A stretch of DNA of 61,523 nt, filler included. It is 12 parts of 12 records of this genome, joined end to end, with 100 filler letters (N's around TTAATTAATTAA, not from the genome) between each part and the next. Parts side by side here need not be neighbours in the genome. Positions count along the whole stretch, not along the records: positions 7,274 to 13,985 come from SRR7504441_3230; 11 more parts are not named here. One strand, 5' to 3'. The notes under the pieces are model-generated. The model was not told the DNA's origin. It made no database searches and saw nothing but the letters and a program-made list of their open reading frames with translations. The first letter of the stretch is position 1; the number at the start of each line of letters is the position of its first letter. Both the position numbers and the translations under genes were made by a program. Positions 1 through 61,523 of this stretch are shown here, in pieces.

Positions 1-188
1 ATCAACGGAACTAAATCAACTAAATACACGTACCGACCGGTGTTAAGTAGAAATCCTAATAATCGAATTGACAGTTTTACTGTTCAAAGCCCACTTCTGG
101 CCCACTTCCCACGTTATTTTCAGTCTACCGCCTTTCTTATAGCTAGCTCTGACCAAAAGCAAAAGTAACTAATTGGAAGGGACGGATA

Positions 189-1010
189 TTAAGGCGATAG
201 GGTGCCAGCGCTCTGTGCCTCGCTAGGCGGCTGGTACACGCCAAAATGCGTATAACTCGCCTGCCCCATTGTAGCCATCTGCCGGAGCCCGACAAACCCT
301 CCCCCCAGCGGCGGGCCGGGCCCGTTGTCCGTCCACCTCAGCTCCTCGGCGCCGTCGACATTAACCACCAACTCCTCACCGATCCGGGCTACACTCACCT
401 CAAACGCTTTGCCGTCCCTCGGCGCCCGATGGATGATCAAATCGTCGCCCTGCTGGACCAGGTGGAATCCAGGATTCTTCCGCAGATTGGAAGCGCAGTG
501 TCCTGTACTTGGGTTTCTGTCACAGGTGCCATTACCAGCCCGGTAGTAGGAATCAGAGTAGCAGCTGAGGGCGCCCGAGTGGTAATTCACATAGTCCCCA
601 TTCCGAGCCGGCAGCGACAGCCCGAAAATAGAACTCTCGCTGCCGTTAAGCGGCATAGTGCTCAGGAACGCAATCGCCAGCCCCACCGACGTGTTCTGCG
701 GCATCACGCCGAACCGCACCTCTGCCTGGGCCGGGAACGGCCTATTGGCCCACAGCACTGCGTGCGCCCCCCTGTTTGCCACCACCATCCGGCCGCCGGC
801 GGTATAGGCCACGGATTTGTTTTGCTGGGACTCGAGCACCCAGTCGGTCTCCGGCAGCCGCAGTCTCTTGCCCGTGCGCGGGGCGACCAGGTCAGCCTCA
901 AAGGTGAGGTCGAGCCGGGGCGTCGAGAAGTTTGCGGACCACACCGCCGGCCCGGCCGGGGAGCCCCCCGCGAGCCCCAGAGCCAGCAACCAGCCCAGCC
1001 GGAGCACCAT
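189..1010 (-). CDS. Secreted YesU/DUF1961-like (concanavalin-fold) protein, intronless
   Basis: 273-aa ORF with a hydrophobic signal peptide. Motifs HAVLWANRPFP, NLRKNPGFHLVQQGDD and GGFVGLRQM resemble the bacterial YesU/DUF1961 family. Confidence 0.7.
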   Translation of the reverse strand: MVLRLGWLLALGLAGGSPAGPAVWSANFSTPRLDLTFEADLVAPRTGKRLRLPETDWVLESQQNKSVAYTAGGRMVVANRGAHAVLWANRPFPAQAEVRFGVMPQNTSVGLAIAFLSTMPLNGSESSIFGLSLPARNGDYVNYHSGALSCYSDSYYRAGNGTCDRNPSTGHCASNLRKNPGFHLVQQGDDLIIHRAPRDGKAFEVSVARIGEELVVNVDGAEELRWTDNGPGPPLGGGFVGLRQMATMGQASYTHFGVYQPPSEAQSAGTLSP

Positions 1011-1058
1011 GCGATTTCAGTTATTCGCCGTTAGCGACCGTTAGCGATCTCGCAAGCA

Positions 1059-3557
1059 ATGGCCAACAAGACGTCTGTTGTCGGCGGGGTGCCAGGGGAC
1101 GGGTGGCCCCGGGTCCAGCGGTCGGGGCAGGGCCAGTTCAGGGTCACAACGGCCGGCCAGCCCCGGGGGGATTGCCTGGTCTCCCGCCTCGCGGGCCCGC
1201 TCACCACCGGGGCTCAGCTGTTGTTAGAGGCGCGCCCGCCCGATGCCGACCCACCCCCTCCTACAGACATCTGCGTGGTGGTGCCCAGCCCAGGCCCGCG
1301 CCCCGGGCCAGCCTGAGGCCAGCTGGACTTGTCGACTAGCATGGCAGCGCCGTGCGGCCGCAGCGGGCCCTCCCAAGCCGCTGCAGTGCTGTCGGCGGTA
1401 CGTCACTCCGTGCGCCCGGTGACGGCTCGGCCAGCTGCGCGGGATGCTGCCAATGCTCGGGCCGTCCGACCGGTTCGGGTTGGTGGGACGTCACGCCCGC
1501 CCGATTAGGAAGGCGGCCGCAGGTGAGTTTCGAGGCCGAGGCGGCTGTTCAGCTCGAGATGGGTCCGATGGACGCTGACGGCCAAGACCGGGCAGACCGG
1601 CTAGTGCGCCCGGTGCCCTGGCGGCGGGGCGAGCCCGGGCAGCTCGATGACCTCGGGCCTGGATCTGGCGGCGGCTGCCGGTCCGGTGAAGCCAGCTCAG
1701 TGATCACCCGGATGAGCGAGCGCAGGTCTCTGGGATGGCTTGCAGACCGGACTGGCGATGCTCCGAGACCAGCCGGACCACCGGCCGGCCGGCCAGTTCA
1801 TCTTGCTAATAAGCGGCTCGCGGGCGGTGGACCTGGCGGCTCCCGTCAGCCAGGAGCAGCTATCAGACTTGGCACTCTCTCAGGTGGCGCTCATCCCACT
1901 GGTGGGGCGTGATGAGAGGTCAGCACGTGCAACGGCAATTGCGGAGGCTGCACCATACAGGGCCCCGCCCGACCCATCGGAGCGCTGTGGTCAGCACCTT
2001 TGGGTGTGAATAGACTGTGCGTGTGCAAACATGGAGAGGCAGGTTCGACGGTGCTAACTCTGCAGAGCTGGCCAAGATCGCTACATTTTGCGGGGGTGCG
2101 CCCGCACCGGCCGCAGTTAGGGGTGGATCGAGGCTGTGCAGGCACCTACTCTTGCATGCCGGATGTGAGCTCGGTGAGTACGGGTTGGCAGTGGGCTGAC
2201 GGGAGGCAGGTGTGTGATGCGCTGAGTCACGGTCTGGGCGCGGCGCTTTGCCACTGGGGCCACGTAGAATTTGGGATCGAGACCCAAGGCGAGTTCAGTG
2301 TCACAGAGGTCCATCCATGTTCATATGACGGCTTGCAGCCCGGCCAGGTCTGGGAGCCCCGTGCTGACATGGCAGGGTTTGGGTGGGCACCTCTCATCAA
2401 AGATCAGTTGCGGCCCGTCTCACAACCGGTGGCGGTGCCCTCGGCAGTTGGGCTCTACTCACGGCCGGGGTTAGCTTGGGAGTATCCGGTTGAGGCGTGG
2501 GCATACCAGCAAACTGGTCGTCAAGGCGAGCTGGCTGTGTTATTAATGTTGTTAACAATCCGGTCAACTGACAGATCCGAGGCCAAAGCTTTGACTATCC
2601 ATTCTGCTGCGCCGGCTGGTCAGATTCGGAGACCCTCCCGTACCTCGGACAGGCATGCGACTTTCACGGCCGGCGTGAGACTTTTGCAGGCCTCTGCTAC
2701 TTTCATCTCGCCTTCCGGCAGTGCGACTCCAGCCTCTGCTGTGGCTCCGGTCGCCGTCGGTAAACCGCTCTCACGCACGGCGCTCCGAGTGCGTCGATTC
2801 CCGTAGAAAGCAGTTGATTCCAACGGACAGGTCAGCACGGCCTTCCGCCGTTTTGAGTTGATTGAAGCCCTTGTGGCTGTGCTCCAAGCGGCGACTAGAG
2901 GCGACTTTGGCCAGGTGAAAGCGTCTGAAATTAGGCTAATCGGTCTGCGACAGGCTCAGGAGGAGATCGCCAAGCGTGAGAATCCGAGAGTCGAGTGTCG
3001 CATGAGGGACGCGTCCCGCTTCTGGGCAGATCTGAGCGCCAAAGTCTCCCCGGTGCGTTGAGACTTTGCTCGCCGCGATTGAAGCGCTTTATTCTGCACA
3101 GGCGGTTGACTCGCATGCTAGTTTCGCAAGGTGGCCGTCCAAGGCTGAGCCCTACTCACAGCTCTGGGCAGCTGGGGGGAGCAGTACCTGCGTTCGTTGC
3201 TCACTGCGCATGCGCGCGAGCAGGTGGGGCGCCGGATATCTCGGTATGACGGTGAGCTCGGGGGACAGTGTACGGACAGCACCGATCCCGGGATTCAAGA
3301 TTACAAGAGCGCTCCGACCCGGTGCCTAGTGGAACGAGCGGCCGCGTTGTGCCGTGAGGTGCCCGAGGTGCAGTCGTGGCTGCTTTTTCAATGGGGTCGC
3401 GAGAGGCCAGGGAGACCTGCTGCGAATGAACAAGGCATCAATCATGGCTGAGCCCGGCGCGGGATGCCACCTTGTTCCTTGCATTCATGTACTCGTAGTC
3501 ATAAGATTCATCGTTCGAAAGTTCTCTCATTTATTCATTAAAGATAACATATTCTGA
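1059..3557 (+). CDS. VWA + Vwaint domain protein, multi-intron (3' end uncertain: 3451 or 3557)
   Basis: Removing ~40-nt GT-AG introns gives PPPTDICVV|LDLSTSM (MIDAS DxSxS), DRFGL|VSFEAEA, VVSTFG|FDGANSAELAKIATFCG|GTYSCMPD and a Vwaint-like WGEQYLRSLLTAHAREQ|CTDSTDPGIQDY. Confidence 0.7.
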
Positions 3558-3602
3558 TAGAAATGCAAGCCTAATCGAGCCCGAAGCGACCGCGCGAAGC
3601 TC

Positions 3603-3702
3603 NNNNNNNNNNNNNNNNNNNNNNNNNNNNNNNNNNNNNNNNNNNNTTAATTAATTAANNNNNNNNNNNNNNNNNNNNNNNNNNNNNNNNNNNNNNNNNN
3701 NN
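3603..3702. other. Artificial contig spacer (N44-TTAATTAATTAA-N44)
   Basis: 100-nt N run with an all-frame stop cassette; the same spacer recurs 11 times. Confidence 0.98.
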
Positions 3703-3845
3703 GGTGTCGTCGTGGTACATGCGCTGGACCGCACCCTTGTTTATCATGTGAGCCATGTCGGACTGCTCTTCGGTGAGTTCCCGCCGGGGTTTGAATACTG
3801 GGAGTCGGCACTGAGTCCGTTGCCGGCTGCCAAGTCGGTGAAGAG

Positions 3846-5141
<1,296 letters not shown>

Positions 5142-5512
5142 CGACAATTGATCAAAGTAGACACAGATATTAATAATGACAGTTCTAACATTACATACTC
5201 GTATGGTGGATCAAAGCTTCCAAGATATGTAAAGTATAAATTGGTCTCGAGGTCCTTTCTGATTACTTTCTGATGCCAATGGCCGGGCGCTCCAAACAGG
5301 TCTGTAACAGAAAACCTGTCGGCGTACGTACGTACTAGTATGCATGTTCACGTAATGTTCACGAGCGTTCATGGGCAACGAAAACCGGGCCGGGCGCAAG
5401 TGCACGTTACATTAATCACGCATGATCACGAAGTCTCTATCTATAAGTGAATTGTTGTTACATTAAATCTCAGATCTATCTCGTCGACAAATTAGAGATC
5501 CGGACGACTGTT

Positions 5513-7173
5513 TCATTTCTTGGTCGGTCGGATCAGCATTGGAATCTTCAACTCTTGCTTAGCTTCACAAGCCTCCATTTGAGTTAGGAACACTTCCACT
5601 TTCGCTGCATTGGTTAGGTATTGCTCGCAGTATGGCTCTTTGGACAGGGCCTTAAGTGCACACATGGCGAGTGCATCAACATATTCAGGAAACTGGAAGA
5701 GAAGCTGCTTCTTGGCCTTCTGCACCTGGCCTTTCTTCCTACCCAACCGCGTCTCTACGTTATTGTTCACGCACACAGAGCGGAAAACCTCGGCCAACTC
5801 AGGCTTTGACAGCCACATCGGAAATATCCGGAAGTCGCGGGCAAACTTCATAAACGCCTCCATTGTCATGTACCGATAGTGCAGCACCGTATGCCCGGTG
5901 CGGAGCTTGGCGTACTGGTCAAATATCAGCCGCAGAGGCTTCTCGGCCCGTCTGAACAAAATCAGAGTCTCTCTGTCGGCTTCGGGCTCCTGGATGGGCT
6001 CCGCAGTGCATGAGGCGTTGATATACACGTTATCGCGGAGCATCTCGCGGACAGCCTCTTCCAGTGAGGTGACGTCCGTCTTCACCCTCGGGGCGATCAT
6101 CACCAGACCCTCCAGGAACGCGTCAAAGTTCATGTAAGCCTCAAGCACAGACGCAGGCCCTTTCCGCTCTTCTCTCATTTGCTCGTGTTTGACCGCCTGG
6201 GCGTAGATCACATCAACATCCGCCGGTGTGACTGCATTGCCGATCAGCCCACGCTCGTTCTTCTCACCCTCCCGAGGGGTGATGAACCCACACTGCCTGC
6301 AGAACATCCTAAATTGGTCATTCCGCATTGTCTCCATGCTCGAACTCTCGTTGAACGCGGCATAGAAATGAAATATCTGCTTGAGCCGCTCCCGGGTGTC
6401 GTCCTCGTCAAATACAGACATAGACGGCTCGTAATCCGCCTCCTCGTCCTCGTCGAACAGCGGAGCTATCCAGCGCCGCAGCGACTGGCCGCTTGAAAGC
6501 GAATTCTCGACTCTCCTCGATCCCTCCGAGCCGACCATCAGCACCAGCAGCCGCGACATCTTATCCTCCGAGGTGAGCTGCATCTCACCATATGGGTGCC
6601 GCGCGTATCCGATCATGGCGATCGCTTCGAGCGTGAGAATGAACTCGGGGTACTCAATCAACAGCTCCGAGGTGCTCTCGACTCCGATGGTGGCCTTGGT
6701 CACGTCGGCACACTCGGACATTGAGATCAGCGTGAGCACCCTAAAGTCCCGCACGAACCGTCTGAAGTCTAAGTACGACACCCTGTCATGCGGCAGCGAC
6801 ATCAGCGCGTAATACTGAAACACCTGCCGACCGCCAAATCAGCCCCCTGCGCGGCCGGCCAGCCCAGACCTCCTGAAGGTAGCCCTCGCTCCGCAGCAGC
6901 ACCTCGTACACCTCCTCGTCAACCGTCTCCAGCCGGTAGTAAGCATCGTCCTGGTCCAGCTCTTGGTCCAGTTGCCCCTCCCCCAGCCGCGCATCGTCGT
7001 CGTAGCCCCCAGCCCCGGTCTCCTGCGGATCCGGCTGGTACTGCGGCGCTGTCTGTGTGGCGTAGTCCTCGGTCGGCTCCGGCGGCTCCGCGCTCCCAGC
7101 GTTCTGCTGGGCTGAGCCTGGGTGGAGCACCAGGATGCTCCCGTGTATCAGCTCCAGCGAGGCCACGCTGTCG
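5513..7173 (-). CDS. Protein with repeated EF-hand-like/TPPP(p25-alpha)-like modules, possibly 5'-partial
   Basis: ORFs 6786-7166 and 5513-6823 join through a GT-AG intron. Three repeats of type IFxxY...MxxxxFxxFxRDF...FxEF/Y; includes QFRMFCRQCG...TPADVDVIY...MNFDAFLEGL. Confidence 0.6.
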
Positions 7174-7273
7174 NNNNNNNNNNNNNNNNNNNNNNNNNNN
7201 NNNNNNNNNNNNNNNNNTTAATTAATTAANNNNNNNNNNNNNNNNNNNNNNNNNNNNNNNNNNNNNNNNNNNN
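7174..7273. other. Artificial contig spacer
   Basis: N44-TTAATTAATTAA-N44. Confidence 0.98.
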
Positions 7274-10200
7274 TGTGGTGTTCCATCAGAACAGAGTGAG
7301 CAGGTGAAGCCGGTCGAGCCTGCTCTGAGCTGGGACAGCCAATTCTCGAGCGAGCTTGACCGTACGCCGTTCACGTGGAACATGTGCGGCTGCTCCACAG
7401 GCGAGGACGAGTGCCCAGCAGAGGAGCAGTTCTGCAGCCAGCTCACGGCCAGCTGGACCGACGACTATACCCCCAGCCTGTTTGGCAGCAGCTTCTCCGG
7501 CACCGGCGGGATATGGGTGCCGCTTGTTGGCCGGCGCGCCACCTGAGCCGTCGGTGTCAGCCGGGCGGGTACCCTGTTGATGGCTACTACGCAATGATAC
7601 CACATCTGGCCTCTCGGGTCTTTCAATACACTGCTGTGTGATGCCGTGACCCTCTGGCCTGTCAGGGCACATGCAATGACGTGGTGCGCTCGATCTTTAA
7701 TGAGGACAGCCCATGGATTGTGCAGAAGGACAGGCAAACGCTCGAAGTGGACATGATGGTAGTGCTGAGCCACAAGGTCTGGCTGTGCACCGCTGCGCTG
7801 ACAGTGCTGAGCATACAGGGATTCGACGAGCGAGAGAATGTAACCCCTTTCAGAGTGTATTTCGAGTTTGCTAGGACCGGGGGCGTGTTGCCTGGGTACT
7901 GAACACTGGCTGCTTTGGTTGAGAGAAAGGACAGATACACATATGGCCACTACGTGTCCACTAATCTTGTGGTTCTGATCCTGGTCTATTTGATCTTCCT
8001 CGGATTTCTCTACAACTCGCTCCGTAGAGCTCAAAAGGCAGGCCAGCATCACTGCTGTCAATGACTTTTGAGTGCAGGAGAAGGCTGTGTTCTTCAGCGA
8101 TGTTTGGAACTATGTCGACATGATCAACTACATCATGTTCATTGTCAGCATTGTCTACTACATCCTGTGACCCTGCACATCTGCCCAGCCCCAAACAGCG
8201 ATTTTCAGGTTTCGTGTGTGTGGAGACAACCTCACAAAAGTCAACACACAGTGTCCAACCAGTGTGCTGAATGAAGATTACTTTGCTGATCCTCTTGGCG
8301 ACGACCAGTACAAGAAGATCAACTTATTCTTTGCACTGCTGGATGCGTCGGACATCTATGCCACGGTCTTTGGGATCAATTGCATGTGAATTGTTCCAGC
8401 TGAGCTGCAAAGTGAGTGTGCATGCTGCAGCTTCATGTCAATCAAGATGCTTCGATACTTTTACTTCATTCCATTCCTCACGCTTGGAATCTACACGCTG
8501 GTAGATTGTTGCCGGCTTGTCTTTGCATTTGTGATATTGGTGGGCATCTATCACACCAGTTTCTCGATCATGATCTATGTCATGTTCTATGACAAAGCCT
8601 ATGTTTTCTCGACATTTGGCCGGACTTATGCTCAGCTTCTGTTCATTGTGCTCAAGTCTATAGAGGCGTGGTCTCCCATCAATGATCTCAAAGAGCCCTA
8701 CCGCTCGATCGGCCTGGTCATGATTGGTACGTGATCGGCTTTAGACCCATACTTACCATGTGTGATAGGAATTTACGTGTTCTTCATGATCTATATCATG
8801 CTCAACATCTTTATTGCCATGGTGTTGATCTCCTATGCGAGAGTCCGGCCAAACTTCAGGAACGACTTTGTAGATAATGTGATCCTAATGTGGCGTGACT
8901 TCAGAGACAAGGTGTGGATGCCCCTGAGCGTGCGTTTGTTGAGTCAAGTTGATGGATCAGGTGCATACCTGTGGCGAGTTTGGCATGTACATGCGCGGTG
9001 TGATCCTTAAGAACGATTCAAACTTCTACTTTTTGGAGTACGATCGCAAGAAGGCAGGGGAGGACGATGTAGGGGCTGACAGTGGCAAGGCGGACATTCT
9101 GTCCGAAACCATCTCCATGCAGCGCAACCCACTTGGAAAGGAGGAAGAGGAGCCTTTGACCCCCAGGGCCGATGTGAAAACGCAACCATCAGCCACCACC
9201 AGTGATGAGGTTAAATTTGAGCATGGGGCAGCTGATCTGATCGATCAAAATCGAGGGCTACTCTCGTTGATGGAATCTGAGCTGCTCAAGCGTGATCAGG
9301 ATCTTCAGCTGAATCAGGCCCGAATAGAAAATACACTAGCCCACACACAACACTTCATGGATGCGGTTGGGATGCAGTTTACGACACTGGAACGGTCAAC
9401 ACTGACAGCTAGCCAAATCCTTGCCAAGATGCCCTCTACGCATCGAGAGATCGCGGATTGCTCCAAGCGCATCATTGCTAGTCTGATGTTACTGCAGGGT
9501 GGTGACCCCGGAGGTATAGTGCATGGTAGAAATGCGACCTCGAGAGGAGCTCCAAGGGGCAGAACGGATTCTCAAGCCAATCCCCTGTTCCGAGGAATGG
9601 ACCCAAACATTGCAGGTATTCGCTTGACCCACAGACCCTGGTGTTGAGCCGTCTGCTGTTTGTTCAGATGATGATACCACCGTGACCGAGCATCCCAACC
9701 TGCGGACCCAGTCCAGCAATGGGCTCTCCAACTTCCTCAACTCCGACACGGCTGATCGCCCAAGGCAGAGGAGGAGGCCAGCTACTGCCTATGACCCTGG
9801 TCCTGTACCTGCACCACTCTACGCCGACATTATAGAGGATACTGAAATGAGCGATCTGAGCCAGTCTTCAATGCGCAGCTCGAACGCTAAGACAGACATC
9901 AGCCGCTGGCTTCGCGATCGCTCTGAACATGGTGCTGCGGCTGCTCTTGTTCAGGTGCCAGCCGAGGCTGGTTCGAGCAGCAGGAGAATGCCTGGCAAGA
10001 AGAAGAAGCATCGAGACAGAGCCGGTACAAACCAGGACGCAGCACGCAGAGTCAATCCCGTCAATGCCGGCGAGCGGCCAATGGATGGCGAAACTGCCTC
10101 GGAAATCACTGAAACTCAGAGCTCTGCCCCAAGAGCAAAGTCCAAGAGAAGAGTTTCGCGACCCAACCCAGCCCGCAGAGCGGAGCCTGCGAGCCCAGAT

Positions 10201-10473
10201 CATGACAGCACGGTTGGTGCTGTGCCTAGAGATCCGCCGGCGAGGCAGTCCAGGACTTCCAGCCCGAGTAGACGAGCCTCCCCCCAGGATTCGAGTGAGC
10301 TCTGGCAAGGGAACGAGATTGAGGTTGTTGACATGGCACCCGGTGTAGAACCCAAACTCTCCAAAAGGAAGACCAGACGCAAGTCTAGATCTTCGCGTGA
10401 AGAGCCTAGCTATAGCAGACAAATGAGCAACGACGACGGTCGGGTCGATGAGAGCCAAATATTGCGCCTGTGA
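7274..10473 (+). CDS. Polycystin-2 (PKD2/TRPP)-like channel, 5'-partial, multi-intron
   Basis: Spliced exons give FEFARTGGV, FFSDVWNYVDMINY, SIKMLRYF, FSTFGRTY and YIMLNIFIAMVLISY (TRPP S6-like), then a coiled coil and a long disordered tail. Stop at 10473. Confidence 0.75.
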
Positions 10474-10740
10474 TGATTAAACAGTTAACTGCCTCACATC
10501 GATCATCGGATCATTCATGACAACAAAATTAAATGCGTTCCTACCCGGTAGTACGAGTATAGTGTAACTACAGTGTAACTAGGTAGCAGCTAGGTAGCTC
10601 AAACATACTCAAACACGAAAATCCCAGGTAGATCTACCAGGTAGTTACGTACCAGGCAGTATGTGCCGAGGGGCAGGACTTTGCACTCGCAGCAGGACTC
10701 CTCCTGTATTCACACCGAATTCGGTTGCGTGTGCTGAGCA

Positions 10741-11325
10741 CTACAAGTCGTTGCGTCTGACTGCCACTGCGGCCGCCACGCGCTTTCCGAGTGCTTGGCC
10801 CGCCGCTATGAACGGAGGAGCCAACGCCGAACCGTTGAAGGGAGGTGTGCCAGTCACGGCGACCGCTCCGTAGGAATCGTACCCGGATCGCGTGGGTGCG
10901 GGCGTGATGCACTGGATCCGGAAGGAGGCCAGCGAGCGCTGCAGCGCCGCCACCACGTGCTCCAGTCCCTGGGCTAGCCCACCGCCAGTGGCAAACGCGG
11001 CTCCGAGCTTGCCTTCCAGCCGACCGTCCTCCCAGAACGGCTCCCAGGCAGTCTCGAACCAGGCCTGCATCTGGGAGGACGGGTTGCCGTAGTGCACCGG
11101 CGAGCCGACCACCACAGCGTCCGCCCACTCGAGCACGTCAGCCTCCACACGCACCTGCCCGATCGGCAGCAACCGGACGACCGCGCCGGCCTGCTCAGCC
11201 CCGCGGGCGATCGCGCCGGCCAGCTGCTCGGTCTTGTTGGTGCGCGAATGGTACGACACCAGCACGTTGCCCGCGTCCGCGCAGCCAGCCAGCAGCACGG
11301 CCAGCAGCAGGACTCTCGTCGGCAT
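10741..11325 (-). CDS. wrbA: WrbA-like flavodoxin / NAD(P)H:quinone oxidoreductase with signal peptide, intronless
   Basis: Motifs YHSRTNKTEQLA (FMN loop), ADAVVVGSPVHYGN, GKLGAAFATGGG, YGAVA and ALGKRVA. Confidence 0.8.
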   Translation of the reverse strand: MPTRVLLLAVLLAGCADAGNVLVSYHSRTNKTEQLAGAIARGAEQAGAVVRLLPIGQVRVEADVLEWADAVVVGSPVHYGNPSSQMQAWFETAWEPFWEDGRLEGKLGAAFATGGGLAQGLEHVVAALQRSLASFRIQCITPAPTRSGYDSYGAVAVTGTPPFNGSALAPPFIAAGQALGKRVAAAVAVRRNDL

Positions 11326-11414
11326 GTCTCACCAACCTTTTTTTTTTTCGCGAAAAGGAAGGTCTCATCAGCAAGTGCTGGGGTGCAGAGGACCCCGGGC
11401 GAGGCAGAGAGGCG

Positions 11415-13196
11415 ATGGTGTGCAAGACCAGCCCGGCCTCGATCAGCAGTAGCGGGGTGGTGCTGGGTGTGGCCCTGGCGGTGGGGATCGCGCTGGCCGT
11501 TGTCCCGCAGCACATCAAGCTGTGCCGGTGCCGGTCGATCGTTGGTCTCAGCATGCGCACGCTGTTGCTCCAGCAATGCCAGCAATACTCCAACCTACTC
11601 AACGACCTGATCATCCGCTGGCCGGTGCTCCGCCGCTGCGGGCTCCGGGCTGCCTGGTGCGCGCCCGACGAATTTATCAGCGTGGCCCAGCTGTTCGGCC
11701 AGTGGGCAGTGGTGGCCCCGCTGCTCCTGTACTACATCTGGCTCCATCCGGACCGCAAGCCCATCTCGCCGGCGCTCCAACCGCTCCAGCCCGCTCCTGA
11801 GCTGGCAGAAGCCCCTGGAATGAGCTATCCGGCCGCCTGCCGCGCGGCGCTCGCCTTTTGCGCCTACGCCGTGCTGGCGGGCCTGGCGGCCGGGCTGCTG
11901 CTGCGTTACGACGGCGAGTGCGGGCGGGGCACGCAGCTGTTTGCGGACGGGCTCGGGTACCTGTGCCCGGCGCTGGTGCTGGTGCAGTTCACGCCGCAGC
12001 TGGTGCTCACATACAGGACGGGCCGGGCGGGCGGACTGAGCGTGCTGATGCTCGCGCTGCAGGCCCCGGGCTCGGTGCTCTTTGCGGCGGTTCAGATCGT
12101 CCAGGGCAACGCAGTGTCTACATGGCTGGCCACGGCTGTGGCTGCAGTCCAGCTCTCTGCGATACTCTGCTTGCTGCTCTGGTTTGAGTGGCGCGAACGC
12201 CGGACCAGCCAGGTGTACTACTGCGCTTACGGGTGCCATCTGGACCGGGCGGCTCTAGCTGCCTGCGTGGGCCGGGTGCACGGCAGGCCGCAGCTGGTTA
12301 GGTTTGACGGGGTGGACAACAGTCTGATGTTCCTGGGCTTTAGGTCGGACGACGGGCAGCCCGGCCTGCAGCGGTCGGCTGTGCACCAAGGCGATCCGTC
12401 TGCTCAGGCACTCTGCTGGACGATCGATCAGTCGGCTGTTGATGCGCTCGACCGGTTTCACGGCCAGCGCGAACGGCACAGCTGGGAGCTGCGGGCAGGC
12501 GAGCAGGCCGACCCGATCAGCGCGCTGCTCTATCTGCCTAGCCAGGCCACCGAACAGCCTGAGCTGCTCCCGTCAGCAGAAGATATGGACCTGCTGCGCC
12601 GAGCGGCTAGCGAACATTTGGAGAGCCACTACGCAGGATGGTTGGCACGTCACCCTGACAGCGAATCGGGCCCAAGAGAGCATGCTGCGCTGTATGAGCC
12701 AGCTGACTCGCTGAGTGCGCATGCAGTCTTTGTGTATGGCTCCTTGAGGCCAGATGACGAGTCGCGAATGCCTTGGACTGTTGAATTTGTTGCAGACACC
12801 CAAACGGCGGCTGCCTATGTGACAGGGGCCCGGCTGTGTCGTGCCAATGGCTATGCATGCGTGTTGCTCTCTCCAGCGGCCCAGGATGGGGATTCTAGAA
12901 GCCCCTCCAGGGTCCAGGGCTTTCTTGTTAGTTGCAGCAGTCACGAACAGTTTGCAGACAAGCTTGCCTGTGCTAATGAGATCGAGGGGTACAAAGCGGA
13001 TGGAACAGGCTTATACGATCGAAGTGTGGTGATCGCACATCGAATAGAAGATGGGGCCCAGATTCAGGCCTACATTTACCATCGTCACATGCATGGTGAC
13101 TTGAAAATCGAAGAAGAGATTCCAAGTGGAGATTGGGTGGCTCATAATCGCACGAAGAGCTTAGATCGTGGTTTAGATGACATAAAACAACCATAA
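11415..13196 (+). CDS. PQ-loop transporter fused to two gamma-glutamylcyclotransferase-fold domains, intronless
   Basis: 593-aa ORF. Two PQ motifs (VVPQHIKL, FTPQLVLTYR..GGLS) lie in ~7 TM helices, followed by YCAYGCHLD (GGCT-like) and VFVYGSLR...EIEGY...LYDR...AYIY...IPSGDW (GGACT/AIG2-like). Confidence 0.8.
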   Translation: MVCKTSPASISSSGVVLGVALAVGIALAVVPQHIKLCRCRSIVGLSMRTLLLQQCQQYSNLLNDLIIRWPVLRRCGLRAAWCAPDEFISVAQLFGQWAVVAPLLLYYIWLHPDRKPISPALQPLQPAPELAEAPGMSYPAACRAALAFCAYAVLAGLAAGLLLRYDGECGRGTQLFADGLGYLCPALVLVQFTPQLVLTYRTGRAGGLSVLMLALQAPGSVLFAAVQIVQGNAVSTWLATAVAAVQLSAILCLLLWFEWRERRTSQVYYCAYGCHLDRAALAACVGRVHGRPQLVRFDGVDNSLMFLGFRSDDGQPGLQRSAVHQGDPSAQALCWTIDQSAVDALDRFHGQRERHSWELRAGEQADPISALLYLPSQATEQPELLPSAEDMDLLRRAASEHLESHYAGWLARHPDSESGPREHAALYEPADSLSAHAVFVYGSLRPDDESRMPWTVEFVADTQTAAAYVTGARLCRANGYACVLLSPAAQDGDSRSPSRVQGFLVSCSSHEQFADKLACANEIEGYKADGTGLYDRSVVIAHRIEDGAQIQAYIYHRHMHGDLKIEEEIPSGDWVAHNRTKSLDRGLDDIKQP

Positions 13197-13357
13197 AACA
13201 ACCGAAATAGAGACAGCTGCTCTATTACATCAAATAATTACTGCCAGTGTGCCTGAGAGGGCCTCTCCTCCAATCCTGGTGCAACGTGAGCACGAACACG
13301 CGGATCAAACGGCAGAGAACGGTGCCTCTGCGGCACCCGAGCAAACGATCCACACAC

Positions 13358-13627
13358 ATGTTCGTCACGGTCGCATCGGTTCTTCTGGCAGCGGCAGTCG
13401 CCGCGCCCACCCTCACCGACCCTGCACAGCCGCATCTCGCTCAAGCTTGGCAGGCCGAGTCCACCGGCGACGGCCTGCCGGGCCAGACCGGCCTCGAGTC
13501 GTACCTGTATCAACCCGGCAAAGAGAACGATGGCACCATGCGCGCCCACAAGTGGGACTATGGTGCGGACAACTGCATCAAGTATGAGATCGATTCCCGA
13601 ATCATCATGACATTGTACACTAATTAG
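13358..13627 (+). pseudogene. Truncated secreted protein (N-terminal fragment only)
   Basis: Signal peptide MFVTVASVLLAAAVAA, then GC3-rich coding sequence that switches abruptly to AT-rich non-coding-like DNA after ...CIKYEIDS. Confidence 0.45.
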
Positions 13628-13985
13628 CACGTGGCAATTATGTCCATAGTAGCTGCGGAGCAATGACGGAGATAGACAAGTAAATCGCATTGTATGTATA
13701 TTTGATATCTAACTTGTTAACCTCCAATTGCGTCTAGTGAACATTAAGTGAACATTGTCGTACGTACGAGTACTCGTAATAATTATGAGGGACGGTACCG
13801 GTCGTGTACAGTCGACGTGTACATGTTATGTACATGTACGGGTAACGGGGCTTCGGGCAGTTCTAGGCAGTTCGGCGCCGGACGGTATAGGCCGGCGGTC
13901 AGGCTTGGGCGAGGGCGAGCCTCATAGGTTTTTTTTCCGTTGCGCCATGTATTAATTGTGATCTGGGAGTCAGACATGAGGTGAT

Positions 13986-14085
13986 NNNNNNNNNNNNNNN
14001 NNNNNNNNNNNNNNNNNNNNNNNNNNNNNTTAATTAATTAANNNNNNNNNNNNNNNNNNNNNNNNNNNNNNNNNNNNNNNNNNNN
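13986..14085. other. Artificial contig spacer
   Basis: N44-TTAATTAATTAA-N44. Confidence 0.98.
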
Positions 14086-14201
14086 TTCAGTTTTGTAAGA
14101 TGTGTTTTGTAAGATAGTAAGATGTGGTGACTATCCTCACCCGCGTGCTGACCTCAGTACTGTAGCACTTGCGTCTCAGCCCCGGCCCAAACTTGGCAAA
14201 A

Positions 14202-15798
14202 ATGCCCCGAGTGATGAGGGCGGTGCGAGGCGGCGCCGCAGCTGCCCAGCGGGGGCGTCAGCTGGCGCGGGGGATCGGGCTGATCGGACCGGCGGACGAC
14301 GTGCTGGCCTCGCTGCTCGGCTGGCTGCGTGTGGGCGGGCTCCGGCTGGCCGAGCGGGTCTGCCGCCGGTGGCGCGAGGTGATTGCCGGATACAAGCTCT
14401 GGCCGGCGCTGATCGCCAGGACCCCGGGCCTGCCCCCGGAAGTGGGCTCCAAGCAGCAGCTCCGCGATCACTTTCTGGCCCGCAGGTCGGCTGGGGCCGC
14501 CGGGTTCGCCAGCAAGATGATCAAAGCGGGGCACGTCGGGATGGCCCGCAAGCGCCCGCAGCCTCGGCTGGCCCGGCTGGCCCAGCTCGCCAAAGCGCTC
14601 GATCTTACCTGCATCGGCCTGGAGTGGGGCGCCTCGGACGGACCGGTGGCCGGCCAGGATCTGCCGGCCGCCGCTCTGGCGGTTGGGCGCGCCGCGCTGC
14701 ACGTGTGGCTGCCACCGCCGCTGAGGGCCGCTCTCGGACCCGACTCGCACCTCTGGCTGGTGCTCCGCTCGCGAGCAGTCGGAGGCTCGGCTCGGATCTG
14801 CGTCGGCGCGCCCCCGTGGCGGCAGCTTGAGGCCAAGGCGGTGTGCCTGCAGCAGGGCTCGTCTGGCGGCGCCAGCACCGTGGCTGTGGGAGTGGACGCG
14901 CAGTCCGTTTCGAGCCTGACGGTGCATGGCACGGCCGGCCAGCCGAGAGGGCAGGGCAGATTGGTGTCGGGATTCCGGAGCTGATTGAGGCGTTTGCACC
15001 AAAGTTGGTCGCACAGCAACTCCCTCCAGACCTGGAGCTGGATGGCCGGTCGCGAGGGCTGCACGGGTATGCGGCGCTGGTCGAGCTGCGGCTGGCCGGA
15101 TGCAAGCAGGTGGCTGCCCGTGATGCCGTCTGATGAGCCGTGTGGCAGCCGGGAGTTCGGCAGCCTAGCTCGCTGTGGTGGGAGCTGTTCAGTGGCCTGA
15201 GTTGGGACCCAAAGGCCTCCAGCAGGGCTGCGGCTGTGATCCCGCTCGTGCGAGGCCAGGACATGTGCCCGCCACTGAGCACCGACGGTGTGCCTGGGCT
15301 CGCGTGGCAGACTGAAGCGTTCTCGGGGTATGGCAAGCCCGCTCAGGAGGTGAGTGTGTGGCAGGTGTGCAGCGGGACTGGTCTGTATGGATGTCGCACT
15401 GCTCGATGAGGCTTCGGGAGTGGTGCTGTGGCAGGCGTCCCAGGTGACTTCGAGAGGCGCCGGCGAGCTAACGGTGCGGGCTAGGTCTGCTCTCTGAACG
15501 GCACCGTCGGTGGGCTGGGATGGAGCACCGATTATGAGCTTGAAGGCGAGGCACTCGAACCGCGACAGCTCACTCTAGAGGGTGACGGGGTGCAGCTCCA
15601 GTGTGTTATCGGTCAGTTTCAGTGTGATGGTCAGAAGAAACCAGCTTGAGCGGCTGTGTGATGTTTGCAGGGCTACCGCGAGGAAAGGGTGGGGGCAGCA
15701 CTTGCAGACTCTTTACGTCATCAATCATTGTCACGACACCGACCATCAAAGACTGGTTTGGGCTCATCCCCGAAGACATCCGAGCGTTGCCCTGCTGA
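14202..15798 (+). CDS. F-box protein, FBXO15-like, ~5 introns
   Basis: F-box PADDVLASLLGWL...AERVCRRWREVIAGYKLW. The spliced C-terminus GLHGYAALVEL, LAWQTEAFSG|CAAGLVCMDVALLDE and IKDWFG resembles FBXO15. Stop TGA at 15796-15798. Confidence 0.65.
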
Positions 15799-16089
15799 CT
15801 CGTTGTGTTTTGTCATTTCATCACGCATATGCGACTAAAATGCAACACCGTCAAACTTGTACCGTACTACGTACTAAGTCTTGAATGACATTGTGTATAG
15901 TAATATTATAGTAAAAAATTCGATTATTGTAAGAATTGAGAGCACATGTTTGAACACTTGCTTGTATTGCTCAATACGTATTCAGCGTCAGTCACATCCT
16001 TTTCACTATGCGAGTATAATCAGATTTATTTTAATTAAAAGACTTGGAGCCCTTGAACTAGTTACCTCTCTTGAAAGCTGATCAAATCA

Positions 16090-17488
16090 TTAGGTAAAGT
16101 CGTAATCATAGTCTTCATGATCGCTCAGTAGCTGATCTGATTTGAATAATGATTCTTGCAACTCTTTCCATGCCGAAGATATTGCAGGGTCTACTTCATT
16201 TGGATCACTAGTCGATCCAGCTGTTGCAGAGTCCGTTTTGCTTGCTTTCAGGTCAAGAAAGTTCATCACATCACTAGCTGATGGCTGACCCTTCTTTTGG
16301 TTGAAGTAATTCGAGCCTCCCAGAACAGGTTTTGCTTGAGACACTAAGCTCAAGATCCCATTTGCATCCCCATTCCGATGCATTCGGAAATACCCGTTTT
16401 CACCCCAGTTCTTTCCAGCACTATTCTTCAAAATCCAATGTGGGTCAGAGCCATCCTCCTTCTCGCCCCATCCCACCAGTACCACTGCGTGGTCTACAGC
16501 CTCAAAGTCATTTTTGACCGACTCCTCCCCAGTCTGAAGGAAAATTCCAGTGTCATAGTGCAATAGCTCGTAGCCGCCACTGAGGCCTACAGTGACTGGG
16601 CCATTGTCAAACACCTCGCGCATCACTTGCGCGGTTGTTGTATCTCCATAATAGCCGCCGACATAGCCGTACTCCTTGACACGTACGTATGCGTTCCCAG
16701 CCTCAGTTTTGCCATCCTCAGCTGAGGCAGCGTCGCCAAGCTCCTTAAGCGACCGCAATTTTTGTGCTGATTTAGCGCAGGAGTCGTCCTTGGTCAACCC
16801 AAACTCCTGAGCATACTTCTCGACAAGGAACGGGAAACCACCAGCACAACCCTGGGAGTACCTGTTGCATTGGAGTACTTGCTGCCATCCTAGCTGAGGT
16901 TTGACGCGATTTTTCGTCAAAATTCGGACGCGAGAGTTGATCATGCTAGTTGCAGCTACTGCGTAGCAGCTGCCACAGGCGCCTTGATCCACGACCTCGT
17001 CCATATAGTTCTGCCCATCTTTGCTTCGCCAGTCAAAGTTTTTCGGGATGTCGCTCGTGTCAATCTGAATCAGGGAGTCCTGTTGTGGACGAAGGCCATT
17101 GAACGCGTTGCGTGTCGGCTTGTAGCCACTCCGTAGCTGTAGCTCGTGCATTGTCTTCCCGACATACTCAGGGTACACTTTCGCACGCCAGGATTTCTGA
17201 GCTGTGTTCATTCGGATCGGATAGCACCACCGTGACCCGCTGCGTTACGTCGAACTTGGGCGAGCCGAGTACTTTGTTGGTGTAACATGCACCGTAGAAG
17301 CAGGCGCGCGAGTTCTCCGGCTTCTTGTTGCACACCAGGTCCTTGGACTGGTTGGCCGTGCTCATGGCGAATTCCCAGGTGCCTTTGATGGTGTGGTGCG
17401 GGCAGTGCACAGGCAGGTCCGCCACCCCGCCCTGCGCCACCGCCCACAGCCACAGCGCCACAGCCCGCCCCGCGGAACTGGGCCCCAT
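16090..17488 (-). pseudogene. CTSC: Cathepsin C (dipeptidyl peptidase I) with an internal deletion/frameshift at ~17211
   Basis: One frame has a signal peptide, DLPVHC..IKGTWEF and VVLSDPN (exclusion-domain start). Another frame has NTAQKSWRA, QGACGSCY, YSQGCAGGFP, DHAV and KNS.G..WGENGYFR. The two frames abut with no intron between them. Confidence 0.8.
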
Positions 17489-17838
17489 CTTGGTGAATCT
17501 CCTGATTCTCCTCAGCACACCAATCTCGTCACGATGTCTTGACGGGATCAGACACTCACAGGAGGCGCGGCGTGCCTGCTGCACTCGTACGTCCATCGCT
17601 TCGGTCGCGTGGGAAAGGCGCTCGGCCGCAAGCCGTCGCAGCGCCGGCGGCCGTGCTAGATTACAGCACAGCTCGTGACGTTCTCAGCCTGGAGTGCCCC
17701 ACCAGACTATGCATCAGACATCTACCGCCGCCTTACGGCCTTTTAAAAGTTGAGCACAACGTCGGCAACGTTAACCTGGAAGCCGCGCGTGTACTGCAGG
17801 TGTACTGGCGTATTATAATCATGATCAGTGTTCATTAA

Positions 17839-17938
17839 NNNNNNNNNNNNNNNNNNNNNNNNNNNNNNNNNNNNNNNNNNNNTTAATTAATTAANNNNNN
17901 NNNNNNNNNNNNNNNNNNNNNNNNNNNNNNNNNNNNNN
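17839..17938. other. Artificial contig spacer
   Basis: N44-TTAATTAATTAA-N44. Confidence 0.98.
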
Positions 17939-18167
17939 GACTGGCTGCGGAGGAGCAGGTTACAACTAGCTAGTTACATGTAGTGGGAGTGTGGGGCCTT
18001 TGACCTACCTTTGACCTTTATTTGAATAAAGGAATAAAATAAGAATAAAAGCCGTTCCCGAGTCATGTAAATTAAGAATAAAAATCATGTAAATTAACGT
18101 GTAAATCACAAGATTCAACATCCAACAATCATATTGGTTCCCACTGTACTCGGACCTACTCCGTAGG

Positions 18168-21145
18168 TCATCGCTGACTGGGGTTCTCCTCCTTATATTG
18201 TGAATAGGACTTAGCATTCTCCTCCAAGAAGAAAGTACCAACCTTTTGAAAGAAACTCTCAATTTCTTTGACGGAAGTTCGGATGAGGGCCTACAAACCA
18301 TTAATTAGTCGGGCTGTGGCACAGAGCATACTCACCTTGCCAGTTGCCACTTGATGCCGAAGATCCTGCTGCTGCAACTGAGCATGATCGCTCCGGATAC
18401 TCTGAATGGAACAATCAGCCAGGCCCAAGTCACGTATTGATGCCTGACTCTGTTTCTGGACACTGAGCGCCTGCTTCTTGAGCTTTGCCCTCTTGGCAGC
18501 TTCATGCTCCATATTTCGAACATGGTCCCTCTCTCTTTCCTTAAATGCGGCAATCTCTCGTTGGAATAGTACAGCCTGTGATCATACTGTTTTCAAGCAG
18601 GCAGGCACACAACAGTGACCTTCCACGTTTGAAAGCAGCGCATCTTATGGGCCCCAGAGTGATTTCTGCAAGCCTAATCAGCATTGTCGCAATCATGCGC
18701 ACCGGAAGAAGGCGTACACGGCATTTCCAGCCCCCCGCCAATGCCGCTGGCTCAGCAAGTGCTTGGCCCTTTTGTACTTGTCATTCAGATGAGATAAGTC
18801 AGCTTGAGCCTCGGCATACATCTTCTGCGAAGTTTCTAGGTGGGCATCATTTTCGTTCTTGACAGACAATGCCTGTATGGCAAGCTCGCTTTTAATGCGA
18901 CTGCGAAGGGGTGTGCACCTGAGCCAATTCGCTCTTGACTTTTGCCACTTCCTCATCAAAGCCCTGCATGTTGGTTGCGAGCTCGCGTTCCTAACAATTA
19001 CACAATGAAATTATACTGAAGCAGATTATGACCTTCTCTTGCAGTTCATGCTTATGTAAACTTTCCTGCAGCTGCAATTGCTCTTCCAACCTGCAGATAA
19101 GCAATCAGCATAGTACAGTGACCAGCTTCTGAGCTTATAGAGGGTCTCTATCTATGGGAAGTTGGGTAGGTGCACGACTGCACAGACAGCAGACTGACTG
19201 GTTTGCCCAAGGGCCAGCGGAGAAGAGTGAGTGCTTTGTTGCTATGACACAATTCGCAATAGGAGTTTCATGTCAGTCCATACTTTTTTGAAATGTCCTG
19301 AGCGTCGGCGAGCTCTTGTTTTGTCGACTCTTCGTTGGAAGCCTGTGCCTTTTTAATCTCCTCCAGTTCTGAAACCTCTGCCTGAACCCTTTCTAACTCT
19401 ACATCATGCTGCTGCTTTGCAGCTGCCAAACTTTCTTTCATGACCTGATGTTCTTGCTGTAGTTTGACAAGATCCTCATTTCTTTTGTCCAGTTCAGACA
19501 TCATCTGATCTTGCACACCCTCAGATTCCTTCCTCTCGATTCTGAGCAACCCTTGTGAATCCTCCAGTTCCCGCTTGAGGCCACTCGCAGTCTTTTCAAG
19601 CTCAGCAATCCTTTCATTGAAGTTTGCAATTTCCTCCAGATGCTTATTCACTTGAGTTTGAGCATCGTTTTCAGCCTTTTTGCTGTTTGCTTCTTGAGCC
19701 TCAAGTGTGGCATCCTTACTTGCAGCATCAGCCTCGAGGCTCTGTACCTTGCCTTCGAGCTCCGTTAACTTTCTAGAAGTAGTTGTAAGTCGTTGCTCTG
19801 CATCTTGGGCTGCCTTAGCACCACTATCTTGCTCCATTACTAATTTGCTTCTCACTTCTGCTATTTCTTTTTCGTGCCCTTCGATGGTGCCCTGCGCTTC
19901 CTTCATCGCTTGTCGGTTACTTTCGTCCAGCACCTCCATTGCTGCCTTCTTTGTCACCACATCAGCCTCTAGATCCTTCACCTTGCCCTCCAGACTTGCT
20001 ATCTCCATTACATGGGATGAGATTGTATTGGCATGTTCTGCGAGTGCTGTTTGAGCCTGTTGTGCTGCATCATTACTACTCGCCTCTTGCGAATGCAATC
20101 GACTTTCCATCGCAGCCACAGCAGCCTCTAATTCCTGCACTTGGCTAGAAATAGCTTTGATTTCGCGTTCCTTTTCTGCTATTATATTCTGTGCCTCATA
20201 CTGTGCTTGAGCCGATTCCATTGCACTGGTTTCATGGCACGACAGGGCCTCTTCCCTGGTTGAAACTTCGCCTTCTAGGTCGCGTATTCTATTTTCCAAA
20301 TTTGCCATCTCCATTACATGTGCAGCAATGGTGCTTTGGGCCTCTTGCACTTTGTTTGCTGCTTCAGTACTTGATGTCTGATATGACTGCAGTGCGGCGT
20401 CCTTTGCAGCAGCTTCAGTCTCCATGCCACGGACCTTTGATTCAAGATCCCAAATATTACGTTGAAGATCTTCAATCTGTATGCTTTTGTCTGAGAGAGA
20501 CTGCTGTGCGGTTTGCAGCTGCTGAGAATTTGTTTGCTCTGACCTCTGCATGCTTTCAAGATTCTGCCTCAGGTCTGATTCTTTTTGCTTCAGAGAAAGA
20601 ACTTCCACCTTGGCAGCTGCACAATCTTCATGGACCTGCTCGAGTTCTGCCTCGGTTGATGCCTTCATGACCATATTTTCCTCCCCAAGGTCCATGCATT
20701 CCTGTTGCTTCCTGCTCATGTCCACTTTCAGAGCATCCAACTCACCTCGCAATGTTTTGATTGATAGCTCGCTCTGAGCTTCAACTTGAACCACTCTGCC
20801 AAGATGTTGTAATTAGAGCCCCATCATCAAAGGCTCGGGCCCTAAAGAGATCATGACAACCAATTGACAAGTCAGCCTCAGTTCATGACGACGACACCGA
20901 GGACTCAGATTAGTACTCAGGACAGTCAGGACTTTGGTATGGCACAGTGCACACAGATGGGGTGCAGAGGCTGGACAGTGCACAATGAATGGGCTATATA
21001 TATAGTATTGATGTGTGAATGCTTATGGCGGAGGAGAGGCCTGTGTTCAAGCTCAGTGAGTTCCCGAGTTTTGGAGTCGAGTAGATCAGTTATCTTGTGC
21101 AGCTCTGTCCTTGAGCTGGACTGCAGCGCCAGGTTCTCCTTCTCG
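18168..21145 (-). CDS. Long coiled-coil protein with ~49-aa degenerate repeats, 5'-partial
   Basis: The 508-aa heptad exon (19268-20794 ORF) splices to several short downstream exons through GT-AG introns, ending at TGA 18168. Repeats include AQSTIAAHVMEMANLE and HANTISSHVMEIASLE. Confidence 0.7.
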
Positions 21146-21245
21146 NNNNNNNNNNNNNNNNNNNNNNNNNNNNNNNNNNNNNNNNNNNNTTAATTAATTA
21201 ANNNNNNNNNNNNNNNNNNNNNNNNNNNNNNNNNNNNNNNNNNNN
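21146..21245. other. Artificial contig spacer
   Basis: N44-TTAATTAATTAA-N44. Confidence 0.98.
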
Positions 21246-21966
21246 GTTCAAGGAGAAGCAGATCCTCGGACTTCAAAACCAGTGCTCACAGCTACATACT
21301 GCTAACAAGAAACTCCGTGGGCAAATGGAGACAATGGTCACTAGTCAAGGCCGTGTGATCTGCAGAGCCACAGAAGTCTCCAGTACTATGAATTTACTAG
21401 ATCTCAAAGCGTTTGGTCAAGTGCTGCAGACTCAGTTTGGCAGTTCACCATCAAATCCACCTGATCCTGTGATGATCCGACATTTGAAGGATGAGATGCG
21501 CCAAGAGCTTGGACTGCTGCTGGTCCACCCTTTGCAGGCCCGCTCCAAGCCAGAGCAAGAAGCCATGGAGGGTTTGCTTGAGGTCATTGCCAGAGTTTTC
21601 TTTGCTAGCCAGCAGAGCGATACTACCTCCATACAACGTGAATTGAAGCGATATCAAGAGCTTGAATCCCATCTGGCTAGCAATGCAGGTTTGCCTGGTG
21701 GAGATTTTGATGCTGCATTCAGAAAGCTCTTGCAGCAGCTGTCCGAGAGTGAGGCCACAGTGTCAAAGCAGAAGTCTCAACTCAGCGAGCTTGAGGAGAG
21801 TTACACCAGAGCTCGACGGGCCGCTTCCAAAGCCTCCCAACCAACACACAAAGATGCCAACCAAGCCGCTCCAGAGCCACAGAAGGAGGAGACAGAGCCA
21901 AAGGCCGAGCCAGAGGCCGAGCCAGAGGAACCTGCGGAAGATGCAGATGATGCACTTGATATTTAA
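21246..21966 (+). CDS. C-terminal part of a coiled-coil protein, 5'-partial
   Basis: Frame is open from the contig edge to TAA at 21966; heptad-rich with an acidic EP-repeat tail. Confidence 0.6.
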
Positions 21967-22269
21967 ATCACGCCTTGCAACTAGCGAGCAGAAAAATTCC
22001 AGGCACTTTGAACATTTATTCAAGTAAACGATGTATAGTTTCTATTTTGCGCTCAAGCTTTTTGGTGGAATATTTGGAGGTCATATAAGTACATAAATTA
22101 ATTTATTAGAAAGTCGGAGCCGGTCTTTTATTACAAGTATACGAGTACAAGTAATTTGATATTCATAACAAGAATTTCAAGCTACGATCCGGACCGACAC
22201 ATGTACACTTTGCGCCCCGGCCTCTGGACAAGCCTAGGACAAGCCCGCGACCCATCATCGACTGACCTG

Positions 22270-25200
22270 CTACATACTCGTAGTGTTGACCTTGACTCCT
22301 TGGCTCGTTGACCTCTTCCGTAATCCTAGGCTCTCTGAATTTCTTTTTTGGATATTCAATTGTTTTTGGATATTCAATTGCTTAACATGCTCACCGAATT
22401 TCTTCAGGTCCCCTCTTTCAGGACAGCGTGACGATTGCAAACCTTGACGAAACAATGCATCAAGGTTATCCAGTCTAGAAGCAAGCTCTTGCTTATGTGC
22501 ATGCTCTGGATTGGTGCCAGTTGCCTCCTGCTTTTCGATCAAATGCTCGAGGGCGAATGCTTCATCATATGCCTCATAGAACGCCAGAGCTCCCACGACG
22601 TTCTTGAGGATGTGGGCCTGTTCTCTATCTGGATTGGTTCTCATGCGCTCCATCGCATCGTCGAAGTTCGGAATTACCGTGCTCGTCAGAAATCGACTCC
22701 AATCCTGTTTCGGATGGCCAACTTGGCTACTCTGACGTTTGGGCTTGGGCGTGCTGCAGTCGGCTTCAAGACTCTCGCGGTCCTCGCTTGCGACTGATAT
22801 TGCTCTATACACCTCTGCTAACAGTATTGGGAGTGCATCTGGCAGAATTGGTTTGTTGCAGCACGCGTCGGCTCCAGAAACAAAATACTCAGCAGCAGCA
22901 TGGTCCATATCATCACCAGACATGAGAACCATTGGTTGGTGTGGCTTTTTAGTTTGCAACAATCCTTCCCACTGGCGCACAGCTGAAATGAGCCCGTTGC
23001 CATCCATTCCATCACCAAGGTGCAGATCGCAAAGTATTACCGAGAATATTCGACCCTCCTCCTCGTACAATTGCTGTATCTGGTCTAAGGCGCTTAGAGC
23101 ACTCTCTGAAGTCCTCACCGTGTATCCCCACTGCTCATACGAGCTGCACATCGTATGGCGCAGCATCTCGCAGTCCTCCACAATCAGAACATGCAGCTTT
23201 GGCGTACAGGCAGCTTGCTTGGTAGAGAGTCTTGAATCTTCATCCTGCTGTTCAACTGACTCAACCGGTCGGAAGGGAACTTCAAAATAAAACTCAGCAC
23301 CGCCAAGGAGAGCGCTGTCGCTGTAGCCACACCTGCCACCCAGGGCAGCACTGCACACACGAACCAGTCAACACATGGTGGTATCTATGAGCAGGCGCAC
23401 CTGTAGGCGGCCACACTCCATAGGCCCAAGCCGCTATTGTTGCCTTCATCCTTGTGGTACTGATGCGGCTGGAAGAGCCTCTCATAGAAAGCTGGCGGGA
23501 CCCCAGGGCCATCATCGTGAACTTTCACCGCGAGCTGCTGTTCCGCGACAGCTATCACAATGCGAATAGTCGTTGAGGCGTGTTTGATCGCATTCGAAAC
23601 CAGGTTACACAGCATACAAGTCAGCATCGTGGCGTCTGTATCAAATAGTGGCACTGCAGGGAGGTCACAGTGGACCAACACGCCGGCAGCGACAACACTG
23701 CTGGTTGTCATTTGCTTGACCTCGTTTATCAGGTCACCTATGGCGCATGGCTTGAGCCGTGGCTGAAGGACCTCCCCCCACTCGAGTCTGGATTCGGCGA
23801 TGAGCATATCTCGAAGCCTGAAGAGCACGCGCAGAGCCACCACCATACTCTCATGATTGTTCGCTTGTAAACCGTGAGAAAGCGTTGCGAGCGGCGTACC
23901 AAAGTCATGCACGAGTCGTGCCACTGAGTTGTGATGTCGGTCGTGGATTTGTTGAGCTTGCCTCCACGCGAGTCGCCCCTGGGGAAGCGCAGAGCCGGAC
24001 TGGTCAGGCCCGCCGCTGCTCTGGGGGGCTGAGCATCGCAGCAAACGCAGCTCATGCTCAAAGAGCTGAGCTATGACATCATCGGACGGAGCGGGCTTTT
24101 GCCAGAAATAATCAGCGCCAGATTCCATGAATAAAGGCTCAACCTCAGCATTGCCTGACCAGCCAATCACGAGACCGTTAAAGCCTACTTCCTGTCGCAG
24201 CTTTAGCACTGCCTCAGAGCCAAGCAGCTGGCCTCCTGCGTCTTGCATGTACTGGTCTATGATTATTGCGTGGATTTTGGGCTGACCATTCATTGCAACT
24301 TCGAGGCACTCTTCGGCCGTAGAGGCTTCAATATACTCAAAAGTAGAATCCCATTGGCTTGCCAGTTCACGCAGATGCCTGATCTGCGTGGAGCGGAGAC
24401 ACTGCACATCGTCCACTACCATGACAATCAGCGGTGCTCCTTCCTCAAGCCCTTGCATAGCCTGCCGCTGCTCCCGGACCGCCTTCACTGGCTTACAGGG
24501 CTGCTCCAAATCAGGCGCGTCCGGTTTGGGCTGGTTGCTCTCGCTGCCACTACCACTCTCGTCGAATTGGTTTCTCAAGGAGTCCAAAATCTCCAAGATC
24601 ACCGCCATGCATGCGCGGAGTGAGGTGATTCTTTCTTTGTGGTGGGGAGCTTTGAAATTCTGGTCTGCTTCCATTAGCCGCAGCTCCAGATCAAACGCCG
24701 CGAGTGGAGAGTGGAGTTTGTGCCTGCAGTGATGCATAATCTCCTCACGCATGTCACGCCGAGCTTGCGCCCGTGTCAGTGCCAGGTTCTGTAAGATCGT
24801 CCCCTTGACAGAAACGACAACGCCAGTTAGCATTGCCAGACACAATGTCAGCCAGAAATAATACGGGGACTCGTTGGTGACACCCACCACTGCTGTAGAA
24901 CACAACATCATACTAAGTGGAACTGCAGGGCGTTGATAGAGCGTAATGCATAACATGGGGCAGAGCGCAATAGGCACTGGATAGGAGAGTACTGGATAGG
25001 AGAGTCCATGTCTCACCAGCACTCTCACGATCGGTACAAGCACAAAGTATACCATATGCATCGCCCAGTCGAAATGCTCGAACGTTAAATTGATCGAAGC
25101 CATCATACAAAGTGTAGCAAAGCAGGCGCACACAAGAGTCCACTGCCCTATTGACCAGTGAAATGCCAAGGCTCCCAAACATGATCCAGTCACCAGGCAA

Positions 25201-26214
25201 GCGAAGGCTTCACACTTACGCTGGCCGATGCTGGAGACGTCCTGCTGCTCATCCTCCAGCTCTCCCTCGTGCTCGGATTGGCCAGGTGAGGGAAGGGTCC
25301 TTTGGCAGGTAAGGTCAACCATTTCCTTTTGGCAGTGACATGCCAGCGCACAGACGAACGCCGCAACACTGGCTAGGTAGCGCGCTGTTTCGCTGTTCTG
25401 GACTATCCACTGGTGGATCGACGGGCAGATGGCGTCGATGTTGAGAGCCAGCCCGAGTACAACTCCCGCCACCCACTTGAGCATGATCAGTCTGCTCACG
25501 GCCGCATGAAAGCGCGGGGATGTCATGGTGACCTTGACCCAACTCACGGCACAGCACAGCACAACCAGAGGCACGAAGGTCCGGTGCAGCTCCGGATAAA
25601 CTACGTAGAGCGTCGCGATGGTCGGGAGGCCTATGCACAGCTGCCGCGAGAGCTTCGAGTAGAAGGCGCAGGCGGCAGAATTGATGATGCAAAAAGCAAT
25701 GCCGCAGAGCCGCTGGTGCTCCAGTTGGATCTCGTCGGGCGATATCGCCGGGAAAACGGTCTCGGGGAAGCGCCAACTCAGAAGAATCTGTCCGTGCCAG
25801 CTGGCCGCAGCCCGGGCTTTGGCTCACCGTTGCAGGAAGTAGTACGAATACCAGACCGAGCAGGACGCGGTCAAACAGCCGGTGACTGGGCTGCGATGTC
25901 CCGAAGAATATCCAGGCCGTTGTCGGGACCACCACGCCCAGGCTGCCCATCAGCGCGTGCTTCGCAATCCCGACCGGTAGCGCTGCTATCATCACGCCTT
26001 GGAGCCAGCGAGCCGCCTCGGTCTCCCGCCGCTCGCGGGTGCGCTTGTCCATCTGCGCCTGCGGAGTGAACAGCCGGTCAACTTGATCTGTCCCGCCAGC
26101 TGGCGCATCCCGGGCCCAGGGCCCACCGGCTCGGAAGAGGCAGGCCAGTGCGGCAGCAAACCCTGCGGCTGAAACGAGACACCGGAGCGGCAAAGACTCC
26201 TCGAGCATGATCAT
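22270..26214 (-). CDS. Multi-TM hybrid histidine kinase (HisKA-REC-HisKA-HATPase-REC-HPt-like)
   Basis: Three ORFs join through GT-AG introns. Motifs: HKLHSPL; VVDD..IIIDQYM..WQKP; VHDFGTPL; NLVSNAIKH, DDGPGV, SGLGL; IVED..ILCDLHL..CNKP; AHILKNVVGAL. Confidence 0.8.
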
Positions 26215-26351
26215 CGACCCGCCCGAGCAGTTGCTCCGACTCAGACTCACTGACTGCAGACTCCAAGCTGAGCTCCAACGCTTGCCCTGATCCTCTCGAT
26301 CGGGTGCGGGTTCGCGCGGGGGTGTGTCGGCCTCACCAGCTCGGGGCCGCC

Positions 26352-27246
26352 ATGGAAGCGCAGTCGTGGGAGGCGGTCCGGCGCGAGGCCCGGATGATAG
26401 AGAACGAGCTCGACGTCAAGATGGAGGTGGCCCGAGCAACTGGCCCGGGGCCAGTCGGCCCAGGTGCTGCAGAAGAAGAACAGCCACGTCGACGTCGAGG
26501 CGCCGCTGCTGCCCGACCAAAACAGCCCGAGCAGCTCACTGAGCGCTGAGGTTGGCGAGCTGCTCTCCAAGGTGCCCAGCCAGCCGGCGGTCGGCTGAGC
26601 GGCCGCAGCTCCGGGTGTGCAATTCGGATATGGCCCGGCTGGTCGAGCAAGGTGTGCGCTATCGCCAGACTGGGGCGAGTCCGGCTGGTCGGCGACGGAT
26701 GGGGCCAGGCGGTTCAGTGACTGTCCAGCATACGGCACAGCGGCACCACGAGATATTGAGGGAGTACGAGGAGGAGTACTCAAAGATCAAGGTGGCGGCC
26801 CGGACCGGCGGCCAGCATGTCGGGCGGCAGGCGAACATCGAGCTGCAAGTGGATAGGGCCGAGTTGTTTGGGGGGAGTTCGCCATCTGGCGGGATCAGCA
26901 GCGCCGGGCAGCTGCTTCTGAGGGAGCGCTCGGCGCTTGGGGCCACTCACACCGCGGCGGACGCTGCACTCGGGTGGGTGCTGCCCCCAGATTGTAGTAT
27001 AGATGAGCTCAGACCAAGCTGAGCTTGGATGGCGCCAGGCAAGCGATGGCAGCGAGGGAGTCCATGCAAGAGCAGCAATCGCTCATGGAGAGCATCACAT
27101 CAAAGTTGAACAGCGTGTCCCGACAGTTTCCGGCCATAAATAACGTGGTCGGCGCAGTGCAAAAGAGGAAGGCCCGTGACCAGCTCATCATTGCTGCGGT
27201 TATCTCTTTTTGTATGTTCTTCACAATCCGATACCTCTTTTTTTAA
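26352..27246 (+). CDS. GOS1: Golgi SNARE Gos1/GOSR1 (GS28), 5 introns
   Basis: Motifs WEAVRREARMIENELDVK, QRHHEILREY, LLLRERS and FPAINNVVGAVQKRKARDQLII, plus a C-terminal TM helix. Confidence 0.9.
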
Positions 27247-27798
27247 CCTCAATAACCGAATGAAAGGCGGGCCTCGGCCGGCCGGATGCGTATTTTTAAT
27301 CTATACTGTATCATCCTTCCCATGCATTGGTCTTACATTGGCCAATGCAGACCTATACTAAGGTTTGCCATCATTTTGCGCTCGGCACAAGGCTCATTAT
27401 TGCGCTTCATATTAAATAAATAAATCGAGAAATCAACGGAAGTCGCAGAATCCTGAACACTCCGATGCCGATCTCCAGATCACTGGGGGTGCACCGATGA
27501 TTGGGGCGAGCACTGGAGGCGCGCGCAAGGTGGATTGAGATCGCGTGCATACTGGGCTGAGCACCTCAGCCATGCAGCGCCTCGGATCGGTTGTCGCCTG
27601 CCTTGCGCCTTACACTGACCCCCGACAGGCCAATAGGCGCTCTGCGCTCGTCTTAGCCTTGGCAGCGATACTTGGGTTGGTGTCTCCGCACGACGATGTG
27701 ACTCCCTGGAATTGCTAGCTGCCCCGACCCGGCTGGCTGTTTTCACTCGCTGGCTTGCAGGTGCACGAGCTGCTGGAGCTCTCGGACCATGATCTGCT

Positions 27799-27898
27799 NN
27801 NNNNNNNNNNNNNNNNNNNNNNNNNNNNNNNNNNNNNNNNNNTTAATTAATTAANNNNNNNNNNNNNNNNNNNNNNNNNNNNNNNNNNNNNNNNNNNN
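27799..27898. other. Artificial contig spacer
   Basis: N44-TTAATTAATTAA-N44. Confidence 0.98.
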
Positions 27899-28811
27899 AT
27901 CTTGCAAGAGGCCAGCCAGCTTTTGCACCCATTATAATGCGCAGTTCTCGATGAAGGATTGCGACGGCGACGGGATTGCTGATCCTTACTGCGAAAACGG
28001 CAAATATGCGGCTTTTCGGTACGGCAACGAGAGAGGCTTCCTCTCGAGCGCGCAATCTTGCAAAGGCAACTGGGGCAAGTATTCTAGCGCCAACAAGTGC
28101 AGCCCAGCCCTCAAGGACTCCGATGAGGAGAGCAGAAGACGAAGGCGCCGGAGGAAGAAGGCCGAGGCTGATGTTGCAACCTGTGTTGATGACAAGGACT
28201 GGAAAAGTCCTTGGGGTTTCAGATGTGCGGACTACTCGAGCCACGGCTGGTGTGCGAACGGTGCTTTTGCGCCAGGGAAAGAGTGGACCGGGTCAGAACT
28301 TTCTGTTGGGAAAGAGGCAAACGCTCCTCGTCTGAATGGATGTGTGAAGCGGGTGCCAAAGGGAGCGCGGCCAAACAGTCCGGATGCAAACTACGCGAAC
28401 TGCGGCGCCCTTTTTGATTATCCAGGACGTCATTGTTGCGCAACGTGTGGAAGGGGTCAACCCAAGCCGCCCACCACGTCCAGCCCTACACCAGCTGCCA
28501 AGAATGACTACAAGAAACAGTCTATGGGCCAGGGAGAATATGGCGGCTCATGCACCTGCCCGGACGGCCAGGTATACCAAGTGGGTGACAACCTCGATAT
28601 GTGCAAAACGCTGGCATGCATCGGCGGTACAGCTGGAACGTGCAAACGCTACAAAGGCAAGTGGAGCAACGCCAAAGTGGTCTGTGCGGGAGCTGACCCC
28701 AAGGCGGCTCCTCCAGCGGCCAAAAAGTACACGTACGACTCCAGGCGCCGGTACGACTGGAGGCGCCGGTACTCGTACTCCGATCGGAGGCGGAGGTTCT
28801 ACTGGGGCTGA
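27899..28811 (+). CDS. Cys-rich modular (probably secreted) protein with poly-Arg linkers, 5'-partial
   Basis: Three Cys-rich modules (DCDGDGIADPYC..; CVDDKDW..CADY..WC..CCATCG; GGSCTCPDGQVYQVGD..LACIGG), an RRRRRRRKK linker and an Arg/aromatic tail. Confidence 0.75.
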
Positions 28812-29080
28812 GTCCAATCAGCCATCCATCCCGACTACAACTGAAGGCAACCGGATTCCCCAGTCATCAGCAAATTCTGCCATTGTATTCTTCTCAACAA
28901 ATTCTACAATTGTATTAATCAACAACGCAACTTAGCAGCGAGAGACGTTCTACCTTCCAACTCGCTGTTGGGTTTCTCCACCTGAAGTGGCGGCTGCAAT
29001 AGGCATTTGCCAAAAAGTGTATTCGATTAGGTTTAAGAACGCATAAGAGCTCTTTTATTTTAAAATCTCGACGCGTTTGT

Positions 29081-30253
29081 TTAGCGTTTCTTCCTCCTCC
29101 TTGGCCCTTTGTGGTTGTTCCCCTCGCTACATGTACTCTCCTTAGCGTCAGCGGAGCTCCTTACAACCGTCTCCGGCTGGGGGGGATCATCCCACACTTG
29201 CTGCGGGTTGTGTCGGGTCGGGCCAGTGTGAGAGCTTAATACTTCCTGCAGCGCTTGCTTGATCGAGACAAAGTAGGGGCTGGTCTTTGGGAGAGTCAAC
29301 TTGGCGTCGTGCAGCTTTGCTGCGTGCTTGAGGTCGCTGAGCTTGAACGTCTCATTAGTGGTGATATTGCGCACCACCAGTCCTAGCTGATACAGGAAGA
29401 AGCCGTAGAAGAGCATCTGCAACAGCGCACAGAACGCGGTCACTGCAAAGAGCTGAGAGTGGTTCCGAACGATCCAGTGAAACATCATCTGGTAGCCCAC
29501 CTGCTGCTGCCGGCCGTCCTGGTCGAAATACCATGCCTGGTCCAGCTGGTGCTTCCACAACTGGGCCACGAGGATCCCGGTACCCGCATACGTCACGTAG
29601 CTCATGAACACAGCATGGTAGAGCAGGAAAACGAGGAACAGTCTGTGGTTGCCTCGGCCGACACACGCATTGATCCATATGCAATGATGGTCGAACCTCG
29701 CTACGCAGTGGTTGCACACCCGGCAGTGCTTGGACCTGGCTGGCCTCTGCCAGTTGCAGGTACCGCATGGCTTCGGCTCGTAGAATATTCCATCGTATTC
29801 CCAGCGGCCGAGCTCGGCCGGTTGGCTGGCTGCGGTGATCACCCCGGGATCGGTACGCATCAGCCAGACGTACATTCCCCAGCACGAGAAGCAATAGGCC
29901 GAGCCAAACCACTGCTGCCATCCGCCGACGTACCGGCAGGGCAAGTACTCCGGTCTGAACGCGTTGGCCGCGAAGAGCCCATAACCGCCCATGAACAGCA
30001 GCCAGTACACCATGGTGAATACCCGGTTGCGCTGTCCAAAGAAGTAGTGGTCCAGACGGCTCCCGAACCGGTCCCATCGGCTGCCGAACAGCACGGCGCC
30101 GGCCCGGTGGACCAGCCGCCACGGTCCAGCGATTAGCAGAGAGTTGAGACGGTCGGCAGGGCCCGGGTCCGGATTTTCTGCGTCCCCGAGGTAGTACACC
30201 CCCGCCACCAGCCCGACCACCCCTAGGTACACCGTCAGCCCGGCCACCGACAT
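29081..30253 (-). CDS. DHHC palmitoyltransferase (Swf1/ZDHHC4-like), intronless
   Basis: Motifs CGTCNWQRPARSKHCRVCNHCVARFDHHCIWINACVG, DPG and NITTNE; TM helices; start taken at MSVAGL. Confidence 0.92.
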   Translation of the reverse strand: MSVAGLTVYLGVVGLVAGVYYLGDAENPDPGPADRLNSLLIAGPWRLVHRAGAVLFGSRWDRFGSRLDHYFFGQRNRVFTMVYWLLFMGGYGLFAANAFRPEYLPCRYVGGWQQWFGSAYCFSCWGMYVWLMRTDPGVITAASQPAELGRWEYDGIFYEPKPCGTCNWQRPARSKHCRVCNHCVARFDHHCIWINACVGRGNHRLFLVFLLYHAVFMSYVTYAGTGILVAQLWKHQLDQAWYFDQDGRQQQVGYQMMFHWIVRNHSQLFAVTAFCALLQMLFYGFFLYQLGLVVRNITTNETFKLSDLKHAAKLHDAKLTLPKTSPYFVSIKQALQEVLSSHTGPTRHNPQQVWDDPPQPETVVRSSADAKESTCSEGNNHKGPRRRKKR

Positions 30254-30414
30254 TCCGACAAGAAGGCTGACGACCGGCCTGACCGCGCACACGTCGGAGC
30301 TTGAAGCGCCTGAGTGCGGCCGCGGGCCAGCGCACACTGACTGGCAAGAAATGCAAAAATCAGCTCAGCTGCAGCTGACTTCTCGGCCGGAGCGGGGTGC
30401 CGCCAAGCGTAAGC

Positions 30415-31885
30415 ATGGAGGTCCGTGGGGCCTTGCCCTTGGGGGCTGGGCCGGCGCAGGGCTGACCGGCTGGTGGGCAGGCCGAATATGATTCCGATGA
30501 GGAGGAGATGCTCGACATCAGCGACACCGAGGTGCTCGCCAAGTACCGACTGGCTGCCGAGATCGCCAATCGTACGCCGCGGGCTCGACCGGTCGGCTCA
30601 GGCGAGCGGGACAGGCACGATGAAGATGATCATAGAGCGCTGCGAACCGGGCGCCCGGGTAGTGGATCTGTGCATGATGGCAGATGACTTTGTCACCGAG
30701 GAGTGCAGCAAGGTGCACAGCAAGGGCAAAGCCCGCGTCGACCCGAAGGACAAGGGGGTGGCTTTCCCCATGTGCGTCAGCGTGAACCACGTGGTGGGGC
30801 ACAACTCACCGCTGGTGGAAGACGACCAGGTGCTGCAAGAGGGCGATGTCGTCAAGCTGTGAGTTTGCAGCCGCCCGGTCGGGGGCTCACCTCCTGTGGG
30901 CAGCGACCTCGGGGTCCACATTGACGGGTTTATCGCGGTGGGTGCCAACACCATCATTGTATCGACCAACCCAGAGGAGCCGATCACCGGCCGCAAGGCC
31001 GATGTTGTGATGGCCGTGAATGTGGCCGCAGAGGCCGCCCTGGCTGCGATCCGGCCCGGCTGCACGGTCAGCACCTGCCGGCACTGCCCCTGCTGACGGG
31101 GCGACCGGGCGGCAGAACACTGAGCTGACTGCGATTTTCGATCGTGCGGCCAAGGCGTTCAACGTGAACATCTGTGAGGGAGTTCTCTCCCACCAGATGA
31201 AGCGTCACGTTATCGACGGCAATAAGGTTGTTCTGAGCAAAGAGACCCCGGAGCACAAGGTCGAGGAGGAGCAGATCGAGGCGCTGGACGTGATGGCGAT
31301 CGACATCATTTTCAGCACAGGCGAGGGCAAGGTGGCCTCCCGCTGCGGCTTGCTGTCGGATGACTTGTCGACTGTGTCAGCCGCGGGAGATCGACGAACT
31401 GAAGACCACGATATACAAGCACCAGGTGGACCAGACCTACCACTTGAAGATGAAAGCCTCCCGTGAAGTCTTCTCACAAGTCACAGGCGACCACCCGACG
31501 CTGCCCTTCACACTGCGGTCACTTCCAGCCCACCAGCCGTGCGCTGAGCCTCTGAACAGGCAATACGAAGGCTCCAGGGCCCGGCTCGGGATGAAGGAAT
31601 GCCTCGCGCACGACCTGTTCACCACCTACCCTGTGATCGAGGAGAGGGAAGGTGGGCTTAAGCTGGGCGGTCTGGTATCTAAGAGCGCTAACAGGAGAAT
31701 TTGTGGCGCATGCCAAGTTCACTGTGCTGCTCACGGAGAACGACGGCGTGCAGCGTGTGACTGGCGGGATCCTGCCGCCGGCAAACGTCACCTCGGAGAC
31801 TCAGTGCGCAGACGAGGAGCTGATGAGTTTCTACCAAGCAGCTGTCGAGAAGGCGGCCAAGAAAGCGAAGAAGAAGAAGAAGTAA
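30415..31885 (+). CDS. PA2G4: Proliferation-associated 2G4 / EBP1 (curved-DNA-binding, M24 fold), 7 introns
   Basis: Spliced: KYRLAAEIAN, KGVAFPMCVSVN, DVVKL|DLGVHIDGFIA, EGVLSHQMK, YHLKMKASR, GEFVAHAKFTVLL and a poly-K end. Confidence 0.93.
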
Positions 31886-32036
31886 TCGCTCTGATTGGGA
31901 GAGCTTGCCACGTGCGTATCTCTTATTCGGCCGTGGTTGTGTGCAAGATTGTCGAGGCAAATAGCTCCATATTTATGCTTGCTTTACTTTCGGATTAAAC
32001 CTTGACGATGACCAACCGCTTTCAAGATTTCAATTA

Positions 32037-32136
32037 NNNNNNNNNNNNNNNNNNNNNNNNNNNNNNNNNNNNNNNNNNNNTTAATTAATTAANNNNNNNN
32101 NNNNNNNNNNNNNNNNNNNNNNNNNNNNNNNNNNNN
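32037..32136. other. Artificial contig spacer
   Basis: N44-TTAATTAATTAA-N44. Confidence 0.98.
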
Positions 32137-32441
32137 CGAGGCCGTCGCGGTGGATGAGTAGTCTTGATTGCCCTGATATTGGTCGGCGGCGGCCAGCCCC
32201 GCGAGCAGCGTTCCGACCAGCCAAAGGCGCTGGGAAAACCCATTGCAGAGTGCAAGACGTATGAGTTAGACCAACGGCTCGACGATATGCCGTTGGCGTC
32301 GCAGACCCTTCGGCGGCTTTACTGTACGCCGCTAGCTTCGCGCTCGGAGGCTTCGGCATTGCTGTACGGCTGCAACGTCTGCTGCAACAGTCCGGCCGGG
32401 CTCAAAAGGTGGGCGTGCCTTGTGGATCAACCGTCTAGCCA

Positions 32442-44090: not shown

Positions 44091-45138
44091 ATGCCCCGGG
44101 AGCGTGGGCCGGAGCGGGAGGAGCTGCAGGGGCACATGGCCTCGCTGTTCGAGCTGCAGAAGGCCAGCTCCTTCTCGCGCACTGCCCTCCAGCGCGAGCA
44201 GATGACCGCGCTCGAGCACCTGATCAACGGCAAGCGGGCGAGCCTCCGGGACGCCGAGGTGCACCGGTCTGGCCTGCGGCGCGGTCCAGCCGGGGGAGCC
44301 GGTGGACAGGCTCAAGGAGGACCTGTTTGTGGCTCAGGAGGAGTTGCTGGAGACGCCCGAGGCCGAGCGGGGTCCGCTGATCAAGGACCTCGGCCTGGCC
44401 GACCGCTGTGCTGATCTGACGGGCAGGAGGTGCGCAGCATACGGAGCCGGCTGCTTCGGGCAAAGGATGGCCGTCGAAAGATGGTGCACCCTTATCAGTG
44501 CGGTGGCCGATAGAGCCGTCCTGTGGCAGGCGACTGGCCCACGGCACCAGAGGCAAACCTGGCCAGCAGGGTCGCGACAGTTGAGCCGGCGCGACACGCT
44601 CGAGCTGCTGAATAGCGTGTCAGAGGAGCGGTTGGACAGCTGGGAGGCGCAGGCACGTCCAAGGCGGGGTTCCATAGACTCGCAGCAATCGCATTATGAC
44701 ACTCCTCGGGCTGAGCTTGCGTCAGAAGCGGAGCGTACAAGCACGACGGCAGAGACTGTGCACCAAGAGATAGCGTTGCTACAGACAGAGCATCAGAGGG
44801 TCCAGGAAGCCCAAAGGCAGCTGAGGTATGAACGTGATGCGCTGCGGCGGCAATTGTATACGCAGAGGGCAGCAATCAAATGCGAGATTGACGAAGCGAT
44901 TGCTCGCGAGGTGGAGGCGGTCGGTGGCGAGGAGGAGGTCGCTAAAGCGCTGGAGGAGCGCTGGGAAGTAGAAGGGCGTGTTAGACAGATGAGGAGCGAG
45001 CTGAAGCGACGAACTCAAGCCGAGTTTCAAGGGCGTGGGATGAAATTCAGAGCAAAGTTAAAGCATACAGGTGCATGGTTCAATAAGACAAGGCTAGCTC
45101 AAGTGCATAATCCCACTAACGTGTGGTTTGCTAACTAA
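44091..45138 (+). CDS. Hypothetical coiled-coil protein, 1-3 introns
   Basis: MPRERGPEREELQ.. splices into ORF 44302-45138; helical E/R-rich sequence; stop TAA at 45138. Confidence 0.6.
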
Positions 45139-45407
45139 ATGATTGATCTAGCCAAGCTTGCAATTCCAGGGAGTACATACCGCACACAATCTAATCGTAG
45201 TCTGCAGCTGCGTATACGAGTACTCCGTACGTCGTCTGCCTAGTCGGTGCTTATTCATCACTGCAGCTGTCGATCCACACATGCAAATGATCTTACACCT
45301 TCCATTCACGCTAGCCCAGCACTGTCTGGAACGATAGCAATGGCGCCTTGGAGTATACAGCGCACTGTGAGCTCCGATGCCCATTCCATCCAAAGGAAAT
45401 CTTGAGC

Positions 45408-46754
45408 TCAAAAGGGGACCCGTGAAAGCAATGGGTTCCTTTGTTGCTCCTTCGACCCATATAGCGGCACCATCTGTGTCGTGGCCCGTGGAGTTGCACT
45501 TGTCCTGTCTCGCTCTGACTTCTTGCCCACTGGATGCACTCGGATCGATCCACGATGCCGAGCAGTTTGAGCCCCACCATGCAGAGGCGCCAAGCACGGT
45601 CTCGGCACCTTGGGCAAGGCCAGTTGTGACAGAGCAACCTTGGTTTGTCTCGGACTTTGTGGGCATGCTTGATTGCCAGCAGACTCATAGTCAGCTTTTG
45701 GCACTGGGGAGCGCCACCACTCAGTTGGTACAAGATCTGCGACCACCGCTGGTGAACGTAGGTCCAAGTTTGCACACTGTTCTCCTCCAAGGGGCCGGCA
45801 GGACAGCTGGCCCCTGACAGGTCGGATTGCGCACCGCTGAGTCCGTGGGCTGCAGACTGCGGGAGCCCGTGGGCTGTGTGGTCCTCTCATGGCGTGTGAG
45901 GCTGAGGCTGCATAACTGGTTGCCAGGGGTGGTGGAAAATTGGGGTCCACGTCATGTGCGGTTGAGGGCACCGCAAACAGTAGCTGCTGCACCTCTTTGA
46001 TTCGTCTATTTGACGGCTCTTTGGGTCTCTGCGCTGTTGCCGACATGGCTGCCATGATCTCCAGATACTCAGTGTATGAGACAGCCTCGATCGAGTGCTC
46101 ACCAAGCCCGGTCTGGCAAGGGTAAGCTTGAGAGACCCGCAGCTGGCCTTTCCGATTGTGCATCCGGCCTTTCCTATGCTGTTTGAGCAGCTCCAGGAAC
46201 TGACGCATGGCCTGGTCGAGCTTGCTGCCGCGCAGTTTGTGCAGAAAAAACAGAATGTTCATCACCTCCTCCTCGTCGATCGCCCCGCTCCCGTCCAGGT
46301 CGAACATCATAAACTCCACCAGATTGTACAGCATCCTCGGCTCTGTCCGCTTACGGTCCTTTTTTATCCGATCTCGCATCGTCCTAAACTCGCTCCATGA
46401 CACCTGTCCGCTCTGGTCCGTGTCGATCTCCCAGATGCTGTCGGCCAGTTCCTGTCGGACAGGTTTGTGCCCCAGGACCCTGAACGACTCAGCCAGGTCG
46501 CTCGTGTCGATCCGGCCGTCCCCGTCACGGTCCAACGTGCGAAACACCGCTTCCAGTCGCTGCTCCATAAAGTGCCGGTTCTGCCCCCTCCGGGTCAGCC
46601 GGGCCTGCCCAGAGCCGCACAAAGCTCTCGAGAGCGCCCTTGCCGCACAGCATGCTTGGAGCAGTGTGGTGCGCGTGACCCGTTTTTGCTCACACTCCAA
46701 ACCGCTCAACCCTTCACAGCTGTCCGGTGACCCTACGAGGAATGGCAATGCCAT
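45408..46754 (-). CDS. EF-hand (calmodulin-like) protein with disordered C-terminal tail
   Basis: EF loops DRDGDGRIDTSD, DTDQSGQVSWSE and DLDGSGAIDEEE; EPRMLYNLVEFMMFD. Confidence 0.8.
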   Translation of the reverse strand: MALPFLVGSPDSCEGLSGLECEQKRVTRTTLLQACCAARALSRALCGSGQARLTRRGQNRHFMEQRLEAVFRTLDRDGDGRIDTSDLAESFRVLGHKPVRQELADSIWEIDTDQSGQVSWSEFRTMRDRIKKDRKRTEPRMLYNLVEFMMFDLDGSGAIDEEEVMNILFFLHKLRGSKLDQAMRQFLELLKQHRKGRMHNRKGQLRVSQAYPCQTGLGEHSIEAVSYTEYLEIMAAMSATAQRPKEPSNRRIKEVQQLLFAVPSTAHDVDPNFPPPLATSYAASASHAMRGPHSPRAPAVCSPRTQRCAIRPVRGQLSCRPLGGEQCANLDLRSPAVVADLVPTEWWRSPVPKADYESAGNQACPQSPRQTKVALSQLALPKVPRPCLAPLHGGAQTARHRGSIRVHPVGKKSERDRTSATPRATTQMVPLYGSKEQQRNPLLSRVPF

Positions 46755-47011
46755 TCAAGACAACGAGAGTTGTAGAGTGTGGCGCACTGGAATTTATTCA
46801 AGTCAACAACGCACTGGACGTGCCGAGGAAACACAGCACTTAGACAGTGCTAGAGAGAGAGCCCCCTAAGAAGACGACAAGTAGGGCTCCAGAGTCGGCC
46901 AGCCCGGCGCGCACCAAATAAATTTAGTACGAGCAGCAGCTTAATGACAACACCTCGAGGTGCTATAGCTGATGATTACAAACGCTACTTACATCACCAC
47001 GTGCATTCGGC

Positions 47012-48607
47012 TCACTCCCAGCACCGCAGCTGCTCGCTCGCAAAGTAGGTGTCTGCAGCACTCGCCGTGTAGCCTGGGGCGCCAAACGAGGGTGCTGGGA
47101 AGAATGGTCCCACCCACTCCCAAATCCCATGGCTCCTGAACGACGCAATTGTAGCGTTGAGCAGCCGACAGGCCATCGGTTTGGAGTGGCTGCCCAGCCA
47201 GGGCAGCACGTGGTGATGCGGCGTGGCCCAGTAGCCGCCGTTTTGGTAAGTGCGCTGCGACGCCACGGGATCGGATGGGTTCAGCGGGTCGAGCCCTCGA
47301 CCGCTCGAGCGCTCGGTCCACTGAGTCGGGAACGGGATCTCTCTCACTTGGCCCTCGAAGAAGATCTGCTCCTCGTGGCTGCGGAAGTACTCAAACATAC
47401 GAGCGTCTTGCTCAGCGGTCGCAAATCCAATGGCGCCTGCCATCGCATTCGCCCAAATGTCAATGTTAAGCCTCTCCAGGCCAGTGGAGGCCAGGAACAC
47501 GCCCAGCTCCTCATTCCACAGCAGCCTGCTGGCGGCCGCCCTCACTCTCTCGGCCTCCGCGAGCATGCTCTGCGCCAGCGCGGCATCTCCAGTGGCGTTA
47601 GCCATCTCCGCCATCAGCCTGGTTGCATTCCAGTACAGCACGGAGGAGTAGAGTACGACCCCAGACTTGACTTCTGCATCCTGGAACCCGTAACCGACCA
47701 TCGGGGACGACACATTCGACCAGAGCAGGCCACTGCCGGACGGATCCTTGGTGGTGGCCGCCAGTGTCTTAAGCATCCCGGCCTTGTACCTGGAAAACAG
47801 CGCGGCACCCTCAGCTCCACTGAGTGCCTTGTATCCTACGTGCAGCGATTTGACAGCGAACGAGCACGTGTCGAGATCCAGATCGGGTGTACCGCCCTGG
47901 CCGTAGTCGCACCCCTTTCGGAGAGTGCACGCCTGCGGGTAGATCCCCTCTGGGTTCGACCGTTGGAACATCCATTCATAGCTCGCCACAAACTGGCGCG
48001 CCATCGAGCTGTTGACCAGCGAGATACGGCCATCCAGCGACGCGATCAGCTGGCTGCCGTAAAACCCGTCCCGCATCCAGTAGCCATAGTAGTGCGGCGG
48101 CGAGCCCGGCGCCACCGGGATCCCTGGAGTCAGGTGCCGGGAACCATCCGGGAAGCTGACGATGGCGCTACGCAGAACCCAGGCTGTGGCCAGGCGCAGA
48201 TATTCGTGCGGTGCAAAGTCCACCGGGTGCTCACGCCCGTCCGGGTACCCCCGCACGTACAGCCCGCCGTCGTTCATATCGATCAGCCCGCAGCGCGCAG
48301 TCAGCCAGCCGAGCTTGCTAATCGCCCGGCCGCTGTCCAACTCGAACCGCATGCTCAACTGCTGCGGGCCGGTGCCGGGGGCGCTCAGGTTGGCTGTGGC
48401 CCCGTGCCAGCTGTCCGTCGCGCACGCGGCAGGGGAGCTGAAATCGAGCTGGACGCCGGTGGATCTGAACTGGTAGATGCACCGGTGCTGGTTGTCCCAG
48501 GCCCCGCCTCGGAAGGCGGCCGGCCCGATGTAGGTCCACGGCCCCGTCAGCTCGGCCAGGCTGCAGCTCGGATCTGTCGGCATGGCGGCCGCGACCCCGA
48601 GAATGAT
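47012..48607 (-). CDS. Secreted six-hairpin (alpha/alpha)6 glycoside hydrolase-like protein, intronless, start just off contig
   Basis: Frame opens at the contig edge with signal-peptide remnant IILGVAAA. Motifs YYGYWMRD, GYGFQD, DIWANA, YQNGGYWATP, WEW and YTASA are typical of bacterial-type six-hairpin glycosidases. Confidence 0.72.
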   Translation of the reverse strand: MILGVAAAMPTDPSCSLAELTGPWTYIGPAAFRGGAWDNQHRCIYQFRSTGVQLDFSSPAACATDSWHGATANLSAPGTGPQQLSMRFELDSGRAISKLGWLTARCGLIDMNDGGLYVRGYPDGREHPVDFAPHEYLRLATAWVLRSAIVSFPDGSRHLTPGIPVAPGSPPHYYGYWMRDGFYGSQLIASLDGRISLVNSSMARQFVASYEWMFQRSNPEGIYPQACTLRKGCDYGQGGTPDLDLDTCSFAVKSLHVGYKALSGAEGAALFSRYKAGMLKTLAATTKDPSGSGLLWSNVSSPMVGYGFQDAEVKSGVVLYSSVLYWNATRLMAEMANATGDAALAQSMLAEAERVRAAASRLLWNEELGVFLASTGLERLNIDIWANAMAGAIGFATAEQDARMFEYFRSHEEQIFFEGQVREIPFPTQWTERSSGRGLDPLNPSDPVASQRTYQNGGYWATPHHHVLPWLGSHSKPMACRLLNATIASFRSHGIWEWVGPFFPAPSFGAPGYTASAADTYFASEQLRCWE

Positions 48608-48707
48608 NNNNNNNNNNNNNNNNNNNNNNNNNNNNNNNNNNNNNNNNNNNNTTAATTAATTAANNNNNNNNNNNNNNNNNNNNNNNNNNNNNNNNNNNNN
48701 NNNNNNN
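48608..48707. other. Artificial contig spacer
   Basis: N44-TTAATTAATTAA-N44. Confidence 0.98.
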
Positions 48708-51044
48708 CTGCTCCGCCCAGAAGAGCCGGACGATGACGCGATAGTCAACAGGATCCTGAATCATCCCTTCTACGAGACGCGGGTGATCTGGGTCCGGGGT
48801 TCGGTGTTCATCCCAAAGTGCATGGAGTGGGTGCGTGGGCTGCTGGAAGATCGCGACGGCAACCCGACCAAGCAGATGGCTGAGGCGTTTGTAGTGCTCT
48901 CGGATACTCACGCTGCAGACAAGGACAAAGAGGATAGGGCTGCTATTCAGCGAGCTGTGGCCATTAGGCGCCAAAACCCCAAGGTGCAACTGGTGGTGCA
49001 GATTCTGCTGCAGAAGAACAAGCATCGGCTGTATGGTGAGTATGTTGACATCTTATGCGTTGAAGAGATCAAGTTTGGGCTGCTGGGACGGGCTTGCCAA
49101 GTGCCTGGGCTAACCACGCTTGTATCTACTATCTTTAGATGTCGCGAGTATATTGAATTCGACGGCCAGACCCTTGCCTCGGGCCACGAGGAGTCGGACG
49201 ACAGCTGGCAGCGAAGGCGGACAGTCGAGCTACAAGATTCCAACCAGTCGCTCAGCTGGAAGGACGAGTGGTTGCTTAGCTCAATGAGAGACTGCGCTCA
49301 AATCTATGTCCCTAGGGAGTTGGTTGGCGTCAGGTTTGAGGATCTCTCGAAGGCGGCGTTCAAACTTACCGGACACATATGCTTTGGGGTCGAGCTTCCT
49401 GCTGATGAGAATTTCACTGAGCCGCGAGTGATTTTGAATCCATACGGGTTTAAGCTGGGGAAGGCTGACTCGCTCTTATTCTTTCTAAACGGTAGGAGTG
49501 CCACTATCGAGCTGCAGAACGAGCTTGGTGCGTTGCTGGCGCCATTTGTCAATTCAGCTGCGAACCGAGCTGGGCAGGACAACAGGGACGGCTGTGGCTG
49601 TGTATCTTTTATTGACGTTGTGACAAGCCGCCAGTCGCAGCTGCTAGCGGATATTGAGGAGAAGCCCGAGTTGACAGAGCAGCAAATTCCTGCTCTAGTC
49701 AAGAGCGCGAGACCTTCGTTCTGGCAAGAGGGGGACCTATATAACTTGGACAAAATCCTGAGTTGGGGCAAAGAGCACATAAAGGACACTGTGCCAGATC
49801 ACGTGAAAGATCACATCATCTACTGTGGCCCTCTCAGATCGGCAGCCTATTTCCTCTTACCCTTAACACGCGAAGCTGTCAACATTAAGGGGCAGGGCTG
49901 CAAGTGGGTGGTAGTGATTGACACAGATTGTGATGCAGACTTGTACAGCCGCGAGAAGGTAGCTGCTTGGGAGACACTCACATTTTACGATAATCTCATC
50001 ATCATTCAAGGCGACGTCTCAGAAAGTGGTCTCACTCTCCCGTGGTGCCGACCAAGCACATTCCACCGAGCGGCAGTGCTGCGAGCTGAGACATTTGTGA
50101 TGGCCAACACAAGTATCAGAACAATGCACGCCGACAGCCTTCTTGGTGACGACTTCGTGGTCCAGATCCTACGCAACCTGAGAGAACATAAAATCCACTC
50201 AATGCGCAGGATGGATGTGATTGGGTACAAACCGACGTTCTTGGTGGAGTTGCTCCACAGGCATCATATTGAGTACATTCGGCGGCCTCTGCCCCGTCCA
50301 ATGGCCTACGCCGCTGGGATGGTATTTGTTGGGCATTTCCTTGACAGCTTTCCGTCCAAGATGTTCTACTCGAGCGCCAATCTAAAGACCCTACAGCATA
50401 TGATCTCGACCTGGGATAATCGGCCTTTCGTGAATGTAAGGGACAGGAATATGGCTACACGTAACATCGAGTCGTGCCACGTCATCCAGGCCAAGATCCC
50501 TCCACAGTTCCACGGCCAGAAATTCGGCGAGTTCTTCGAGTTTTGTTCCAGCCGCTCCGCGATATGCATCGGGCTATATCGGCACCACGACGATTGGGAC
50601 GAAGAGGCGCACCAGCGCGCACAGTTGGTGAAGATGACAAACTCGCTCAAAACCTTTGACTCGCCAAGAGGTGGAACGGTGGGTCTTGAGGCGTTCACTC
50701 GAACCAAAAGCATGAGTCCATCTCCTGAGTCGGAGAACCGGGGAGTGGATGAGTCCGAACATGAATTAATGCGCAAGCTAAATTACGTCTATGTCAACCC
50801 ACGTTACTCCGATATAGTTGGCGGAAAGGATAAGTGCTATCTGTTGGTCAACACTTGCTGGTACTTGAATAATCAGCAGTGGGCCACCTGTAACGAGATG
50901 TGTGAGCGTGGGTCGGAGGATGTGGGTGTGGCTCCAGAGCGAGAGGCGGAGCCGGTGGTGGAGCCTTCAGAGCCCGCAGCAGGAGAGGAAAGCCTCAGCG
51001 GCGTTGAGTTGCATGACCTCTCGAGCCATGATGTTGCTACATAG
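48708..51044 (+). CDS. BK/Slo-type potassium channel, cytosolic RCK domains, 5'-partial
   Basis: AEAFVVLSD..ED...RAVAI..VVQIL, LCVEEIKFGLLGRACQVPGLTTLV, VILNP, DHIIYCG, YAAGMVF, CIGLYR and YVYVNP match Slo-family RCK1/RCK2. Confidence 0.85.
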   Translation: MLRPEEPDDDAIVNRILNHPFYETRVIWVRGSVFIPKCMEWVRGLLEDRDGNPTKQMAEAFVVLSDTHAADKDKEDRAAIQRAVAIRRQNPKVQLVVQILLQKNKHRLYGEYVDILCVEEIKFGLLGRACQVPGLTTLVSTIFRCREYIEFDGQTLASGHEESDDSWQRRRTVELQDSNQSLSWKDEWLLSSMRDCAQIYVPRELVGVRFEDLSKAAFKLTGHICFGVELPADENFTEPRVILNPYGFKLGKADSLLFFLNGRSATIELQNELGALLAPFVNSAANRAGQDNRDGCGCVSFIDVVTSRQSQLLADIEEKPELTEQQIPALVKSARPSFWQEGDLYNLDKILSWGKEHIKDTVPDHVKDHIIYCGPLRSAAYFLLPLTREAVNIKGQGCKWVVVIDTDCDADLYSREKVAAWETLTFYDNLIIIQGDVSESGLTLPWCRPSTFHRAAVLRAETFVMANTSIRTMHADSLLGDDFVVQILRNLREHKIHSMRRMDVIGYKPTFLVELLHRHHIEYIRRPLPRPMAYAAGMVFVGHFLDSFPSKMFYSSANLKTLQHMISTWDNRPFVNVRDRNMATRNIESCHVIQAKIPPQFHGQKFGEFFEFCSSRSAICIGLYRHHDDWDEEAHQRAQLVKMTNSLKTFDSPRGGTVGLEAFTRTKSMSPSPESENRGVDESEHELMRKLNYVYVNPRYSDIVGGKDKCYLLVNTCWYLNNQQWATCNEMCERGSEDVGVAPEREAEPVVEPSEPAAGEESLSGVELHDLSSHDVAT

Positions 51045-51338
51045 ACTACCATGATCCTACGAGTAGATAGCTAGACTAAGCATACGTAAGCATACGAAGT
51101 ATTAAGTACATGATTGTAAAACACCACGTGTTTGACATTAATTTGACTTAAGTTTGACACGTCTTTATGTAGACCCTACAATGCACTTTATTAGTACATG
51201 TACCGGTACATGATTGTAGCCTCTTGGCCGCACAGGCCACTATACATGTAATCCTCAGCTTCAGCGGGGTGATCTGGATGATTCCTAACCGACTTGCTCA
51301 CGGGACTTGCTCATCACACGTCGCACAGGCGTCCAGCC

Positions 51339-53376
51339 ATGGGCGGGTGCTCGGCCAAGGGCAAGAGCGAGGAGCCACAGTCGCCGCAACCCGTCGTCGA
51401 CCAGCGCAACCCGCGTTCCCAGTACGCCCTGGCAGGACAGCAGCACGTGTTCAGGTACGCCGACGAGGGCCGGCTGCAGCCCGGGTCTCCGGAGTACGCC
51501 CAGCTGTTCGCCCAGCTGGAGGCCATCGACCCCGGGTTTGTCACTGAGTGCTACAAGGCCTCCACCGATCCGCCCGCAGAGCCGGTGCCCGGTCCGTTGG
51601 CCGGAGTGCCCCGGCTGCCCGACTCTGACACGGACCCTTCCGAGGCGTCCGAAGCGATGCGCAACTGCTACCACACGTACCACGCGATGCAGCGGGGCGA
51701 GCTGGGGCTGGTGGTGCTGGCCACTGCCCGGGGGCTCGGGGAGCAGGACCTCGGCCTGATCTCGGGAAAGACGTTGTGGCAGCTGCTCTTCGATAGGCTG
51801 CACCGTGTGCGCCGGATGGCGGCAGCGGCGGTGTCCTCGAACTCGAGCAGGGTGCGGGCAGACCAGATAGTGATCCCAGTGTATGTGCTCACGAGCGAAG
51901 CGTCCGACCAGCCCATACGCCAGTACTTTGAAGCCAAAAAGTTCTTTGGGGTGGGCAAGGCGAGCGTGTGCTTTGTGAGAGAGCGACTGCTGCCGTGCAT
52001 GGATGTAGACGGCAGCTTCGTCCTCCGGGTGCCTGCTCAGCCGGCCAGCCGGGGAGCTCGGGCAGTCGGCATCGGAGCTGCACATGGCGCCCCCGGGCGA
52101 GGGCGGAGTGTTTAGCGCACTCCACGCTGCGGGGGCGTTCGAAGACATGGCTGCGCGGGGGCTGCACGCAGTGCACGTGCGCAGCCCTACTTAGTATCAG
52201 CGCAGTGATCCTGTGGCAGTTATTTAGCCTCTCCGATCTATTTGCGAGGCCTCTGGACCCTAATTTTGTCGGAGTCTGTGTAGAACGAAGGTGCCTGTGT
52301 GGCGTGGCCGCCCCTGAGATGTGCTACAGGGCCCGGGTGGGGGCGGTGGTGGTCGAGCGGAAGGACCCCGAGGTGGGCAATCCGCGGCTTAGAGTCACTG
52401 ACCGGAGTAGGTGTGTGCGCTGGCGATGAAAGCGGATGAGCGGTGTACGGAGATCCTAAGCCCAGAGTTGCTCGCAGCCCGTGATGACCAGGGTCGGCTC
52501 CGTTTCGGGCTTGCGGCAACCGGCGCATATTTCTTCTCGGTAGATTTCCTTCTGCAGCAGTGCGTTCGTCAAGCAATGCCCAAAGTGCCCGGCTTGCCTA
52601 CTGCCTCCTCTGACTAGTGACTGCTGCAGAGACATCACCTGTGCCCCTGCGAGTTATCAATAGTTGACCCCGACACCGGTGCTGCCCTGAGCGCTTCCTG
52701 GCTGGCAATCGGCGGTCCAGGGCTGCCGATCTCACAGATTCGGCCCCAGTTTGGAGTATCAACCCCTCGTAGCGTCTCAGCGTTTAGGTGGGCGGCGCTG
52801 CTGCCTGCCGGTGTGAGCAGAGGCAGGCTCGAGCGCCGGTTAGCTGACGCACTTGGGATGGCCGAACCAAGCCAGCTCTGCCTGGTCCAGGCGGGCGCGG
52901 GCTCAACCAATAGGCTGCAGCTCGGGGCTGGCAACGGTCACTAGCTGGCACCACGCGCGATCAGCTAGGTTGTGGCAGATTGGTGTGCAGCGGCCAGGGA
53001 GGCGATCACACAGCAAGCTGTTGCCTGGATCAAACAGGCCGGGGGTGAATGCATCGGGGAGGGTACGTGTGAGGTATCGCCTCGGGTGTCGTTCGGGTAG
53101 CTTAGCAATGGCTCGGGGCCCGGCCATGCTGTGGGCAGCGGGGAGGGTCTAGACGTGGTCAAAGGCCGGAGCTTTCGGCTTCCTGTATATGTGGCAACTC
53201 CGGAGGAGACCTGCACAGTGGAGGATTGTGAGACGGTCCGCAACCCGGGCTGATCGACATGTAAGGGGCATGCGCAGGTGGTTGTGGAGATGGATCCCAC
53301 GACAGGCGAGCAACAAGAGGCCAAAATATTGACGCCCCACCAAGAAGGAGGGCTCAAGCGGTTTTGTGGGTGCTAA
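51339..53376 (+). CDS. UDP-N-acetylglucosamine pyrophosphorylase (UAP1)-like protein, catalytically degenerate, ~10 introns
   Basis: Spliced: AGQQHVFRY, GLISGKTLWQL, IPVYVLTSE, YFEAKKFFGV, MAPPGEGGVFSAL, RPLDPNFVG, WIKQAGG and CEVSPRVSFG|GEGL; stop TAA at 53374-53376. Confidence 0.78.
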
Positions 53377-53552
53377 ACTCAATTGTCCCTCAAGATTAAA
53401 GAGTTGACTATTTAATCCTGATCTAGTATAGGGCACCATCACTAGAATGACGCTTGCACTAGCGTGCACGTCAACGTTTAATGCATCTCATGTACCTCTC
53501 ATGATCAACTACGAAATCTTACGTAAGCTTACATGTACTCGGCCGAGTGTGC

Positions 53553-55052
53553 TCAGAAGGGATACATGGACTCGTCGTCGAGCTGCCACTCGTCTCGCCA
53601 CACAACCTTCACCGAGCCTTGGCCCGCGGGGTCCACATACAACGGAAGCCACACATAAGTTGCCTTCGATGTTCCATACGTATTTGTGTAATTCCACCGG
53701 TCGCCCATGTAGATGAACGGTGCGATCTTAGCATTGCCAGGTTGGCCGCGTTGCGCATAGGCCGGGTTGGGCAAGATGTAGGTAGACTGGCTGTTGTAGG
53801 CCCAGCCCGCCGGCTGCTCTGGGGCCGCGTTGCCTGGGTGTTCTGGTAACGGAATCGGCGGGGGTTGCATCCCGACTTCCTTCTCCGGATATAACCGTAT
53901 CTCGCTCTTGAATGTCACAGTCAGCATCTGGCTTGGTGCGGGCGCCGGGTCGAAGGCGATAAACGTGAACCCGGCGCATGTGGGGGCTGAGCTGCATCGG
54001 GACTCGGCTTGCGCAAACGTGATCAAGACACCATCCGAACCGCCGTTACCGTCGTGGCTGTGGCTGCCAAAAGGAGCTCCGACCAGTAGATACCCGTTCG
54101 ACACAGTCCATGTGCCGTTCCACGTGTTTGGGTCGCTGCTATTATAGCTCAGCCCTTTGGTGTAGGAGTGCCAGTAGTTGTCATCCTGGCTGCTCCCAGA
54201 GAAGTTGCCCAGTGGGGATGCTGCCTTGTACACATACATGGCCGTGGGCGCCCACCCCATCGTGCCGCTCACATAGAGGTAGTAATCATCGCCGTGCAGG
54301 AACGCAGCTGGGCCTTCCCTGTTGGGGGTCGACGTAATCCGCAAGTCCGATCCTGGCACGACACCCCGGCAGTCCTCGGTCAGCTCCATGCCCCTGAAGC
54401 CCGTTGGACCATGATCCTGCAGCCCAGTGGTCATCCGGGTCCTCCAGTAGACGTAGGTACGGTATGTCTTGGGATCCTGGAACAGCGTCGCGTCCGCGTA
54501 TTGATAGCCGCTAGGTAGATTCGCAATCCCGGGCGCAATGGTGGTGAACGGGTCGTCGGAGCCGCTCTTGTTGCTGACGAAAACAAAAGGCCCCGTGGGC
54601 GCGTCGCTCTCGAGTACGGCCAGCAGCTGGGGCGAGTTGCCGTAGCCTGTGCCCCGGACCCACATCACGAACTTGCCGCCCGGTCCGCCGCACTGGACCA
54701 CCTTTGGCCGCTCCAGGTCCAGCCCATCCCCATTGGCGCAGCTCGGCGGCGGGTAGGCGGAGGCCGTGTTGTTGTCGGTGCAGTTGAAGACCGGCACCAC
54801 CAGGCTCTCGAACTGCCACGCGTACAGGTCTGCGGAGGAGTAGAGAGCGATCCCGCCGTCCATCTGGGTGCCCGGGGCGCGCACTGTCCGGCGCGAGCCG
54901 TACCAGTAGTACCGGCCAGCGTGCGCCAGCAGGCCCGCGCCGTGGGCGTCGACCAGGTTTCCCTCGGTGTCGTGCCACGGCTCCCCCGACTTGATGCTGT
55001 TCTGCCCGGCAGCAGCAGTGGCCACCGTGGCCAGCACCGCAGCGATCAGCAT
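53553..55052 (-). CDS. Secreted GH43 glycoside hydrolase (GH43_24-like), intronless
   Basis: Signal peptide MLIAAVLATVATAAAG; motifs WHDTEGNLVDAHGAG, YYWYG, YSSADLYAW, LERPKV, DATLFQD, REGPA, SQSTY, YMGDRW and YVWLP. Confidence 0.87.
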   Translation of the reverse strand: MLIAAVLATVATAAAGQNSIKSGEPWHDTEGNLVDAHGAGLLAHAGRYYWYGSRRTVRAPGTQMDGGIALYSSADLYAWQFESLVVPVFNCTDNNTASAYPPPSCANGDGLDLERPKVVQCGGPGGKFVMWVRGTGYGNSPQLLAVLESDAPTGPFVFVSNKSGSDDPFTTIAPGIANLPSGYQYADATLFQDPKTYRTYVYWRTRMTTGLQDHGPTGFRGMELTEDCRGVVPGSDLRITSTPNREGPAAFLHGDDYYLYVSGTMGWAPTAMYVYKAASPLGNFSGSSQDDNYWHSYTKGLSYNSSDPNTWNGTWTVSNGYLLVGAPFGSHSHDGNGGSDGVLITFAQAESRCSSAPTCAGFTFIAFDPAPAPSQMLTVTFKSEIRLYPEKEVGMQPPPIPLPEHPGNAAPEQPAGWAYNSQSTYILPNPAYAQRGQPGNAKIAPFIYMGDRWNYTNTYGTSKATYVWLPLYVDPAGQGSVKVVWRDEWQLDDESMYPF

Positions 55053-55192
55053 TGGACCGGAATCAAGATCGTCAAAAATCTGCAAACTGGTGGTGGGACG
55101 GGGCTGCACCCGGCCATTGGGCAATGCCCGAAACTCCGCCCAGCGCTCCGCCCCCGGTGGTGCTCCGGGTAGTCGAGGCGCTCCAGGCCCTC

Positions 55193-55292
55193 NNNNNNNN
55201 NNNNNNNNNNNNNNNNNNNNNNNNNNNNNNNNNNNNTTAATTAATTAANNNNNNNNNNNNNNNNNNNNNNNNNNNNNNNNNNNNNNNNNNNN
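55193..55292. other. Artificial contig spacer
   Basis: N44-TTAATTAATTAA-N44. Confidence 0.98.
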
Positions 55293-55708
55293 GGATAGGG
55301 CAGCCGCACTGGCAGCCATGTCCCCTGCCGCTGAAGATTGGCGTAATTTCATCCAGCCCCAACGACCTATCTTGTGGCGCTCGCTTTGTCCTAGAGGTGT
55401 CCCAAGTGCATGCCATCCAGGATTCGTCGTGTATACAGGTTTTTGACAAGTATGCGTAAATTAAAACAGTTTTAACTAATTCCGTGTAGGATGCTATGCG
55501 CTAGCCGAACCTCTTATGAACCTCCGGTACTAATTCTCATGACCATCGGCGACCTGATCATGATTGTTTCAGTCTCATGATCAGAGAGCTAAATAGTAGA
55601 CACGTCGATTAATTAAGAGACATAAACTTGACTTTATCCTACATGACATTGTGTGTGTACTCATGTATGTTGCTAGCTTATTGCCGATTGTTAAAATTGT
55701 GTAGTTGA

Positions 55709-60987
<5,279 letters not shown>

Positions 60988-61169
60988 TGCTCTCCGCTCC
61001 CCTTGCGCGGTAGTGTGGACCTCCGCCTGGACAGTAGCCGCCTGCAGCCGAACGTTTCCTCCCAACTGCAAGGCTGCCGTTGAGGGAAATATTGGCGCAA
61101 TATTTCCATGCATCGGAGCGGCTGCTCCCCTGCTCGGCCCAACATGGCCGCTTGCTGCTAGACGGGACG

Positions 61170-61523
61170 ATGCCGCGGTTCGTGTCGGTGCTCACCAAGG
61201 GGCCGGCGGGCCAGGTCGGCATCTCGATCGACCCGCAGGCGCTCTCTGTGCTCAAATTCAAGGAAATGCCGGACGGCCTGGACAACCCCGGCGAGACGGC
61301 CGATCCGCCGATCCAGGTTGGCGACAAGATAGTCGGGGTGGACGGCGCCCCGGTGGCCACCGCCCAGGAGCTCTCGATGAAGCTCAAGAAGACCGGCAAG
61401 CGGGTTAAACTCACGATTGAACGGAGCGGCAAGCCCGCCAGCTCCGGCAAGTCGACGGAGCCGGACTTCGTGTCGGTGCTGACCAAGGGGCCAAAGGGGA
61501 TCGGGGTGACGATCGAGCCCAAG
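61170..61523 (+). CDS. Multi-PDZ domain protein, 3'-partial (absent from ORF track)
   Basis: MPRFVSVLTKGPAGQVGISI...IQVGDKIVGVDG...VKLTIER, then a second repeat FVSVLTKGPKGIGVTIE running off the window. Confidence 0.8.
   Translation, partial: MPRFVSVLTKGPAGQVGISIDPQALSVLKFKEMPDGLDNPGETADPPIQVGDKIVGVDGAPVATAQELSMKLKKTGKRVKLTIERSGKPASSGKSTEPDFVSVLTKGPKGIGVTIEPK

What the first reader, a model, noticed from the sequence alone, without database searches (positions are those of the whole stretch)
11415..13196. PQ-loop (lysosomal-type) transporter fused to tandem gamma-glutamylcyclotransferase domains, one apparently inactive
Seen: an intronless 593-aa ORF with a two-PQ-motif membrane domain directly followed by a GGCT-like domain and a GGACT/AIG2-like domain. 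In the first, the usual LDxxEG reads LDRFHG (~12447-12464, catalytic Glu replaced by His). The second keeps EIEGY (~12978). Known: PQ-loop proteins (cystinosin, PQLC2) export amino acids from lysosomes; GGCT/GGACT cleave gamma-glutamyl amino acids or amines to 5-oxoproline. Inference: a transport-coupled enzyme salvaging gamma-glutamyl isopeptides from food vacuoles (cross-linked prey protein, glutathione or peptidoglycan-derived fragments), with the inactive domain binding or sensing substrate.
Basis: partly seen in the sequence, partly recalled or inferred. Interest (0 to 1): 0.7.

Follow-up and report, generated by a model that had tools for sequence, protein, structure and literature searches.

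The report
Membrane transporter fused to gamma-glutamyl-cleaving enzyme domains
One gene of an uncultured marine microbial eukaryote joins a seven-helix PQ-loop membrane transporter directly to two gamma-glutamyl cyclotransferase-type domains, the first apparently dead and the second intact, a combination not found elsewhere that hints at what this uncharacterised transporter group carries.

Summary
Window 11415-13196 (+) is an uninterrupted 593-codon ORF. Residues 1-267 are a 7-helix PQ-loop transporter. Residues 268-430 (D1) are a GGCT (C7orf24)-type domain. Residues 431-593 (D2) are a GGACT/YtfP-type domain. D1 has lost the family's catalytic Glu (LDRFHG, His349), reads YGC instead of YGS, and lacks 5 residues of a conserved strand. 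D2 keeps YGSL and the Glu (E524) and folds with pLDDT above 90.

The closest relatives (44-58% identity, environmental contigs of 1-2 kb) carry the transporter and the tandem D1-D2 module as separate proteins. Their alignments abut at Val267 with no linker. Among the 150 best of 714 HMMER hits in 1.84 billion representatives, plus 5 cluster members, 0 of 155 combine PQ-loop with either domain.

The junction could not be checked with reads. The window is a chain of short contigs joined by artificial spacers; the ORF lies inside one 6.7-kb contig.

Best reading: a real, lineage-specific fusion that places a gamma-glutamyl(amine) cyclotransferase at the cytosolic exit of a transporter, with D1 as a non-catalytic adaptor. 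The lysosome or food-vacuole location and the substrate remain untested. I rate it a new variant of known kinds, of moderate interest.

The parts
11415..13196 (+). Whole fused ORF, 593 codons plus TAA stop
   Evidence: colinear with separate homologues at both ends
11415..12215 (+). PQ-loop transporter domain, residues 1-267, seven predicted helices (12-39, 47-82, 84-109, 138-165, 171-202, 210-230, 233-263)
   Evidence: Pfam PQ-loop E 5.4e-16. AlphaFold2 pLDDT is about 90 for TM1-TM5, 62-74 over residues 201-260 (TM6-TM7) and under 50 for loop 121-130. Foldseek matches cystinosin 8dke, 7zk1, 8dyp, SWEET and the KDEL receptor. Profile A4 matches cystinosin 7zk1, profile positions 15-261 to chain 15-248, whole-sequence E 1.2e-3 (no single stretch passes at E 0.01). 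51% identity to P0154 and 58% to P0003.
11505..11510 (+). PQ motif 1 (Pro31-Gln32) in helix 1
   Evidence: PQ motifs lie on TM1 and TM5 in the family (PMC9385667 passages)
11994..11999 (+). PQ motif 2 (Pro194-Gln195) in helix 5; both residues invariant in alignment A4
12192..12218 (+). Fusion junction: RERRTSQ after helix 7, Val267, then the first strand of D1. The two homology blocks abut at Val267 with no linker.
   Evidence: blastp: query 2-267 aligns to P0154 1-299 of 311; query 267-575 aligns to P0002 64-368 of 381
12216..12704 (+). D1: GGCT (C7orf24)-type domain with its C-terminal helical tail, residues 268-430; degenerate
   Evidence: E 5e-30 to D1 of P0002; family profile hits human GGCT at 1.4e-8; Pfam AIG2_2 only 0.097; pLDDT 35-68; 39% identity to P0002 against 58% for D2
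12228..12236 (+). D1 Tyr272-Gly273-Cys274, where P0002, P0056 and P0150 have YGS
12363..12368 (+). Site of a 5-residue deletion in D1 (between Gly317 and Leu318), where relatives have the G[VYF]AT[LI]Q strand that aligns with GIATIF of human GGCT
12459..12461 (+). D1 His349 (codon CAC) in LDRFHG, at the position of the catalytic Glu
   Evidence: Relatives have LDDLEG, LDKFEG and LDGYEG. The profile column aligns with the Glu of LDEQEGV in human GGCT, which is Gln in 3cry and Ala in 2rbh. hhalign places it opposite E524 of D2 (weak).
12705..13193 (+). D2: GGACT/YtfP-type cyclotransferase domain, residues 431-593
   Evidence: Pfam GGACT E 4.4e-13; pLDDT above 90; VIA Z 14.4 to the YkqA N-domain, 13.4 to PH0828, 12.3 to human GGACT 3jub; profile hits 1vkb at 1.2e-6 and 1xhs at 1.8e-5
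12735..12746 (+). D2 Tyr441-Gly442-Ser443-Leu444 (YGSL motif)
   Evidence: the YGSL motif defines the superfamily pocket (PMC12569754 passages)
12984..12986 (+). D2 Glu524 in NEIEGY, aligned with the Glu of DDFEDC in mouse GGACT; invariant in alignment A2
   Evidence: Glu82 of human GGACT is the proposed catalytic residue (PMC12569754 passages)
11326..11414 (.). 89-bp divergent intergenic region shared with a WrbA-like gene on the minus strand; contains a T11 run
7274..13985 (.). The single gap-free contig (6712 bp) that holds the ORF, bounded by artificial N44-TTAATTAATTAA-N44 spacers

Best explanation
This is a real, lineage-specific gene fusion. I infer that two genes which are separate in the nearest relatives, a 7-TM PQ-loop transporter and a soluble tandem GGCT-type plus GGACT/YtfP-type protein, were joined by loss of the transporter's short C-terminal tail and of the enzyme's roughly 63-residue leader.

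Seven-helix PQ-loop proteins have a luminal or external N-terminus, so the enzyme module should sit on the cytosolic face, pinned to the membrane only 4-8 residues after helix 7. D2 keeps the YGSL pocket and the catalytic Glu. It is the working enzyme: it cyclises the gamma-glutamyl part of a gamma-glutamyl-amine or gamma-glutamyl-amino acid to 5-oxoproline and frees the amine. D1 has lost Ser, the Glu and part of a core strand. It is a pseudoenzyme that serves as a rigid adaptor, or pseudo-dimer partner, holding D2 at the transporter's cytosolic mouth.

The whole would be a transport-and-cleave device. The compound that the transporter delivers to the cytosol, or its gamma-glutamyl conjugate, is processed at once.

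Shown here: the ORF, the three domains, the motif states, the exact junction, and the absence of the fusion among examined relatives. Inferred: the deletion that joined the two genes, cytosolic orientation, D2 activity, D1 inactivity, functional coupling, substrate class and membrane location.
For: - The ORF and its domains.
- The homology blocks of the separate relatives abut at Val267 and cover residues 2-575.
- GC3 is continuous across the junction (0.78, 0.82, 0.74 in 150-nt windows). A 5'-to-3' GC3 decline occurs in 8 of 12 long ORFs of the window, so the gradient inside this ORF is not a sign of chimerism.
- The ORF lies inside one gap-free contig, 1.8 kb from the nearest spacer.
- D2: Pfam GGACT, YGSL and an invariant Glu aligned to the GGACT Glu, pLDDT above 90, Z 12-14 to YkqA, PH0828 and GGACT.
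- D1 degeneration. Identity to P0002 is lower than for D2 (39% against 58%).
- D1 decay recurs elsewhere. In the A1 alignment P0039 reads YGA and LDRIYC at these motifs, although no significant D1 match to P0039 was found. P0155 keeps only a stub.
- The two subfamilies also occur together in reverse order in B. subtilis YkqA 2qik, and P0127 has a possible GGCT-like start after its D2 (sequence inspection only; not detected). This fits a paired unit.
- A catalytically dead GGCT fold reused as a non-enzymatic module has a precedent in Paulinella crTPpart2 (PMC12569754 passages).
- Topology: 7 helices with PQ motifs on helices 1 and 5, as in cystinosin, whose N-terminus is luminal (PMC9385667 passages). 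Cys75 is invariant in alignment A4, and Cys82 and Cys169 are shared with the closest relatives P0003, P0004 and P0154; all three fall in the predicted luminal loops.
- Short contigs at 99% identity or more from marine metagenome and RNA libraries cover parts of all three regions.
Against: - It is a singleton. No second organism with the fusion was found (0 of 155; 0 of 49 metagenome loci; only P0002).
- No read or contig spans the junction, so the assembly of 12150-12250 is unverified. The source assembly is fragmentary, with contigs of 3.3-6.7 kb chained by spacers.
- D1 could not be folded with confidence and gave no structural match (Z at most 3).
- D1 decay is also what a decaying, functionless appendage would show.
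- No activity, localisation or transcript-structure data exist.
- GGACT-family members have diverse and partly unknown substrates; YtfP and YkqA are uncharacterised.
- The positive-inside count is weak: 10 Lys+Arg on predicted cytosolic loops against 7 on luminal ones.
Confidence: 0.5

Rival explanations
1. Assembly artefact. The contig joins or collapses two neighbouring or unrelated genes, and no fused protein exists in the organism.
For: The window is a chain of short contigs from a fragmentary assembly. Public runs hold only small shares of the stretch, at most 0.15 of its words, and none covers 11651-12473. The fusion is unique. GC3 falls from 0.88 to 0.50 along the ORF.
Against: A chance join would have to be in frame, lose exactly the tail and the leader, and leave no foreign residue at Val267. 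GC3 does not change at the junction; the drop begins about 130 codons later, inside the ancestral D1-D2 unit, and such gradients are common in the window (8 of 12 ORFs). No repeat that could mislead an assembler was found (Tandem Repeats Finder found none in 9000-16000; no paralogue in the window).
Confidence: 0.12
2. The ORF is real but the fusion is an evolutionary accident. A deletion tethered the enzyme to the transporter without functional coupling. D1 is decaying and the module may be on its way to loss, or it acts on cytosolic substrates unrelated to transport.
For: Singleton distribution. D1 has lost three conserved features and diverged more than D2. D2-type domains are appended to several unrelated proteins (P0042, P0067, P0108, P0130), so this domain is promiscuous.
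Against: The PQ domain and D2 remain well conserved (51-58% and 58% identity to the nearest relatives) with all key motifs. The 593-codon frame is intact. Of the four differences seen in one low-depth environmental contig (depth 3.3-3.4), one is synonymous and one turns TAA into TGA, keeping the stop.
Confidence: 0.2
3. Regulatory module. The GGCT-fold domains bind a gamma-glutamyl compound or 5-oxoproline and gate or tune the transporter, or recruit partners, rather than turning over transported substrate.
For: D1's pocket-forming N-terminal strand starts 4-8 residues after helix 7, next to the cytosolic gate, which in this family is operated by the PQ motifs (PMC9385667 passages). Dead GGCT folds serve binding or targeting roles in Paulinella (PMC12569754 passages). 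PQLC2 is described as recruiting a signalling complex under starvation (abstract of PMC8364130 in the listing).
Against: D2 keeps the full catalytic signature, which a pure sensor would not need. No docking evidence exists: the complex prediction never ran, and the single-chain models gave no inter-domain confidence.
Confidence: 0.13
4. D1 is not dead. His349 replaces Glu as the general base, so both domains are active, perhaps on different substrates.
For: His can act as a general base in principle (general chemistry, inference). D1 keeps Tyr-Gly of the pocket and its overall colinearity.
Against: The aligned Glu was the residue that crystallographers changed in human GGCT (Gln in 3cry, Ala in 2rbh). 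I recall those mutants as inactive; this was not read here. D1 also lacks 5 residues of the strand aligned with GIATIF and has Cys for Ser. Model confidence is low.
Confidence: 0.08

Closest known systems
Cystinosin (SLC66A4) and other eukaryotic 7-TM PQ-loop transporters (PQLC2/LAAT-1/Ypq, SWEET, KDEL receptor fold)
   Same: Two PQ-loop repeats above the Pfam threshold. Seven helices with PQ motifs on helices 1 and 5. Structural and profile matches to cystinosin 7zk1, 8dke and 8dyp and to SemiSWEETs.
   Different: Only remote similarity (E about 1e-3). Gln216 stands where cystinosin has Asp305. TIGR00951 is far below its cutoff. The protein belongs to an uncharacterised subfamily with a conserved luminal Cys (Cys75) and a QAPGS motif, found in Amoebozoa, Rhodelphis, fungi and marine protists. 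It carries a 326-residue enzyme module in place of a short tail.
Human gamma-glutamylcyclotransferase GGCT / C7orf24 (2pn7, 2i5t)
   Same: The D1 family profile aligns over chain residues 14-162 of 188, including the YGSN motif, the GIATIF strand, LDxxEG and the C-terminal helices.
   Different: In this protein D1 reads YGCH, lacks 5 residues of the strand and has His for the catalytic Glu. Pfam AIG2_2 is below threshold.
Gamma-glutamylamine cyclotransferase GGACT (3jub, 1vkb) and E. coli YtfP (1xhs)
   Same: D2 matches Pfam GGACT. YGSL and the Glu align. The predicted fold matches with Z 12.3-12.4 to GGACT and 9.4 to YtfP. The C-terminal SGDW motif is shared with YtfP and YkqA.
   Different: 15-20% identity only. 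D2 belongs to a protist subfamily with the signature FVYGSLRPDDxSGxPWT whose substrate is unknown.
Bacillus subtilis YkqA (2qik), two cyclotransferase domains in one chain
   Same: Pairs a YtfP/GGACT-type with a GGCT-type domain. It is the best structural match of D2 (Z 14.4, rmsd 2.1 over 114 residues), and D1's profile matches its second domain (E 2.4e-5).
   Different: The domain order is reversed (GGACT-type first in YkqA). YkqA is soluble and bacterial, and its own function is unknown.
Soluble tandem proteins of marine protists (P0002, P0056, P0039) and the stand-alone PQ-loop proteins P0003, P0004 and P0154
   Same: Direct homologues of the two halves (44-58% identity), with the same D1-D2 order.
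   Different: They are separate polypeptides. P0002 and P0056 keep YGS and the Glu in D1. P0002 has a 63-residue leader, and P0154 has a 12-residue tail beyond the aligned part.
Paulinella chromatophore transit peptide part 2 (9i09, 9i08)
   Same: A GGCT-fold domain without the catalytic Glu, reused for a non-enzymatic role. It is matched by the D2 profile (E 2.1e-3) and the model (Z 11.6, but rmsd 9.1).
   Different: It is a targeting signal on imported proteins and is not joined to a transporter.

Membership tests
PQ-loop family (Pfam PF04193; eukaryotic 7-TM type) | Two PQ-loop repeats scoring above Pfam's gathering threshold | tested here: met
   58.5 bits against 22, 2 stretches
PQ-loop family (Pfam PF04193; eukaryotic 7-TM type) | Seven transmembrane helices with PQ motifs on TM1 and TM5 | tested here: met
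   AlphaFold2 gives 7 helices; PQ at residues 31-32 (helix 12-39) and 194-195 (helix 171-202). The definition comes from PMC9385667 passages.
PQ-loop family (Pfam PF04193; eukaryotic 7-TM type) | Fold like solved members | tested here: met
   Foldseek probability 1.00 to cystinosin 8dke, 8dkw, 7zk1 and 8dyp, also SWEET 5cth. TM-scores are modest (TMt 0.38-0.55) and rmsd is 8-10 A.
Cystinosin (SLC66A4) orthologue | NCBIfam TIGR00951 lysosomal cystine transporter above its cutoff | tested here: not met
   15.9 bits against 192.35
Cystinosin (SLC66A4) orthologue | Asp equivalent to human Asp305 (protonation and ligand release) | tested here: not met
   The profile alignment puts the Q of QAPGS (Gln216) opposite the D of LLDFTGG. 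The role of Asp305 comes from PMC9385667 passages. The alignment is weak (E 6e-3).
PQLC2 / LAAT-1 / Ypq cationic amino-acid exporters | Closer similarity to PQLC2-type than to other PQ-loop subfamilies | not tested
   No PQLC2-type reference sequence was available from any tool. No PQLC2 chain appeared in the PDB searches.
GGCT (C7orf24-type) for D1 | Sequence homology to the family | tested here: met
   Met via relatives only: D1 to P0002 E 5e-30; family profile to 2pn7 E 1.4e-8. D1's own Pfam AIG2_2 hit is below threshold.
GGCT (C7orf24-type) for D1 | YGS(N/L) pocket motif | tested here: not met
   Reads YGCH; Tyr-Gly are kept and Ser is replaced by Cys
GGCT (C7orf24-type) for D1 | Catalytic Glu (the position mutated in 3cry and 2rbh) | tested here: not met
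   His349, codon CAC
GGCT (C7orf24-type) for D1 | Predicted GGCT fold | tested here: inconclusive
   pLDDT 35-68 in two models; no match above Z 3 for model residues 1-165
GGACT / AIG2-like (Pfam PF06094) for D2 | Pfam model above the gathering threshold | tested here: met
   50.3 bits against 22.8
GGACT / AIG2-like (Pfam PF06094) for D2 | YGSL motif and the Glu equivalent to Glu82 of human GGACT | tested here: met
   YGSL at residues 441-444. E524 is invariant in A2 and aligned with the Glu of FED in 1vkb and 2kl2. The motif definition comes from PMC12569754 passages.
GGACT / AIG2-like (Pfam PF06094) for D2 | Fold | tested here: met
   pLDDT above 90; Z 12.2-12.4, rmsd 2.7-3.1 over 125-129 residues to 3jub, 3juc, 3jud and 1vkb
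GGACT / AIG2-like (Pfam PF06094) for D2 | Cleavage of gamma-glutamylamines to 5-oxoproline | not testable with these tools
   Needs an enzyme assay
YkqA-type tandem cyclotransferase | One GGACT/YtfP-type and one GGCT-type domain in one chain | tested here: met
   Both domain types are present, but in the opposite order to 2qik

The most novel reading that the evidence does not exclude
The fusion acts as a Rosetta stone. It would show that this widespread, uncharacterised PQ-loop subfamily (Amoebozoa, fungi, Rhodelphis, marine protists) moves gamma-glutamyl compounds, or the amines released from them. It would also show that in this organism transport and cleavage are physically coupled, with the dead GGCT domain receiving substrate at the cytosolic gate and handing it to the live domain. 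That would be a one-polypeptide version of the transport role long proposed for the gamma-glutamyl cycle (Orlowski and Meister's hypothesis, recalled and not read here).
Probability: 0.2. Interest if true: 0.75.

Novelty: new variant of a known kind. Interest (0 to 1): 0.5.

Why it matters
All three domains belong to known families, so the parts are ordinary. The new element is the architecture: a secondary transporter of the PQ-loop/SLC66 type covalently joined, without a linker, to cyclotransferase domains.

If the fusion is real and functional, it gives a testable substrate hypothesis for an orphan PQ-loop subfamily that occurs in many eukaryotes. It would also be a natural example of an enzyme held at a transporter's exit, and it adds a further case of a catalytically dead GGCT fold kept as a structural part.

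Its weight is limited because it is a single ORF from a fragmentary environmental assembly, with no read support across the junction.

Tried and rejected
- **Read check of the junction.** The look-up of sequencing runs listed 24 runs; 20 hold part of the stretch and none holds half of its words (best share 0.15). Laying X1, X2, X5 and X6 gave 7 short contig pieces (11372-11650, 12474-12624, 12848-13230). None lies on 11651-12473, so the junction is neither supported nor contradicted. Two of these runs are RNA libraries. The tool warns that this does not show transcription.
- **Word-index protein searches.** These were nearly blind, probably because low-complexity words fill the candidate list. 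The whole protein found none, region 266-593 found only P0002, and PQ profile A4 found only 2 already-known proteins.
- **ESM Atlas.** No usable hit for the whole protein. The PQ part gave generic PQ-loop clusters with scores of at most 0.88.
- **PDB by single sequence.** No hit.
- **Metagenome contig scan with A1.** 49 loci were returned. tblastn with the PQ part and with D1 found 0 of 49; D2 gave 49 hit lines. The PQ profile gave one hit (L028, E 0.006) that lies out of frame inside an unrelated 462-aa ORF, so I take it as chance. The D1 profile gave 4 weak hits (L049, L031, L003, L038, E 1.9e-5 to 4.4e-3), all in the ORF that holds the D2 match; I did not follow them further.
- **Complex prediction (PQ alignment A4 with soluble alignment A1).** I handed it in 15 times.
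- **Sirtuin idea.** The idea that D2-type domains are fused to sirtuin-like domains (P0042, P0108, P0130) is not supported. Only a weak TPP_enzyme_M hit appeared (E 0.0075, below cutoff).
- **Two-organism chimera suggested by the GC3 drop.** I rejected this because the drop is not at the junction and similar gradients occur in 8 of 12 ORFs.
- **Recent internal duplication as the origin of the tandem.** I rejected this because D1 and D2 show no pairwise similarity and only a weak profile match around the catalytic position (hhalign E 7.6e-4, probability 25%).
- **Paper searches.** 'PQ loop' + GGACT gave 0. PQ-loop + AIG2 gave 0. PQ-loop + gamma-glutamylcyclotransferase gave 1, a plant sulfate-starvation study in which a PQ-loop gene (At5g40670) and GGCT2;1 are both induced, with no fusion (passages read). 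GGACT + lysosom gave 2 irrelevant listings. The gamma-glutamyl cycle search gave nothing usable.
Full report
**What is there.** Window 11415-13196 (+) is an open frame of 593 codons with an ATG start and a TAA stop. Pfam finds two PQ-loop repeats (E 5.4e-16, 58.5 bits against a cutoff of 22) and a GGACT/AIG2-like domain at residues 438-575 (E 4.4e-13, 50.3 bits against 22.8). The stretch between them reaches only AIG2_2 at E 0.097, below threshold. Other ORFs of the window encode a papain-family protease, BK-channel domains, EF-hands and a TIR domain, so the source is a eukaryote. No whole genome is held for it.

**The window is not one piece of DNA.** Eleven blocks of 44 N, TTAATTAATTAA, 44 N divide it into 12 segments. 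I recognise this as the usual six-frame-stop spacer for chaining contigs; that reading is recalled, not tested. The ORF lies in a gap-free 6712-bp segment, 7274-13985, so only that segment is true context. It holds a WrbA-like flavodoxin-fold gene on the minus strand (10741-11325), diverging from the ORF across 89 bp.

**Relatives.** An exhaustive HMMER scan of 1.84 billion representatives gave 714 hits at E up to 1e-3, 144 at up to 1e-10 and 4 at up to 1e-30; the best 150 were listed.
- The best hit is P0002 (381 aa). It matches only residues 266-576.
- P0003 (242 aa), P0004 (289 aa) and the cluster member P0154 (311 aa) match only the transporter part.
- I scored all 155 fetched proteins (150 hits plus 5 cluster members) against the three parts. 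128 matched the PQ part only, 22 D2 only, 4 D1 plus D2, 1 D1 only, and 0 matched PQ together with D1 or D2.
- The six listed hits of 600 aa or more that I scanned with Pfam (P0006, P0016, P0024, P0063, P0067, P0109) carry other or no extra domains.

A fused relative would add up the scores of both halves and should therefore rank high. Its absence among the best 150 is meaningful, though it does not prove that none exists. A scan of metagenome contigs returned 49 loci with D2-type domains, none of them with a PQ-loop next to it.

**The junction.** blastp aligns query residues 2-267 with residues 1-299 of P0154 (311 aa), and query residues 267-575 with residues 64-368 of P0002 (381 aa). The two blocks meet at Val267. 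The transporter's 12-residue tail and the enzyme's 63-residue leader are missing, and nothing foreign is inserted. D1's first strand starts 4-8 residues after helix 7, depending on where the helix is taken to end. GC3 in 150-nt windows is 0.78, 0.82 and 0.74 across the junction, and it falls only from about residue 400 onward. A 5'-to-3' fall of GC3 is seen in 8 of 12 long ORFs of the window. The composition therefore gives no sign of a chimera at the join. I could not test the join with reads: public runs hold at most 0.15 of the stretch's words, and the seven contig pieces laid leave 11651-12473 uncovered.

**The transporter.** AlphaFold2 on a 42-row alignment gives seven helices. pLDDT is about 90 for TM1-TM5, 62-74 for residues 201-260 (TM6-TM7), and under 50 in the loop 121-130. 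The PQ motifs sit on helices 1 and 5, as described for the family (PMC9385667, passages). Foldseek matches cystinosin, SWEET and the KDEL receptor. A profile of the subfamily matches Arabidopsis cystinosin over nearly its whole length at E 1.2e-3.

It is not a cystinosin. TIGR00951 scores 15.9 bits against a cutoff of 192. Gln216, in the conserved QAPGS, aligns with cystinosin's Asp305, the residue that the paper links to protonation and ligand release. Named relatives are uncharacterised PQ-loop proteins of Amoebozoa (Pelomyxa, Mastigella, Tieghemostelium, Ceratiomyxa and others), Rhodelphis and a zoopagomycete fungus. The substrate cannot be read from the sequence. Cystinosin's N-terminus is luminal, so a seven-helix protein of this fold should have a cytosolic C-terminus. 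Cys75, invariant in the subfamily alignment, and Cys82 and Cys169, shared with the closest relatives, fall in the predicted luminal loops. The charge bias is weak, 10 Lys+Arg against 7.

**D1 (residues 268-430).** Its own Pfam score is sub-threshold. It is nevertheless clearly homologous to the first domain of P0002 (E 5e-30) and of P0150 (E 7e-18). A profile of these domains matches human GGCT 2pn7 at E 1.4e-8 over chain residues 14-162, including YGSN, GIATIF, LDEQEGV and the C-terminal helices. It also matches the second domain of B. subtilis YkqA. The Glu of LDEQEGV is the residue changed to Gln in 3cry and to Ala in 2rbh, as the printed alignments show.

- Where P0002, P0056 and P0150 have YGS, this protein has YGC.
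- Where they have G[VYF]AT[LI]Q, it lacks five residues.
- Where they have LDxxEG, it has LDRFHG.
- A weak profile-profile alignment puts His349 opposite E524 of D2.
- Identity to P0002 is 39% in D1 against 58% in D2.
- D1 did not fold with confidence (pLDDT 35-68) and gave no structural match. The GGCT fold of D1 therefore rests on sequence homology only.
- In the A1 alignment P0039 reads YGA and LDRIYC at these motifs, although no significant D1 match to P0039 was found, and P0155 keeps only a stub of D1. Decay of the first domain thus seems to recur in this family.

**D2 (residues 431-593).** It has YGSL at residues 441-444 and an invariant Glu524. Its family profile matches mouse and human GGACT, E. 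coli YtfP and plant AIG2-like proteins, and the Glu aligns with that of GGACT. Glu82 of GGACT and the YGSL motif are taken as the catalytic centre of the superfamily (PMC12569754, passages). The model is confident (pLDDT above 90). It aligns with the YkqA N-domain (Z 14.4), PH0828 (Z 13.4) and GGACT (Z 12.2-12.4). D2 belongs to a protist subfamily with the signature FVYGSLRPDDxSGxPWT, found for example in a pelagophyte and a cercozoan. This domain type also occurs alone or appended to other proteins.

**How it most likely works.** I infer the following; none of it is shown.
1. The module is cytosolic and held at the membrane.
2. D2 is the live enzyme. It cyclises a gamma-glutamyl group to 5-oxoproline and releases an amine or amino acid.
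3. D1 is a pseudoenzyme that positions D2, or pairs with it as the two domain types do in YkqA.
4. The fusion links the transporter's cargo with gamma-glutamyl cleavage.

Lysosome or food-vacuole location and gamma-Glu-Lys as the substrate are plausible but have no support here. The plant study in which a vacuolar PQ-loop gene and GGCT2;1 are both induced by sulfur starvation is only a loose parallel (PMC13349389, passages).

**Rivals.** The rivals are an assembly artefact, a real but functionless tethering with D1 in decay, a sensor or gate role, and an active D1 that uses His. The report sections give the evidence for each. The first is the most important to exclude, and it needs reads or PCR from the source.

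**Verdict.** This is a new domain architecture built from known families, seen once, in a fragmentary environmental assembly. Interest is moderate (0.5). It would rise if the junction is verified and orthologous fusions or coupled activity are found.

Noticed in passing
window 3603-3702, 7174-7273, 13986-14085, 17839-17938, 21146-21245, 27799-27898, 32037-32136, 37733-37832, 43569-43668, 48608-48707, 55193-55292: Eleven identical 100-bp blocks (44 N, TTAATTAATTAA, 44 N) split the window into 12 segments of about 3.3-6.7 kb. They look like artificial six-frame-stop spacers joining separate contigs, so gene order across them is not real.
   Followed up: partly
window 10741-11325 (-): A WrbA-like NAD(P)H:quinone oxidoreductase / flavodoxin-fold gene diverges from the fused ORF across 89 bp. 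Its N-terminus is hydrophobic and contains LLAGC, which resembles a bacterial lipoprotein signal by eye.
   Followed up: partly
window, 12 long ORFs: GC3 falls from the first to the last third in 8 of 12 long ORFs, most steeply in the fused ORF (0.88 to 0.50). GC peaks lie at the gene 5' ends in the 7274-13985 contig.
   Followed up: partly
P0024 (850 aa) and P0109 (914 aa), hits: Other PQ-loop proteins of this subfamily are fused to soluble enzymes: P0024 to an L-PSP/RidA domain (2 stretches) and P0109 to a nucleoside diphosphate kinase. Enzyme fusions to this transporter type may recur.
   Followed up: no
P0150 (240 aa), hit: A stand-alone D1-type GGCT domain with intact YGS and LDGYEG ends in a hydrophobic stretch of about 20 residues near its C-terminus. 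This suggests a tail-anchored, membrane-bound cyclotransferase.
   Followed up: no
window 11372 and 11546: In run X1, a contig identical over 11372-11493 continues upstream with 32 letters unlike the window. In RNA-library run X6, one low-depth contig lacks 2 bases at 11546 inside the ORF, while DNA run X2 does not. These could be strain differences or errors.
   Followed up: no
window 37781-41830 (-): The ORF listed as 1349 aa runs into the spacer at 37789-37832. Its real sequence (37833-41830, about 1330 aa) has no Pfam match and reads as a long charged, Ala/Lys/Glu/Gln-rich, probably coiled-coil protein cut off by the contig end.
   Followed up: no
D2 profile A2 and model m484034bb1df9: The D2 family profile and model match Paulinella chromatophore transit peptide part 2 (9i09: E 2.1e-3; Z 11.6 but rmsd 9.1), a catalytically dead GGCT fold.
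   Followed up: partly
window 32442-35111 (+) and 23385-25574 (-): These ORFs encode a TIR-domain protein with an armadillo-like region and a protein with a histidine-kinase-type ATPase domain. Both lie on other contigs of the chain.
   Followed up: no
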